Source: Syntrophorhabdaceae bacterium
GTDB lineage: Bacteria; Desulfobacterota; Syntrophorhabdia; Syntrophorhabdales; Syntrophorhabdaceae
NCBI GenBank assembly: GCA_963665295.1
Contig: OY762209.1
Span: 4,800,001-4,864,000, forward strand
DNA length: 64,000 nt
Reading direction: 5' to 3'
Numbering within the stretch: the stretch's first letter is position 1; each line of letters opens with the position of its first letter. Positions 1 through 64,000 of the stretch are shown piece after piece. The notes below the pieces were generated by a model. The model was not told the origin of the DNA and made no database searches. It worked only from the letters and a program-made list of their open reading frames with translations. The position numbers were made by a program, and so were the translations under genes.

Positions 1-2259
1 GGCGGACACCTTCACGTGAGGAGGAATGCCTGTTTCGCCTCTGATGTTCCTCACCGTATCGACCACACCCATTATCATGTCCATTGCGCTTTCGCTCTCT
101 TCATCCACTTCCCCTTCATCAAAGACGGGAAAGGGCGCGATCATGATACTCTCTGCTTCCCTTGCGGGGAGCCGCCCATACAGTTCTTCGGTGATGAAAG
201 GCGTGATGGGATGGAGCAGCTTCAATATATCCGTAAGTGTGCGGAAAAGGGTATTTTTCGTCACGTCGCCGTCAAAGGAGGTAACCTTTCCGTAGAGGTT
301 GGGCTTGATCAGTTCGAGGTACCAGTCGCAGAATTCGTGCCACACAAAAGTGTAGAGCCCCGTCGCGGCATCGTTGAACCGGTACGTGTCGATACTCGAC
401 GTCACTTCCCGTATCACCTTTTGCGCCCGCGAGCGTATCCAGCGGTCGGGCAGGTAGCTCGACCTTACCTTGGCCGCATAAGGTGCAGGTTCCATGCCTT
501 CCATGAACGTGAAGGCAAGTTTCGAGGCGTTCCAGACCTTGTTCACGAAGTTTCTTGCCCCTTCCACTCTCTCCTCGGAAAGGAGGATATCCCTCCCCTG
601 GGCGGCGAGCATGGTCAGGGAGAACCTGAAGGCATCGGTGCCGAACTCGTCGATCATAACGAGGGGATCGATTACATTCCCCTTGGATTTGCTCATTTTC
701 TTGCCTTCCGCGTCCCTCACGAGGGCGTGGATGTATACCTCGCTGAAGGGCACATCGTCCATGAAGCGGATGCCCATCATGATCATCCTTGCCACCCAGA
801 AAAAGAGGATGTCAAAGCCCGTGACGAGAAGGGACGTAGGGTAGAATGTCTTGAGGTCGTCCGTTTTTTCAGGCCATCCCAGGGTCGTGAAGGGCCAGAG
901 ACCGGAGGAAAACCACGTATCGAGCACGTCGGATTCCTGGCGAAGCTCTCCCTTACACTCCTCGCAGACGGTGAGATCCTCCACGGAGACATACATTTTG
1001 TTGCACTTGTCGCAGTACCAGACCGGTATCCTGTGGCCCCACCAGATCTGTCTGGAGACACACCAGTCCCTGATGTTCTCCATCCATTCAAAATAGACCT
1101 TCTCCCAGTTTTCCGGGATGATCCTCACTTTGTGTGATCGTACCGCTTCGATCGCCGGCTCGGCGAGGGGTTTCATTTTGAGGAACCACTGAAGCGACAG
1201 GGTGGGTTCCACCACCGTCTTGCAGCGGTAGCACTTGCCCACACCCAGATTGTAAGGTTCCGTTTTTTCAAGGAGACCCTTCTCATCCAGTTCCTCGACG
1301 ATCTTCTGCCTGCATTCGAACCTGTCCATGCCCTGGTAGTGGAGGGCGGCCTCGTTCATCAGGCCCTTCTCGTCAATCACCTTTACCACCTCGAGGTTGC
1401 ACCTTCTCCCTATCTCGAAGTCGTTGAGGTCGTGGGCGGGGGTCACTTTCAACACCCCTGTGCCGAAGGCGGTATCGACATACGTGTCGCCGATGACGGG
1501 AATCTTCCTGCCCACGATGGGTACCGTCACATATTGTCCCACATATTTTCCGTACCGCTCGTCGTTGGGATTGACGGCCACCGCCGTATCCCCGAGCATG
1601 GTTTCCGGTCTCGTGGTGGCGACAGTAAGGGTTCCGGTGCCGTCCGCGAGCGGGTATCTTATGTAATAGAGAAAGCCCTTCGTCTCCTCATGCTCCGCTT
1701 CGAGGTCGGAGAGCGCGGTTTCGCAACGGGGACACCAATTGATGATATAATCCCCCCGGTAAATGAGTCCCTCGTTAAAGAGCCTCACGAAGACTTCACG
1801 GACCGCCCTGGAAAGGCCCGCGTCCATAGTGAAGCGTTCCCTCGACCAGTCACAGGAGGCGCCAAGCCGTTTCAACTGCTCGATAATGGTGCCGCCCGAC
1901 TGCTTCTTCCATTCCCAGACCCTCTCGATGAACTTCTCCCTGCCGAGCATATCGCGGGTCATGCCTTCTTTCGCAAGTTCCCTTTCCACTACATTCTGGG
2001 TCGCTATACCCGCATGGTCCATCCCGGGCACCCAGAGGGCGTTGAAACCCGCCATCCTTTTGAACCGCGTAACGATATCCTGCAGCGTGTTATTCAGAGC
2101 ATGGCCCATGTGAAGCGAACCGGTTACATTCGGTGGGGGTATTACCATCGAAAACGGCGGCTTTGAAGAGACGCCTTCCGCCTTGAAATAGCCTTTTTTC
2201 GTCCATACATCGTACCATTCCTGCTCAATTTTGTGCGGGTCGTATACCTTTTCCATCAT
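1..2259 (-). CDS. valS: Valyl-tRNA synthetase (3' part runs off the window)
   Basis: Minus strand from ATG 2259 reads [16 protein letters not shown]...[14 protein letters not shown] (HIGH motif), [20 protein letters not shown] and KMSKS. Absent from the ORF track because it has no stop in the window. Confidence 0.97.
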
Positions 2260-2296
2260 ATCCTGAACTCCTCTCGATTTATATGCCGCTCTGCCG

Positions 2297-3340
2297 TTAT
2301 ATGGGGATCTTCCACGGCATGGGAAGAAATATCTTCTCAAAAAGATTAAATGCGTACCGGTCGGTCATGCTCGCCACAAAATCACACACGCACACTTCCG
2401 GGTCATCGTAATAATCCATCCGCCCTATCTCTTTAAGGAAGACATCGGGATTCCCCAGGAAATAGAAGTAGAGTTCATTCACGATCTTCGTGCACTTGAT
2501 GAAGTCCCCATGCACCACGCTATTGTCATAGACCTTCTCATAGAGAAAATCCCTTAGTTTCTTTATGTAGCGGTCAAAGTCGCCGCTGATCCTGAGATCA
2601 AGGCCGGGACCTTTCATTGTCTCCGTCAATACGCCCCGCACCATGGTGTCGATCCTGTCCGAACTGCTGTGACCGAGATATTCGGCACAATCTCCGGGCA
2701 GATCGGCTTCTGTGATGATGCCGCCTCTCGTTGCGTCATCGATATCATGGTTGATGTAACCGATGATATCGGCGAGCCTTACCACTTCCGCCTCTTTCGT
2801 CAGGGGCTTATCACAGTCGTCCTTACAGACGATCTCTCCCTTCCCCTTGGAATGTTTTACAATCCCGTCCCTCACCTCCATGGTGAGATTCAGTCCCGCG
2901 CCGTCCTTCTCAAGGATGTCCACCACACGAAGGCTCTGTTCGAAGTGGTGAAACCCTCCTGCGTGGATTTTGTTCAGGGCTGCCTCTCCCGCATGGCCGA
3001 AGGGCGTGTGCCCCAGGTCATGACCGAGCGCTATGGCCTCCACGAGGTCTTCATTAAGAGAAAGGGCCTTTGCAATAGTCCTCGCAATCTGAGACACCTC
3101 AAGGGTGTGGGTAAGCCTCGTCCGGTAATGGTCGCTCGCGGGAGAAAGAAATACCTGGGTCTTGTGCTTCAGCCTCCTGAACGCCTTGCTATGGGTAATC
3201 CGGTCTCTGTCGTGCTGGAAGGCCGGTCTTATATCGCATTCCCGCTCGTCTTTAAGCCTCCCCCTTGACCGGCTGCTCCTTTGGGCAAAGGGAGACAGTA
3301 TCAATTCCTCTCTTTTCTCCAGCCTCTCTCTGATGTCCAT
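2297..3340 (-). CDS. dgt: dGTP triphosphohydrolase (HD domain)
   Basis: [43 protein letters not shown]; probable start MDIRE at 3340. Confidence 0.93.
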
Positions 3341-3674
3341 TTTACAATCCAGGTACAGAAACCGTGAATGCGAAAAAGACCCATCCAAGTTTAAGCGTAA
3401 TCTATCATAATGATACGGTTCTTTCAACTTACTTGTGCACATGGTTGAGTTCCGCGGGGGAAGATTTTCCTCACTTCCGGGCTTGCGGGACTATCCGGGA
3501 TTACCGGGAAGCACCTTTAATATACGGGTAAACCGTTAGTTCTCTCCTGCCGGGCAGCTCCCGCTGGAGATCGGGAGAGCCGGGCGCTGCTCCTAAATGA
3601 GGACCCCTGTGGACATGACCCGCGACTGGCTCTATATTAGGTAAAAAGACGAAGCTGATCAAGGAGGTGTTGAA

Positions 3675-4064
3675 ATGAAGAAGCTGGCGGCACTGGCAGT
3701 CGCCTTGTTGCTCGTGGCAGGCGTGGCCTACGCAAGGGATTACGAAGTAAACAAGAAGGCGGGGGAATACAATGTTCTTGTCCGGATTGACAAGAACCCG
3801 CCCGTGGCCGCACAAAACCGCGTGGAAATCACCATTACCGACGCCTCGGGCAAGGCAGTGACCGATGCAAAGGTTGTGCTCACTTACTCCATGCCCGCCA
3901 TGGCAGGAATGCCCGCCATGAACTACAAGGCCGAAGCCAAACCCCAGGGGAGCATATACAGGGCAACCATCACCTACTCCATGTCGGGCTCCTGGAACAA
4001 TGAGTTGAAGATAACCCACAAGGGCCAAACGCAGTCGGTCAGGTTCACGGTAGATGCGAAATAG
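3675..4064 (+). CDS. Secreted YtkA/FixH-like protein, probably metal-associated
   Basis: Signal peptide; Ig-like pattern ITITDASGKAVTDAKV..YSMPAMAGMPAM; strong AGGAGG RBS. Confidence 0.75.
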   Translation: MKKLAALAVALLLVAGVAYARDYEVNKKAGEYNVLVRIDKNPPVAAQNRVEITITDASGKAVTDAKVVLTYSMPAMAGMPAMNYKAEAKPQGSIYRATITYSMSGSWNNELKITHKGQTQSVRFTVDAK

Positions 4065-4146
4065 CGCAACGTCCCGTTCCTGCCTGCCCGGAAGGCCTGT
4101 GGAGGTGATCATATTGAGGAAAATTTCCTTTTCGGCCGGATCATGT

Positions 4147-4424
4147 ATGAGAACTAACCCGGCGCTTTTATACTGCTCCTGTCCGTCTTCCTGCTCTTGC
4201 AGGGGACGGTTGTTCGCGCCGCAGAGGAACCCCTCGTCCTTCAGGACCTCATCGACGAAGGGCTGAAAAACAGCCCGGAAATCCTTGCCTTCGGGTCGCG
4301 GGTGGACGCCGCGAAGTATAGAATCCCCCGGGTAGGGAGCCTTCCCGACCCCATGTTCATGTTCGGGCACCAGAATGAAGGGTTCCGGAGGCTTACCATA
4401 GGGGTCGCGAATAAGACCGGCTGA
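4147..4424 (+). pseudogene. N-terminal remnant of a TolC/CusC-type outer-membrane efflux protein
   Basis: LVLQDLIDEGLKNSPEI...SLPDPMFMFG is typical of heavy-metal TolC N-termini. ATG 4147 is out of frame with the signal-peptide core (in-frame TAA at 4155), and the ORF stops after ~75 aa. Confidence 0.65.
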
Positions 4425-4446
4425 GCAACCAGCGGGGCATGACGGT

Positions 4447-5412
4447 CTATAGCCCTCCCTTGAGAGGGGCCGTGTATGATTTCCTGGGCTCGGGAACAGC
4501 CAGGAACTGTACGGCGGCACCCGCTCCCGAGGGGTAGACCCGAACTTCCATCCATCCCGTTTGTTGGGGAGAAGGGACCTCGAATACGTGGCATTTTCCT
4601 TTCTTGAATGCGTAAAGGAACCCCTGGTGGACGGCCCTGCCGAATTCCCCTGGAAATACCTCCGTAATATCTGCGCCTGTCAGTTCCCGGGAACTTTTGT
4701 GCAAGGCCTTTTCCGTCTTCTTGTTGGCGTAAACGAACCTTCCTTCCTTGTCAACGGCAAAAAACCCGTCGGTTATGCCCTCCAGCATGTCGGCAAACCT
4801 TTTATTCGATTCCTTCATCGCCTCTCGCAAGCGCCTCTCCCTCGTGATGTCGGTCACCACGTGGACCACGCCGATAGTCTTGCCTCCCCTGTTCTTCAGA
4901 GGGGTCACGGAAACCTCAAGCCACAGGTCTCCCGACGGCAGATGTACAGTCTCCTTATGCCTCGATTTACACATGCGAAAGAAGGGGCAGCCTTCTATGG
5001 GACTTCCTGTCCCGTGAACCAGTTCAAAACATTTTACGCCGACTATATTCCTGTAGTCCTTCTTGAACAATTTTGATGCTGCCTTGTTGCAGCGGACAAT
5101 CGTCTGGTCCATATCCATGAGCCAGACTGCGTCCGTGATGGCGTCAAGGGTATCACGCCACTGAGCGGCCACGGTTTGAAGGGCCTCCTCGGCCCTCCTG
5201 CGATTCTCTATCTCGCTTTGAAGCTGCCTGTTCGCAATTCGTATCTCCGCCATGCGTTCTTCCACCAGGCCTTCTATACGCTCATAGTACGCTCCCTGGT
5301 CCGTCATGGTCCGGCGAGCTTCCTCTTCCGCCTGCTCCATGAGCGCCAGCTTCGTTCTCATATCCCTCATTTCCGCCAGGAGTTCTTCTCTTGTTTTATC
5401 CTTGTTCTTCAC
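4447..5412 (-). CDS. Coiled-coil plus tandem PAS-domain protein with no output domain
   Basis: KTREELLAE N-terminus; WRDTLDAITDAV..CPF..VVHVVTDIT; second PAS LEGITDGFFAVD. Probable GTG start 5412 (ORF extends to 5499). Confidence 0.8.
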   Translation of the reverse strand: MKNKDKTREELLAEMRDMRTKLALMEQAEEEARRTMTDQGAYYERIEGLVEERMAEIRIANRQLQSEIENRRRAEEALQTVAAQWRDTLDAITDAVWLMDMDQTIVRCNKAASKLFKKDYRNIVGVKCFELVHGTGSPIEGCPFFRMCKSRHKETVHLPSGDLWLEVSVTPLKNRGGKTIGVVHVVTDITRERRLREAMKESNKRFADMLEGITDGFFAVDKEGRFVYANKKTEKALHKSSRELTGADITEVFPGEFGRAVHQGFLYAFKKGKCHVFEVPSPQQTGWMEVRVYPSGAGAAVQFLAVPEPRKSYTAPLKGGL

Positions 5413-5716
5413 TTGGTCCCTCGAAAAACTTCGGGCCCCATTTCCGGCCGATTCGACGGGAAAGGGGTCTCTTTCCTTACCCATACGGACAGTTCTCAAC
5501 CCGCACTCTATAAGTAATTAATCTCATAAGTAGTTTTTCTTGTCAACCGGAATTGTGACATGGACCGTTTTACCGCAGACCTTGAACCTTGCAAAAAACG
5601 TGAGCATTTCATATACTTACATCTGACATCAGACCCTCAGGGCGTGCTCCCGGGTCGTTGTGTCTCAAAGGGGTCCCGACACGATGGAAGGAAATTAAAC
5701 CGAAGGGGGAACGTGT

Positions 5717-6058
5717 ATGGCTTTGATCGATGACCTGAAAAAGAAAACGGAAGAAGGCCTGAAAACACTGAAGGAAACAGCACAGGATTTTGCCTTTAAC
5801 GTTGAAAAGCAAGCCAAGATAGGAAAGAGAAGGTATCTGGATATTACCAAACTCCAGCGGAGCATCCAAACCCTCTTTACGGAAATGGGTGAATACGCCT
5901 ACGACGAAATGACCTCAGGAAGGTCCATAAAAAACACCGACCCCTACCTCAAAGAAAGAGCAGACTCCATCTCCCGAATGAAATCAGAGATAACCGCAAT
6001 AGAGGAGGAAATAGCCGAAATTGAGCATCTGGAGCCACCTAAGCATCTGGGTGAGTAG
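5717..6058 (+). CDS. Hypothetical helical/coiled-coil protein
   Basis: 113-aa ORF with GGGGG RBS and a natural charged-helix composition. Confidence 0.75.
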   Translation: MALIDDLKKKTEEGLKTLKETAQDFAFNVEKQAKIGKRRYLDITKLQRSIQTLFTEMGEYAYDEMTSGRSIKNTDPYLKERADSISRMKSEITAIEEEIAEIEHLEPPKHLGE

Positions 6059-6125
6059 GCTGTTCATCCAGCACGCACCGCGTGCGAGAGGGGGAGGCTC
6101 TACAAACTCCTTCAACTGTGCATCT

Positions 6126-6149
6126 CGCCCCGGGCTTATGCCCGGGGCG
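6126..6149. terminator. GC-rich hairpin between convergent genes
   Basis: cgccccgggc-ttat-gcccggggcg, a perfect 10-bp stem downstream of asd. Confidence 0.5.
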
Positions 6150-6164
6150 CTCTTAATTTTGATG

Positions 6165-7181
6165 TTACAGATATTTCTTGATCAGCACTTCAGCAATCTG
6201 GACTGCGTTCAGGGCGGCGCCTTTTCTGATATTATCTGCCACCACCCACAGGTTGAGCCCGTGCGCCACAGACTCATCCCTTCTTATCCTGCCCACAAAG
6301 GTTTCATCTCTTCCTGCGGCGTCTATGGCAAGGGGATATATTTTCTTTGACGGGTCATCGACAACCTTCACGCCGGGGGCTTTCTTGAGGATCTTCCTCG
6401 CCTCTTCCGGACTCAGGTCCTTTTCGAATTCGATGTTCACGGACTCGGAGTGGCTGTAGAATACCGGCACCCTGACGGTGGTCGCCGTCACTTGGATGCT
6501 CTCGTCTTCCAGGATCTTCTTCGTCTCATTTACCATCTTCATCTCTTCCTTCGTGTATCCGTTGTCGAGGAATACATCGATCTGGGGGAGACAGTTGAAG
6601 GCGATCTGATAAGGGTACACTTTCTTCTCAACGGGTTTGTTGTTATAGATGGCAAGCACCTGCTGTTCAAGCTCATAAATGGCCTTTTTTCCTGTACCTG
6701 AGACCGCCTGGTACGTGGAGACCACGATCCTTTTGATCTTCGCCGCGTTGTGAAGGGGTTTCAGGGCCACCACCATCTGAATGGTGGAACAGTTCGGATT
6801 CGCTATGATGCCCTTCTTCGTATAATCCTTGATTGCATGTTCGTTCACCTCGGGCACTACGAGAGGGACATCAGGGTCCATCCTCCACGCGCTCGTGTTG
6901 TCTATCACCACACACCCGGCCGCCGCCGCGATGGGGGCGAACTTCTCGCTTATGGAACCGCCCGCGGAAAAGAGGCCTATCTGGATATCCTTGAAGGAAT
7001 CTTCCTTAAGCTCCTCGATCTTCACGTCGTGTCCCTTATATGTCAGCGTCTTGCCCACGCTTCTCGAAGACGCGAGCAGGGTCAGTTTCTTTACGGGAAA
7101 TTTCCTCTGTTCGAGGGTCTCGACCATTTCGTTTCCCACAGCGCCGGTGGCGCCTACAACGGCTACGTTATACTCTTTCAT
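6165..7181 (-). CDS. asd: Aspartate-semialdehyde dehydrogenase
   Basis: VGATGAVG, IANPNCST, STYQAVSG, DNIRKGAALN. Confidence 0.97.
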   Translation of the reverse strand: MKEYNVAVVGATGAVGNEMVETLEQRKFPVKKLTLLASSRSVGKTLTYKGHDVKIEELKEDSFKDIQIGLFSAGGSISEKFAPIAAAAGCVVIDNTSAWRMDPDVPLVVPEVNEHAIKDYTKKGIIANPNCSTIQMVVALKPLHNAAKIKRIVVSTYQAVSGTGKKAIYELEQQVLAIYNNKPVEKKVYPYQIAFNCLPQIDVFLDNGYTKEEMKMVNETKKILEDESIQVTATTVRVPVFYSHSESVNIEFEKDLSPEEARKILKKAPGVKVVDDPSKKIYPLAIDAAGRDETFVGRIRRDESVAHGLNLWVVADNIRKGAALNAVQIAEVLIKKYL

Positions 7182-7182
7182 T

Positions 7183-7674
7183 CTATTCCTCCAGTTTCTT
7201 TTTGAGGTATTTGATCAGCCCGCCTTCATTGATAAGTTCCACCATAAAGGTTGGGATCGGTTTCGCCTGTATCTCCGCTCTCTTGCATTTTATGATCCCT
7301 GAAACGAGATCGACCTGAAGCTCCTCGCCCTCCTCAACGAAGTCCGCAAGGTCGGCCTCGAGGAGCGCCAACCCCTTGTTGAAGGCATTGCGGTAGAATA
7401 TCCTCGCGAAACTTTTTGCAATGACAAGGGGTATACCCAGTGCCGCGATCGCGATGGGAGCATGCTCCCGAGATGACCCGCACCCGAAATTGAGACCCGC
7501 CACAATAATGTCGCCGGCCTTTACATCCTTTGAGAAGGATGGGGCAAGGGGTTCCATGCAGTGCTCGCCCAGCACCTTGGGGTCGGTATGGGCAAGGTAT
7601 CTCGCGGGGATAATGATATCCGTATCTATGTTATCACCGAATTTCCAGACTCTTCCTTTTAAAGTTGTTTCCAT
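7183..7674 (-). CDS. leuD: 3-isopropylmalate dehydratase small subunit (short LeuD/HacB type)
   Basis: DNIDTDIIIPARYL, NFGCGSSREHA, SFARIFYRN. Confidence 0.93.
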   Translation of the reverse strand: METTLKGRVWKFGDNIDTDIIIPARYLAHTDPKVLGEHCMEPLAPSFSKDVKAGDIIVAGLNFGCGSSREHAPIAIAALGIPLVIAKSFARIFYRNAFNKGLALLEADLADFVEEGEELQVDLVSGIIKCKRAEIQAKPIPTFMVELINEGGLIKYLKKKLEE

Positions 7675-7778
7675 CGTAACTCCTTCTTCGCTATTCGCTA
7701 AGGGCTCTCTTTTCTCAACCGAAAACAGGATGGTTTATGGGCAGACGATCCCTTGCAGCCGGTCGCTGGGCGCCGGTA

Positions 7779-9041
7779 TTATAAGACCTCTTCCGGGACC
7801 GCGATCCTGCCTTTGATGGCGCTCGCGGCTGCGACCGCGGGACCTGCAAGGTAAACCTCGCTCTCCGGATGACCCATTCTCCCGATAAAATTCCTGTTGG
7901 TCGTGGCGACGGCCCTTTCGCCCTTCGCAAGGATACCCATGTGACCGCCGAGACAGGGACCGCACGTGGGAGGCGAAATAATGCATCCCGCATCAAGGAA
8001 GATATCGAAGTAACCCCGTCCCAGGGCCTCTTTGTAGACCGCGGGCGTTGCGGGAATGATTATACACCTTACGAAGCGGGCGACCTTCTTCCCTTTCAGT
8101 ATCTCCGCCGCAGCTTCGAGGTCTTCTATTCTCCCGTTCGTACATGACCCGATGACAACCTGATCGATGTCGATCCCTCCAAGGTCCTTCGCGTCCTTAA
8201 CGTTGGACGGCAGGGAAGGAAGGGCGACTTTCGACCCTATGGAAGTCACATCTATGTCGATAACCTGTTTGTAACGGGCGTCCGGGTCGCTCTCGTATAT
8301 CCTCGAAGGTCTTTTTCCCCGGTCCTTCACGTAGGCAAGGGTCTTTTCATCCACCTTGAATATGCCGTTCTTCCCGCCTGCCTCGATCGCCATATTGGCC
8401 ATGGTGAAACGCGACTCCATGGAGAGGGCGGAAATGGCCTCGCCATCGAATTCCATGGCGGAATAAAGGGCCCCATCCACTCCGATCATGCCGATAATAT
8501 GGAGGATAAGATCCTTTCCCGTGACCCATTTCTGCCATTTTCCATGACACACGAACTTGATGGTCTCCGGCACCTTCAACCAGACCCGTCCTGTTACCAT
8601 CCCATATGTTAAATCCGTGCTCCCCATGCCGGTCGAGAAGGCGCCCAGGGCGCCGTAGGTGCAGGTATGACTGTCAGCCCCTATCACTACATCGCCGGGC
8701 ACGACAAGGCCCTGCTCCGGGAGCAGGGCATGTTCCACGCCACACTGCCCACCCTCATAGAGGTGCTTTATACCGTACTTAACGGAAAACTCCCTGATCG
8801 TCTTGCAGTTCTCCGCGGAAAGTATATCCTTGTTCGGCGTAAAGTGATCAAGGACAAAAACCACCTTCTCCGAGTCGAATACCCGTGTGGCGCCTACTTT
8901 GTGAAACTCCTCAAGAGAGAGGGGCGCGGTAATATCGTTTGCAAGGGCAAGGTCTATCCGTGCCTCGATGATTTCACCGGGTTCCACCACATCTCTCTCA
9001 GCGTGTGCAGCCAGTATCTTTTCCGTGATTGTCATTCCCAT
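7779..9041 (-). CDS. leuC: 3-isopropylmalate dehydratase large subunit (420-aa type)
   Basis: [29 protein letters not shown]. Confidence 0.94.
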
Positions 9042-10571
9042 TTACAGGCCCTCAACTTTTCTTTTTTTCACATATTCGAGCTTGTTCAGGGCATTGATGT
9101 ACGCCCTGGCGCTCGCTACGATAATATCCGTATCCCGTCCCTTTCCTATGACGGTGGCCCCCTTCTCCTCGATCTTCACAAACACTTCTCCCTGGGCGTC
9201 CATGTCCCTCGTGATCGAGTTAACCGAGAACTTGAGCAATTTGCTGTTCGTCTTCACCATCTTCTTGATGATCTTGTAAGCGGCGTCCACCGGCCCGTCG
9301 CCATATCCCACGTCCTGAAGGATCGTTCCGTCTATCTCGAGTTTCACCATTGCGGTGGGTATGGTCTGACTCCCGCAGGACACATTGAGATAGACGATCT
9401 TGTATTTCTCGGGTATCTTGTATATCTCGTCCATAATGATCATTTCAATGTCTTCATCATACACGTTCTTTTTCATATCCGAGAGCGTTTTGAACCGTTT
9501 GAACGCCAGGTTGATCTCCTGGTCGCTGAAGGTATACCCCATCTCCTCGATTCTATCCCGGAAAGCGTGTCTCCCCGAGTGCTTCCCGAGGACGAGGGAG
9601 CTTTTCGTTATGCCCACCGATTCGGGTTTCATGATCTCATAGGTGAGCTTGGATTTCAAAAGGCCGTCCTGATGGATCCCCGACTCGTGAGCAAAGGCGT
9701 TGGCGCCGACTATGGCCTTGTTGGGCTGCACTCCTCCGCCGGTAATAGACGTTATCAACCTGCTCGTGGGGTATATCTTTTCGCTCACAATCTTCGTATC
9801 GGCGGAAAGCACGTCCTTCCTGGTACGCAGTATCATGGCGATCTCTTCAAGGGACGCATTTCCCGCCCTCTCGCCTATGCCGTTGATAGTGCACTCCACC
9901 TGCCGGGCGCCGTTCTGGACCGCTGCAATGGAGTTCGCCACCGCAAGGCCCAGATCGTTATGGCAATGGACACTTATAACAGCCTGGGCGATATTGGGGA
10001 CATTGTTCACAATATAACGGATCATATCGCCAAATTCGGAAGGCACTGCATATCCCACCGTATCGGGCACGTTCACGGTGGTGGCTCCTGCTTCTATGAC
10101 TTCGGCAAGGACCTTGCATAGGTAGTCCCAGTCGCTCCTCGTCGCATCCATGGCGGAAAATTCCACGTTCGGAGTGTGCCCCTTCGCCCTTTTCACCGCA
10201 TCGACGGCGATCTTCACGATCTCGTCCTTCGTCTTCTTGAACTGGTGCTTGAGGTGAATGTCCGACGTGGAGATGAATGTGTGAATCCTGGGCATCTTCG
10301 CAACCTTGACGGCTTCCCATGCCCTATCTATATCTTCATTGTTCGCCCGCGCCAAGCCGGCAATCTCACAGTTCTGAACAGTCTCTGCGATCAATCTGAC
10401 CGCTTCGAAATCGCCTTCCGACGCGATGGGGAAACCCGCCTCGATGACATCGACTCCAAGGATTTCCAGTTGCCTCGCGACCCTTAGTTTTTCAGGGGTG
10501 TTCATGGTGTTGCCGGGCGACTGCTCCCCATCCCTTAATGTCGTATCGAATATAATGATTCTCTCTGGCAT
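9042..10571 (-). CDS. leuA: 2-isopropylmalate synthase
   Basis: DTTLRDGEQ, HCHND, GERAGN, HESGIHQDG and a C-terminal regulatory domain (GDGPVDA). Confidence 0.96.
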   Translation of the reverse strand: MPERIIIFDTTLRDGEQSPGNTMNTPEKLRVARQLEILGVDVIEAGFPIASEGDFEAVRLIAETVQNCEIAGLARANNEDIDRAWEAVKVAKMPRIHTFISTSDIHLKHQFKKTKDEIVKIAVDAVKRAKGHTPNVEFSAMDATRSDWDYLCKVLAEVIEAGATTVNVPDTVGYAVPSEFGDMIRYIVNNVPNIAQAVISVHCHNDLGLAVANSIAAVQNGARQVECTINGIGERAGNASLEEIAMILRTRKDVLSADTKIVSEKIYPTSRLITSITGGGVQPNKAIVGANAFAHESGIHQDGLLKSKLTYEIMKPESVGITKSSLVLGKHSGRHAFRDRIEEMGYTFSDQEINLAFKRFKTLSDMKKNVYDEDIEMIIMDEIYKIPEKYKIVYLNVSCGSQTIPTAMVKLEIDGTILQDVGYGDGPVDAAYKIIKKMVKTNSKLLKFSVNSITRDMDAQGEVFVKIEEKGATVIGKGRDTDIIVASARAYINALNKLEYVKKRKVEGL

Positions 10572-11614
10572 ATCTCCCTCTTCAGTTTTTTCTGTATCAA
10601 CTCGAATAGTTCCTGTTCCTTCTCTATCTGTACTGTCACCGCAAGATAGAAGAGGTTGTCCGGGACTTCCATGGCCGCCATCTTGATCGCGTCTTTTTCC
10701 GTAGTCACCACAAGGTCCGCGCCTCCGTACGACGCGATCCTTCTCACCTCTCTTTCGTTATACCCATGATGGTCGGGAAAGGAGGTTTCATGGATCACAT
10801 CCGCCCCCAACTCGCGAAGGAGGTTAAAAAAAGACCGGTTGTCCCCAAGACCCGAGAAGGCGGCAACCCGTTTCCCCTTCAGAAGCCTATAATGGATCAT
10901 CCCGTCAAACTTCATATTGTAGAGATAAGCGGGTTTGTACCTCATGCGGTATCTCGGCGTCTGCCCGGCATAGGCCTCCATGTCCGCGTCCAGGTCGCCC
11001 TTATTAATCAATATGATATCCGCGTCCCTTATCCTCTCAAGGGGCTCCCTGCATGGACCGAGAGGAAAAAGACCATGGCCTGACAGCCCTTCGTTTCCGT
11101 TCAGGACAAGTACCTCTATATCCTTCTCAATATTCCGCAATTGAAAGCCGTCGTCGAGCACCGCAAGATCGATGGGAAACGACTTCATCCCCATGTCGAT
11201 GGCTTCCGCCCTGTTGCTTCCCACCAGAACGGGCACCTGTGTCTTCCTTGCGAGCATCAACGCCTCGTCCCCTACGTCCTCCGCTTTATCGTTCCTCGGG
11301 TCGACGGGGAACGTGCCTTTCCTCTTCCTCTTGTAACCGCGAGTGGCTATGGCGGGATGGAAGCCCGCCTCCTTCAACATCGCGGAAAGCCTCTCCACCA
11401 CCGGGGTCTTTCCTGTCCCTCCGAGAGTAATATTGCCCACGCTTATCACGGGGATGGTGACCCCTTGTATCGCAATCCAGCCCCGCTCGTAAATCTTTTT
11501 CCTTACATTGAGGCACGTCTTATACAGGACTGAAAGGAGGAAAAGGGGCCCATAAAAAAGCCACTTTGTATACTTTGCTTCCCCATTCCAAACCCTTATG
11601 ATGGCATTCCTCAT
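10535..11614 (-). CDS. lpxK: Tetraacyldisaccharide 4'-kinase
   Basis: SVGNITLGGTGKTP, GDEA, LDDGFQ, PDHH, TTEKD; overlaps the leuA start. Confidence 0.95.
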   Translation of the reverse strand: MRNAIIRVWNGEAKYTKWLFYGPLFLLSVLYKTCLNVRKKIYERGWIAIQGVTIPVISVGNITLGGTGKTPVVERLSAMLKEAGFHPAIATRGYKRKRKGTFPVDPRNDKAEDVGDEALMLARKTQVPVLVGSNRAEAIDMGMKSFPIDLAVLDDGFQLRNIEKDIEVLVLNGNEGLSGHGLFPLGPCREPLERIRDADIILINKGDLDADMEAYAGQTPRYRMRYKPAYLYNMKFDGMIHYRLLKGKRVAAFSGLGDNRSFFNLLRELGADVIHETSFPDHHGYNEREVRRIASYGGADLVVTTEKDAIKMAAMEVPDNLFYLAVTVQIEKEQELFELIQKKLKREICQRESLYSIRH

Positions 11615-11849
11615 TTAATTAGCATAGTTATACCAAAATCGGGGGAAAAAATCAAAGCCAATTGTCCTTGAACACGAAGACCCGCGGAAACAGGACAACT
11701 GACCCCCTCCATTGCGGAGGCCGGGCCACGCCCTGTTTCAGATCAATGTGCCCCGCACCCACCTGACTGTCGTCGCCAATTCCTGTCTGGCGAGAGGCTT
11801 CATGAGGAATTCCCTGATCCCCATGGGGAAGCCCGCGCTGTCGAGGACT

Positions 11850-12041
11850 GCGCTCTTCAACTTCCTGTTGCAGCCTGTCCATAATAACGGTGGCCCTTTG
11901 CAGGCGTTCCGATATATTGTTGAAAGTCCGGCCCAACTCGCAGGCTGAGCCCCCTATGTTCTTCGCAAGAGTGGAAGACGTGATGCCGGCCGAAATGATC
12001 GGCGTGACTCCAGAAGCAAGGACAGGGAACAGGGTACGGAT
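11850..12041 (-). pseudogene. Decayed TM+HAMP sensor fragment
   Basis: A weakly hydrophobic segment followed by ELGRTFNNISERLQRATVIMDRLQQEVEER, resembling HAMP helix 2 plus a signalling helix; no credible start or downstream domain. Confidence 0.45.
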
Positions 12042-12316
12042 ACTATTGTAAACAATACAGTTCCGCTCGGTATTTGCCGCCCGGGACATGGGAAGGGCCC
12101 GTTGTGCCGACCTGAAGGCTGGTTGAGCTGACGGACAAAAAAGGCGAAACAAATACCGTGATTGATGCGGGAACATATGGCATCAGAGGCGCGTTAAGTG
12201 GTATAGTTTATTCGGTTCTTTTTGTTGTTCTCGGAGACTTCGAGAGGAAAGATGGGAGGGGGACGGGGAGCACCGCCGGTAGCTTCCGCGTGTACAAAAC
12301 CAGTTACGGAGGACAC

Positions 12317-15300
12317 GTGAATTCTAGGTCAAAACCAAAAGCACACGAGCCCGAAGAAACCCTCTCCGTAGTGGGAATAGGCGCCTCTGCGGGTGGTCTC
12401 TATTCCCTCGAGTGTTTTCTGTCGGCCTTGCCTGAAAAATTTAATTTTCCTGTCGTTTTCGTGCAGCACCTTCCGGCAACCCACAAGAACCTTCTGCCGG
12501 AGTTGCTCCGTGCGCGAAGGTCCGACCTCGAAATTGAGGAAGCGTCCGACGGACTCCCTCTCCTTCCGGGACGGCTTTACCTGGCTCCGGCGGCTAAAGA
12601 GATCACAATCGAAAAAGGGAAGTTGAAGATATCTCCTTACGCCGATGGCCATATCCACCTTCCCATCGATGAGTTCTTTGTCTCCCTCGCCCGATATACC
12701 CCTGAACGGGCCACTGCGGTCGTCTTCTCCGGGGCAGGCACCGACGGCGCCCTCGGGGCACAGACTCTCAGGGAGGCGGGCGGCACCGTGTTCGTTCAAG
12801 ACCCCGAGACCGCCGAATTCGGCGCAATGCCCCTTGCCGCGATAAGCGCGGGACAGGTGGACGGCGTGCTTTCGCCGCAGGATATCGCCCGGGAAATCGT
12901 CAGGCTTCATGGAGAAGGGGCCTTGTCCGGACCCGGCGGAGACCTCGTCACCGCCAGGGAACTCGAACCGTTTTTCGGACTCATCCATAAGAAGACAGGA
13001 TACCGGTTCAACCATTACAAAAAGAGTGTCGTGGCGAGAAGGATCAGGCGGCGCATGTACCTGCGCTCAGTCCCTTCAGTGAAAGACTACCTTGACATGG
13101 TAGCGCACAAAGAGGGGGAGGCGGCAATGCTCGCGGCGGACCTCATGATCGGCGTCACTTCCTTTTTCAGGGACCAACTCGCCTGGAAAGCCCTTCATCT
13201 CGACGTGACGCGAAAAATCATCGCCGAAGAGAGCGACGCCCCCATCCGGGTCTGGACGCCCGCGTGCGCAACAGGGGAAGAGGCGTACTCCATCGCCATG
13301 ATGCTGGAGCAGGAACTTGAACTGGCGGGTAGGATGAGGGAGGTGCAGGTCTTCGCCACGGACGTGAACGAACGGGCCCTCGATAAGGCCCGGGAAGGCG
13401 TATACCCGTCGGGGGTGACTGCCGACGTCCCGGCGGAGTACATGAAAGAGTTCTTCAGCGAGTCCGAAGACCACCTCTCGGTGGTCATAAACAAAGACCT
13501 TCGCCAAAAGGTGGTGTTTGCGAAACACGACATCCTCGTCGACCCGCCCTTTTCACGACTGGACCTCGTGATCTGTCGCAATCTTTTGATCTACCTGGAA
13601 ACGGAGGCCCAGGAAAAGTGTATGTCCATCTTTCACTATGCCCTGAAAGAGAATGGATACCTCTTCCTCGGAAATGCCGAATCTCCGGGCCGGGACACCA
13701 ACCTCTTTGCCGCCCTTCCCCACAAAAAGTGCCGCGTCTACCGGAAGATGGAGGTCAAACCGCCCACGAAACTGCCGTTCCCGCCCGCTTTTGCCGCCGA
13801 ACAGTCCCCTCTCCTCTTTTCAGGTCCCCAAAAAAGCGTGGATTCCCGGCAATCGGCGGTACTCTTTATCCAGAATGCATTACTTGAAGAATACGCGCCG
13901 GCGGCCGTGGCCATAAATGGCGACTATGATATCGTGTATCTTAACGGCCCGACGCACAGATTTCTGCGCCAGCCCCGGGGGGTCCCCACCCTCAACTTGC
14001 TTGAGCTTCTTCATGAAAGACTCAGGAACCGGATCCGTGCGGCGGTTTACCGCGTAGTCCAGGAGAAAAAGCCTGTGTCGGTCCGTACCGGTATCCCTGA
14101 CGACGGAGGGAGGAGAAGACCGGTGACGATCCGCGTTTCAGGGCTGAAAGAAAACCTTCTTCTCATAGTCTTCCGCGAAAAGAACGGTGTGCCGGGGCAG
14201 GAAGACGCACTCTCCCTGGAGGCCACCGCTGTTGAAGAGACCGCGATGCGACAACTCGAAAACGAGCTATCCACGACACGCGATGACCTTCGAAGCAACA
14301 TTGAGCAACTACGGAGCCTCAATGAGGAACTGCATTCGTCGAATGAGGAACTTCAGGCGGCCAACGAAGAACTCGAGACATCAAGGGAAGAACTTCAGTC
14401 CCTGAATGAGGAGCTGATTACGGTAAATGCTCAGCTCCAGGCGAAGATCGAGGAACAGGAAGCGACTAATAACGACCTGAACAACTTCCTCGCGAGCGCG
14501 GATATTCCCACGATTTTCCTCGATCACCGGCTGCGGGTGCGCCGTTTTACCCCTGCCATGACGAGGTTGATCAAACTTGTCCCCCGGGATGCGGGACGTC
14601 CGATCAGCGACTTTTCACAGGAGAACCTCGGGGGTGACATCGTCCGGGATGCGGGGTCGGTACTCGAGCATCTTTCACCCGTCAGGAAGGAACTACAGAT
14701 CGGCGGCGTATGGTACGTCCGTACTGCCCTCCCGTACCGCACCTCTGACAACCGGATAGAGGGCGTGGTTATTTCCTTTGCGGACATAACGGAAAGCAAG
14801 CTGGCAGAAGAGAACACTCGACATCTCGCGTCTTTCCCCAGCATGAACCCGAACCCCGTGATAGAGATCGATGCCGGCGGCAAAGTGATCTTCCACAACC
14901 CGGCGACAGACAGGATACTCGAGGATCTCGGAATGAGCAAAGACAGCGTGGAGGTCTTCTTTCCCCACGATCTGAAGGATATCTTCCGGAACTGGGACGG
15001 TAAGCAGGGAACAAACCTTCTCCGCACGGTGAAGATAAAGGACCGTATCTTCGGTGAGTCCGTTTTCCTTCACCCCGGGTCTTCCGTGGCGCGGATCTAC
15101 GCCTTCGAGGTCACCGAACGGGAGCGTGCGGAAGAGGCGCTGAGGCAAAACGAAAAGCGGATGAACGCCGCCCAGGAAATAGCCCATCTCGGGGGTTGGG
15201 AGCTTGACCTCGTGAGCAACCACCTTTCCTGGTCGGACGAGGTATACCGTATCTTCGGTTTTACACCCGGGGAATTCGATGCCACCTACGAGGCATTTCT

Positions 15301-17956
15301 CGAAGTGGTGCACCCCGACGACCGGGCCGTCGTCTACGAAGCCTATTCCCGCTCTCTCAGGGAGGGGAGGGATACCTACGAAATCGAGCACCGTGTGATA
15401 AGGAGGTCGGACGGCGAGGTACGCATCGTCCATGAAAAATGCGAACACGTCCGCGACGGGTCCGGCCGCATTATCAAGTCTATCGGGATGGTGCACGATA
15501 TCACGGAGGCCAAGCAAGGAGAGGAAATCCTCAGGAAAAGTCTCGAAAGACTCGACATTATTTCGAGCACGGCAAGTCAGCTCCTTATGAGCCGGGAGCC
15601 GCAGAAGATCGTCGAGTCCCTGTGCCGGAGAGTCATGGAACACCTCGACTGCCATGCCTTTTTCAACTACCTTGTAGATGAAGGGGGCGGTTATCTCACT
15701 CTCAATGCATACGCCGGGATCCCGGAAGAAAATGCGCGGGAGATACATGTTCTCACCTTCGGGACCGCGGTGTGCGGATGCGCGGCGAGGGATGCGTGCA
15801 GGATCGTTGCCGAGCACATCCCTACCACGCCCGACATAAGGACCGACCTCGTCCGTTCCTTCGGCATCAAGGCCTACGCATGCCACCCTCTTCTCATCGA
15901 AGGACAGGTTATCGGGACCCTTTCATTCGGCACAAAGACGCGGCTTACCTTCGAGGAGGACGAACTCTCCCTCATGAAGAACGTAGCAGATCAGGTAGCC
16001 ACCGCCATGGAGCGCATGAAGCTCCTCCATTCCCAGAAGGAACGGGCGGACGAACTGCAGAGGCGGGTTGAGGAGAGAACCGCCGAACTGGCCCGGCAGG
16101 CAGGCCTCCTGGACCTCGCACACGACGCCATAATCGTAAGGGACGAAGACGGCAGGATCGGCTTCTGGAGTTCAGGCGCGGAAGACACCTATGGCTGGAC
16201 CAGAGAAGAAGCGCTCGGCAGGATTACCCACACGCTCCTCGAGACGAGGTTTCCCTTCCCTCTCACGGAGATTGATAACATTATCCGCACAAAAGGCCGT
16301 TGGGAAGGAGAACTCAGACATACCACGAAGGCCGGGAAACGCATTGTCGTGCTCAGCCGGTGGGCGGTAAGGCCTGGCGTGACCCCGGGGTCACACGAGA
16401 TTATGGAGATAAACTGCGACATTACCGACCGCAAGCACGCTGAAGAGATCCTTCGTGTGGCGGGTGAATATAACAGGAGTCTTCTTGAAGTAAGCCTCGA
16501 CCCCCTTGTCACCATCGACCGCGAGGGCAGAATCAGCGATGTCAATAAGGCCACGGAGAACGTAACCGGATATTCCAGGGAAGTCCTCATCGGCAAGGAC
16601 TTTTCCGACTACTTCACCGACCCTGAAAAGGCAAAGGCCAGCTACGAACTGGCGTTCAGGGAAGGACTTGTCCGGGACTACGAACTTTCGATCCGCCATC
16701 AGGACGGACATGTAACGCCGGTCTTTTACAATGCCTCCGTTTACAAGGACGCTTCAGGCAAGGTGGCGGGCGTGTTCGCGGCAGCCCGGGACGTCACCGA
16801 ACAGCGCCGTCTCGAAGAACACCTGCGACAATCGCATAAAATGGAAGCCATCGGCACCCTGGCGGGAGGCATCGCCCACGATTTCAATAATATCCTGGCC
16901 TCGATCCTGGGTTATACCGAAATGGCCGTGGAAGATGTGCCGGACCGTCCCGAGGTGGAAAAAAACCTCCGGAATGTGCTGAAATCGGCGGTCAGGGCGC
17001 GGGACCTCGTGAAACAGATACTCGCCTTCAGCCGGAAGAGCGATGAAGTGAGGAACCCCTTGTCCTTGTCACCCCTCATCGAGGAGACGGTGCAGTTCCT
17101 CAGGGCTTCGATTCCTACCACCATCGACATAAGGCTCGGGATGAGCGCGGGATCGGACACCGTCGTTGCATCGCCTACTGAAGTGCACCAGATACTCATG
17201 AACCTCTGCACCAACGCAGCCTCCGCCATGGAAGAAGGGGGCGGAGTTCTCGATATCAGCCTCGCCGGCATCGAATTCGGGCTCGATCCGACCTATCCCG
17301 GCCTCAACATACTGCCCGGGAAGTATGTCCGGCTCTCGGTAAGGGACACGGGCGCCGGCATGACCAAGGACATAATCAAGAGGGTATTCGAGCCGTTTTT
17401 CACCACCAAGGAAGTGGGCCGGGGTACAGGAATGGGTCTTGCGGTAGTCTACGGAATCGTGAAGGATTTGCATGGAGCCATCACCGTCGAGAGCGAACCC
17501 GGGACCGGTTCCGTCTTCCACGTATTTCTCCCCCTTGTGGAAGCCCACGTGGAAGAGGAGCATGGAGGCGCCGACGGCGTTCCCCGGGGCAGTGAGAGAA
17601 TCCTTTTTGTCGACGACGAGGACCTTCTTATGGAATGGGGGCAGGCAACCCTGGAACGGCTCGGCTATAAAGTGACGACGACCGCGGGCAGCGCCGAGGC
17701 CCTTGCCGTCTTTTCCAAGGACCCGTCCCGGTTCGACCTCGTGATCACCGATCAGACCATGCCTGTCATGACCGGGGTGCAACTGGCCGCCCGGATATTA
17801 TCCATGAGAAGCGACGTCCCGATTATCCTCTGTACAGGACACAGCGAAACGGTTTCGCCCGATCAGGCGAAGACCATGGGGATTCGCGAGTTCCTCATGA
17901 AACCCGTCACCAGGCAGGAGCTTGCCCATGCAGTCCGGCGGGCCCTCGACCGGTAG
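12317..17956 (+). CDS. Hybrid CheB-CheR / multi-PAS / GAF / histidine kinase / receiver protein
   Basis: CheB GASAGG, VQHL, GTDG; CheR TSFFRD, CATGEE, CRNLLIY; coiled coil EELQAANEELETSREELQS; several PAS/PAC; GAF; AHDFNN H-box, GTGMGL, receiver DQTMP. GTG start after GGAGG. Confidence 0.92.
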   Translation: MNSRSKPKAHEPEETLSVVGIGASAGGLYSLECFLSALPEKFNFPVVFVQHLPATHKNLLPELLRARRSDLEIEEASDGLPLLPGRLYLAPAAKEITIEKGKLKISPYADGHIHLPIDEFFVSLARYTPERATAVVFSGAGTDGALGAQTLREAGGTVFVQDPETAEFGAMPLAAISAGQVDGVLSPQDIAREIVRLHGEGALSGPGGDLVTARELEPFFGLIHKKTGYRFNHYKKSVVARRIRRRMYLRSVPSVKDYLDMVAHKEGEAAMLAADLMIGVTSFFRDQLAWKALHLDVTRKIIAEESDAPIRVWTPACATGEEAYSIAMMLEQELELAGRMREVQVFATDVNERALDKAREGVYPSGVTADVPAEYMKEFFSESEDHLSVVINKDLRQKVVFAKHDILVDPPFSRLDLVICRNLLIYLETEAQEKCMSIFHYALKENGYLFLGNAESPGRDTNLFAALPHKKCRVYRKMEVKPPTKLPFPPAFAAEQSPLLFSGPQKSVDSRQSAVLFIQNALLEEYAPAAVAINGDYDIVYLNGPTHRFLRQPRGVPTLNLLELLHERLRNRIRAAVYRVVQEKKPVSVRTGIPDDGGRRRPVTIRVSGLKENLLLIVFREKNGVPGQEDALSLEATAVEETAMRQLENELSTTRDDLRSNIEQLRSLNEELHSSNEELQAANEELETSREELQSLNEELITVNAQLQAKIEEQEATNNDLNNFLASADIPTIFLDHRLRVRRFTPAMTRLIKLVPRDAGRPISDFSQENLGGDIVRDAGSVLEHLSPVRKELQIGGVWYVRTALPYRTSDNRIEGVVISFADITESKLAEENTRHLASFPSMNPNPVIEIDAGGKVIFHNPATDRILEDLGMSKDSVEVFFPHDLKDIFRNWDGKQGTNLLRTVKIKDRIFGESVFLHPGSSVARIYAFEVTERERAEEALRQNEKRMNAAQEIAHLGGWELDLVSNHLSWSDEVYRIFGFTPGEFDATYEAFLEVVHPDDRAVVYEAYSRSLREGRDTYEIEHRVIRRSDGEVRIVHEKCEHVRDGSGRIIKSIGMVHDITEAKQGEEILRKSLERLDIISSTASQLLMSREPQKIVESLCRRVMEHLDCHAFFNYLVDEGGGYLTLNAYAGIPEENAREIHVLTFGTAVCGCAARDACRIVAEHIPTTPDIRTDLVRSFGIKAYACHPLLIEGQVIGTLSFGTKTRLTFEEDELSLMKNVADQVATAMERMKLLHSQKERADELQRRVEERTAELARQAGLLDLAHDAIIVRDEDGRIGFWSSGAEDTYGWTREEALGRITHTLLETRFPFPLTEIDNIIRTKGRWEGELRHTTKAGKRIVVLSRWAVRPGVTPGSHEIMEINCDITDRKHAEEILRVAGEYNRSLLEVSLDPLVTIDREGRISDVNKATENVTGYSREVLIGKDFSDYFTDPEKAKASYELAFREGLVRDYELSIRHQDGHVTPVFYNASVYKDASGKVAGVFAAARDVTEQRRLEEHLRQSHKMEAIGTLAGGIAHDFNNILASILGYTEMAVEDVPDRPEVEKNLRNVLKSAVRARDLVKQILAFSRKSDEVRNPLSLSPLIEETVQFLRASIPTTIDIRLGMSAGSDTVVASPTEVHQILMNLCTNAASAMEEGGGVLDISLAGIEFGLDPTYPGLNILPGKYVRLSVRDTGAGMTKDIIKRVFEPFFTTKEVGRGTGMGLAVVYGIVKDLHGAITVESEPGTGSVFHVFLPLVEAHVEEEHGGADGVPRGSERILFVDDEDLLMEWGQATLERLGYKVTTTAGSAEALAVFSKDPSRFDLVITDQTMPVMTGVQLAARILSMRSDVPIILCTGHSETVSPDQAKTMGIREFLMKPVTRQELAHAVRRALDR

Positions 17957-18087
17957 AAGTTCCTCCCTTTTCCGTGAAAAGGACCGGAGCGGCACATGGC
18001 ACACGACGCAACAAGCCGGGCATTCATTAATATGAGGGATGATTTCGGCAGGCTGCCCTGAAAGGGGCGGCGGACAAGAGTACACAG

Positions 18088-18120
18088 AGGGGCCGTCCGC
18101 GTCGATCGCGGACGGCCCCT
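18088..18120. terminator. Perfect 14-bp inverted repeat between convergent genes
   Basis: aggggccgtccgcg-tcgat-cgcggacggcccct. Confidence 0.55.
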
Positions 18121-18176
18121 GACTATCACCACGATCCAGAGGAAAGTCCGGCATTCGCTCTCCCGGTCTATTTCTT

Positions 18177-20834
18177 TTACTCCTCCTCGTCCCACTCCTC
18201 ATTCATCACCAAAGCGGTGGTGCCGCCGGCGAGGACCGACAGTTTTACTGCCCCAATGGTGCGATAGACTTCGCTTGGGCTCCGTTTCCTGCCGTCCACC
18301 ATGAGGAGGTGGTCTTCAATGGATACGCCGAGGAGGCGTTCGTTCTCTCTCAAATAAGGTAGTATCAACTCCCAGTCTTTATCGTCAAAAGGCATTATCT
18401 GTCCTCCGTTCAACTGCTCCTGAACGATCGTCCCGTGAGGGTCGCGGACAAATATCGCCCCTCCCGAGGCGAGGGAGAAGAGGTTGGAGCCCGGGTACGG
18501 CGTATCGAGGGGGATCACCTTCCCGTCGTCCCCAAAGGTGAGACCGTTCAGGATCACGAAGCCGCCGCCGTTGTATGGGTCTCCCGCCATAAACGATTCC
18601 GCGAGGAAATCGAGGGCCGTGCCGTTAATCACGACTCTGGGCTTGCCGGCGGCATTGATGAGCGGACGCCCCGCCGCATTGCCGAGCACATAGACTTCTC
18701 CGCCCTTGGCCCCGTACATGAACGTCTGGCCCACGTCGCCGTACACGACGAGTTTGCCCGACTTGAGTATCTGTCCAAGTTGGTCCTGGGCGTTGCCGTG
18801 GACATGTATCTCAAGGCCGTCGATACCTGATGCAAGGTAGTCGCCGGTGGAATCGAAGGCATCGATGCGCACACCCGTAGAGTTGGGACCGAATCCGCAA
18901 CCCAGAAAGCGCTGTCCCCGATGGCCGAAACATATGAACCGTTTCCACCCTAGCTTATAGGCATTGGATATAAGGCTTGCAAAGGAATCATCGCCTTCCG
19001 GCGGAAATTTGCCTGCGTCGGCCACAAGCACCCGCTCACCCGACTCGGGAGCCCTGAGCGCAAGGCGACTGTCCCAATCGATCCGCCGTCCGTAAAGCAC
19101 GGCTCCCTTTGCATCGATCAGGGGAATCGCCCTGAAGATCGAATCGAGGGTGTTCGAAACCATCTGCAGCACCGACCTCCGTCTCTTGCTCCCAAGAGAA
19201 TAGCGCCTGTCGAGAAGACGGGAAAGAAGGCCGATTACCGGGCCTTTCAGATCATCCTCTTCCGCAAGGGCGGTGAGAAGGTCGAGGAACGTATAAAATC
19301 TTGAATAATCCCACTTCGCAAACCCCTCTTTCAAGTCGCTGAAGAGTTTTTCCGTGTTCTTCTTTGACAATTCCCTTACGATCGTCCTCAAGTTGTCTAC
19401 ATGGAAAGTAGGCGTACGAGGCAGCTCCGTGCGAAAATCATGAGGCGTCTGGTCTTTCGGGACATCGATGGCGCGTCCGAATTTGTCCGTGCACGTAAGG
19501 TCCATCTTGCCGGGCATCGACTCCTTCACGGTAAAGATGAACGCGCCGCCGTCCGTATAGCTCCCGCCGCGGGCGTTCCAGTATCTGTCGGCCACGGTCC
19601 CGAAACGGGGATCTTCTTCCGCAAGACTCGCGAGGGTGGCATCTAATGCCTGCTTTTCCGAGCAGATAAGACCTATCTCCACTTCACCCTTTTGAAGGGC
19701 GAAGACCTGGGGCCTCAGCATCGCCGTATCGGTGATACCGATGAGCTGGTACTGTTTGTTCTGAACATCCGTGCGGGCAATGATAAAGAACCATGGTCCG
19801 TCGGGAGAACCGTGGATATGGGCCGCCTGGATCTGTCTGTAGATGGGTTGTTTTTCCCGGGGAAGGTGATCGAAGTCCATCTCTCCCGTAGGTGCAAGGG
19901 CTTCGATGATATATTCCAAGGGATAACCGTAGACCCTGTTCAAAAGGTCGAATACCTGCACGGAAACCTCCGTATCCGTGAGGAACAGGGGATAGACGTT
20001 CCGTTGTTTCAAATATTCGGAAACCGAATAATAGTTCGCGAAGTCTCCATTGTGCACCAGGGCCTCGTCGAGCCCGATGAAGGGATGGGCGCCGCCCGGA
20101 TGCCACACGCGGCCTTTCGTCGGATAGCGCTGGTGAGCTATCCATATATGGGCATCGAAGTTCTCAAGTTTGTAGTACTGCGCCACCTGTTCGGCATAAC
20201 CCACGATCTTGAGTATCATCATGTTCCTGCCGTGAGAAAGGACGAAGGCTCTCTTTTCGCCAAGGGCGCTGTAAAGGTTCAGATTCAATTGGTACGTATT
20301 CTGATAGACGAACTCTTCTTCCGCCTTGTAATCGGGAAGCATCTCAAGGCGCCGCTCCTTCTTGAAGGCGGCGAGGACTTCGGGTTTTACCCTCACAAAA
20401 TACCGTTTCACCTGGGGGGGCTTCATTTCGAGGCCCGGCACATCCCTGTAGTCATCCACTGTTTCGATGAAGGATTCATGGTCAACCCGGAAGAAAGGCC
20501 TGATAAAGCGCGCTTCAAGCTCGGGCACCACTGTTTCATCGAGGAGCGCTATCTGAAGAAGAAAATCATTGTCGAGTATCTCCCGGCTTACCCCGAGTTT
20601 TTCGGGAGTGAGTCCTACTGCCGAGAGACCCCCGCCCTTACCGTTTCCCCTGTTGTGCATCTGTATGGAGGGCTCGATGATGTGACGACCGCTCACGGGG
20701 ATGTTACAAACAAAACCGGTAACCCCGCATCCACCTTCTTCCGCCTCTATGCCGGCCTGTTTTACACGTGCTTCAGCGTCCCGGAAGTGGTAGCGCGCAT
20801 CTATTATTGCTTCTCTTATGCTTCTCTGTTTCAT
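18177..20834 (-). CDS. Glutamate synthase subunit: class II amidotransferase fused to a GXGXG domain (GltB1-GltB3 type)
   Basis: EEGGCGV (Cys36 after a propeptide), AHQRYPT, GAHPF, HNGD, TDTE; C-terminal GNAQDQ..GDVGQ..GAKGG repeats. Confidence 0.88.
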   Translation of the reverse strand: MKQRSIREAIIDARYHFRDAEARVKQAGIEAEEGGCGVTGFVCNIPVSGRHIIEPSIQMHNRGNGKGGGLSAVGLTPEKLGVSREILDNDFLLQIALLDETVVPELEARFIRPFFRVDHESFIETVDDYRDVPGLEMKPPQVKRYFVRVKPEVLAAFKKERRLEMLPDYKAEEEFVYQNTYQLNLNLYSALGEKRAFVLSHGRNMMILKIVGYAEQVAQYYKLENFDAHIWIAHQRYPTKGRVWHPGGAHPFIGLDEALVHNGDFANYYSVSEYLKQRNVYPLFLTDTEVSVQVFDLLNRVYGYPLEYIIEALAPTGEMDFDHLPREKQPIYRQIQAAHIHGSPDGPWFFIIARTDVQNKQYQLIGITDTAMLRPQVFALQKGEVEIGLICSEKQALDATLASLAEEDPRFGTVADRYWNARGGSYTDGGAFIFTVKESMPGKMDLTCTDKFGRAIDVPKDQTPHDFRTELPRTPTFHVDNLRTIVRELSKKNTEKLFSDLKEGFAKWDYSRFYTFLDLLTALAEEDDLKGPVIGLLSRLLDRRYSLGSKRRRSVLQMVSNTLDSIFRAIPLIDAKGAVLYGRRIDWDSRLALRAPESGERVLVADAGKFPPEGDDSFASLISNAYKLGWKRFICFGHRGQRFLGCGFGPNSTGVRIDAFDSTGDYLASGIDGLEIHVHGNAQDQLGQILKSGKLVVYGDVGQTFMYGAKGGEVYVLGNAAGRPLINAAGKPRVVINGTALDFLAESFMAGDPYNGGGFVILNGLTFGDDGKVIPLDTPYPGSNLFSLASGGAIFVRDPHGTIVQEQLNGGQIMPFDDKDWELILPYLRENERLLGVSIEDHLLMVDGRKRSPSEVYRTIGAVKLSVLAGGTTALVMNEEWDEEE

Positions 20835-20907
20835 ATCAAGACCTCATTTTCTTGGGGTAGAGCTTTCTCATTCAGTGCACGGCGCGGAATGCAAAACATT
20901 GTCCGCT

Positions 20908-22428
20908 CTAGATGTCCAGTTCCCCGTCTATCTCTTCCTTCTTTATGTAGTCAAGATGGGCGATTACATCAAAACGCCCCGTCAATTCCGTAACGCTCTT
21001 CATACCAAACCGCTTGAGGATGGAGACAAGCTGTCTGCGCCACACCGTGTACATATTGATGATACGCTGTGTTGCCCATTCCAGGTTCATGAGACCCGTG
21101 AGCCCTTCATCCGTAGTGGCAATCCCGCGGGCGCATCCCCGGCCCGACTCGCAGTGGTGACAGCGAATGCATTCAAGGGCCACGAGATCGGCGGTCCCGA
21201 GACAGACGCCGTTGGCGCCCATGGCGATCGCTTTTGCAAGATCGTAAGCCGAGCGTATGCCGCCGCTCGCTATGATGGTTATATTGTCCCTTATACCCTC
21301 TTCGCAGAGAAACTTGTGTACTTTGGGGAGGGCATATTCGATAGGCATGGCGATATTCTTCTTCGCGATATCAGGGGCTGCCCCTGTTCCGCCGTAGCTT
21401 CCGTCGAGCTGCACGATATGTGCCCCCGCGTAGTAGCTTCCCACCGCAACCATGTCGACATCCGTGGGGGTCGAAACCTTCACGGACACGAGGGCGCGCG
21501 GGTTTGTCTCCTTTATCCAGTCCACATGTTTCTTGTGGTCTTCAACCGAGTAGACGCTGTGAAAGGGGAACGGCGAAAAAAGGGCGCTCCCGGGCACGGC
21601 CTCGCGCATGGCAGCCACGCGGGGCGTTACCTTATCGCCAAGAAGGTGGCCTCCCAGACCTGGTTTCGCGCCCTGGGCGTATTTGAATTCCACTATCCTC
21701 ACTCTTTTGATCGTCTCTTCTCTGACGCCGAAAAGGCCCGTTGCCACCTGGGTAATAATGTGGTCGTCATAGGGCATAAGCTCTTCAGGGTATCCGCCCT
21801 CGCCCGTACAGCAGAAGGTATTCAGAGCCGAAGCGGCTCTGACGCGGGAGAGCATGGTTACAATACTTACGGAACCGAAGGACATGCCGCCGAGATAAAA
21901 AGGAACCGGGATGGTAATCCTGGGTCGCGAATCTCCGGAACGGTTCAACTCGATGGCCGTCGAAATCTCTTCTTCCGCCACCGGGGCCTTGTCCTGGGTG
22001 GGAAAGATGAAACGAAGCTTGTCGAAGCCGCCGCCCGAATCACCGGTTTTATAGTTCAGGTCCTGGTGCGGAATATTCCCTGTTTCCGCCATATGCCAGG
22101 TACCCGCAAGAAGTTCTGCGGGCCACCGTCTGTCTCCGAGTATCTCGAAGGACGGATTAAGGCTCAGGTGTATGGCCTTCTCCGGGCATCTGGTCACGCA
22201 GTGAAAATCATTCTTGCTGCAGGGAAAACCAAGGCAGAGGTGGTCCAGCGCGGGCTTGGGTCTCTTCTTCCCGGCCCTGAAGACCCCGTGGGGACAAAGG
22301 TCCACACATAGTCCGCAGTTATTGCACGCCTTGCTCACCGCCACGCGATACTTGCCAAGGGCATTACGGAAGCGGCTCGGCACCGGCTTAATTTCAGGAA
22401 ATGTGAATGTTCGTGATTCGCTTGCCAT
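20908..22428 (-). CDS. Glutamate synthase FMN-binding subunit (GltB2 type) with N-terminal ferredoxin
   Basis: CNNCGLCVDLCP; GGMSFG, TGEGG, QVATG, KYAQGAKPGLGGHL, DGSYGGTGAAP, CIRCHHC. Confidence 0.9.
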   Translation of the reverse strand: MASESRTFTFPEIKPVPSRFRNALGKYRVAVSKACNNCGLCVDLCPHGVFRAGKKRPKPALDHLCLGFPCSKNDFHCVTRCPEKAIHLSLNPSFEILGDRRWPAELLAGTWHMAETGNIPHQDLNYKTGDSGGGFDKLRFIFPTQDKAPVAEEEISTAIELNRSGDSRPRITIPVPFYLGGMSFGSVSIVTMLSRVRAASALNTFCCTGEGGYPEELMPYDDHIITQVATGLFGVREETIKRVRIVEFKYAQGAKPGLGGHLLGDKVTPRVAAMREAVPGSALFSPFPFHSVYSVEDHKKHVDWIKETNPRALVSVKVSTPTDVDMVAVGSYYAGAHIVQLDGSYGGTGAAPDIAKKNIAMPIEYALPKVHKFLCEEGIRDNITIIASGGIRSAYDLAKAIAMGANGVCLGTADLVALECIRCHHCESGRGCARGIATTDEGLTGLMNLEWATQRIINMYTVWRRQLVSILKRFGMKSVTELTGRFDVIAHLDYIKKEEIDGELDI

Positions 22429-22432
22429 TACA

Positions 22433-23815
22433 TCAACCCCTTTTGCCCATTCCGGCGAAGATTTCTTTCTCAAGGTCCTCGAAAAACATGGCACGGCCCA
22501 TCTCGCCCCTCAGCCGTCTTACCTCGCGGATACCCATGGCCCCAAGGGTCTCGAGGAGCTGACTGTGCCAGCCGGCCATGAGATTGCGGACGCGGGCCGA
22601 ACCCCATACGGGATTCACGCTCTCCAGATCCACCGGACAGGCGATGCCTTCCTTACAACGGCGGCACACCCTGCATTCCATGGCCACAAGGAGAGGTATG
22701 TCCACGGCGACAGCGTCTGCGCCGCATATGATCTGCTTTGTCACATGCTCCGCCATGGCAATCCCACCGCCCGCGATCAGGGTGATCTGGTCCCTCACGC
22801 CCTTTTCCACAAGATGGAGGTGTATCTCCTTCATCCGGTCTTTTATGAAGAGGGGCCGGGCGGCTTTCTCGCGGCCGAACTCGTCGGCCACAAGGTGTAT
22901 TACTTCAGCGCCGTCGATAGCAAGGCCGAGTATGGCTCCGGAAGCGTCGGGATTAAGTTCCATCCTTATCATCACCACGATGCCCGGGTTCTTTTCCTTG
23001 ATCTTCTTCTGCAGCGCCATGACATCCTTGCCGTGGGGCACTTCTATCATGCGCAGTCGGCCCACCACGGCCGGATCAAGATCGTCCGGTTTTCCGTCAA
23101 CGTAAAGCACCATATTGGAAAGGTACTTCTCCATGTCGGGCCGGTAGTCGCTTTGACGGACGATGCAAAAGGTACCGAGTGATCCGGCTCCTTCGAGGAG
23201 CGCCGTCGTTATCCGTTCCCTCGGGGGCGACCATGGCAGAATATCGAAAATAATGGGCAAGGGTATCTCTACAAGAGGCGGCGGGGTTGTCATTAGCGCT
23301 CCCGACGAGTCGAATTCGAGGGCCATCACCTTTCGGCCTACATCCACCGTGGTGCTTATATACTCGCGGCCATGAATACCATCTCTGGTAGGCCGCACGA
23401 TTTCCGACATATCCGTCCACATGGCATCGAATCCGGGGCCTGAAAACGGTCCACCGTAACCGCCGCCTGAAACGGGAATACGTCCCGCTTCCGCCTGGAA
23501 CCAGAGCCCGGCAATGATCTCCGGCGTCCAGTAATGGTCGCCAAGGACTTTATAGGAAGGGTTAACACCCTTTTGGATCAATCTGTTGGGACAGTTCTGC
23601 ACACAACGGAAGCAGTCTTTGCAGACGCTGTCAAGGGATTCGAGCATCTGGCGTGAATCGATGCCGCGTTTCTCGTATACCTTGTAAACACAGTCCTTCT
23701 TCACGCAACGCGCACACTTGAGGCACCCTTCCTCCCACGCGATGACACCCGACCGGGTGATCGACTGGAATCTGTTCGGCGCCTGATTGGTCTGAATATG
23801 GTATTTAAGAGGCAT
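22433..23815 (-). CDS. Degenerate GltB2 paralog with Fe-S motifs
   Basis: CLKCARC, CKDCFRCVQNCP, LIAGGGI, CRVCRRC..CP; lacks GGMS/TGEGG/QGAKPG. Confidence 0.8.
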   Translation of the reverse strand: MPLKYHIQTNQAPNRFQSITRSGVIAWEEGCLKCARCVKKDCVYKVYEKRGIDSRQMLESLDSVCKDCFRCVQNCPNRLIQKGVNPSYKVLGDHYWTPEIIAGLWFQAEAGRIPVSGGGYGGPFSGPGFDAMWTDMSEIVRPTRDGIHGREYISTTVDVGRKVMALEFDSSGALMTTPPPLVEIPLPIIFDILPWSPPRERITTALLEGAGSLGTFCIVRQSDYRPDMEKYLSNMVLYVDGKPDDLDPAVVGRLRMIEVPHGKDVMALQKKIKEKNPGIVVMIRMELNPDASGAILGLAIDGAEVIHLVADEFGREKAARPLFIKDRMKEIHLHLVEKGVRDQITLIAGGGIAMAEHVTKQIICGADAVAVDIPLLVAMECRVCRRCKEGIACPVDLESVNPVWGSARVRNLMAGWHSQLLETLGAMGIREVRRLRGEMGRAMFFEDLEKEIFAGMGKRG

Positions 23816-23827
23816 ATCGTTACTCCT

Positions 23828-24751
23828 CTAGGCCAGGGGTCGCGGAGAAAGTCCTGACCTTTCCACGAGTTCCGGGACCACATCTTCCCATTCTATTGCC
23901 ATAATATGGACCCCGCTCACACCGTCCATTTCTTTCAAAGCCTGGATCGTCTCCACGGCGATTTTCACGCCTTCCTGACGCTGGTCTTTTGCGGGCACCG
24001 ATTTCATCCTCTCTATCACCGACTCGGGGACATCCATGCCTGCCACCTGTTTGGCCATGTACTCCGCCATTCTCGCGGATTTGAGGGGCGTAATGCCGCC
24101 GAGGATGTACACTTGTTTGTCGAGTCCAAAATCCTTTACAAGCCCCATCCACTCCTTGAACCGGGGCACGTTATAGATGCACTGGGTCTGAATGAATTCC
24201 GCCCCTGCGTCAACCTTCTTCGCGAGCCTTGTTACGCGGTATTTGAAGGGGTCGGCAAAGGGATTCGCCACGGCACCGATAAATAGTCTCGGAGGTTCCG
24301 TCAGTTTCTCTCCGCCGATCACCTGACCGAGGTCTCTCATCTGACGGACCGTCTGGATTAACTGGATCGAGTCAATGTCAAAAACACCCTTCGCCTGTGG
24401 CTGGTTACCGAAGGATTGGTGGTCGCCGGAAAGGCAGAGGATATTCCGGATGCCCAGGGCGGAAGCCCCGAGGATGTCCGACTGCAGCGCAATACGGTTA
24501 CGGTCACGGGTCACCATCTGGAGTACGGGATCGAGCCCTTCTCCCTTGAGGAGTGCGCACGCGGCAAGACTGCACAGGCGGACCACGCCCGTCTGGTTGT
24601 CCGTGACGTTTACACTGTCCACGTGCCCTTTGATGATCTTTCCTTTGTTCTTTATCGCATCGGGATCAGCCCCTTTTGGCGGCCCGCACTCGGCGGTAAC
24701 GGCAAAGTGGCCTCCGGTAAGAACCTTTTTAAGCTGGCTTTCAGTTTTCAC
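23828..24751 (-). CDS. metF: Methylenetetrahydrofolate reductase
   Basis: TAECGPPKG, NVTDNQ, TRDRNRIALQ, LSGDH, KKVDAGAEFIQTQ. Confidence 0.93.
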   Translation of the reverse strand: MKTESQLKKVLTGGHFAVTAECGPPKGADPDAIKNKGKIIKGHVDSVNVTDNQTGVVRLCSLAACALLKGEGLDPVLQMVTRDRNRIALQSDILGASALGIRNILCLSGDHQSFGNQPQAKGVFDIDSIQLIQTVRQMRDLGQVIGGEKLTEPPRLFIGAVANPFADPFKYRVTRLAKKVDAGAEFIQTQCIYNVPRFKEWMGLVKDFGLDKQVYILGGITPLKSARMAEYMAKQVAGMDVPESVIERMKSVPAKDQRQEGVKIAVETIQALKEMDGVSGVHIMAIEWEDVVPELVERSGLSPRPLA

Positions 24752-25416
24752 GTTTTCTGATCCTCCCTATGGATTTTCCTTGGTCCCTTTCCCTGTTGCT
24801 TCGACCAATCCGCAGGGGGATGTACCTTTTTGAGAAGGTCAAGCCGACCCATCTCATCAAGTCTGGCAATTATGATCTGCCATGCGCATTCCGTGTCCGG
24901 ATCAACCTCGCAACGATCGGTTCTGGAGCCTCCGCACGGACCATTGAAAAGCCCTTTTGCGCAACGGGTAACGGGACAGACAGCGGCAAAAAATCCGAGC
25001 TTGCAGTCACCACATGCCCGGCAACTCTCCACCCAGACGCCTGCTTCCTTTGTCTCTCCGATGAAGGTCGTATTCAGGGCGGGAACGATATGGACCTTCG
25101 GGAAGACCTCGGCAACGGCCTGCACGCCGGCGCCGCACCCCAGGGACAGAACCACATCATACCGGTCGATCACTTCCGTCAGTTGGTCGATGAACTCATA
25201 GACACACTGACGGTCCAGGGTCATTTCCTCGACCTCTATCTCCTTGCCGGACGCCTTGGCGTCCATGCGGAGTTGTGAGGCGAGAAGCCCTGTCTCTTTC
25301 TCCCCTCCCGACGCGCATTCCGCCACGCAGGTACCGCATCCGACCACGAGGATCTTCCTGTACGGCTCTATCATTTCTTTGATTTCCGATAAAGGCTTTC
25401 TTTCCGCTGTTATCAT
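24748..25416 (-). CDS. metV: MTHFR Fe-S/Zn-finger partner subunit
   Basis: GCGTCVAECASGGE, RQC, CRACGDC..CPVTRCAKGLFNGPCGG; 4-bp overlap with metF. Confidence 0.9.
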   Translation of the reverse strand: MITAERKPLSEIKEMIEPYRKILVVGCGTCVAECASGGEKETGLLASQLRMDAKASGKEIEVEEMTLDRQCVYEFIDQLTEVIDRYDVVLSLGCGAGVQAVAEVFPKVHIVPALNTTFIGETKEAGVWVESCRACGDCKLGFFAAVCPVTRCAKGLFNGPCGGSRTDRCEVDPDTECAWQIIIARLDEMGRLDLLKKVHPPADWSKQQGKGPRKIHREDQKT

Positions 25417-25456
25417 GCTCTTACTCCTTCGTGATTAACCACTATTATCTCCGGAT

Positions 25457-25876
25457 CTATTTCTCTCTCACCGGTGAGAAGCCCACAGAGGCTTCCCTGG
25501 CAAGCAGCTCCCGCGCCAGTTTATCAACCGTAACGGACTCGCCCGGTGCCAGGGCGATCACTTCCAGGCGCTGCCCCTCGAGGCCGATCTCTTCTATCAA
25601 CCCCCGGGTATATGCAACGCGCTTCCTGGCCCGTGTATTGCCTTCACGATAGCGGCACGCCCCTTCAGGGCACGTGACCAGGTACACCATGTCCGCCCCT
25701 GCTTCAAAGGCGCGCATAAGGTGGAGGGAATCGATCCGGCCGCTGCACGGCAGCGGGAAAAACCTTATCCGGTCACCCAATTCCTTTTCCAGGGCCCGTC
25801 TGTTTGCATCCTGCGCAGGATCTAGTTGCTCGCAGAAGAATATGGAAACGTTTAATCCAGCGGTTTTCTGGTCCAT
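25457..25876 (-). CDS. mvhD: MvhD/FlpD-like [2Fe-2S] electron-transfer subunit
   Basis: FFC...PCSGRID...GAD.V..TCPEGACRYREGN...IGLEGQRL; ATG 25876. Confidence 0.85.
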   Translation of the reverse strand: MDQKTAGLNVSIFFCEQLDPAQDANRRALEKELGDRIRFFPLPCSGRIDSLHLMRAFEAGADMVYLVTCPEGACRYREGNTRARKRVAYTRGLIEEIGLEGQRLEVIALAPGESVTVDKLARELLAREASVGFSPVREK

Positions 25877-25909
25877 AAAGCTGTCCCTTCTTATCCTTGT
25901 GACATAAAT

Positions 25910-25968
25910 AAAAAAAACGCCCTCATCGGACGCCTTTGTCTCGCCTTCAATGACACCCCGTTGTGTCA
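25910..25968 (-). promoter_or_regulatory. ANTAR-type dual-hairpin antiterminator leader
   Basis: Minus strand: TGACAC-AACGGG-GTGTCA, linker, GAC-AAAGGC-GTC (both hexaloops A1/G4). Hairpin 2 overlaps the terminator GGCGTCC-GATGA-GGGCGTT-U tract. Confidence 0.85.
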
Positions 25969-25980
25969 AATTAGCAAATA

Positions 25981-26009
25981 AGATTACCAGATTAGAAAAT
26001 ACTTGTCAA
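25981..26009 (-). promoter_or_regulatory. Sigma70-type promoter of the mvhD-metVF-glt operon
   Basis: TTGACA-17 bp-TAATCT with a TGn extension, directly 5' of the ANTAR leader. Confidence 0.7.
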
Positions 26010-26050
26010 CAAAATGGTCAAAATGGGTAACTCCCTTCCCCCGGTACCTG

Positions 26051-26860
26051 TCACGAACCTTTCGCCGGCCCCCGGGCAGGTTCCTTCGGGTTCCGCCGCG
26101 CCATCGATTTCTTTTCCTTCCCCCTCCCGTCTTCCATAAAGAGATTCATAAGCCTTCTGAAATGCATGGAGGACTCTATGAACGTTCTAAAGTTAATCAA
26201 GAAACGGCCGGTTTGGTCCTCGAACCTTTCCTTCAACGCCGCGCTGTCGCAGATAATCTTTTCCGTGTCGACTTTCCCTCGTTCCGCCTTCATCCATTCT
26301 TCTATCATCAAATGGGTAACCTCCGGGTGAAATTGCAAACCGTAGGCGCTTCTTCCCATCCTGAATGCCTGATTCCTGCACGTCTTCCCGCGGGCCAGGA
26401 GCAAACCGCCTTCAGGAATGCCGAAGGTGTCCTCGTGCCATTCAAAGACCGTGAACTGCCGCGAAAAGTCCTTGAAGAGCGGGTCCTTCGCACCTTCGTC
26501 CGTCACATGCACAGGGTAGAACCCCACTTCCCTGCGAGCGGCTTTTACAACCTTCGCTCCACAAGTCTTTGCGAGAAGTTGCGCTCCCAGACATATGCCC
26601 AGCATGGGCAATTCGTCTATCAGCGTCCTCCGTATCAAATGCTCCTCTTCTTCAAGAAAAGGGTACCCGGCGATCTGGTACACATTCATGGGACCTCCGA
26701 GAACGATTACCGCGGCGAAGCTGTCGATGGACTCAGGCAGTCTCCCGCCGCTGCCGAGTTCGACGATTTCCAGGTCCCATCCGTCGTTTCCGAAGAATGT
26801 CCCGATGAGCCCCGCACCCTCCTGTTCCACATGTTTTATTATAAGAATCCTTCTGTCCAT
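26051..26860 (-). CDS. Class I glutamine amidotransferase-like protein
   Basis: VLGGPMNV, LGICLGAQL (Cys nucleophile), WHED, LQFHPE. Confidence 0.88.
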   Translation of the reverse strand: MDRRILIIKHVEQEGAGLIGTFFGNDGWDLEIVELGSGGRLPESIDSFAAVIVLGGPMNVYQIAGYPFLEEEEHLIRRTLIDELPMLGICLGAQLLAKTCGAKVVKAARREVGFYPVHVTDEGAKDPLFKDFSRQFTVFEWHEDTFGIPEGGLLLARGKTCRNQAFRMGRSAYGLQFHPEVTHLMIEEWMKAERGKVDTEKIICDSAALKERFEDQTGRFLINFRTFIESSMHFRRLMNLFMEDGRGKEKKSMARRNPKEPARGPAKGS

Positions 26861-27183
26861 TCGGAACCTCTGTTCACGCACGCACGTGCCGCCTTGAACG
26901 GCATCGTTCGGTATTCGCCCCTGTCTCTCTGAAACAGGCGACGATTGCCGTTCCGCGCTAATGCGAAAATATCGCTTCATATTATACAAGTACCTGTTCT
27001 GTGCGGATTGTTAACCGTCGGGAATATGAGTGTCCGGCGGGTACCCTTGACTGAGGGTACAAGGACGCATTATGGTTGGTTTAGGGCCGAACGTTACCGG
27101 TCTCGGGAAAGGACCGGGGCTATCCACCTGAATTTGCGCCATGCGCCCGATGGGCCGGCGGCACATGAAAGAGAGGAGAAACG

Positions 27184-28548
27184 ATGACGGTAAAAATATG
27201 TCTTAAAATGTTGGTATGGTTCCTTGTTCTGCTCATGGCGGCTCCTCCCGCTGTCTTTGCCCAGGCCGGGCCTGTCCCCTCCGCCGAACAAACGCCTGCG
27301 GCTCCGCCGCCGCCTCTTTTCGGTCAGGAAGAATTGGACCAGATGCTCGCCCCCATCGCGCTCTATCCGGACACGCTGCTCGTCCAGGTACTCATCGCCG
27401 CTACCTATCCGCTGGAGATCATCGAAGCGGACCGCTGGCTGAAAGGCCGCGGTAACCTGCAGGGTGACCAGCTCGCTGCCGCAGTGGACCAGCAGAACTG
27501 GGACCCGAGCGTAAAATCCCTTGTAAACTTCCCTTCCGTCCTCGCCATGATGGATGACAAACTCGAGTGGACGCAGAGGCTGGGCGACGCCTTTCTGAGT
27601 CAGAAAGACCAGGTCATGGACACGGTGCAAAAACTCCGGGCAGCGGCCCATGCCAGAGGAAATCTGAAAAGCACCCCTCAGGAAAGGGTCATCACCGAGG
27701 GGCCGAGCATAGTGATCGAGCCGGTCGATCCGACCGTAGTCTATGTGCCCACATATGACCCCATGGTGGTATATGGGCCGTGGTGGTACCCCGCCTACCC
27801 TCCCTATGCGGTCTATCCGGTGGGTGCCGTCATCGTGGGCGGCCTGATATCCTTTGGACTGGCCGTTTCCCTCGGACCCTGCTGGGGCTGGGCGTGGGGA
27901 GGTTTCGGATGGGGCCGCCACGACGTAAACATCAACGTGTATCAAAATGTGAACTTCAACCGCAATATAAACAGGAACTTTTACAGTAACCGCTACGGAG
28001 GCGGGGGCCATGGCGTGTGGCGCCACGAACCCGAACACAGGCGGGGTGTCGCGTACCGGGACAATTCCCTGGCTCAGCGATACGGCCAGGGGCCGAGAGG
28101 CAGCGCCGCGCAAAGGGGCACCTTCAGGGGACGCACCCAGGGGCCGGGGCAGCCGGGAGCCCTGGGCGGGGGCAGCCGACAGAGATTACAGACACAAAGT
28201 GAGCGCGGCCGTCAGAGCCGAAGCTCCATGACGGCCCCCCGTGAAGGCACGGCATCCCGGAGTATGAGCAGACCGTACGGTGGCGGAAGCACCGGCATGG
28301 GCCGTCCTTCGGGAAGCCCGGGCGTCAGTCGTCCCTATGGCGGGGGGAGTATGGGTCGCGAAGGCGGCATCAGCAGACCGTCAGGCGGAGGAAGCATGGG
28401 TCGTCCGTCCGGTGGCGGAGGTATGAGCCGTCCTTCGGGTGGCGGAGGAGGTTCCGGCGGCGGAGGTCACGGCGGGGGCGGTGGAGGTGGAGGTCACGGC
28501 GGGGGCGGTGGAGGCGGAGGTCATGGCGGAGGCCATGGCGGGCGCTGA
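27184..28548 (+). CDS. DUF3300 family secreted protein with a Gly-rich tail
   Basis: Signal peptide; ELDQMLAPIALYPDTLL..ATYPLE, WDPSVKSL, WTQRLGDAF. Confidence 0.88.
   Translation: MTVKICLKMLVWFLVLLMAAPPAVFAQAGPVPSAEQTPAAPPPPLFGQEELDQMLAPIALYPDTLLVQVLIAATYPLEIIEADRWLKGRGNLQGDQLAAAVDQQNWDPSVKSLVNFPSVLAMMDDKLEWTQRLGDAFLSQKDQVMDTVQKLRAAAHARGNLKSTPQERVITEGPSIVIEPVDPTVVYVPTYDPMVVYGPWWYPAYPPYAVYPVGAVIVGGLISFGLAVSLGPCWGWAWGGFGWGRHDVNINVYQNVNFNRNINRNFYSNRYGGGGHGVWRHEPEHRRGVAYRDNSLAQRYGQGPRGSAAQRGTFRGRTQGPGQPGALGGGSRQRLQTQSERGRQSRSSMTAPREGTASRSMSRPYGGGSTGMGRPSGSPGVSRPYGGGSMGREGGISRPSGGGSMGRPSGGGGMSRPSGGGGGSGGGGHGGGGGGGGHGGGGGGGGHGGGHGGR
28260..28545 (+). repeat. Low-complexity coding repeats (RPSGGG / GGGGH)
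   Basis: Repeated (M/V/I)(S/G)RP(S/Y)G units, then ggaggtcacggcgggggcggtggagg tandem copies. Confidence 0.85.
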
Positions 28549-28598
28549 TCGCCGTTGGTCCGGTATTATCTGCAAATAACCCTCGAGGAGGAATACAT

Positions 28599-29558
28599 AT
28601 GATCCGTACGATCAAATACAGGGAAGGGAGGCCGGTGTTCGACACGGGTGCTGTCATGGCTCTCGCCCTCGTAATGACCTTATTCCTTGCACTTTCGCCC
28701 TCTCACGCGAAAACAGCGGGGCAGAAACACTTCCCGTCTCCAAAAGACGCGGTGGAAGCCATGGCCGATGCTCTCAGGGTCAACGACAATAGAGCCCTCC
28801 GAGCTATTTTCGGTCCCGCCGGCCGGGATCTCATTTTCTCCGGAGACGAGGTGGCAGACAAGAGGCACCGCGAACATTTCCTTAAATTATACGATGAGAA
28901 GAACCGGTTGGAACGCGTAGGGGACAGAAAGGCGCTCCTCTTCGTGGGAAACGAGGAATGGCCCCTCCCCTTCCCTATTATCGGGAAGGGCAAATCCTGG
29001 TTCTTCAATGTGAAGGCGGGCCGGGAGGAAATCCTCGACAGGAGGATCGGAGCTAACGAGCTTGACGTCATCCAGGTGTGCCTGGCCTACGTGGATGCCC
29101 AAAGGGAGTATGCCCTCGGGAACCTCAAACAGACGGGACTCGCCGGGTACGCCCGGAAATTCATGAGCGAACCGGGTACGCAGGACGGCCTTTACTGGGA
29201 CGCGCCTGAAGGCGAGCAACCGAGCCCTCTCGGTGCCTTTGTCACCGCTGCCCGGGCGGAAGGTTATAAAGGCGCTCAGTCCGAAGGACATCCTTACCAC
29301 GGCTATTACTATAAAATCCTCACTGCCCAGGGAAAGAATGCCCCGGGAGGGGCGTACGATTACATCGTAGACGGCAGGATGCTCGGAGGTTTTGCTCTCG
29401 TGGCCTATCCCGCGCGCTACGGCAACTCCGGGATCATGACGTTCATGGTAAACCACGATGGGGTGGTATACCAGAAGAACCTGGGCAGGGAAACGGAAAA
29501 GACCGCAAGGGGCATAAAGCTATTCAACCCTGACGGGACATGGGAAAGGGCGGAATAA
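28599..29558 (+). CDS. DUF2950 family protein
   Basis: WPLPFPI, GREEILDRRIGANE, YVDAQREY, DGLYW, PYHGYYYKIL, YGNSGIMTF; usual partner of DUF3300. Confidence 0.88.
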   Translation: MIRTIKYREGRPVFDTGAVMALALVMTLFLALSPSHAKTAGQKHFPSPKDAVEAMADALRVNDNRALRAIFGPAGRDLIFSGDEVADKRHREHFLKLYDEKNRLERVGDRKALLFVGNEEWPLPFPIIGKGKSWFFNVKAGREEILDRRIGANELDVIQVCLAYVDAQREYALGNLKQTGLAGYARKFMSEPGTQDGLYWDAPEGEQPSPLGAFVTAARAEGYKGAQSEGHPYHGYYYKILTAQGKNAPGGAYDYIVDGRMLGGFALVAYPARYGNSGIMTFMVNHDGVVYQKNLGRETEKTARGIKLFNPDGTWERAE

Positions 29559-29737
29559 GCACCTTCGCTCCCTGTAAATCAACTTCTTCAATGCCGCTCG
29601 GTGTGGCCGGCGATAAGGAACCTTGGACTATTCCAAAGGGCGGTGCTACAATATGTAAAAGAAGGTAACAGCGCCGTCGCAAGAGATGAGGGTCGCAAGG
29701 GAGGATAGTCGCACTATCCGCGGGGAGGGACGAAGGG

Positions 29738-30829
29738 ATGGACTCCATATCCTGGTCTGACAACCTGAGCAGCAAACTGATCGAGATAATCAAGACGGGA
29801 ATCCTGTTGACGGATACGGAAGGTCGCATCCGTTTCGCCAATAGTCTGGCGTCAAGACTCCTCGGCGTCCCGGAGGACGATTTGCACGGTATGCCGATCG
29901 CGGCCTTCTTCCTTCCGGACGATACCCCCATACTCCTTCCCAACATCATGAAATTGACGCGGCAAGGTTCGGGTTTCGAGGGAGAGGCACTCTTGCGGAG
30001 GAAGGACGGGGAAACCTTCTTCGTCAACCTCTCCACCACCCTGTACAAGGAAGTTGGAGCCCCCTACGAATTCATGATCTTCGCTATTCAGGACATTACC
30101 CATCTGAAAAAGATTCAACAGGAATGTGCCGGCTCCGAGAGGTTCGCAGGGCTGGGGATGATGACCGATCAGATTTCCCACCAGATTCGGAACCCCGTTG
30201 CATGCATCGGCGGATTCGCCTTGCGATTGGCGAAAGACCGGGTCTCTGCCGACGAGTACGCCCATTATACCACCATCATCCACGGCGAGGCGAAACGCCT
30301 GGAGTACATAATCGACCGCCTGGTGGAGTTCGCCCAGGTGCATACGGCGCGTTACGCCGCCCTCACCCTGGGCGAAATCATGGACGGAGCGAGAAAGAAC
30401 GGTGAAGCCTCTCAGGAGCAGGATTTCTCCAGGATAAGGTTTCCCGATCCGTCAAGCCTGCCCGAAACAGTCTTCTTCGGCGATCTCCCCCTCCTTGTCA
30501 GCGCCGTCTGCTGCGTGCTCCGAAACGGCGTCGAAGCCACCCCGGAAGACGGTGAAGTGGCGGTAACCGCCGACATGACGGGGGAACACGCGGTAATCAG
30601 GATCAGAGATAACGGCGAAGGGATCCCTCCCGAAAATATGCCCTTTATCTTCGATCCATTTTTCACTACCAGGTTCAATCTTCTCGGCCTCGGGCTCACC
30701 ATGGCCAAACGCATCGCTGAAACCCATAAAGGGTTTATGGAAGTTGACAGCACGGTAAATGCCGGCACCCATGTCCGTATCATCCTGCCCCGTGACCGGC
30801 GGCGTGAGGTTCGCAGAAAGCTCGTCTGA
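29738..30829 (+). CDS. Cytoplasmic PAS sensor histidine kinase
   Basis: PAS, H-box SHQIRNP, N-box LRNGVEA, DNGEGI, FDPFFTT..LGLGL. Confidence 0.88.
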   Translation: MDSISWSDNLSSKLIEIIKTGILLTDTEGRIRFANSLASRLLGVPEDDLHGMPIAAFFLPDDTPILLPNIMKLTRQGSGFEGEALLRRKDGETFFVNLSTTLYKEVGAPYEFMIFAIQDITHLKKIQQECAGSERFAGLGMMTDQISHQIRNPVACIGGFALRLAKDRVSADEYAHYTTIIHGEAKRLEYIIDRLVEFAQVHTARYAALTLGEIMDGARKNGEASQEQDFSRIRFPDPSSLPETVFFGDLPLLVSAVCCVLRNGVEATPEDGEVAVTADMTGEHAVIRIRDNGEGIPPENMPFIFDPFFTTRFNLLGLGLTMAKRIAETHKGFMEVDSTVNAGTHVRIILPRDRRREVRRKLV

Positions 30830-30912
30830 AGATCTGCGACGGCACAGGACGACGGGGTTCACGGGATCGGTTTTGCTGTGTGAGGACCATCAGGGCAGGA
30901 ACCGCCCTTCCC

Positions 30913-32286
30913 TTAACACGCGGTGATGCAGAGGGCCAGTCCCCCTTCGGCGGTCTCCTTGTATTTCGAGCACATGTCTTTGCCTGTTTCCCCCATGACC
31001 CATATTGCCTTGTCAAGGTCCACCACGTGCCATTCGGGAATCTCGTCCCGTGCAAGGAGAAACGCGTTGTAGGCCTTCACTGCGCCCATGGCGTTCCGTT
31101 CAATGCAAGGGATCTGCACATATCCTCCCACGGGATCGCAGGTAAGCCCGAAGTGGTGTTCCAGAGCTATCTCCGCTGCATCTTCCGTTACCTTGAACCC
31201 GTAATCATGGGCATAAGCAAGCATGGCCGCGGCCATGCTTGACGCCACGCCTACCTCACCCTGGCAGCCCACTTCCGCTCCGGATATGCTCGCATTGTGT
31301 TTTGCGAGAAAGCCTACCACGGCGGCAGCGAGAAACCCCTGCCGCAAAATCTGCGCGGGCATGCGAAGCTGGTGCTTCATGATGTAGAGAATTCCGGGCA
31401 TTACCCCCGAAGACCCTGCTGTCGGTGCGGTGACGATCCTGTGGCCTGCGGCGTTTTCTTCCGCTGCGGCGATTGAATATGCGCTGAGGAGGATCATGAA
31501 CCGGTCCGCCGCGTGGGGCTCCTTCAAGGCCTTCCGGTAAAGTGTGGGGGCCTCCCGGTGCAGGCCTATAGGACCGGGAAGAATGCCTTCGGCCTCGATG
31601 CCTCTTTCAACGCTCTCCTCCATGGCCTTCAATACCCGGTCAAGCCTTGCATACACCTGCTCTTCCGTCATACCCGTGATGGCCTTTTCATTTTCGAGCA
31701 TCAACTCATGGAGACGCAGGTGACGGGTCAGGAGTAACTCATTGGCTTCTGCCATGCAGGTGTAAGGGAACACCGGCGCGCCCCGTTCGGGCTCCCTGAA
31801 TCCTTTCCATTCAAGGAAACCCCCTCCCACGGAATAATATTCCTCTTCGAAGAGGGTCCCTTCTCCGCCCATGAGGCGTATGACAAGGGTATTCCGGTAC
31901 GGGAACCCGTGTTCCAGGCCGTCGAACACGATGCCGTCCCGGGCCATGGTAAGCGTAGTGGGGCCTAAGTCCAGGTCATAGCGCACACCGTCCGTAGCCA
32001 AAAGTCCGTCGAGGACGTCGGAGGGGCATGTTTCCGGTTCGTGTCCGAGAAGACCCGCAAGGACCGCCCTGTCCGTGCCGTGCCCACGGCCCGTGGCGCT
32101 CAGGCTACCGAAAAGCCGCACTTCAATGCGCCGGGCCTGCCTGAGTATATCTCCCGGCAATGAACGGACCGTCTGTATGAAATGATGGCCCGCCTTCATG
32201 GGTCCTATGGTGTGGGAACTCGAAGGACCGGGACCTATCTTGAAGAACTCGAAGAGAGACGTCCCTATGGCGCCTGCCGTGCTCAT
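30913..32286 (-). CDS. sdaA: L-serine ammonia-lyase (Fe-S, single chain)
   Basis: IGPGPSSSHTIGPM, TGRGHGTD, VTAPTAGS, SGAEVGCQGE, CDPVGG..PCIERN, YKETAEGGL. Confidence 0.93.
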   Translation of the reverse strand: MSTAGAIGTSLFEFFKIGPGPSSSHTIGPMKAGHHFIQTVRSLPGDILRQARRIEVRLFGSLSATGRGHGTDRAVLAGLLGHEPETCPSDVLDGLLATDGVRYDLDLGPTTLTMARDGIVFDGLEHGFPYRNTLVIRLMGGEGTLFEEEYYSVGGGFLEWKGFREPERGAPVFPYTCMAEANELLLTRHLRLHELMLENEKAITGMTEEQVYARLDRVLKAMEESVERGIEAEGILPGPIGLHREAPTLYRKALKEPHAADRFMILLSAYSIAAAEENAAGHRIVTAPTAGSSGVMPGILYIMKHQLRMPAQILRQGFLAAAVVGFLAKHNASISGAEVGCQGEVGVASSMAAAMLAYAHDYGFKVTEDAAEIALEHHFGLTCDPVGGYVQIPCIERNAMGAVKAYNAFLLARDEIPEWHVVDLDKAIWVMGETGKDMCSKYKETAEGGLALCITAC

Positions 32287-32930
32287 ATCACTGCCGGTCC
32301 CGCCCCGCTGTGCTCCGGTCCCTCTATCGCCGGCGTCTCTGATCCGGTGCGGCTGCAGATTCCGTCCAGGATAAGTTTGCTCACTTCTTCGTGGTACTGA
32401 ATGAGGGGATACTTCCCGCCTTTCAGAAGCCACCTCGTAACGATATGCTCCAATATTCCGAGGAGGAGATGCTGCGAAAGATATATGTCCACGTCTTTCC
32501 GGACCACCCCCTCTTCCTGCCCCTGCCTGAGAATTTCGAGTACCTGTTTGCTGAAAGCCTTGAAGCTCTTGTAGCTTCTCGACTTCACAAAATCCCTGTT
32601 GACCCGCATTTCGAGCATCAGGCTTCTCACGTAGTCAGGGTTGCTCTCGAAATAATGAAGGTAATACCAGACAAGTTTCCTTATCTTGCCCACCGTGCTT
32701 GCCTCGCACTCCGTGTGGAGGTCGATCTGACGACAAAATTCCTTCGTTCTTTCGAGACCGATAGAGAAAAAGAGGGCCTGTTTGCTCTTGAAATACTGGT
32801 AGATCGTTCCTTCCGCAATACCTGCTTTGCGGGCAATTTCGGAGATGTTTGCGTTTTGATAGTTGCTCTTACCGAAGACCTCTATGGCAGCCTGCATAAT
32901 CTGCTGTTTTCTCAGTTTTCTTCTGGACAT
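32283..32930 (-). CDS. TetR/AcrR-family regulator (FadR/YsiA-like)
   Basis: IMQAAIEVF..ISEIARKAGIAEGTIYQYFKSK; its stop overlaps the sdaA start. Confidence 0.92.
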   Translation of the reverse strand: MSRRKLRKQQIMQAAIEVFGKSNYQNANISEIARKAGIAEGTIYQYFKSKQALFFSIGLERTKEFCRQIDLHTECEASTVGKIRKLVWYYLHYFESNPDYVRSLMLEMRVNRDFVKSRSYKSFKAFSKQVLEILRQGQEEGVVRKDVDIYLSQHLLLGILEHIVTRWLLKGGKYPLIQYHEEVSKLILDGICSRTGSETPAIEGPEHSGAGPAVI

Positions 32931-33041
32931 AAAACCACCCTTTTCCGAATTGTAATCTACGCTCTTGCCACGATTAAAACACATGATGCCCGTAAGAGAC
33001 GGCTGGTCACCGGTTGCAGCAAACACTCACGCAAAGCTCAC

Positions 33042-33070
33042 TATTTACTTAATATCACTCATCTTGTCAA
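33042..33070 (-). promoter_or_regulatory. Promoter of tetR-sdaA with a possible degenerate operator in the spacer
   Basis: TTGACA-17 bp-TAAATA; the spacer contains TGAGT-GAT-ATTAA. Confidence 0.55.
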
Positions 33071-33305
33071 GCATTTTCTGGCCTGCCGCGGCACCCCTGC
33101 GACCGTCACAACGCCTCTTCTTTCCACGGGCGTCATGAACACATCCGGCTCTCGCCCCTACTCCCGATCGGGACGCCCACCGGCGTCGGTCTTCTCTTCC
33201 ATGTGGCCTGTCATCGCGCATTTACACAGGGGGCCAAAGGCCCCCTTAACGGCCCCCTGACCCCCTTGTGCGCGCCCTCTAAAGGCGGTTATGTCCTATG
33301 ACTCT

Positions 33306-34367
33306 TTAATACTGATACGCCGTAGGCACCTTCTGAGCCTTTTCCTGAGCCTTCCAGTACTCGATCCGCTCATTGATGAAGCTCAGCCATGTGTCTACTT
33401 CCGCAGCCTTGAATCCCTTGGAGATGAGATCCTTCTTGTAATCCGCCACTACGGGCTGCACGGCCTTCACCATCTTCGCCTGCTCGGCGTCGGAGACGGG
33501 AAGCACCTGACCGCCGAGTTTCGTGAAGTAATCCCGGCCTTCGATGTCTATCCTGTTCCATTCCACCGCCCACCTGTTCAGGAACTCCTTGGAGAATTCC
33601 GTAAAGGTCTTCTGTACGTCCGGGGGAAGGCTGTTCCATCTGTTCTTGTTCATGACAACGTAGAACTGAAAAACACTGCCGATCTTCCATGTGGCGGAGG
33701 CATATTTCTCCACTTCGCCGAGCTTGAAGCCTTTGAGGGTCTCAAGAGGGGTGTAGGTGCCGTCGATGACCGCTCTTCTCAGGGCTTCATAGAGGTCGAC
33801 CGTCTCGATGGGCATGGGTACCGCGCCTAAGGCCTTCACGATATCGCCGATCCTGCCCGTGCCCCTGATCTTCATACCCTTAAGCTCTTCGAGGGTCTTT
33901 ACGGGCTTCTTCAGCGTCTGGATCACGTTCGGGGGGCTTGTGGAGAACATGAGGGCATGATAGCCGTCCCACTCTTTCGGTTTGAACTTCTCATAAAAAT
34001 CCATGCTCACGTGGCTCGCAATCCAGCTGCTCGGGAATCCGAGGGGTAACTCCATGACCTCGAGCACAGGGAAGCGTCCCCTCGAGTAGGAGCAATGGGA
34101 GAGGCCGATATCGGCAATCCCGCTCGACACGCCTGCGGCCATCTTGGTTGCGGTAAGAAGGGTGCCGCCCGTGTACTGGGTAACCTCCACCTTGCCCGCG
34201 AGCTTCTTGTTGATCTCTTCGCAGTACTTGCCCATCATTACCGAGTTCATATGGGTGGGCGGAAAGTAGTTTGCGAATTTGAGTTTCACCACATCCGCGC
34301 CGGCAAAGGAAGAGAAGGATACGAGAAGTGAAAAAACAAACAGCAACGCAACTGATCTTCTAATCAT
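33306..34367 (-). CDS. dctP: TRAP transporter substrate-binding protein
   Basis: Signal peptide; LKFANYFP, GRFPVLEVMELP, LKGMKIR, VVMNKNRWNSLPPD. Confidence 0.9.
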   Translation of the reverse strand: MIRRSVALLFVFSLLVSFSSFAGADVVKLKFANYFPPTHMNSVMMGKYCEEINKKLAGKVEVTQYTGGTLLTATKMAAGVSSGIADIGLSHCSYSRGRFPVLEVMELPLGFPSSWIASHVSMDFYEKFKPKEWDGYHALMFSTSPPNVIQTLKKPVKTLEELKGMKIRGTGRIGDIVKALGAVPMPIETVDLYEALRRAVIDGTYTPLETLKGFKLGEVEKYASATWKIGSVFQFYVVMNKNRWNSLPPDVQKTFTEFSKEFLNRWAVEWNRIDIEGRDYFTKLGGQVLPVSDAEQAKMVKAVQPVVADYKKDLISKGFKAAEVDTWLSFINERIEYWKAQEKAQKVPTAYQY

Positions 34368-34434
34368 TTTGTTACCCCCTTTTTTTTGTGTGTTCATAGT
34401 ATGGTGTATCATTTTGCCTCCCCTTGTTCAATTA

Positions 34435-35736
34435 TCACTTATAAAACACCGAAGGCAGCCAGAGAGCGAGCTGGGGAAACGCGAAGAGCAGGCCCCACAT
34501 GACGCACAGAGAGATGAGGAAGGGGGCCACCCCTTTATAGATCTTACCCATGGGCTCCTTGGTAATGTTCTTCACCACGAAGACACAGACCGCCACAGGG
34601 GGAATGACCACCCCGATCATGACCACCACCCCGATGACGATGCCGAACCAGAGGGGAGAGAACCCCAGCTTGAGTACGGCAGGGTAGAAGATGGGGGTCG
34701 CGAGGATCATGAAGGCGAGGTCGTCGATAAAAGAGCCTCCCAGCTCATAGACGAGACAGATGAGGAACATGATCACGTACCGGTTGAGGGGCAGCGCCAC
34801 GATCCAGTCCGCCGCGTTCTGGGGAATGTTGGTGACGGCAATGAAGTGGCCCAGGATGGTGGAGCCTGCAATGAGCATAAGGAGCATGCCCGAGGTACGA
34901 AGGGCTTCGGTTACGGACTTGGTATACCCGAAGAACTTGAGGTCCCCCTTGGAGACGGCAAGGACAAGGACCGCGAAGGTGCCTACGGCCCCTGCCTCGG
35001 AGGGGGTGAAGAAGCCCTGCATGATGCCTCCCACCACGAGGATGAAGACGAGGCCGATCCAGGCCACCTCGGGAAGGGACTGGATTCTCGCCTTCCAGGT
35101 TGCCTTAATGGACTTGGGGGCGAGGTTCGGGTTGATCTTCGCCCATCCGTAGATGATCCCGAGAAAGAAGATGGCGATCATGAACCCGGGGATCATGCCT
35201 GCGAGAAAGAGCTGTCCTATGGACTGCTCGGTGAGTATGCCGAAGATGATGAGGACCACGGAGGGAGGGATGATGCAGCCCAGTGTCCCCACGGTGGCCA
35301 CGATACCCGTGGAGAGCCTCCGGTCATAGCCGAAGCGGTCCATCTCGGGGATGGCGACGCTTGCAAAGGTGGCCGAGGTGGCGGCGGAAGAGCCGCAGAT
35401 GGCCTTGAACGCCGTAGCGCCTAAAACGGTGGCCATGGCAAGGCCCCCGGGGATGTGGCCCACGAACCTGTTGGCCGCCCCGTAGAGGCGTACCGCGATG
35501 CCCGCGTTGAAGCCGATCTGGCCCATGAGGATGAAGAGGGGGAAGACCGTGTAGCCGTAGTTGGTGATGACATCATAAATGTCCCTTCCGATGAGGTTCA
35601 TGGCGGAGGGGAGTCCGTTCAAGTATGCAAAGCCCGCAAAGCCCACGAGGGCCATGGCGAAACCCAGTTCGATGCCCGTGCCGAAAAGGAGCAGGAGCAC
35701 TGCAAGGGCGATAATACCTACCGTGATCTCATTCAT
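34435..35736 (-). CDS. dctM: TRAP transporter large permease
   Basis: PLFILMG, IPGGLA, GSSAAT, GTLGCIIPPS, FTPSEAGA. Confidence 0.92.
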   Translation of the reverse strand: MNEITVGIIALAVLLLLFGTGIELGFAMALVGFAGFAYLNGLPSAMNLIGRDIYDVITNYGYTVFPLFILMGQIGFNAGIAVRLYGAANRFVGHIPGGLAMATVLGATAFKAICGSSAATSATFASVAIPEMDRFGYDRRLSTGIVATVGTLGCIIPPSVVLIIFGILTEQSIGQLFLAGMIPGFMIAIFFLGIIYGWAKINPNLAPKSIKATWKARIQSLPEVAWIGLVFILVVGGIMQGFFTPSEAGAVGTFAVLVLAVSKGDLKFFGYTKSVTEALRTSGMLLMLIAGSTILGHFIAVTNIPQNAADWIVALPLNRYVIMFLICLVYELGGSFIDDLAFMILATPIFYPAVLKLGFSPLWFGIVIGVVVMIGVVIPPVAVCVFVVKNITKEPMGKIYKGVAPFLISLCVMWGLLFAFPQLALWLPSVFYK

Positions 35737-36214
35737 ACTGGCCCCTCCATATTTTGATAATGTCCCTCACGAAGACGAGGACCTCGATGAAGCAGCAGAC
35801 CCCTACCCCATAGGCCACGGGGAAGAAGGGAAGCTTTAATGTGGGTGAGACCTCGCCGGAGGTGTGGAACTCGTTGCCCACGCTGAAGAGGTTGTATCCT
35901 ATGATGAGAAAGAGAATGATGCAGAGAATGCGTGTAAAGGTGTTGAAGATGTTCTTCCAGTCCCGGGGCATCTTCTCTATGAGAAACTCCATGAACACAT
36001 GGCCCCGGTCCATGGAGACCCTCGGGATGCCGAAGCCGATGACGAGGGCCAAGGCGAGGCCCACGATCTCGTAGGTGCCGAGGATCGGGTGGCCGCCTGC
36101 CCGCATGAGCACGTCGGCAACGGTTAAGAACATCATGAACGTAAGGGCCGTACCGCCGATGATGTTGAGGATTTTACTTGCCGTGTTTAAGAACCTATCG
36201 AGTATACCTTCCAT
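35729..36214 (-). CDS. dctQ: TRAP transporter small permease
   Basis: Four TM segments; DVLMR..PILGTYE..GHV. Confidence 0.88.
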   Translation of the reverse strand: MEGILDRFLNTASKILNIIGGTALTFMMFLTVADVLMRAGGHPILGTYEIVGLALALVIGFGIPRVSMDRGHVFMEFLIEKMPRDWKNIFNTFTRILCIILFLIIGYNLFSVGNEFHTSGEVSPTLKLPFFPVAYGVGVCCFIEVLVFVRDIIKIWRGQYE

Positions 36215-36424
36215 AATACCTCCTTTCCCTTATACCTTTGAACCCCCCTTGATGGAGCGGACCATGGTGCGGTCCTCTCCCGCATGAAACCTGTACTGAT
36301 GGTGTGTATGGCACGAAACAGCTGATTGTGGTGTGAGAAAACGCTGTTGACTGCGTCCCATGGCCTGACCGGTGTCCTTTACTCCTCTTCTCTGCCCCTC
36401 CCGGGCGATAGCGAAGGGCCTTTG

Positions 36425-36453
36425 AAAAAGGGGGCCGGAAAAACCGACCCCCT
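36425..36453 (-). terminator. Intrinsic terminator between the thiolase and TRAP genes
   Basis: Minus strand AGGGGGTCGG-TTTTT-CCGGCCCCCT-TTTT. Confidence 0.65.
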
Positions 36454-36464
36454 CGCACGTGGTT

Positions 36465-37676
36465 TTAGTTAATCTTGAAGATCATGGAGGCGCCGGTGTC
36501 GCCGGCCGCGCAACCGGTCCAGAGACAATAGCCTCCACCCAGGTCGACCATCTCCTCGATCATCTCGGCAATGATCCTGCCCGCGGTCGGGGCCTGGGGG
36601 TGGCCGTAGATCAGGGACGAACCGAAGTTGTTCATTTTCATGACATCGATGCCCATCTTCTTGGCGAAATTGATGTCGTTGGTGGCAAAAGGGTTGTGGC
36701 TCTTGATCGCTTTCATATCCGTGATTTTGAGACCCGCGTTGGCAAGGGCCATTTCAGCGGCAGGCACGGGCGCTGCGGCCATGTAGCCGGGTTTGACCCT
36801 GGCAAAACCGTAGGAAACGATCTGTATTTCGATTTTCGGGTCTGCGCTCAATTCTTTGGCTTTTTCTCTGTTGGTTACGATAAAACCGCAGTTTCCGTCA
36901 GCAGGAAAGGTCTGGGCGCCGAAACTGTGGACGCCTCCGGGCTCGGCAGGCCGCAGTTTCGCAAGACCTTCCGCCGTGGTGGCCGTCGCTCCGTCATCCT
37001 GCTCTATCAGCTTGGTCTGCTTTTTGCCTGCCTTCACCTCTGCGGGAAACATATAGCGTTTCTGGAAAGCCCTGTCGTTTTCGAGGGCCATGAGGTATTG
37101 CTGGTACCGCCTCAATACGACCGCGTCTACCTCTTCCTTGGTGATCCCCGCTTCCTTCGCCACGTTCTCCGCGGTCTGGACCATCTTAAGCGGCGGGGAT
37201 ACATTCGGGTCTGCGTTGAAGTTGTCCATCAACCAGTTCTCGGCGATCACCTCGCCTCCCGGGCCCATGGGGTTGGGCCAAACGGTGTGGGCACCGTTGG
37301 AGCAGCGGTCGGTCATGAGACCAAAACCCACACCGAATATGCCCTGCTCTATGGCAAGAGCTGCAAGCTGGAGGACTGTGGTGGAGGTGGTGCAGGCCTG
37401 GTGTATAAACAGGCCCGGCAGGTTCTTCCGGTTGTCCGTCAGCATGCCTGCCGCCCAGTTGTGGGCGTAGAACAGGTGCGGCTGATGGATCGTTATTCCG
37501 AAGTACAGGTAGTCGATTATTGAAGGATCAATCTTTTTCTTTTCCAGGAACCATCTTCTCGCTGTCTTGGCGCCCAGTTCGATGGAGTTTTCATTCTGCA
37601 TCGCTCCCTGCCACCGGGTGAAGGGGCTCGAGTAATAGCCGCCGTAGGGTATATACGCCTTTGTAAAAGTGTTCAT
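36465..37676 (-). CDS. Thiolase family protein (HNPF variant)
   Basis: QACTTS nucleophile, TFPADG, SHNPFA, YGHP, CAAG. Confidence 0.9.
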   Translation of the reverse strand: MNTFTKAYIPYGGYYSSPFTRWQGAMQNENSIELGAKTARRWFLEKKKIDPSIIDYLYFGITIHQPHLFYAHNWAAGMLTDNRKNLPGLFIHQACTTSTTVLQLAALAIEQGIFGVGFGLMTDRCSNGAHTVWPNPMGPGGEVIAENWLMDNFNADPNVSPPLKMVQTAENVAKEAGITKEEVDAVVLRRYQQYLMALENDRAFQKRYMFPAEVKAGKKQTKLIEQDDGATATTAEGLAKLRPAEPGGVHSFGAQTFPADGNCGFIVTNREKAKELSADPKIEIQIVSYGFARVKPGYMAAAPVPAAEMALANAGLKITDMKAIKSHNPFATNDINFAKKMGIDVMKMNNFGSSLIYGHPQAPTAGRIIAEMIEEMVDLGGGYCLWTGCAAGDTGASMIFKIN

Positions 37677-37729
37677 ATGTGCTTCCTCCTATTGATTATC
37701 CCCGCCCTCGGGCGAGGTCTTTATCATCT

Positions 37730-38491
37730 TTACAGCACAAAAAGGTCGAGGCCTCCCATCATGTTCATAATAGACCCCGTCATGTAGGCAGCGCCGTCGG
37801 TGCAGAGATACGCGATGGCATCGGCTATTTCCTGGGGGTAAGCGGCCCTGCGAAAAACCGTCTTTCTCTCCACCGCCTGGCGGACCGCTTCGGGAAGCAG
37901 GTCGTAGCCGTCGGTAGCGCATATTCCCACGAGCACGCTGTTCGCGGTGATATTGAACCTTGCCCCTTCCAGGGCCGATGACTTCGCAAGGGCAATGAGG
38001 CCGGCCTTTGCCGCGCCGTAGCTTGTCTGTCCCGCGCCGCCGAGGACACCGGCGACAGAGGTCATGTTGATGATACGTCCCCACTTGTTTGCGCACATAT
38101 CCGCCCACGCTTCCTTGATACAGTAAAAAGCCGAGTTGAGGCAAAGTTTCACCTCATAGTCCCATTCCTCCGTGGTCGTCTTCGCAGTGGTGATATTGTG
38201 ACCCATGAGGGCGGCGTTGTTTACGAGGATATTAGGACAACCCAGCTCCGTTTTCATCGTCTCGAAACCCTTCTTCACATCTGCGGCGTTGCTCGCGTCC
38301 ATTTGGACCGCCATGGATTTCCGCCCCATGGCTTTGATTTCATTTGCAAGGGCCTCGGCCCCTTCCATGTGGTGGAAACCGGTAACCACTACATCCGCTC
38401 CCTGTCTTGCGAGCGTGAGGGCCGCGTGTTTCCCTATTCCTTTGGGCATGGACGCCCCTGTTACCAATGCCAGTCTTCCTTCAAGCGACAT
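37730..38491 (-). CDS. Short-chain dehydrogenase (FabG/3-oxoacyl reductase-like)
   Basis: TGASMPKGIG, LVNNA, YGAAK. Confidence 0.88.
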   Translation of the reverse strand: MSLEGRLALVTGASMPKGIGKHAALTLARQGADVVVTGFHHMEGAEALANEIKAMGRKSMAVQMDASNAADVKKGFETMKTELGCPNILVNNAALMGHNITTAKTTTEEWDYEVKLCLNSAFYCIKEAWADMCANKWGRIINMTSVAGVLGGAGQTSYGAAKAGLIALAKSSALEGARFNITANSVLVGICATDGYDLLPEAVRQAVERKTVFRRAAYPQEIADAIAYLCTDGAAYMTGSIMNMMGGLDLFVL

Positions 38492-38597
38492 AATTGACCT
38501 CCTGCTTTATAGTGTTACCCCTCGATCCCGTCCGCAAGGGGGATCCGGGGATATGTTTTCAAATCGGCCGCCCCTTCGTGGCGCCCATCGTCCTTCC

Positions 38598-40238
38598 CTA
38601 CGCTCCCATGCGCCCCTTGATATCCTCCCTGAGCGCCTTCTTATCCACCTTACCTACCTTGGTCGCGGGAAGCTCCTCTATGAACTCGATCCTCTCGGGA
38701 AGCTGCTGGACCGATGCGCCCGATTGTTTCAGAAAGGCGACGATCTCTTCAAAGGTCGCCTTCATGCCCTGCCTTAAGACTACGTAGGCGCATATCCTCT
38801 CCCCCAGTATGGGGTCGGGCATGCCTACCACCGCGGCCTCCCGGACAGCAGGGTGGGCGCTCATCCTGTGCTCTATGTCGAGGGCGCTTATCTTCTCGCC
38901 CCCGCGGTTGATGATGTCCTTGATCCTCCCCGTGATGGTGATGTTGCCGAAGGCGTCCTTTCTCGCCTTGTCCCCGGTCTTGAAGTGACCGTCGGGGGTG
39001 AAGGTCTCCGCGTTCTCCTCTGCGGACCTGAAGTACCCCGTGAAGATGCCCGGGCCCTTGGACACGAGCTCTCCCTCCACTCCGGGGGGACACTCGTTGC
39101 CTGCCTCGTCGATGATGATGATGGAGTCGTAGGGACAGGCGGGCCTCCCCACGCTGTTGCAGATCACCTCGATGGAGTCGCCCGGCCTTGTGGCCATGTT
39201 GGTGCCCTCGGAAGAACCGAACCCGTTGATGAAGGTGCAGCCCAGCGTGTCATAGACGGTGCGCACGAGTTCAGGGGTGCTCGGAGCCCCTCCCACGGAT
39301 ATCTTCTTCAAGGAGGAGAGGTCGTAGTCCTTGAGGTTCTCCATGTGCACCATGCGCGTGATGAGGGCGGGGACGGAGGGAAAGGCGGTGACCTTCTCCT
39401 TCTCCACCCATGTACAGATGTCCTCGGGGGCGGTGGAGTCGAGGAGCACGAGCTTCGCGAAATTGAGGAGGGCCGCCCCTATGCCCCAGTGCATGGCCAT
39501 GGAATGGCCCACGGGGGTGATGACCATGATCGTGTCGTTGCTCGTGATCTCCCATGCCCTCGCATGGTATTCGATATTGGTGATGTAGCTGTTGTGGGTC
39601 CTTACCGACGCCTTAGGCAGACCCGTGGTGCCTCCCGTGGGCATGATGTGGGAGACCTCGTCGGGATCGGGCCTTCTTTCTTCCAGTTCCTTAAGGTTCT
39701 CCTTCGTAAGGGTCACCTCGCCTATGAGGTCGTCCATGGTAGGGTAGCGCCCCTTTTTGGCGCGGACCTGGATCACCTCTTTCAACTGGGGGTTCTCCTT
39801 GAGTACATCATCGATAATGGGCTGGTAGTCGATCTTCCCGTACTGTTCGGGGAGTATCCATGCCACGGGCCTGGTGAGTCCCGCGAAGTGCTTGATCTCC
39901 GTCTGGTTGTGGCGGGGGATGAGGAGCACGGTCAAGGCCCCGATCTTCTGCATGGCGAAGTAGGAGATGATATACTCGTGCCAGTTGGGAAACTGGAGGA
40001 GGACCCAGTCCTTCGATTTCACGCCCCGCCTCATGAGGCTTATGGCGAGACGGTCCACCTTCTCCCTTACCTCCCGGTAGGTCCACCTCCCTACGCCGTC
40101 CACGAGGCCGATCTTGTCGGGATAGATGTCCGAGGCCTTGTCCACAAGGTCGGACCACGTCATCCCGAGCCACCACCTTCTCAGGTTGTATTTCTCCCTG
40201 TCCCCGGCTGCATACTCCGTGAAGCCTTCTATTGCCAT
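38598..40238 (-). CDS. AMP-forming acyl/aryl-CoA ligase (EntE/DhbE-like)
   Basis: PTGGTTGLPK, FGSSEG, FKTGD, GRIKDIINRGGEK, TKVGKVDK. Confidence 0.88.
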   Translation of the reverse strand: MAIEGFTEYAAGDREKYNLRRWWLGMTWSDLVDKASDIYPDKIGLVDGVGRWTYREVREKVDRLAISLMRRGVKSKDWVLLQFPNWHEYIISYFAMQKIGALTVLLIPRHNQTEIKHFAGLTRPVAWILPEQYGKIDYQPIIDDVLKENPQLKEVIQVRAKKGRYPTMDDLIGEVTLTKENLKELEERRPDPDEVSHIMPTGGTTGLPKASVRTHNSYITNIEYHARAWEITSNDTIMVITPVGHSMAMHWGIGAALLNFAKLVLLDSTAPEDICTWVEKEKVTAFPSVPALITRMVHMENLKDYDLSSLKKISVGGAPSTPELVRTVYDTLGCTFINGFGSSEGTNMATRPGDSIEVICNSVGRPACPYDSIIIIDEAGNECPPGVEGELVSKGPGIFTGYFRSAEENAETFTPDGHFKTGDKARKDAFGNITITGRIKDIINRGGEKISALDIEHRMSAHPAVREAAVVGMPDPILGERICAYVVLRQGMKATFEEIVAFLKQSGASVQQLPERIEFIEELPATKVGKVDKKALREDIKGRMGA

Positions 40239-40510
40239 ATGGTGCCTCCTTTTGTCGGCATCGCTCCTTTCCCAAGGCCCCGATACAACGGACATCGACC
40301 GTCCCGGGTGCGGGCTATGATTTGGCGATTAGGTGAAACCGGCGCCTCTCTCTTCAGGCGGGGACCAATTCCCCCGCCAGTTCACGGTGTCCGGAGCAAT
40401 ACCGGAAATGTATTTGTTAAGAAAGTAGTTCGGGTAATACAAATGTCTTTCTTTTCAGACCATTATCCATATTTTGAGGGTGTATTATCATGATGGCTAT
40501 CTCCTTATGT

Positions 40511-40636
40511 TGAATATTATTCATACATAATGCCCATAGTGGCGTGTAACATAGCGAAGGCATTAGGCTTGATAGCATACTTAGAATCTGTATTGAACGG
40601 TGTTCAGATATTACTGAATTGCGTTCATGTTGTCAA
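40511..40636 (-). promoter_or_regulatory. Promoter with three palindromic TGAAY-N3-RTTCA operators
   Basis: TTGACA (40631-36), 17 bp, TAATAT (40608-13); palindromes at 40511-23, 40594-606 and 40615-27. Confidence 0.72.
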
Positions 40637-40868
40637 GGCTTTTTTCCTGAATTATTTCTGATCCATGATTATCTCCGTTTCATCGGTCGCATTTAGAGTT
40701 GTATGAACTTGATATAGCAGTTATTCCGGCATGTTACATGATCCAACCCCCGCGAGAGAGCCCCGCTTTCCCCGTCAGGCGGGCATTCGAAGCTGCATAG
40801 ACTTCCTCCGCCGCCCCTCGGAGCCGCCATGCGAATATCGGGCGTAAGACTGCGGCTCGTCGGGAAGA

Positions 40869-41144
40869 TCACACGCTCTTCTGTTGTTTCTTTCTTGCAG
40901 GCTTCCTGGCTGCCATGGACTCCACTTTGACCCCGAGGGCAGTCAACTGTCTCGTGAGACGGTTCACTACAATTACCTGTACCTCGTTGGCGACCCAGGT
41001 CTTAAGCGTCTCCAACAACTCGTTCGCTTCCGCAAGGTGCTGTTGTGCATCCTGTACTATCTTACGTTCGGTGGAAAGGGCGATCTGTCCGGCGAGTGCC
41101 TCGATACGCATTCTGGCCTTGATAAACTCCGCTATATTGGGCAT
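40869..41144 (-). CDS. Hypothetical small helical protein
   Basis: 91-aa ORF with a GGAG RBS, amphipathic helices and a basic tail. Confidence 0.65.
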   Translation of the reverse strand: MPNIAEFIKARMRIEALAGQIALSTERKIVQDAQQHLAEANELLETLKTWVANEVQVIVVNRLTRQLTALGVKVESMAARKPARKKQQKSV

Positions 41145-41354
41145 CCGTCACTCCCTGAAGGTGGAAAACCGGTTATCTGTCAGGAATCGAGGGGCGATTG
41201 TGATCCGTATCGGTCGGCTTCGTGTTCAGCCGCTGAACGAAGAGGGTGGAGACGACCGAATTCATAGTATACATCTTTTTGAGAAAAATATCCGAACCCA
41301 TGTCAATTACCTTTCGTCCCTACGAGGGCCCGGTGAGTCGCCGCGACGGTGCCG

Positions 41355-41417
41355 AAAATAAGGGGCCTCTCTGTCTGAAAGCGCATACCGGAACGCTTGT
41401 CCGGACAGAGAGGCCCC
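41355..41417 (-). terminator. Terminator downstream of glnA
   Basis: 14-bp stem ggggcctctctgtc/gacagagaggcccc followed by TTATTTT on the minus strand. Confidence 0.65.
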
Positions 41418-41464
41418 GGGGATGACGGAACCCGCCCCGAAGGGCGGCTTGTCCTACGTCGCTC

Positions 41465-43561
41465 TTAGAGCTTAAACAACAAATCCGTGTAGTTCGGCAC
41501 AGGCCACATATCCCTGGGAACTATGCCTTCTGCCGCGTCCACATCTACCCGCAGTGCCTGCATCACGGGAAACACTTTGTCGCGATACGCTTCAGCCTGT
41601 TTTACCACGTCGCTCGTGTCTTGCGCCTTTGACACCGCTCCCTCGAGCTTGGTGAGGGTTTTGTAGGCGGAAGTGAGCAGTGCATTCAGCTTTTTGAGCA
41701 GGTCCTGCTGGACCGAAACCGGGGCCGCCACGTTCTTGAAACTGGAAATGGAGTCCGCCAGGAAGGTTGCGTATTCGAGTCCTGCGGGTATGAACTGCTT
41801 TTTAGCCATATCGATGGCGGTGAGGGCCTCGATATTGATCTGTTTGGAATAGGCCTCCACGTACACGTCATAGCGGGAATGGAGTTCCTTGTGAGAAAAG
41901 ACCTCATATTTTTCAAAGAGTTTGAAGGCCTTGTCCGTAACAAAGGCTTTTAATGCGTCAACCGAGTTCCTTACATTGGGAAGACCGCGCTTTTCCGCTT
42001 CTACTACCCACTCGTCGGAATAGTTGTTCCCATTGAAGATAACACGGTTATGTTTCTTATAGATGTCCCTGATGATGGCCGCTGCTTCGGCGTTCTTGTC
42101 TTTCGCTTTTTCCAGGCGAGTGGCAATCTCGTCAAAGGCTTCCGCCGCGATGGTGTTCAGGGCCACGTTCGATCCCGCAACCGACTGCGCGGAGCCGACC
42201 ATTCTGAATTCGAACTTGTTGCCCGTAAAGGCGAAGGGAGAGGTCCTGTTGCGGTCCGTATTGTCCTTGGGAATAGGCGGCAGCGTATCTACGCCGACGT
42301 TTACGAATTGTGCGTCTTTCGTGGAGATCTTTTCGCCTTTCGCGATCTTCTCCAGGATTTCCGTCAACTCCTCGCCCATGAAGGCGGAGATGATGGCGGG
42401 AGGCGCTTCATTTGCGCCGAGACGGTGGTCATTCCCCGCCGTGGCACAGGTGGCGCGCAAGATATCGGAGTGCATGTCAACGGCCTTGAGCAATCCACTG
42501 ACCAATACGAGGAACTGCACATTTTCACCGGGGGTGGAACCGGGTTCCAACAGGTTGAAGCCGTCGTCCGTGGAGAGCGACCAGTTGTTGTGTTTGCCCG
42601 AACCGTTAATACCCGCGTAAGGCTTCTCGTGAAGCAGGCAAACCAGGTCGTGGCGCAGGGCAACTTTCTGCATGGTCTCCATCACGAGCTGATTGTGGTC
42701 GGTAGCGATATTGGTAGTGCCGAAAATGGGGGCCATCTCGTACTGGGCAGGCGCTACCTCGTTATGCTGGGTCTTGGAGGTAATGCCCATTTTCCACAGT
42801 TCCGTGTTAAGGTCGGTCATGTAATCGGAGACCCTGTCCTTGATGGCGCCGAAATATTGGTCCTCAAGTTCCTGGCCCTTGGGCGCGGGTGCGCCGAAGA
42901 TGGTCCGGCCCGTGAGCATGAGGTCGGTCCTGTCGAGATAGAACTTCTTGTCAACCAGAAAATATTCCTGCTCAGGACCTACGGTGGAGATCACCTTGGC
43001 GGAAGTACAATTGCCCAGAGCCCTGAGAACCCGCATCGTCTGCTTGGACACGGCCTTCATCGACCTCAGGAGGGGTGTCTTCTTGTCGAGAGCTTCCCCT
43101 TTGTAGGAGTAAAAAGCCGTGGGGATGGTAAGGGTCACGTTGCCGCTTTCATCGGTCTTCAAAAATGCGGGAGAGGTGCAGTCCCAGGCGGTGTACCCTC
43201 TTGCCTCGAAGGTAGCCCGAAGCCCGCCGCTTGGAAAGGAGGACGCGTCCGGCTCGCCCTGGATCAGTTGCTTGCCGGAAAACTCAAGGATCACGCTGCC
43301 GTCGGGAGCGGGAGATATGAATGAATCATGCTTCTCCGCCGTTGTCCCGGTCAGGGGCTGGAACCAGTGTGTGTAGTGGGTGGCGCCCTTCTCGATTGCC
43401 CAGTCCTTCATGGCGTTTGCCACCACATCCGCCACGTCGGGACGCAACGGGATGTCTTTGTCGATGGTTTCCTTCAGGGCCTTGTAAATCTGTTTGGGTA
43501 GCCGCTCTTTCATGGCCTTATCATTAAAAACGTTAGAACCGAAAACTTCTGTGAGCTCCAT
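41465..43561 (-). CDS. glnA: Glutamine synthetase type III
   Basis: [62 protein letters not shown]; start after GGAGG. Confidence 0.96.
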
Positions 43562-43729
43562 AGTGTCCTCCATTGCTATAATATATATCCTTAAAATCCC
43601 GGTCCTCGGCGCCGATACGCGTGTCGGGCCGGAATATTAATTCTAACAGGCCTCTGCCACATCTTACTGCGGCAGCGGATAGCCCCGTGAGACAATCCAT
43701 CAAAGGGTACCCTGTCGGAAAAGTATGTT

Positions 43730-43857
43730 TCTAGTCGAAAGACGTTGACCGTTTTGAACAGCGTTGTTCCTGATGGTTGAACAACCCTCTGCGATCACTG
43801 AGGGTCATATCCCGCCCGCACCACATTGTACGAACCTGCCAATACATTACTACAAGT
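43730..43857 (-). promoter_or_regulatory. Structured leader/promoter copy A (glnA)
   Basis: Aligns by eye with 45840-45953; contains CGTAC-AATGTG-GTGCG and GAAC-AACGCT-GTTC hexaloop hairpins. Confidence 0.65.
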
Positions 43858-43946
43858 AGAAAAATGATGCAAGACGTTAACCCATTAAAAACAGTGACTA
43901 GTTGATAAAACAAACGGTCGTCTTTCCGGGGCCCTCAGCCGCCTTC

Positions 43947-44288
43947 TCAGCCGATCGCTCCCACTCCCCGTTCCTCCGTGCGGATTCGGATGCATTCGGC
44001 AAGTTCAAGAACAAATATCTTCCCGTCTCCCACTTCTCCTGTCTGGGCGCCTTTCACGATCGCCTTGATGGTGGGCTCCACAAAATTCTCATTCACCGCG
44101 ATCTCGAGTCGCACCTTGCGGAGCAGGTTCCCCATCTCTCGCGCGCCCCTGTAAACCTCGGTGACCCCCATCTGCCTGCCGTGGCCCAGGACCTCGTTCA
44201 CAGTGAGGAGGTTCACGTCCGCCTTGTAGAGCTCCTGTTTCACGGCTTCAAGCCTGTCCGGTTTTATGATTGCGATTATCAGTTTCAT
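43947..44288 (-). CDS. glnK: P-II nitrogen regulator
   Basis: GHGRQ, YRG, GEVGDGKIFV, IRIRTEE; immediately downstream of amt. Confidence 0.95.
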   Translation of the reverse strand: MKLIIAIIKPDRLEAVKQELYKADVNLLTVNEVLGHGRQMGVTEVYRGAREMGNLLRKVRLEIAVNENFVEPTIKAIVKGAQTGEVGDGKIFVLELAECIRIRTEERGVGAIG

Positions 44289-44298
44289 GGTTGCCCCC

Positions 44299-45657
44299 CT
44301 ATTCTATAACAGTATAAGCATTTTCGTGATGCTGAGTGAGGTCGAGACCTATAATCTCATCCCGCTCAACGACCCTGACCTTGAGAATAAGATCAACGAT
44401 CTTGTAGATAATATAGCTGCCTACCAGACTGTATGCCATAATGACCACGACGGCAATCAACTGAATGAGGAACTGTTTGGGGTTTCCGTAGAAAAGACCG
44501 TCCGCTCCCGCCGGGTTTACCGCCTTCGACGCGAAAAGTCCCACCGCGAGGGTCCCCAGGATGCCTCCCACTCCATGGACGCCAAAGGCGTCGAGGGAAT
44601 CATCGTACCCGAGTTTCGGTTTCACTATGGCCACGGAGATATAGCATATCACACTCGCCGCAAAGCCGATGATCGCGGCGGAAAGGACCGTGACAAATCC
44701 GGACGCAGGCGTAATGGTCGCCAGTCCCGCTATGGACCCTGTGATCGTGCCGAAGAGGGTCGGTTTTTCGTTGAATATCCACTCGAGAGCCGCCCAGGTC
44801 ATGGCGGCGATCGCGGCGGCCGTGTGGGTCACCACGAGGGTGTGAACCGCAAGGCCGTTGGCCCCCAGGGCGCTGCCTGCGTTAAACCCGTACCACCCGA
44901 ACCATAAAAGGGCCGTACCCAGCACGGTAAAGGGAATATTGTGGGGAGAGACCGGTTTGTTGTCATAACCCGTCCTTTTTCCGATCACAAGGGCAGTGAC
45001 GAGGGCCGCCATACCCGCATTGATATGGACCACCGTGCCGCCCGCGAAATCAAGGACACCCATATCGCGAAGCCATCCCCCTACGCCCCATACCCAGTGA
45101 CACACGGGGTCATACACAAAGGTTGCCCAGAGCACGGTAAACAGAAGAAAGGCCGAAAACTTCATCCTCTCCGCAAAGGCGCCGATAATGAGGGCCGGGG
45201 TAATGATGGCGAACATGGCCTGAAAGATCATGAATGCCTCATGGGGAATCGTCGCCGCGTAATCCTTGAAAGGCAGAGAGCCCACGCCGTCAAGGCCGAG
45301 CCACGCAAATCCTCCCCAGAACCCCTTTGCGGGCGCAAATGAAAGGCTGTACCCGAAGAGAATCCACTGAGCCGTAATTACGCCGAGCACGATAAAACAT
45401 TGCATCAACACGCCAAGTACATTCTTGCGCCTTACCATGCCCCCATAGAAGAAAGCAAGTCCGGGGGTCATAAACATGACCAGGGCTATGGACACAAGCA
45501 TCCATGCCGTATCCCCCGTATCCACCGGTGATTTGGCCTGCGCACCGGTTTGCGCCACCCCCTGAACGGCCGCGGGAAGACCCGGATCCTCCGCAAAGCA
45601 AATCCCTGCGACCACCAGACCCAACAACAGCACTGCAACAACCGCATACTTCTTCAC
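44299..45657 (-). CDS. amtB: Ammonium transporter (copy 2)
   Basis: MTPGLAFFYGG, AERMKF, DFAGGTVVH, GFNAGS, DDSLDAFGVHG. Confidence 0.96.
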   Translation of the reverse strand: MKKYAVVAVLLLGLVVAGICFAEDPGLPAAVQGVAQTGAQAKSPVDTGDTAWMLVSIALVMFMTPGLAFFYGGMVRRKNVLGVLMQCFIVLGVITAQWILFGYSLSFAPAKGFWGGFAWLGLDGVGSLPFKDYAATIPHEAFMIFQAMFAIITPALIIGAFAERMKFSAFLLFTVLWATFVYDPVCHWVWGVGGWLRDMGVLDFAGGTVVHINAGMAALVTALVIGKRTGYDNKPVSPHNIPFTVLGTALLWFGWYGFNAGSALGANGLAVHTLVVTHTAAAIAAMTWAALEWIFNEKPTLFGTITGSIAGLATITPASGFVTVLSAAIIGFAASVICYISVAIVKPKLGYDDSLDAFGVHGVGGILGTLAVGLFASKAVNPAGADGLFYGNPKQFLIQLIAVVVIMAYSLVGSYIIYKIVDLILKVRVVERDEIIGLDLTQHHENAYTVIE

Positions 45658-45839
45658 TATGCACCTCCGTTTTTTTCGTGGAGCGCAAAGGTGTCTTGTC
45701 TTACCGGCCGTGGCATGACTTCCGTTTCGTCACAGTCTCTTAAAAGGATTTCCTCGAAGAATTCCAGGACCTGAGCACAGGACCCGGCCTGACTGACTGA
45801 CGGTTCACCCTCGTCTCTTTCGGGCCGAACATTCAGCCC

Positions 45840-45975
45840 TCCAGTCTCTAGGCTTTGACTGATTTGAACTGCGCTGTTGAATTCCCCTCGGGTCGGTGAG
45901 GGAGTGGTGTCGTCTGCACGCCTGTGTGCAAACCTTCTGTACCCTACGAGTAAACTTTTCCTTCTTTTGGTAACC
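45840..45975 (-). promoter_or_regulatory. Structured leader/promoter copy B (amtB2)
   Basis: TGCAC-ACAGGC-GTGCA, CCCTC..GAGGG, AAC-AGCGCA-GTT, CAGTC-N10-GACTG; upstream GGTTACCAAAA-N9-GTTTACTCGTA. Confidence 0.65.
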
Positions 45976-46125
45976 ATGGTACGGCAAAATATTCTGCGAA
46001 CAAGAATAACGGCGAGGACAAGGGGTGAAGTACCACTGACGAAAACTTATTAAACGTATATCGGGTGAAGGAGGGGCGCAGGGGGGACCGGCGTGAAGAC
46101 CGGTGAAGGACGGTAAGACAAATGA

Positions 46126-46213
46126 GTATACAGACAGCCGCGAGCCGAGGGCGAGGCGTCCCTTGAGGCGCATCCCCGTATCTCCCATCCGCGGCTCGCG
46201 GCTGTCTGTATAC
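46126..46213. repeat. Perfect 22-bp inverted repeat with a 44-bp spacer
   Basis: gtatacagacagccgcgagccg ... cggctcgcggctgtctgtatac. Confidence 0.9.
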
Positions 46214-46221
46214 CTTGTTTC

Positions 46222-46563
46222 TCAGCCTATGGCAGTGGTGCCCCGTTCCTCCGTTCGTATGCGAATGCATTCTCCAAGTTCAAGGACAAATATCTTCCCG
46301 TCCCCCACCGCGCCGGTCTGGGCCCCCTTCAGGATCGCCTTGACGGTAGGTTCCGCGAAATTATCGTTCACTGCAATCTCGAGCCGCACCTTGCGAAGCA
46401 AATTCCCCATTTCCCTGGCGCCCCTGTAGACCTCAGTGACACCCATCTGTCTGCCGTGGCCGAGGACCTCGTTTACAGTGAGGAGATTCACGTCTGCCTT
46501 GTAGAGCTCCTGTTTCACCGCTTCAAGTCTGTCCGGTTTAATTATGGCGATAATCAGTTTCAT
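46222..46563 (-). CDS. glnK: P-II nitrogen regulator
   Basis: Same motifs as the copy at 43947; the N-terminal ~66 aa are identical. Confidence 0.95.
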   Translation of the reverse strand: MKLIIAIIKPDRLEAVKQELYKADVNLLTVNEVLGHGRQMGVTEVYRGAREMGNLLRKVRLEIAVNDNFAEPTVKAILKGAQTGAVGDGKIFVLELGECIRIRTEERGTTAIG

Positions 46564-46574
46564 ATCCTCCCCTC

Positions 46575-47957
46575 CTATTCTATGACGGTATAGGCGTTTT
46601 CGTGGTGCTGGCTGAGGTCGAGACCGAGGGTCTCGTCCCTCTCGGGCACGCGCACCTTCATGACAAGGTCAACCACCTTGTAAATGATGTAGCTCACCAC
46701 GAAGCTGTACGCCACTGTTACCAGCACGGCAACCAACTGTATTACAAACTGTTTCGGGTTCCCGAAGAAGAGGCCGTTTGCACCGTCCGGGTTTATCGCT
46801 TTGGAAGCAAAGAGACCTGTGGCAAGGGCACCCCATATTCCGCCCACGCAGTGGACGCCGAACACATCAAGGGCATCGTCGTACCCGAATTTGGGTTTTA
46901 TCCACGAGACAGCTATGAAGCAGAAGACGCTCACGCACACCCCGATCGCGATGGCAGAGAGGGCGCTCACGTACCCCGCCGCGGGGGTAATCGCCACGAG
47001 TCCCGCAACGGCCCCTGTCGCGGTGCCGAGCATGGTGGGTTTATCGTTGAACATCCAGTCTATAAGAGCCCATGTCAAGCCTGCGGCAGCGGCGGCCGTG
47101 TTGGTCACCACAAAAGCGTTTACCGACAGGCCGTTCGCGGCGAGAGCGCTCCCTGCGTTGAACCCGAACCACCCGAACCAGAGAAGGGCAGTGCCCAGCA
47201 CGGTAAAGGGGAGGTTGTGAGGCAGTATGGCTTTGTGGTTGGAACCGCCGTTCCGCTTCCTGATCACCACGGCAGTCATGAGGGCCGCAATACCCGCATT
47301 GATATGGACTACAGTTCCCCCTGCAAAGTCGAGGGCGCCCATCTCGCGCAGCCATCCTCCCACTCCCCAGACCCAATGGCAGACGGGGTCGTACACGAAG
47401 GTCGCCCAGAGAATCATAATCACCACAAAGGCCGAGAACTTCATTCTCTCTGCAAAGGCACCGATGATAAGCGCCGGGGTGATGACGGCGAACATGGCCT
47501 GGAAGATCATGAAGGCCTGGTGAGGGATCGTGGCCGCATAGTCCTTGAAGGGTTCAAGTCCTACCCCGCTCAAGCCTATCCAGTCGAATCCGCCCCAGAA
47601 CCCCTTTGCAGGTCCGAATGCAAGGCTGTAACCGTAAAGCACCCACTGCACGCTGATGATGCAGAGCAGGGTGAAGCATTGCATGAGAACCCCGAGAACG
47701 TTCTTACGACCCACCATTCCCCCATAGAAGAAGGCCAGCCCGGGAGTCATAAGCATGACCAGCGCTGTCGAGATAAGGACCCACGCCGTGTCGCCGGGGT
47801 CTACCTTGGGCGCTGCCTGAGCGGGCGCCGCCGGCTGCGTGGCGGGTGCCGTCTGTGACGCCGCCGGGGCCGGGACCACCTTCGGTTCTTCCGCATATGC
47901 AACCCCAATCAACCCGATGAACAAAAGAACCAAAAGAAGAGCAGTAAGTCGTTTCAT
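46575..47957 (-). CDS. amtB: Ammonium transporter (copy 1)
   Basis: MTPGLAFFYGG, DFAGGTVVH, WFGFNAGS, DDALDVFGVH. Confidence 0.96.
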   Translation of the reverse strand: MKRLTALLLVLLFIGLIGVAYAEEPKVVPAPAASQTAPATQPAAPAQAAPKVDPGDTAWVLISTALVMLMTPGLAFFYGGMVGRKNVLGVLMQCFTLLCIISVQWVLYGYSLAFGPAKGFWGGFDWIGLSGVGLEPFKDYAATIPHQAFMIFQAMFAVITPALIIGAFAERMKFSAFVVIMILWATFVYDPVCHWVWGVGGWLREMGALDFAGGTVVHINAGIAALMTAVVIRKRNGGSNHKAILPHNLPFTVLGTALLWFGWFGFNAGSALAANGLSVNAFVVTNTAAAAAGLTWALIDWMFNDKPTMLGTATGAVAGLVAITPAAGYVSALSAIAIGVCVSVFCFIAVSWIKPKFGYDDALDVFGVHCVGGIWGALATGLFASKAINPDGANGLFFGNPKQFVIQLVAVLVTVAYSFVVSYIIYKVVDLVMKVRVPERDETLGLDLSQHHENAYTVIE

Positions 47958-47975
47958 TTAATACCTCCTGTTTTA

Positions 47976-48103
47976 AAATAAAAAGGAGGCGTCTTTAATC
48001 CATCTTTGGATAGAGACGCCTCCGTCTTAAAAACAAAATAAAAAACGCTCCAGGCACCCTACCGGGGTACCGGAACGCCGTTGTCAACCGCACATCAGTG
48101 TGC
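47976..48103 (-). promoter_or_regulatory. ANTAR-type leader with two tandem terminators
   Basis: GCAC-ACTGAT-GTGC and GAC-AACGGC-GTT, the latter overlapping terminator 1; AGAC-GGAGGC-GTCT overlapping terminator 2 (GGAGGCGTCT...AGACGCCTCC-TTTTTATTTT). Confidence 0.85.
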
Positions 48104-48265
48104 CCTTTTGCTTCCTTACATAGGTACAAGTAAACCGTCCACTATTTTGGTAACCTCCGGCCCCGATTCGAACAAAACACTTAAGAATTAGGGTTTCGAA
48201 CCGATAAAAACATAACGGGAATAATTCTCATAAAGAACTTCAAAGCCGGGGAAACAACAACTGCG

Positions 48266-48514
48266 ATGGAAACTGAGGATCGGCGTATTTTATTCATGTT
48301 CGGCAATGATAATATAATACTTGAAATGTCTCTCGACTCCTATGAGCCCGGGGATATCAAGGATACAAAGGAGCGGCTCGCCCAGCAGATGCAGTGCGCG
48401 CCGGCGGACATCGCCATAAGGATAACAGGCGTCAAAGGCGGCAGAGCCAATAAAGGATCCTCACTCCATTTTTCACTTATCGATTTCAATACCATAAAAA
48501 ACGTAATCAAGTAG
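48266..48514 (+). CDS. Hypothetical protein
   Basis: 82-aa ORF divergent from amtB1; no family recognised. Confidence 0.55.
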   Translation: METEDRRILFMFGNDNIILEMSLDSYEPGDIKDTKERLAQQMQCAPADIAIRITGVKGGRANKGSSLHFSLIDFNTIKNVIK

Positions 48515-48651
48515 CTCTCCCGGAAGGCATTCCCGAAACGCCGCAGACATCAGGCGAAGGCCGGGCGACACTGAGGGCGGCCCTGTCCCGACGGGCGTCA
48601 AAGGCCCGTGTAATCATTGACAACGCCCCCCTCTTCTGTTAATGATCTTGT

Positions 48652-49680
48652 ATGGTTGACAAATTGGCATTTTCAGGGGACCTGGCGACGACTGCCATGG
48701 GTATCATGCCCCATGAAAATGTGGATGAAGCTTTGGAGCTGGCCTTTACCATGGACATCCCGTTCTGGCCTCAGCTTCCGAGACTCTCCTTTTATGAAGA
48801 CATGTATGCCCAGGCTATGGCCGGATTTCCCGGTGTCGTGACGGACGCGGCGAAAGGGAGAATTTCTGTCGATACGGACGGCTTCTTCAATGAAATACCG
48901 GAATACCTCGAAAAAGAAGAGGACCCGGATTATTTCAGGCTCACCGGGGAGTATTCCCATACGTACCGGCGCTTTCTCTCGAAGGACCTCTCCTCCTGCC
49001 GCTCGGTGAGAGGACAGGTGATAAGCCCCGTAAGCCTTGCGTTGAAAATCACGGACGAAAGAGGCATACCTATAGTATACAACGACGAAATGCGCGCCGT
49101 CGCGTTCACCTTCATCCGGAACAAGGTAAACGCCCAGTACGAAGAACTGCGGGAAAAGAACGGGCGGGCCTTCGTCTGGGTAGACGACCCCGGCATCGAG
49201 TTTATCTTCAGTGCCATGTGCGGGTACGACAATATGAAGGCGAAAGAGGAACTGACCGCATTTTTTGACGGCGTGGAGGGTCCCCGGGGGCTCCACCTCT
49301 GCGGGCGGCCGGACTGGGACTTTCTGCTCTCTCTGAATATCGAGATACTCTCATTCAACGCCTATGCCTTCGGAGACATGTTCGTCACCTACGACCGTGT
49401 AAGAGATTTTCTGGAGCGGGGCAATATCATAAGCTGGGGTATAGTGCCCACCTATTATGAAGAATTTTCCCGGGAGGACGTGGAAGGCCTCGGAAGGAGA
49501 CTCACTGCAATGTGGGGCGTCCTGGAAGAGAAAGGGGTGACAAGGGAAATCATAGCCCGTCAGGCCATCCTCGCGCCGGCCACGTGCAACTTGCTCAACC
49601 CCGACAGGACCTCAACGGTGGAGAGTGCTTTCAAACTCCTCAATGAGCTGTCACTTCACCTGAAAGAGAGATATATATGA
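48652..49680 (+). CDS. Core (single-barrel) methionine synthase-like protein, MesB type
   Basis: TAMGIMPH..DIPFWPQLP..SFYEDMYAQ..GFPG, DDPG, HLCG and PATC (MetE-type Zn ligands H-x-C...C); 342 aa. Confidence 0.65.
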   Translation: MVDKLAFSGDLATTAMGIMPHENVDEALELAFTMDIPFWPQLPRLSFYEDMYAQAMAGFPGVVTDAAKGRISVDTDGFFNEIPEYLEKEEDPDYFRLTGEYSHTYRRFLSKDLSSCRSVRGQVISPVSLALKITDERGIPIVYNDEMRAVAFTFIRNKVNAQYEELREKNGRAFVWVDDPGIEFIFSAMCGYDNMKAKEELTAFFDGVEGPRGLHLCGRPDWDFLLSLNIEILSFNAYAFGDMFVTYDRVRDFLERGNIISWGIVPTYYEEFSREDVEGLGRRLTAMWGVLEEKGVTREIIARQAILAPATCNLLNPDRTSTVESAFKLLNELSLHLKERYI

Positions 49681-50540
49681 CGAAGAAGAAGAACACGATT
49701 CACATTGTCTGTAAAAGAAGAAGCGAGGAAGCCATAAAGGTGGCTTCAGGGATCATCGGCACATTCGGGCGGGAAAACGACATCTTTCTCGACGAGGAAT
49801 CAGCGAGGGCCATCGGCTATGAAAAACACTTCGAGAGAGAGCAGGTTGGCGATGGGGCGACCTTCATCATCGTGCTCGGGGGAGATGGCACTTTGCTCAG
49901 CGTGTCAAGGAACCTCAAGGGCAAGAATGTGCCCATTCTCGGGGTAAATCTCGGGGGACTCGGGTTTCTCACGGAGATATCCCTTGAAGAGCTACCCTTC
50001 ATGATAGAACGGGTTTCCAAAGGACAGTTCAAGATCTCGCGGAGGGTAATGCTCGACGTAAGCGTGCGGAGGGATGGGAACGAAGTATTCGAGTTCTCCA
50101 TATTGAACGATGCGGTCATCACCAAAGACGCCCTCGCGAGGATCATCGATATCGAGACTTACGTGGACGGTGAATATCTCACCACGTACAAGGCGGACGG
50201 CCTCATACTCTCCACGCCCACCGGTTCCACCGGTTACTCCCTTTCAGCGAGCGGACCCATCCTCTACCCGTCGCTCGAAAACATCGTCATCACTCCCATT
50301 TCGCCCCACATGCTCACAAACAGGCCCATTATCCTGTCTAAAGACGTGGTGATCAGGGCTACCCTCAAGTCAAAGGACGAGAGGGTTGTGCTCACCCTCG
50401 ACGGGCAGATCGGGTTCCCCCTCGAATACGGGGATGATGTAATAGCAAAGGAGTCCAGGCATTCGGTGAGGCTCATCAAATCCTCGTCAAAGGGCTACTT
50501 CGAAATCTTGAGAACAAAGCTGAAGTGGGGTGAAAGGTAA
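49677..50540 (+). CDS. nadK: NAD kinase
   Basis: GGDGTLL, GVNLGGLGFL, LND, TPTGSTGYSLSA. Confidence 0.95.
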   Translation: MTKKKNTIHIVCKRRSEEAIKVASGIIGTFGRENDIFLDEESARAIGYEKHFEREQVGDGATFIIVLGGDGTLLSVSRNLKGKNVPILGVNLGGLGFLTEISLEELPFMIERVSKGQFKISRRVMLDVSVRRDGNEVFEFSILNDAVITKDALARIIDIETYVDGEYLTTYKADGLILSTPTGSTGYSLSASGPILYPSLENIVITPISPHMLTNRPIILSKDVVIRATLKSKDERVVLTLDGQIGFPLEYGDDVIAKESRHSVRLIKSSSKGYFEILRTKLKWGER

Positions 50541-50543
50541 CCG

Positions 50544-52163
50544 ATGCTCACCTTCCTCAAGGTGAAGGATTTTGCCATAATCGACGAACTCGGCATAGAG
50601 TTTGAAGAAGGGTTGCTCGTGATCACGGGCGAGACAGGGGCGGGAAAGTCGATTATCATCAACGCCCTCTCTACCCTGATGAACGCGAAAGCGCCCACTG
50701 ACATGGTGAGGAGCAACACGCCCCAGGCCGAGGTGTCGGGTCATTTCTTTCACGGGGGGGAGGAGTGGGTGATAAAGCGGGTCATCAGCATGGCCGGCAG
50801 ATCGAGGGCTTTTCTCAACGAAGGCCCCGTCACTCTCGCAACACTCGAAGAGACAGGCAGGAAACTGATCAACATATACGGTCAGAACGAGTTCCAGCAC
50901 CTCCTCAATAAGGAAAGGTACATCGACATTATCGACAACCTCCTTTCCCTGACAGGAGAAAGGGAATTCCTGGCCGAGAAGGCAGGCGCCTTCAGGCGCG
51001 TAAAGACGGAACTGGAGAACAGAAAAAGGGAAGCGGAGGGAAGGGAAAAAGAGATCTACCTTCTCGAATTTCAGGTCGAAGAGATCGAGAGGGCGGCAAT
51101 CAAGGTAGGAGAAGAGGAGGATATCAGGGAACGGCTGAAGCTTCTCAAAGACGCGGAAAAGATCAAGGGCACCCTCGGCGTCATGGCTGAGGCCTTCTAC
51201 GAGGGCGACCAGTCCATGCACGTGACGAGCAAAACCTTCCTCAACCTTCTCAAGCCCTTTCTCGCGGTCGAAATCGTTTCGAGGCTGAAGGACCGCATAG
51301 AATCCCTCTCCTTTGAGATCGAAGATATTATGAACGATATCAAGGCAGTAGAAAAGGTTGCCTCCTTTGATCCGGATGAACTTGAAATGCTGGAAGGGAG
51401 GATATCCCAGATATTCCAGTTGAAAAACAAGTACGGAAAGACCTGTGGCGAGATAAACGCCTTCAGGGATACGGCAAAGGAAAGGCTTTCATATCTGTCC
51501 ACCCTTTCTGAAAATATCGTTGAGCTCGAAAAAGAGCGGACCCTCCTCGAAGAGGAGGTAAGCAGGCTCGCCCTCGACCTTTCACGGAAGAGAAAAGAAG
51601 GCGTCACGCCCGTTGAGCAGGCCATTGTCCGGGAACTTGCCCTCCTCTCCATGAAGGGGGCGGCATTCCGTATCGCGGTGACGGATAAGGGCAGTATTGA
51701 CGAGGACGGCGCTGATGAGATAGAACTACTTATCAGCGCAAACCCCGGCGAGCCCCTGAAGCCGTTGAGAAGGGTCGCGTCAGGAGGAGAGTTGTCGCGG
51801 ATCATGCTCGCCATGAAGCGGGTGATCGGCGGCGAGGAGCAGAAAACCCTCGTTTTCGATGAGGTCGATGCGGGCATCGGAGGAAGGGTTGCCGACATGG
51901 TGGGCAAGAGGCTGAAGGGCCTCGCGAAAAAACACCAGGTCATATGCATAACCCACCTTCCCCAGATTGCCGTTTATGGGGACCACCATTATCTCGTCGA
52001 GAAGAACCAAAGAGAAGACGGGACAAAAACAGGGATAAGGAGACTTTCGGCACAGGAGAGGGTTTCCGAGATCGCAAGAATGATGGGCGGAGGAACGATT
52101 ACCGAAAAAACCCTTCAGAGGGCAGAGGAGATGTTGCAAAATGCTGAAAAAGGCATCGATTGA
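50544..52163 (+). CDS. recN: DNA repair protein RecN
   Basis: TGETGAGKS, coiled coil, ASGGELSR, FDEVDAG, ITHLPQIA. Confidence 0.96.
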   Translation: MLTFLKVKDFAIIDELGIEFEEGLLVITGETGAGKSIIINALSTLMNAKAPTDMVRSNTPQAEVSGHFFHGGEEWVIKRVISMAGRSRAFLNEGPVTLATLEETGRKLINIYGQNEFQHLLNKERYIDIIDNLLSLTGEREFLAEKAGAFRRVKTELENRKREAEGREKEIYLLEFQVEEIERAAIKVGEEEDIRERLKLLKDAEKIKGTLGVMAEAFYEGDQSMHVTSKTFLNLLKPFLAVEIVSRLKDRIESLSFEIEDIMNDIKAVEKVASFDPDELEMLEGRISQIFQLKNKYGKTCGEINAFRDTAKERLSYLSTLSENIVELEKERTLLEEEVSRLALDLSRKRKEGVTPVEQAIVRELALLSMKGAAFRIAVTDKGSIDEDGADEIELLISANPGEPLKPLRRVASGGELSRIMLAMKRVIGGEEQKTLVFDEVDAGIGGRVADMVGKRLKGLAKKHQVICITHLPQIAVYGDHHYLVEKNQREDGTKTGIRRLSAQERVSEIARMMGGGTITEKTLQRAEEMLQNAEKGID

Positions 52164-52596
52164 AGACGTAAGGAAGATACACGCTCTGGTGAACCAGTCT
52201 GCATCGACCGGGGAGATGCTTGCCAGGTCCCTGGGGGAATTATACGATAACCTCCGCGATTATTTCGTATACATGGAAGACGACGGGGTGGTCCTCGGCA
52301 CGTGCGCCCTTCATATCTGCTGGGAGGATATCGCCGAGATAAGGTCCCTCTGCGTAGTCGATTCGGCCCGGATGAAGGGCATAGGAAGGATGCTCGTCAA
52401 CGCCTGCATCGAAGAGGCGAAGTCGCTTCGGATCAGGAGGGTTTTCCTCCTCACCTATCAGGAACAATTCTTTATCCGGTGCGGTTTTCATGAGGCCGAC
52501 AAGAAGGAGCTGCCCCAGAAGATCTGGTCGGATTGCATAAGGTGTCCGAAGTTTCCGGAGTGCGACGAACTTGCCATGATCATGACCGTACATTGA
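52141..52596 (+). CDS. argA: Short GNAT amino-acid N-acetyltransferase (ArgA-like)
   Basis: MLARS..LYDNLRD, AEIRSL, KGIG, LPQKIWSDC..CPKFP.CDE. Confidence 0.75.
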   Translation: MLKKASIEDVRKIHALVNQSASTGEMLARSLGELYDNLRDYFVYMEDDGVVLGTCALHICWEDIAEIRSLCVVDSARMKGIGRMLVNACIEEAKSLRIRRVFLLTYQEQFFIRCGFHEADKKELPQKIWSDCIRCPKFPECDELAMIMTVH

Positions 52597-52655
52597 GGAG
52601 CCCGTCCCGGGGCAGGCACAGGGAAACGGCTCGGAAACGACAAAGGAGCATCACT

Positions 52656-53957
52656 ATGGATATTGAGAGGATCGAAAAGGGCATCAAAGCGGCTTTCGGG
52701 AATTATGAGCTGTTCTTCCTGAAAGAGAGGCTAAAAAAATACGAGAGCAGGAACACGGAACTCTGCGGCGCGGAAGTGAAGGAAGAGATAGGCATTGCCC
52801 TTCGGGCAGTGAAGGACGGCCGGATGGTCTTCTCTTACACCTTCGACGATGAAGAAAGGGCCGTGGCCTCCCTTCTCGACAACGCGACGGCGATCCTTCC
52901 ATTTCTTGAAGAAGATAGAGACAGAGGCTTCCCCGGGCTCTTCACCGCCTACCCGGAAATGAATATCTACGACGGCGAAGGCCTTGCAACGGACGACGCG
53001 GCCAAAACCACCGTGCTCATGGACATGGAGCGCGCAATCCTCAACTTCGATCCGAGGATCAAAACCACGAGAAATTGCGAGCTTCAGGAAGCGGAGATCG
53101 AGGCGACAATCGTCAATTCTCTGGGTATCCGGGCATCGGCGAGGAAGACCCTTTACACCCTCATGGCCATGTGCGTGGCAAAGGACACCGACGAGGCCTC
53201 ATGGTTTGACTGGTCCTGGGCCCATTCATTGCGCGAACTTGACGGCGCCGGGCTCGGCGCTGATATCGCCCGCATGGCAGTTTCCCTCTTATCGAGCACC
53301 CAGCTCGATACGGGGATCTATGAGGGCATTCTCACACCCCAGGCGTCGTGCGACATCCTCGACCTTCTCTCGGAGTCGGTCCTTTCGGAGAACCTCTATA
53401 AAAAGAAGACGCGACTTGCCGACAAGGTGGGAACCAGGTGCTTTTCTCCCCTTTTATCCATTACCGACTCAGGCCTTGCCGGTGTGGAGAGTTTCCCTTT
53501 TGACGGAGAGGGCGTGCCTTCCCGGGAAAACCATGTGGTCAAGGAAGGGTATTTCGAGACATTCCTCTATGACGGGTATTACGGCCGCAAACTTGGCAAA
53601 CCATCGACGGCAAACTCGGTGCGGTCCGGGGTAAAGGACCCGCCACAATGCGCCCCCAGGGGTTTTTTCATCGAGAAAGGTAAGGAAGATCTGAACGACA
53701 GCGCATTCGAAGGGGTAGTCATCGCGGAGCTTATGGGCACCCATACGGCAAACCCCATAACAGGCGACTTCTCTCTCGGCGCGACAGGATACCTGAGAAG
53801 GAACGGGACCGCAACGCCCTTTACCGGGGTAATCCTCTCGGGAAACCTTTTCGACCTCCTGAGAAGCATAAAAGGCGTGGGTTCGGATTTGAAGTTCTAC
53901 GGCTCTCACGGTTCCCCTTCTCTCCATGTTGACGGTCTCAGGATAAGCGGCAGATGA
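52656..53957 (+). CDS. pmbA: TldD/PmbA family protein (PmbA/TldE-like)
   Basis: GIALR, PFDGEG, HTANPITGDFSLG, SGN. Confidence 0.85.
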   Translation: MDIERIEKGIKAAFGNYELFFLKERLKKYESRNTELCGAEVKEEIGIALRAVKDGRMVFSYTFDDEERAVASLLDNATAILPFLEEDRDRGFPGLFTAYPEMNIYDGEGLATDDAAKTTVLMDMERAILNFDPRIKTTRNCELQEAEIEATIVNSLGIRASARKTLYTLMAMCVAKDTDEASWFDWSWAHSLRELDGAGLGADIARMAVSLLSSTQLDTGIYEGILTPQASCDILDLLSESVLSENLYKKKTRLADKVGTRCFSPLLSITDSGLAGVESFPFDGEGVPSRENHVVKEGYFETFLYDGYYGRKLGKPSTANSVRSGVKDPPQCAPRGFFIEKGKEDLNDSAFEGVVIAELMGTHTANPITGDFSLGATGYLRRNGTATPFTGVILSGNLFDLLRSIKGVGSDLKFYGSHGSPSLHVDGLRISGR

Positions 53958-55048
53958 AGATAGGATATTTCATACGGAATATAGGGGTCTCGGGCGGTGT
54001 CAAGATAGTGCTGCAGCATGTGAAGATCCTGAAGGACGCAGGATACGATGTGGCTCTCATGGCCCAGAAGGTGAAGACCGACTGGGACGGTCTGCCGGTG
54101 GAACCCCGGCTTATAAAAGACCAGGACCTGGGCGACATGCCTCAGTGCGATATATATGTGGGTTCCGTACCTACCGACGTAAGCCGGATCCACCGACTGG
54201 GCCGGGGCATTGTCGTTCATCTCTGCCAGGGATACGAACCCGTGGAATACAGGGCGAGGATCGACGGCGAATCGGTCACGGAAAAGTATGCGAGAAAGGG
54301 CGTGTTCGCCCTCTTTGAAAGGTACGCGGATAAGGCGAAGTTCAGGAAGAGGATAAGGGCGATCGAGGCTGTCTACGCCTTGCCCACCAAGAAGGCGGCG
54401 GTTTCGAAGCATCTTCAGGAGCTTATTGAAACCACGTACAAGCAAGAGTGCGCCCTCATACAAAACGGGATCGATACCTCAGTATTCTATCCCGACCGGG
54501 AGAGGGTCTGGGGTAAAGGCGGGAAGATCACCATACTCTCGGTGGGTTCCATGGCCGTGGGCTTCAAGGGCATACCCGACACCCTCAACGCAGTAGCCGC
54601 CCTCAGGCACAAGGGGATCGACATCGAGCTTATCAGGGTCTCTCCGGGACCGCCGTCCGAGCGGGAAAAACAGGAGGGACTGGTGGACCGCTACCTCACG
54701 GGTATAAGGCAGGACGAAATGGCGGCCCTTTACAGGGACGCAGACATATACATCTCCTCTTCCCTCGAGGGGGAAGGGTTCGGGCTGCCGGCCATCGAGG
54801 CCCTCGCCTCGGGCGTGCCCTCCATCCTGACGGAGATATCGACGTACCGGAATTTCAGCGAAGACCGCGATTTCGCCTGGTTTGTCCCTACCCACAGCCC
54901 GGCGCGCATCGCGGAAGGCGTACTCGCTTTCATCGCGGACGGCCGCTTGAGGGAGAGGTGCGTAGCGAAGGGGTTCCCCGTGGCGCAAAGCCATTCTCTC
55001 GAAAGGACGAAACAGGACCTTCTCACCTTTATGAACGGGCTCATGTGA
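53954..55048 (+). CDS. Glycosyltransferase family 4
   Basis: SGG, NGID, KG, EGFGLPAIEALASGVP. Confidence 0.9.
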   Translation: MKIGYFIRNIGVSGGVKIVLQHVKILKDAGYDVALMAQKVKTDWDGLPVEPRLIKDQDLGDMPQCDIYVGSVPTDVSRIHRLGRGIVVHLCQGYEPVEYRARIDGESVTEKYARKGVFALFERYADKAKFRKRIRAIEAVYALPTKKAAVSKHLQELIETTYKQECALIQNGIDTSVFYPDRERVWGKGGKITILSVGSMAVGFKGIPDTLNAVAALRHKGIDIELIRVSPGPPSEREKQEGLVDRYLTGIRQDEMAALYRDADIYISSSLEGEGFGLPAIEALASGVPSILTEISTYRNFSEDRDFAWFVPTHSPARIAEGVLAFIADGRLRERCVAKGFPVAQSHSLERTKQDLLTFMNGLM

Positions 55049-55950
55049 CGGACCGGCCGAGCAAAGTGGTATCCATAATAATAGTCAACTACAATACGCG
55101 GGACCTGACGAAAGAGTGTCTCTCGTCGGTGTACGCCCGGACAAAAGGCGTCGATTTTGATGTATACGTCGTGGACAATGCCTCCTCCGACGGCTCCGCC
55201 GACGAGATCGCCCGGGCATTCCCCGCCGTAAAGCTGATACGCAACGAGGAAAACGCGGGTTTCGCGCGGGCCAATAATATGGCCATGAGGGCTTCCACCG
55301 CGGATTACGTCTTTCTCCTCAATTCGGATACGATCCTTGTCAATAACGCGGTGGGAATCTTTTTCGATTTTATGGAACGGGAGGAAAATGCCGCTGTCGG
55401 GTGTTGCGGCGGCAGCCTGTACGACCGGGACATGGCGCCCCAGGTCGCCTGGGGAAACCTCCCATCCCTCAAAGAGACGGCCTTTCAGGTGTTCGGACTG
55501 AAAAAGGTGTTCCCAAGGTATTACAAAGAGAAGCTGCGTACATCGATGGAGAATCGGGACGGTTCGATACGGAAGGTCGGGTATATCGTAGGGGCGGACA
55601 TGTTCATCCGAAGGCGCGCCCTCGACAGGGCGGGCCTCTTCGATGAAGATTTCTTCCTCTATTTCGAGGATACGGAGCTTTCCTTCAGGATGGGGCAAGA
55701 GGGTTTTGCGTCGGTAATCATACCGGACGCGGAAATCATCCATCTGGCGGCCCGGTCCTCTTCCGGCGACTCGAAGGTCGCGAAGATCCGTCTGCGCGAG
55801 AAGAGCAGGCTCCTCTTCTTCAGGAAGTGTTACGGAAAAAAGGTTGCCCACATGGTTAAAATCCTTTATATTACAAAACAAATCCAGCGGCTCCTCTTCA
55901 AGTTCAATAGGAGAAACCTTGAGACCCTCAAGGCCTTGTACAGAGCCTGA
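55045..55950 (+). CDS. Glycosyltransferase family 2 (WbbL-like)
   Basis: SIIIVNYN, VDNASSDGS, GFARANN, LLNSD, FDEDFFLYFEDTE; GTG start. Confidence 0.9.
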   Translation: MTDRPSKVVSIIIVNYNTRDLTKECLSSVYARTKGVDFDVYVVDNASSDGSADEIARAFPAVKLIRNEENAGFARANNMAMRASTADYVFLLNSDTILVNNAVGIFFDFMEREENAAVGCCGGSLYDRDMAPQVAWGNLPSLKETAFQVFGLKKVFPRYYKEKLRTSMENRDGSIRKVGYIVGADMFIRRRALDRAGLFDEDFFLYFEDTELSFRMGQEGFASVIIPDAEIIHLAARSSSGDSKVAKIRLREKSRLLFFRKCYGKKVAHMVKILYITKQIQRLLFKFNRRNLETLKALYRA

Positions 55951-55995
55951 GCCGCTACGCGGTCCTTTGAGGGACCTGGACGGGGTCGTGCAATT

Positions 55996-56649
55996 ATGAC
56001 AAAATTTGATCTCTCGGTGAAGAATCATGGCTATTACGCATACGAACGTAAGGAGATGCTCCCCTACGTCCCGGAATCAGCAAAAAGGGTCCTGGATGTG
56101 GGATGCGGGGCAGGCTTCTTCGGACATGAGGTAAAAAGGATACGGGGCGCGGAAGTATGGGGGGTCGAGATCGATGAAACCGCCGCAGCCACGGCCGTGG
56201 AAAATCTGGACCGGGTGCTCGTGGGAGATATACACCTCCTCATGAGCAGCATCCCGGACGACTATTTCGACTGCGTCACGTTCAACGATGTCCTGGAACA
56301 CCTTGTGGACCCCTATGGCGTCCTCCGGAGAGTGAAGGGCAAACTACGCAAGGGCGGAGTGATAGTCGCCTCCCTGCCCAACATACGCTATCATAAGGTT
56401 CTGAAGGAATTACTTATTCGCAAACAATGGCAATACCGGGACGAAGGGATTCTCGACAAGACCCATCTGAGGTTCTTCACGAAGAACAGCATCATCGATA
56501 TGTTCCGCGACCTTGATTTCCGCATACTGGCCCTTGAAGGGATGAACAAAACGAGATCCCGCAACTTCAAGCTCCTCAACATGGTCCTTTTCGGGTTCCT
56601 CTCCGACGCGCAATATGCGAAGTTCACATGTGTGGCGGAGCCGAAGTGA
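55996..56649 (+). CDS. Class I SAM-dependent methyltransferase
   Basis: VLDVGCGAG, DVLEHL, GILDKTHLRFFT (glycan-locus type). Confidence 0.88.
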   Translation: MTKFDLSVKNHGYYAYERKEMLPYVPESAKRVLDVGCGAGFFGHEVKRIRGAEVWGVEIDETAAATAVENLDRVLVGDIHLLMSSIPDDYFDCVTFNDVLEHLVDPYGVLRRVKGKLRKGGVIVASLPNIRYHKVLKELLIRKQWQYRDEGILDKTHLRFFTKNSIIDMFRDLDFRILALEGMNKTRSRNFKLLNMVLFGFLSDAQYAKFTCVAEPK

Positions 56650-56661
56650 GGCAGCCGGGAG

Positions 56662-57888
56662 CTATCGTCCCGGAGATATGAGACCCGAGACCACCTTGGC
56701 AGCCACAGCGATGCCGTAACGGTTCCAGTGGGAATCGTCCTTCCAATACGTAAACTTGTCCTCTTTCAGGAGTCTCTCCGATTCGGCGATCAGAGGACCC
56801 GTGAGGTCGGTGCATGGAATGTGCCACCTCTCCGATAGGGCCTTTACTGCCTCCCACTGAGCATTGGGCAAAGGCTTCTGATTGCCCGCCGCCAGGAATG
56901 GATAGTAAACGCGGAATTTTGTGGGGATAAAGAAGATGCCCTCTATCCGGTCGCGCACCGGGGGGAAAATGGACATCACCGTCTCGGGGAGCCTGTAAGA
57001 CTCCCTCTCGCTGACAGCCGCATATTCCCTGAAATCGGCCGCTTTGTGCCCTTTGATCGTCAGCGCCCTGGCGGTAAAGGATTTATTGGAGCGCCTGGCT
57101 GCAATGCTGTAGGTGTAGCGGTACAGGACGGTCTCCCTGAAGAAGTGCCTGTATCCTTCGGAGAGGGTCTTAAGGCGGGATTTCTTGGCGAAGTGTCTTC
57201 GCGAAAATGAATCAGGGAAATCGTTGCCTTCAAAAACGAAAAGCAACACCTTAAAATCGTTCCCGTATTTCTTCTGGAAATAGAGGATGAGTTTCACATA
57301 TTCGGGAATGCCGCCCGGATACGCAAGGCTATAGGCGTCAATCCCGTAGCTTTCCTTCAATTGACTCTGGAGGGTATCCTCCTGGCTGTTGCCGCTCCCC
57401 AGGACAAAAGAATCCCCTACCAGCACGTATTTCTGACCTTTGTAGCCCTCATTGTTCCGGAACCCGAGAGCATCCGTCTTAAACCGCATAGTCCTTGGCT
57501 CTATTTCGATATCCTTTTCCCCTCCTACCGCGTAGATATCTCCAAAGGGCATCCGGATCATAACATCGACGTTCTTCCTGTAGCCACCCATCCCCGTGTC
57601 GCTGTTGTAGACCGTAAATCTTTCGTGCTCTCTGTAATAGATTCTGTCGTCGATCTTGATCAGTCCCAGCCCCAGGTTCACGAGGATGGTGGCCATGAGG
57701 AGAGAGCACGCAAGCAGAAGGCCGTTCTTCCATCCCATGATTATATAGGCCGCGAAGAAAAGCGCGAGGAGCACGTAAAAGACGGCATTACCGAGGAAAC
57801 CGTAAAACAGCAGGGTGTGGCAAGTCAGAAGCAGGGGGATGAGGGCCGTCAGGGTCCTTTCAACCCAGTAAGAGAGAGATATTTTCAT
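56662..57888 (-). CDS. Membrane-anchored SGNH protein (AlgJ/AlgX-like)
   Basis: About three N-terminal TMs; VGDSF, EGNDF, DDSHWN. Confidence 0.78.
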   Translation of the reverse strand: MKISLSYWVERTLTALIPLLLTCHTLLFYGFLGNAVFYVLLALFFAAYIIMGWKNGLLLACSLLMATILVNLGLGLIKIDDRIYYREHERFTVYNSDTGMGGYRKNVDVMIRMPFGDIYAVGGEKDIEIEPRTMRFKTDALGFRNNEGYKGQKYVLVGDSFVLGSGNSQEDTLQSQLKESYGIDAYSLAYPGGIPEYVKLILYFQKKYGNDFKVLLFVFEGNDFPDSFSRRHFAKKSRLKTLSEGYRHFFRETVLYRYTYSIAARRSNKSFTARALTIKGHKAADFREYAAVSERESYRLPETVMSIFPPVRDRIEGIFFIPTKFRVYYPFLAAGNQKPLPNAQWEAVKALSERWHIPCTDLTGPLIAESERLLKEDKFTYWKDDSHWNRYGIAVAAKVVSGLISPGR

Positions 57889-57911
57889 ATACCAGTGCCT
57901 AATTACATAAA

Positions 57912-58019
57912 TTAACGATAGTGTTCATCAACTGTGAGCCCTTCACTTTTCTTTTGCCTGTCCCATGGGTGGGGGCCCTTCCAAGGCAGCCGGCACTTGA
58001 TTGCGAAAATCTTTGCCAT
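57912..58019 (-). CDS. Possible 35-aa small ORF
   Basis: AGGAGG RBS, then MAKIFAIKCRLPWKGPHPWDRQKKSEGLTVDEHYR*. Confidence 0.25.
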   Translation of the reverse strand: MAKIFAIKCRLPWKGPHPWDRQKKSEGLTVDEHYR

Positions 58020-58349
58020 AGGTCCGCCTCCTGCCAAGATGTTTGCATATATCTTTTATTACTCCAATTAAGCACCAGCAACTTTCCTGTCGGTCTTTCT
58101 ATTGGAATAGGGACCCGCAAACAGGATAGCAGAATTGGGGCAAGATGCACAAGATATATATCTTGAGACTTCGGGATAGGGCATCTCATACTCGGACCAG
58201 GAGTAAAGAGATGGCTCCAGGAGCGTTTAAAGAGGGCGCTACCCGGCAACAGCCGTCAGAGAGGGGTTGTGACGTCAGTCTCGTGTTGACACTTATTAAC
58301 AAAATTATGTAATAATATGGCTCGGCTTTGACGGGAAAGGGCGTCCATA

Positions 58350-59699
58350 ATGAAAAAGATTTGTTTGTTGATCATTGTCAATATTATCGTTGTAGTTTTT
58401 CTGTGTGAGGCGGGTGGCCTAATCTGGTTTTACTCAAAAAATGGTAAATTCTTTTATACACGGTTTCACCAAAGTGGCCAACAAAATATCGAACAAAACA
58501 GGAACACGGCTAATGTTCCCCATCAGAGCAACACAATCAACACAATTTTGCACCCTTACTGGGGCTTTATAACGCGTCCGGGACTAGCGCTAAGAGAGTA
58601 TCTGCCAAGAGAACGGCTGGATTGTCTTGTGGGCCCGGGGGTAACTCCGGACTGGCTGGATCTTGCGGTGAATGAATATGGATTCTATTCAAAAACAACT
58701 TACCCGTATTCCCCTCAAAAGAACGAGTTTGTTATCGGGATTTTTGGTGGTTCTGTGGCGCACTGGTTCAGGTTGCAGGGAAGCAAAACACTTATTGAAC
58801 ATCTCCAAAAACATCCGCTGTTACGCAACAAAGTGATTAAAGTATTGAGCTTTGCTCAGGGGGCTTTTAAACAGCCTCAACAACTGCAAATTCTGACTTA
58901 TTTCCTCGCAAGAGGGCAGCATTTTGATTTTGTGATTAATATTGATGGATTTAACGAAGTCGCATTATCCCATCTTAACTACCAGAGTGGCATTGAATTG
59001 TCTATGCCAAGCAGCCAGGAAATTCTCCCAATTGCCAACATCGTCAATCAGGGGAACGTTGATGTTGAACGCTTGGCAGCCCTTTTGCAGATAGCGAAAA
59101 CAAAGCAGGCGGTACAAAACATCAAGAATAGAATGGAACGAAATTACTCTGCGGGGTTGAACCTATTTTTTTCAGCAGTATCCCATTACAGGGAAACGGA
59201 GTACATAAAGGCTGTAATAAAAGGGGATACCATGAATAGAAAGCCGGCCATCGATTCCCGCGCATCAATTATACAGATTAATCGTTTATCCCAATCTACA
59301 ACCTCAAAGAATGAATTCGAGTCCATGGCCCAATTTTGGGCACGATGCTCAATTTTGATCCAACAATTGTTGGAAAGCCAAGATGTCGGCTATCTCCATG
59401 TTTTACAACCGAATCAATACTTCTCCCGACGTTCTTTCAAGAATGAGGAGCTCTCCGCTATTGACAACGATTCGCCGTATAAGCCGGGCGCGGAACAGGG
59501 CTACCCATTTCTTCTGGGGCAAATTGACAATTTGCAGCGCGCAGGAGTTCATTTTGCGAACCTGACAGGAATTTTCGACATTGAGCCCCGGATCATCTAT
59601 TCCGATTCATGCTGTCATTATAACCAATTAGGGAATGACTTGTTGGCCGCCAAAATTGCGCAAGACATGATCCCGATACTTGATGAGACTATAGAATAA
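58350..59699 (+). CDS. Membrane-anchored SGNH-like protein
   Basis: N-terminal TM; IFGGSVA, DGFNE, DSCCHYN; visibly more AT-rich than its neighbours. Confidence 0.72.
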   Translation: MKKICLLIIVNIIVVVFLCEAGGLIWFYSKNGKFFYTRFHQSGQQNIEQNRNTANVPHQSNTINTILHPYWGFITRPGLALREYLPRERLDCLVGPGVTPDWLDLAVNEYGFYSKTTYPYSPQKNEFVIGIFGGSVAHWFRLQGSKTLIEHLQKHPLLRNKVIKVLSFAQGAFKQPQQLQILTYFLARGQHFDFVINIDGFNEVALSHLNYQSGIELSMPSSQEILPIANIVNQGNVDVERLAALLQIAKTKQAVQNIKNRMERNYSAGLNLFFSAVSHYRETEYIKAVIKGDTMNRKPAIDSRASIIQINRLSQSTTSKNEFESMAQFWARCSILIQQLLESQDVGYLHVLQPNQYFSRRSFKNEELSAIDNDSPYKPGAEQGYPFLLGQIDNLQRAGVHFANLTGIFDIEPRIIYSDSCCHYNQLGNDLLAAKIAQDMIPILDETIE

Positions 59700-60007
59700 G
59701 CTCGACTTTTAGCCGGCCTTCGACAGTCGTAGGCAAACGAAAGGTCGAGAAAAAGGTCCGGCAACCCATATTGCGCTTTCGCCTTTAATGGGGTCGGCCC
59801 GGAGTTTAGTTTTTCCGGTGATTTGCCCTAAAATAGTTCATCAGGGGCAATTCCGGGGGTCAGAAGAAGAGAGGTGGTGAACGTGGCCGGGATATACCTG
59901 TTGCAGAAATTGATATTGCAGGGTATAATGACCCACAAAGATTCGACAGGGTCGTCCGAAATGTCCCGGAGAATTGCCGGGGGCCCCGGATCTTTTCACT
60001 TTTGACC

Positions 60008-61870
60008 ATGCACATACTTGGCATATCGGCATTCTATCACGATTCGGCAGCCGCCCTCATTGAGGATCAGAACATCCTTGCCGCGGCCCAGGAGGAACGT
60101 TTCACACGGAGGAAACACGACCCCTCCTTTCCCTCCCATGCCGTGCGTTACTGCCTCGATGAGGCGGGTATCGCCATCGACGAACTGGATGCGGTGGTCT
60201 TTTACGACAAGCCCTTTCTCAAGTTTGAGCGTCTCCTGGAGACCTACTACGCCTTCGCGCCAAGGGGCCTGAAATCCTTCCTCTCCGCCATACCCGTATG
60301 GATCAAGGAAAAGCTCATGTTGAAGAAGCTTATCCTTGACGAACTGGGGCTCATTGAGCCTTTTGACAAGAAGAAGGTCACCCTCCTCTTTCCCGAGCAC
60401 CACCTTTCCCATGCGGCAAGCGCCTTTTACCCTTCTCCTTTTGAAGAGTCGGCAATCCTTACCGTGGACGGCGTGGGTGAGTGGGCAACCACTTCCATCT
60501 GTTACGGGACAGGAAAAGATATTGAGATCTTTCGCGAATTGAAGTTTCCCCACTCGGTGGGACTCCTCTATTCCGCCTTCACCTATTACCTCGGATTCAG
60601 GGTCAACTCGGGGGAATACAAGCTCATGGGGCTTGCCCCCTATGGAAATCCCGCCTCGGAGCGGACCACACGGTTCAAAGAGATCATCAAAAAGGAACTC
60701 GTAGACATCAAGGATGACGGCTCAATAAACCTGAACCAGGATTACTTCGATTATGCGGCGGGACTCAGGATGGCAAAGGACGATAAGTGGGCGGGCCTTT
60801 TCGGGTTCCCCGTAAGGGAAGCCGAGGGCGACCTCCTCCCCGAACATTGCGACCTTGCCCTCGCGATTCAAAAGGTAACCGAAGAGGTCATCCTAAAGCT
60901 GGCCCGGGAGACAAAACGGCTGACCGGTTCAAAACACCTTTGCCTCGCCGGAGGGGTTGCCCTCAACTGCGTGGCAAACGGGAAACTCCTGAAGGAAGAC
61001 CTTTTTGACGAGGTATGGATACAGCCCGCCGCAGGCGACGCGGGTGGCGCCCTGGGAGCCGCCTTTGCGGCATACCATATTCATTTCAACCGGGAACGGG
61101 AGCATCACTCAGGGACCGACATAATGAAGGGTTCTTATCTCGGACCCATTTTTTCGGACATGGACATTATCCGGACCGCAAAGAAACGCAAAGCCGTCTA
61201 CACGAGCTATGCGGACTTCGACAGCCTGTGTGAAAAGGTGGCCGAACTTATCGATCGCGGAAACGTGGTGGGATGGTTCCAGGACAGGATGGAATTCGGG
61301 CCGCGGGCCCTGGGAAACAGGAGCATCATCGCAGACGCGAGAAACCCCGAGATGCAAAGAAAACTCAATCTGAAGATAAAGTTCAGGGAGGGCTTCCGTC
61401 CTTTTGCGCCGTCAGTCCTCGTCGAAGATTCGACAGAGTTTTTCGATATCGATACCGCATCACCTTATATGCTCCTCGTGGCGGACGTAAAAGAGACCCG
61501 GAGGAATAGGCTGCCAAAGGATTACCACGCCCTTCCATGGAGGGACAAGCTCTATTACCTTCGTTCCGACGTACCTGCCATCACCCACATCGACTATACG
61601 GCCCGTCTCCAGACGGTTCACAAGGAAACCAATCCGAAGTACTGGCGCCTGATCAACCGGTTTAAAGAGAGGACCGGTTACGGGGTAATCATAAACACGA
61701 GCTTCAACGTGCGCGGTGAGCCCATAGTTTTGAGCCCCGACGATGCATACAGGTGTTTTATGAGGACGGAGATGGATTACCTGGTAGTGGGTAATGTGCT
61801 CTTCTCCAAGAAAGACCAGCCGGAGTGGCGTGAGAAAGGCGACTGGAGAGAGACCTATGGGCTCGATTAA
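60008..61870 (+). CDS. NodU/CmcH/SxtI-family O-carbamoyltransferase
   Basis: HDSAAA, EHHLSHAASAF, DGVGE, GEYKLMGLAPYG, AGGVALN, EFGPRALGNRS, KFREGFRPFAP, NTSFN. Confidence 0.95.
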   Translation: MHILGISAFYHDSAAALIEDQNILAAAQEERFTRRKHDPSFPSHAVRYCLDEAGIAIDELDAVVFYDKPFLKFERLLETYYAFAPRGLKSFLSAIPVWIKEKLMLKKLILDELGLIEPFDKKKVTLLFPEHHLSHAASAFYPSPFEESAILTVDGVGEWATTSICYGTGKDIEIFRELKFPHSVGLLYSAFTYYLGFRVNSGEYKLMGLAPYGNPASERTTRFKEIIKKELVDIKDDGSINLNQDYFDYAAGLRMAKDDKWAGLFGFPVREAEGDLLPEHCDLALAIQKVTEEVILKLARETKRLTGSKHLCLAGGVALNCVANGKLLKEDLFDEVWIQPAAGDAGGALGAAFAAYHIHFNREREHHSGTDIMKGSYLGPIFSDMDIIRTAKKRKAVYTSYADFDSLCEKVAELIDRGNVVGWFQDRMEFGPRALGNRSIIADARNPEMQRKLNLKIKFREGFRPFAPSVLVEDSTEFFDIDTASPYMLLVADVKETRRNRLPKDYHALPWRDKLYYLRSDVPAITHIDYTARLQTVHKETNPKYWRLINRFKERTGYGVIINTSFNVRGEPIVLSPDDAYRCFMRTEMDYLVVGNVLFSKKDQPEWREKGDWRETYGLD

Positions 61871-63068
61871 GAAGGTTCTCGCCAACCTCGGCCTGGCCTG
61901 CTTGACTGTCCTTTTGACCCTGCTTCTTCTGGAAGGGGCGCTCAGGTTCACTCCTTACAGGAACCTCCTCTCCTTTACCCGTTCCCATGTGCCCCAGTAC
62001 TACTACAGAACAGACCCCGTAACAGGATATGATATAAGCGAGAATTTCCCTAAGACCCAGGTTTTCCTCGATGACGGTGTGGGATACCCGATCTGGTCCA
62101 ACGGGATAGGATGCTTCGACAGGCCTTACAACGGGGAGAAAGACTTCATTCTTCTCGTGGGAGACAGTTTTACCCACGCCTTTGCCTCCTTCGAAGATAA
62201 ATGGGGTACTCTGATGGAAGCCAATCTGGGAACGAGGGTCCTCAAATGTGGTGTGAGCGGCTATGGCACAAAACAGGCATCTCTCAAGGCGGACCGCACG
62301 TGCGCCCTCGTGGGCCGTTCGCCGCAACTCATCGTGGTGGGCTATACCATGAACGATTTCATGGACGATTACCTCTTTCCCGAATATTCCGTAGTGGACG
62401 GATACTTTTACATCACCAAGGCGCTCAGGGACACCAACACGGGGGAGATTTCGACAAGAGTGCGCCGCAAGCCTCCGGTTTCTCCGCGGATATGGCTCAA
62501 GCGCCATTCCATTCTCTACAACCTTTTCGAAACCTTCACAAAACGCTATTCCCGGCAGGAAGAACGGGTCCTTTGGACGGAGGCCATCGGGGGAGAATGC
62601 TCCGACACCTTGAAATGCCCGCACCCGTGGCTGGAAAGGGCATGGAAGAGCCATTTCGAGGAGATAAGAAATTTCGGCAAACTCGGACACAGCGGCAACG
62701 CAAAAGTCCTTTTCGTGATAATACCGACCAAGGAGCAGGTATATCCGTCTCCCGCCAACGAGAAGAATGGCGATCTTGATCGCAAATATGCTATAATCCC
62801 CGAGAATATGAAGAAGGAAGGGATGTTGTACATCGACCTCCTGCCCCTTTTTCGTAAGCTTGCAGATCGGACTGCAACCAGGAACCCCAGCCTCGACCTT
62901 TACTGGGCGAAGGATGGCCACTGGAATGTGAGGGGTAACCGCCTGGCGGGCCTTCTTGTTTCACAGTATATCCTGGAACAAAATCTGGTCGAAGTACCGG
63001 ATAAGGCTGCTGCGCTGGCCCGTATCCGTGACGGGCTGCGTGCATTTACCGGCCCGCAGGGAATGTGA
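61857..63068 (+). CDS. Membrane-anchored SGNH/GDSL protein
   Basis: Single N-terminal TM; VGDSFT, GVSGYGT, MNDF, KDGHWN; overlaps the carbamoyltransferase stop. Confidence 0.85.
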   Translation: MGSIKKVLANLGLACLTVLLTLLLLEGALRFTPYRNLLSFTRSHVPQYYYRTDPVTGYDISENFPKTQVFLDDGVGYPIWSNGIGCFDRPYNGEKDFILLVGDSFTHAFASFEDKWGTLMEANLGTRVLKCGVSGYGTKQASLKADRTCALVGRSPQLIVVGYTMNDFMDDYLFPEYSVVDGYFYITKALRDTNTGEISTRVRRKPPVSPRIWLKRHSILYNLFETFTKRYSRQEERVLWTEAIGGECSDTLKCPHPWLERAWKSHFEEIRNFGKLGHSGNAKVLFVIIPTKEQVYPSPANEKNGDLDRKYAIIPENMKKEGMLYIDLLPLFRKLADRTATRNPSLDLYWAKDGHWNVRGNRLAGLLVSQYILEQNLVEVPDKAAALARIRDGLRAFTGPQGM

Positions 63069-63078
63069 GGAGGTTTTT

Positions 63079-63228
63079 ATGGGTTTGTTCGGAGATCTTT
63101 GGGGTTTTCTGAAAGAGAGAAAAAAATGGTGGCTTTTGCCCCTTATAATTGTGCTCCTGCTTTTCGCCTTTATCATAGTCCTTTCAGGCGGTTCCGCAAT
63201 AGCACCTTTCATTTACACACTTTTTTAG
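63079..63228 (+). CDS. SxtK/DUF5989-like 49-aa single-TM peptide ending FIYTLF
   Basis: GAGGAGG RBS; MGLFGDLWGFLKERKKWWLLPLIIVLLLFAFIIVLSGGSAIAPFIYTLF. Confidence 0.9.
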   Translation: MGLFGDLWGFLKERKKWWLLPLIIVLLLFAFIIVLSGGSAIAPFIYTLF

Positions 63229-63298
63229 GAGCGGGGGATGACACACGCACATGAAAGCATCTGCCGGGCCACCTTGCCCGGAACGGATATGAGCGGTT

Positions 63299-63676
63299 AT
63301 GAATAAAGAGATTCCGCCTTATAAGGTACTTGAGACGATGGGCGTCCTGGCGGCCGCCTCCCTTATCTTCGGTCTGATATTCAAGGTCGCCGCCCTTCTT
63401 TTCCTTGCCCTCGCCCTTCTGATCGTGGGGCTCTTCATAAAAGGACTCGCCCGGCTCATTACCCGCGGATGGCTCAAATTCGCCGAGGTAGTGGGCGGCA
63501 TAAATTCGCGTATCATCCTCGCCGCGGTCTTCTACCTCTTCCTCACTCCCATAGCCCTGGTCTTCCGCATGATCCACGGAGACTTTATGCGCCTCGTGAA
63601 GCAGGAGAAGGCCACCACTTACTTCACCGAAAGAAAGCACCGCTACGGCCCGGACGATCTCAAAAACCCCTGGTAG
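63299..63676 (+). CDS. SxtJ-family membrane protein
   Basis: WLKFAEVVGGINSRIILAAVFYLFLTPIAL..D.M..TYF..DLKNPW. Confidence 0.85.
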   Translation: MNKEIPPYKVLETMGVLAAASLIFGLIFKVAALLFLALALLIVGLFIKGLARLITRGWLKFAEVVGGINSRIILAAVFYLFLTPIALVFRMIHGDFMRLVKQEKATTYFTERKHRYGPDDLKNPW

Positions 63677-64000
63677 GGGAAGTCCCCGGCCCTTCGTATA
63701 ATCCTTACCCCCCGCCCTGCGTGAGTCTTGCGCAACAAGACATTCTCGTGCGGCAAGACTATTTCCGTCTTGTCGAAAAAGAACGGCAAAACACGCCCCC
63801 TGCGCCTATTTTTCCCTAATAGTATGGAATTATAAGTTTTTTGATCATTCATTCCTTTTACTGTCACGTGGCACGTTTCTTGAATCATACCTGGTGTGGC
63901 ACGACAACAGGGGTCAATGGCCACACGATTGGGTCACATGTAAATGAGCGGCATCTATGGAGGTGTGCATGGAGCGGAACGCAGTAAGCGATGTCTCGGA

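Follow-up and report, generated by a model that had tools for sequence, protein, structure and literature searches.

Copies A and B, which precede the type III glutamine synthetase gene (glnA) and the amtB2-glnK2 genes of this genome, are members of a conserved family of leader RNAs of about 100 nt, here called type 2, which extend from a promoter-like DNA box towards a nitrogen gene and whose ligand is most likely the ANTAR protein encoded by the genome. We assign this reading a probability of about 70%. ANTAR-target leaders of nitrogen genes are known as a kind, and the type 1 leaders found in the same genome are ordinary members of it. The new features are a four-loop architecture that has no terminator and is conserved across the order, a regulator of GAF-GAF-ANTAR composition, and the combination of the box with a sigma-like gene.

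All coordinates refer to the window, that is, the whole 64-kb stretch of DNA that was analysed, and all features of the nitrogen locus lie on its minus strand (Table 1). Open reading frames and Pfam matches give the order, read along that strand, as amtB1, glnK1, copy B, amtB2, glnK2, copy A and type III glnA. Copy B is contained in the 564-nt spacer that separates glnK1 from amtB2, and copy A in the 373-nt spacer between glnK2 and glnA.

Table 1. Nitrogen genes, leader RNAs, hairpins and promoter-like boxes, in window coordinates.
Feature	Position	Strand	Evidence and context
Class-I glutamine amidotransferase gene	26054-26860	-	Pfam GATase, E=1.2e-21; downstream of copy E
Copy E, divergent type 2-like leader	26873-27016 (element 26873-26972, box 26985-27016)	-	regex match of the box
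Type III glutamine synthetase gene (glnA)	41465-43573	-	Pfam GSIII_N, E=5.9e-80; downstream of copy A
Copy A, type 2 leader RNA	43729-43837	-	R1 match, 91.2 bits; upstream of type III glnA
Hairpins of copy A	P1 43815-43834, Pi 43785-43804, P2 43756-43769, P3 43733-43750	-	
Box of copy A	43851-43882	-	GGTTAAC-N17-TACTTGTA; ends 13 nt before the model match
glnK2	43947-44288	-	Pfam P-II, E=2.5e-25; amtB2-glnK2 span 43947-45657
amtB2	44299-45657	-	Pfam Ammonium_transp, E=2.9e-130; downstream of copy B
Additional hairpin of copy B	~45818-45835	-	3' of the four hairpins
Copy B, type 2 leader RNA	45839-45935	-	R1 match, 80.5 bits; upstream of amtB2-glnK2
Hairpins of copy B	P1 45913-45932, Pi 45885-45902, P2 45866-45879, P3 45843-45860	-	
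Box of copy B	45945-45975	-	GGTTACC-N16-TACTCGTA
glnK1	46222-46563	-	Pfam; after amtB1, operon span 46222-47957
amtB1	46575-47957	-	Pfam; downstream of copy C
Copy C, type 1 leader of amtB1-glnK1	47985-48107	-	R2 match 48036-48107, 49.6 bits
Box of copy C (amtB1 leader)	48125-48155	-	regex match
Copy D, type 1 leader	elsewhere in the genome		before a small ORF; box match

Re-reading of the sequence agrees with the initial annotation in that both copies carry four hairpins in identical order on the minus strand, at the places it had assigned to them; these are named P1, Pi, P2 and P3 in Table 1. The compensatory changes that it described in the first stem are present, a C-G pair of copy A corresponding to U-A in copy B and a U-G pair to C-G, and so are, in both copies, the hexaloops with A at position 1 and G at position 4 (A1/G4) in its hairpins 1 and 3, which are P1 and P2. 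The shared 5' word TACTYGTAG, which had been taken for part of the element, is instead the 3' end of the promoter-like DNA box and lies outside the fold. The additional hairpin of copy B recurs, with its sequence changed, in the amtB-class leaders of relatives, as seen by eye. The primary similarity of the two copies is low: a blastn-short search of A and B against the genome returned no match between them and no further copies, and such copies were located by motif and covariance model instead. P1 and Pi are present in the single-sequence folds of both copies, whose folding energies are unremarkable against shuffled sequences (z -1.24 for A and -0.32 for B). Given this weak primary similarity and the unremarkable folding, the case rests on the comparison with other leaders.

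For a covariance model (R1), 15 type 2 leaders were used, with the upstream box and copy E left out. Searched against its own genome, R1 finds A and B and nothing else at E<=0.01, the next best score being 18.9 bits (E=0.65). The same order, Syntrophorhabdales, yields 105 matches in 60 of 96 genomes, while none was obtained in 146 sampled genomes from other orders of the phylum, searched with stricter filters and with 25 candidates scored per genome. Judged by these matches across the order, the resemblance between A and B is not due to chance. Around A and B, a search of Rfam at E<=10 gave no relevant family and only matches at chance level, and no family reaches its gathering score anywhere in the window; the matches around copy C are likewise at chance level, the best being BTnc201 with 31 bits against a threshold of 105. 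The covariance model and homologue search that had been suggested as a further check did return homologues, in which P1 covaries strongly and Pi and P3 in part, but P2 is invariant.

The covariation was analysed in alignment A6, which contains 61 of the 105 matches (15 of the 61 being seeds of R1) and is fitted to the model, so that it favours the proposed pairs. In this alignment 87.2% of the 1167 pair cells are standard pairs, compared with 82.1% in shuffles, double changes occur in 13 of the 20 pairs, and none of 500 shuffles reaches any of five measures. Sliding the partners by 1-3 columns leaves 27-48% pairing. In P1, five of the seven pairs covary and the two top pairs are invariant; pair 7-20 is GC in 45 leaders, AU in 8, GU in 7 and UG in one, and is never unpaired. 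Covariation is seen at four of the five pairs of Pi, mostly at one outer pair (CG 38, UA 8), with 13 U-G at pair 43-57, and at all four pairs of P3, of whose cells just 78% are paired. None of the four pairs of P2 covaries: GAAC/GUUC is invariant, three pairs never vary, and the outer, fourth pair is formed by G-C in 51 leaders and left open in 9. P2 might be conserved as a sequence motif and not as a helix. RNAalifold, whose prediction does not depend on the proposed structure, recovered P1 alone, both on a MAFFT alignment and on the model-fitted one.

P1 is rich in G-U pairs, which are compatible with an RNA of this strand only, and R1 scores the reverse strand at 22-26 bits as against 65-102 bits for the forward strand; both observations argue for an RNA made from this strand and against a DNA palindrome. 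The hairpins could in principle be palindromic DNA operators with no RNA role, P1 resembling the NtrC-type TGCAC-N6-GTGCA, and indeed P1 of copy B is a perfect palindrome and the elements adjoin a promoter-like box. Besides the strand asymmetry of the scores, however, G-U pairs and G-C/A-U exchanges appear on one strand only (P1 pair 7-20, Pi pair 43-57) and sibling leaders end in intrinsic terminators, which makes this alternative very improbable.

All four loops start with A-N-N-G, the ANTAR signature. Among the 61 leaders, the P1 loop has A1 in 55, G4 in 61 and a length of 6 nt in 61; the Pi loop has A1 in 58 and G4 in 61, and is 10 nt long in 48; the P2 loop has A1 in 48, G4 in 60 and 6 nt in 60; and the P3 loop has A1 in 49 and G4 in 49, with 9-10 nt in 48. 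The median linkers measure 7 nt (P1-Pi), 15 nt (Pi-P2) and 5 nt (P2-P3), and the Pi hairpin itself about 20 nt. These features were compared with those that define ANTAR targets in the available sections of Ramesh et al. 2012 (PMC3369931). Two stem-loops of at least 3 bp each are present, P1 with 7 pairs and P2 with 4, both bear hexaloops with A1 and G4, copies A and B included, and the same genome encodes an ANTAR protein (one PF03861 match, 76 bits). A short linker is missing between P1 and P2, which are more than 40 nt apart with Pi between them, and is found only if the partners are P1 with Pi (7 nt) and P2 with P3 (5 nt), the second loops then being of 9-10 nt. The overlap of P2 with a terminator is absent from the 61 type 2 leaders and present in 20 of 20 type 1 leaders. 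Those sections report linkers of 5-12 nt for the E. faecalis eut sites, where 3 or 14 nt impaired induction, a drastic loss of induction when the linker of the EutV system was lengthened to 14 nt, and conserved closing pairs as a requirement for binding.

The type 2 leader looks like two tandem dual-hairpin units, each made of a hexaloop hairpin and a larger-loop partner at the spacing usual for ANTAR sites. The CCCUC/GAGGG stem (Pi), which the initial annotation described as inserted, and its GUC...GAC stem (P3) both exist, and both have loops that start with A-N-N-G; by this loop signature Pi and P3 look like partner hairpins rather than inert inserts. The loops of Pi and P3, with their 9-10 nt, are not hexaloops, a point against the ANTAR reading. 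Of the two identities that had been proposed for the element, a non-canonical ANTAR target and an undescribed cis RNA that responds to nitrogen, the first is supported and fits every test that was run.

A metabolite riboswitch, sensing for example glutamine or 2-oxoglutarate, is suggested by the presence of a conserved structured leader before nitrogen-assimilation genes, and the glutamine riboswitch (glnA RNA) is similarly a structured leader upstream of glnA. In contrast to that riboswitch and to the nitrogen-related Rfam families, the type 2 leader consists of independent hairpins instead of a junction, and its conserved positions are mostly those of terminal loops and closing pairs, as opposed to junctions and internal loops. 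No Rfam riboswitch is matched at E<=10, there is no expression platform, and the presence of the leader tracks a protein gene (see below). We regard a riboswitch as highly unlikely.

The box, GGTTAMC-N16/17-TACTYGTA, is a promoter-like sequence of 31-32 nt upstream of the leaders. The looser pattern GGTTA[AC]C-N12-17-TAC-NN-GTA has five matches in the 5.5-Mb genome, where by our own arithmetic about two would be expected by chance; they are the boxes of copies A, B, C, D and E, and all five carry TACTYGTA followed by hairpins of like kind. A and B, initially presented as the only copies, are consequently part of a larger set: the genome has at least five box-preceded leaders, in addition to two attenuators found by R2, the model of type 1. 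Copy C opens with the word TTTACTTGTA, common to A and B, and shares a longer upstream block with B. It has a P1 hexaloop hairpin and a P2 hexaloop hairpin overlapping a U-tailed terminator, as well as a second hexaloop hairpin and terminator just upstream of the ribosome-binding site; its fold scores -66.3 kcal/mol (z -4.63), a value equalled by none of 200 shuffles. Copies C and D are set apart from A and B by their P2, a hexaloop hairpin that follows P1 after about 5 nt and with its 3' half supplies the 5' half of a strong U-tailed terminator; a second hexaloop hairpin and terminator come after the first. Copy E scores just 14.9 bits with R1, filters off, and at that score was rejected as a full type 2 member and kept as a divergent relative; the orthologous GATase genes of relatives bear strong type 2 leaders.

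The box was also searched for in 40 relatives, and 44 distinct sites fit the stricter form GGTTA[AC]C-N14-17-TACT[TC]GTA. Four sites inside coding sequence and four unclassified ones were dropped, and sorting by eye gave 20 type 1 leaders, resembling C and D, and 16 of type 2, resembling A, B and E. A U-tailed terminator overlaps or directly follows P2 in each of the 20 type 1 leaders, whose P1 and terminator pair cells are standard pairs in 97.5% of cases. Type 2 leaders precede genes for type III glnA, type I-like glnA, amtB, the amidotransferase and a small protein that belongs to no Pfam family. Of the 61 type 2 matches, 36 are preceded by a box with at most three substitutions; most of the other 25 show, by eye, a sigma-70-like promoter with the same TTGTAA word as its -35 element, and some leaders have both. 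In those sigma-70-like promoters, 2-6 nt separate the end of the -10 element from the model match, which itself begins 3 nt upstream of P1. Transcription is predicted to start at the box, and P1 would sit within about 10 nt of the RNA 5' end in both promoter arrangements. Two other promoter assignments, both examined by eye, were rejected: a sigma-54 promoter, as the GG-N10-GC word in copy A overlaps the box and is not conserved in B or C, and a sigma-70 reading of the box in this genome, which has no -10 hexamer at the right spacing.

The genome contains exactly one ANTAR-domain gene, whose product of 410 aa has the domain order GAF-GAF-ANTAR. The first GAF domain matches the PtsP model (NF008283, E=2e-37), and the second, which resembles the N-terminal GAF domain of NifA, matches the NifA model (TIGR01817, E=9e-28). 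The closest solved chains are PtsP GAF domains, and the ANTAR domain matches Rv1626 and NasR. The GAF domains of PtsP and NifA respond to glutamine and 2-oxoglutarate. By analogy, the protein would report nitrogen status (2-oxoglutarate and/or glutamine) at a stage after transcription start.

Orthologs of the protein, defined as full-length matches at E<=1e-60, were found in 72 of the 96 genomes of the order. An R1 match is present in 58 of the 72 genomes with an ortholog (absent in 14) and in 2 of the 24 without one (absent in 22), counts whose independence is overstated by the relatedness of the genomes. The matches that lack an ortholog are in G002 (34 bits) and in G033 (58.9 bits; the genome is 84% complete). 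In one genus, g7, matches are present in every one of the 14 genomes that have the ortholog and in none of the 6 that do not. Such repeated joint loss within genera, as it appears from the genome comparison, is otherwise hard to explain. In at least ten relatives a box and leader are found on the strand of the ANTAR gene, 2-5 kb downstream of it. Alternatively, the leader might be a structured 5' UTR independent of the ANTAR protein, a stabiliser or the site of another protein, with nitrogen control exerted through the box. In both promoter layouts P1 is predicted to lie at the 5' end or no more than about 10 nt from it, which agrees with such a role; the box alone could confer regulation, and 14 genomes bear the ortholog and no type 2 leader. 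Nevertheless, the lack of a match in 22 of the 24 genomes devoid of the ortholog, including six of six in one genus, the A1/G4 signature in four loops and the P1 motif held in common with the terminator-coupled type 1 leaders make an ANTAR-independent UTR unlikely.

Directly after the ANTAR gene lies a 198-aa ORF for a putative, divergent ECF-like sigma factor. It matches TIGR02937 (sigma70-ECF) with E=4.8e-10 and 39.3 bits, below the cut-off of 42.9, residues 28-188 aligning to profile positions 3-160 of 165, and in Pfam it has weak region-4 and GerE matches only. Orthologs of this sigma-like gene occur in 66 of the 96 genomes and in 64 of the 72 that have the ANTAR ortholog; in 59 of these 64 both genes are on one contig within about 3.5 kb, according to our own count from the coordinates. 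The box starts 19-50 nt after the stop codon of the sigma-like gene in several relatives, and in this genome a box with one mismatch overlaps that stop codon, with a type 1-like leader (R2, 36.5 bits) after it. This arrangement suggests that the sigma-like protein may read the box, which we offer as a lead, not as a finding.

Regarding the regulatory output, the terminator scan finds no U-tailed terminator after either copy, in line with the initial annotation, in which the hairpins overlap none. A consensus scan of positions 43400-48700 gave 5 sites, with 6.3 expected, and none of them is in the leader of A or B. In none of the 61 type 2 leaders does an intrinsic terminator, defined as a hairpin with a U-tract, lie in the stretch from the element to the start codon; a terminator script proposed six candidates in six of them, all at or beyond the called start codon. 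The absence of a terminator in A and B means that their output cannot be classical antitermination. Pi combined with a U-rich tract was considered as a weak terminator, at least 3 U being found within the 6 nt after Pi in 39 of 61 leaders, and was not adopted, given that the amtB class, copy B included, does not show this feature and that Pi has a stem of just 5 bp and a loop of 10 nt.

In many relatives 14-36 nt lie between the end of the element and the start codon, compared with 167 nt in A and 181 nt in B. These two copies are too far from the start codon for the ribosome-binding site to be covered as in actinobacteria. The sequence 3' of P3 is, by eye, unconserved even within a genus. In a crude test on 57 leaders (4 of the 61 were dropped, no start codon being called), the mean unpaired probability of the Shine-Dalgarno sequence was 0.37 in the free RNA and 0.43 with the four hairpins forced, rising in 40 of the 57. 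It is also conceivable that the RNA of A and B does bind the ANTAR protein without regulating the downstream gene in cis, and either titrates the protein as a decoy or sponge, thereby setting the threshold of the type 1 attenuators, or is an sRNA that ends separately. ANTAR decoy sRNAs such as EutX/Rli55 are known. The missing downstream terminator, the lack of a consistent Shine-Dalgarno change, the unconserved sequence after P3 and a TATAAT-like word, seen by eye 3' of the element in the amtB-class leaders of some relatives, are in line with a decoy. However, the element is always directed towards, and immediately upstream of, nitrogen genes, its proximity to the start codon in many relatives does not fit, and the 3' end of an sRNA would have no terminator to set it; we consider a decoy improbable.

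Several known systems can be set beside these leaders. The ANTAR dual-hairpin RNAs described in the available sections of Ramesh et al. 2012 (EutV/eut of E. faecalis, NasR/nasF and AmiR/amiE; PMC3369931) are alike in their two hexaloop stem-loops with A1/G4 and closing pairs, in the association with nitrogen genes and in the ANTAR protein encoded by the genome. The type 1 siblings match that layout fully, including the overlap of P2 with the terminator. A and B depart from it in having hexaloop hairpins more than 40 nt apart with a hairpin between them and no terminator, each hexaloop hairpin being followed by an A-N-N-G partner with a loop of 9-10 nt. The presumed regulator is a GAF-GAF-ANTAR protein here, whereas in the systems treated in those sections control is by a response regulator, NIT or AmiC. 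The same source reports ANTAR sites upstream of P-II, ammonium-transporter and glutamine-synthetase genes, and places no GAF-ANTAR protein among those characterised by 2012, although ANTAR proteins with GAF sensor domains are common. A literature search returned no description of ANTAR in Syntrophorhabdus, nor of a GAF-ANTAR protein linked to 2-oxoglutarate or nitrogen signals.

The GnfK/GnfR system of Geobacter sulfurreducens controls, after initiation, the leaders of nif, glnK and amtB, as the accessible part of the report states (PMC2995071). It is alike in its broad lineage (Geobacter being placed in the delta-Proteobacteria) and in the ANTAR control of nitrogen genes. According to that part, GnfR is a phosphorylated response regulator whose targets have sigma-54 promoters, the motif CAGGCAANGGCGCC and terminators; the present leaders have no conserved sigma-54 promoter and a different box, and A and B have no terminator. 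Many of the actinobacterial ANTAR RNAs described in the accessible text of Mehta et al. 2021 (PMC8164766) likewise lack a predicted terminator and lie in 5' UTRs, and some repress translation by covering the ribosome-binding site. They differ from A and B, whose ends are 167 and 181 nt from the start codon and which have four hairpins, and their targets, as given there, are mostly genes of transport and carbon metabolism.

In the reading that we prefer, a leader would be transcribed between the promoter-like box and glnA, amtB-glnK, the amidotransferase or another nitrogen gene. Its four A-N-N-G hairpins would form two tandem dual-hairpin sites, with P1 and P2 bearing the ANTAR recognition signature, and the single GAF-GAF-ANTAR protein, reporting nitrogen status, would be the most likely ligand. 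In type 1 leaders P1 and P2 would compete with the U-tailed terminators, and binding would lead to classical antitermination. For type 2 our guess, which is weakly held, is that the bound protein may shield the long leader from Rho-dependent termination or from nucleases; in relatives with the element 14-36 nt from the start codon it may modulate ribosome loading. A more far-reaching proposal, which we put forward tentatively and consider doubtful as a whole, is that two dimers of the GAF-GAF-ANTAR protein, as a sensor of 2-oxoglutarate or glutamine, assemble on the tandem four-loop platform and switch nitrogen genes on with no terminator involved, for example by keeping out Rho or nucleases or by acting processively on RNA polymerase. 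In this proposal the ECF-like sigma factor would read the GGTTAMC-N16-TACTYGTA box, and both proteins together would constitute a self-contained nitrogen-control circuit replacing NtrBC/sigma-54 in Syntrophorhabdales.

The covariance models allow about 100 so far unannotated leaders to be annotated in the order. The locus gives a defined candidate regulon for one GAF-ANTAR protein, with two leader classes in one genome, one of them terminator-coupled; the PtsP-like and NifA-like GAF domains suggest candidate effectors, and a candidate dedicated sigma factor comes with its candidate promoter. The signal of a GAF-ANTAR protein, ANTAR regulation without a terminator and the control of nitrogen metabolism in syntrophic Desulfobacterota thereby become testable questions.

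Directly beside the gene for the genome's single GAF-GAF-ANTAR protein lies a gene for a 198-aa, divergent ECF-like sigma protein, which scores 39.3 bits against TIGR02937, where the cut-off is 42.9. Orthologs of this protein are present in 66 of the 96 genomes of the order, and in 64 of the 72 that contain an ortholog of the ANTAR gene; the two genes are thus a conserved pair. The sigma-like protein is a candidate reader of the box, the promoter-like motif GGTTAMC-N16-TACTYGTA found upstream of the leaders. In several relatives (G003, G011, G012, G014, G019, G020, G022 and a few more) the match to the sigma-like ORF continues in frame across a single TGA. The frame entered upstream of this TGA is long (open frames of 746–792 aa), and the TGA is probably the overlapping stop codon of the preceding gene, with the true sigma start located later.

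A sixth leader follows the sigma-like gene, and its box (GACTTGTA), which contains one mismatch, overlaps the stop codon of that gene. Downstream of the box come P1, then P2, then a hairpin resembling a terminator, whose U-tail is poor, and the N-terminus of the downstream gene product resembles a signal peptide. Copy D, found elsewhere in the genome, precedes a small, basic ORF of about 76–101 aa with a CxxC pair, after which a convergent gene is found.

Features of the leaders and neighboring elements (R2, covariance model of the type 1 leaders; L001 and L016, stretches of the same genome)
Feature	Location	Strand	Remarks
Sixth leader	L001:2490-2605 = genome C1:3152386-3152501	+	one-mismatch box; R2 36.5 bits
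Divergent ECF-like sigma gene, 198 aa	L001:1894-2490, genome C1:3151790-3152383, outside the window	+	directly 3' of the GAF-GAF-ANTAR gene
Copy D, box and canonical type 1 leader, two terminators	genome C1:2646786-2646902 = L016:1501-1617	+	R2 57.3 bits
Type 1-like attenuator	window 25908-25970	-	R2 28.5 bits, E=3.5e-4
Long GC-rich imperfect inverted repeat	window 46122-46216	-	starts ~6 nt 3' of the stop codon of glnK1
Fifth hairpin of copy B (GGGCUGA...UCGGCCC)	window 45818-45835	-	directly 3' of P3

Among the relatives, the RNA matched by R1, the model of the terminator-less type 2 leaders, is found behind two promoter layouts: the box alone, or cTTGTAAAt-N17-TAtAaT, which ends 2–6 nt before the R1 match, itself opening 3 nt before P1. 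Both layouts are present upstream of some R1 matches, which indicates that in these leaders the TTGTA word of the box also serves as a -35 element. A GTTAACC word lies only 12 nt before TTGTAA in one genus.

The fifth hairpin, which follows P3, is found exclusively in leaders of the amtB class, including those of relatives, and its stem sequence varies among genomes. The inverted repeat behind glnK1 lacks a U-tail, its matches to miRNA families in Rfam are at chance level, and it may be the structure at the 3' end of the transcript from amtB1-glnK1.

Downstream of many relatives' type 2 leaders (R1 matches such as those in the stretches L060, L063, L064, L067 and L074–L078), a small protein of at least 85 aa is encoded, with a conserved SLRHFP-like motif in its N-terminal part. 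No Pfam family was found for it with a hand-translated N-terminal piece of 56 aa, and it may represent an unknown nitrogen-regulated protein family.

Finally, the type 1-like attenuator in the window combines two hairpins bearing the A1/G4 hexaloops of the ANTAR signature with a U-tailed terminator, and is preceded by a promoter-like site (TTGACA-N17-TAATCT). The gene cluster downstream resembles, by eye, mvhD and metF, and the ANTAR regulon may extend past the nitrogen genes.
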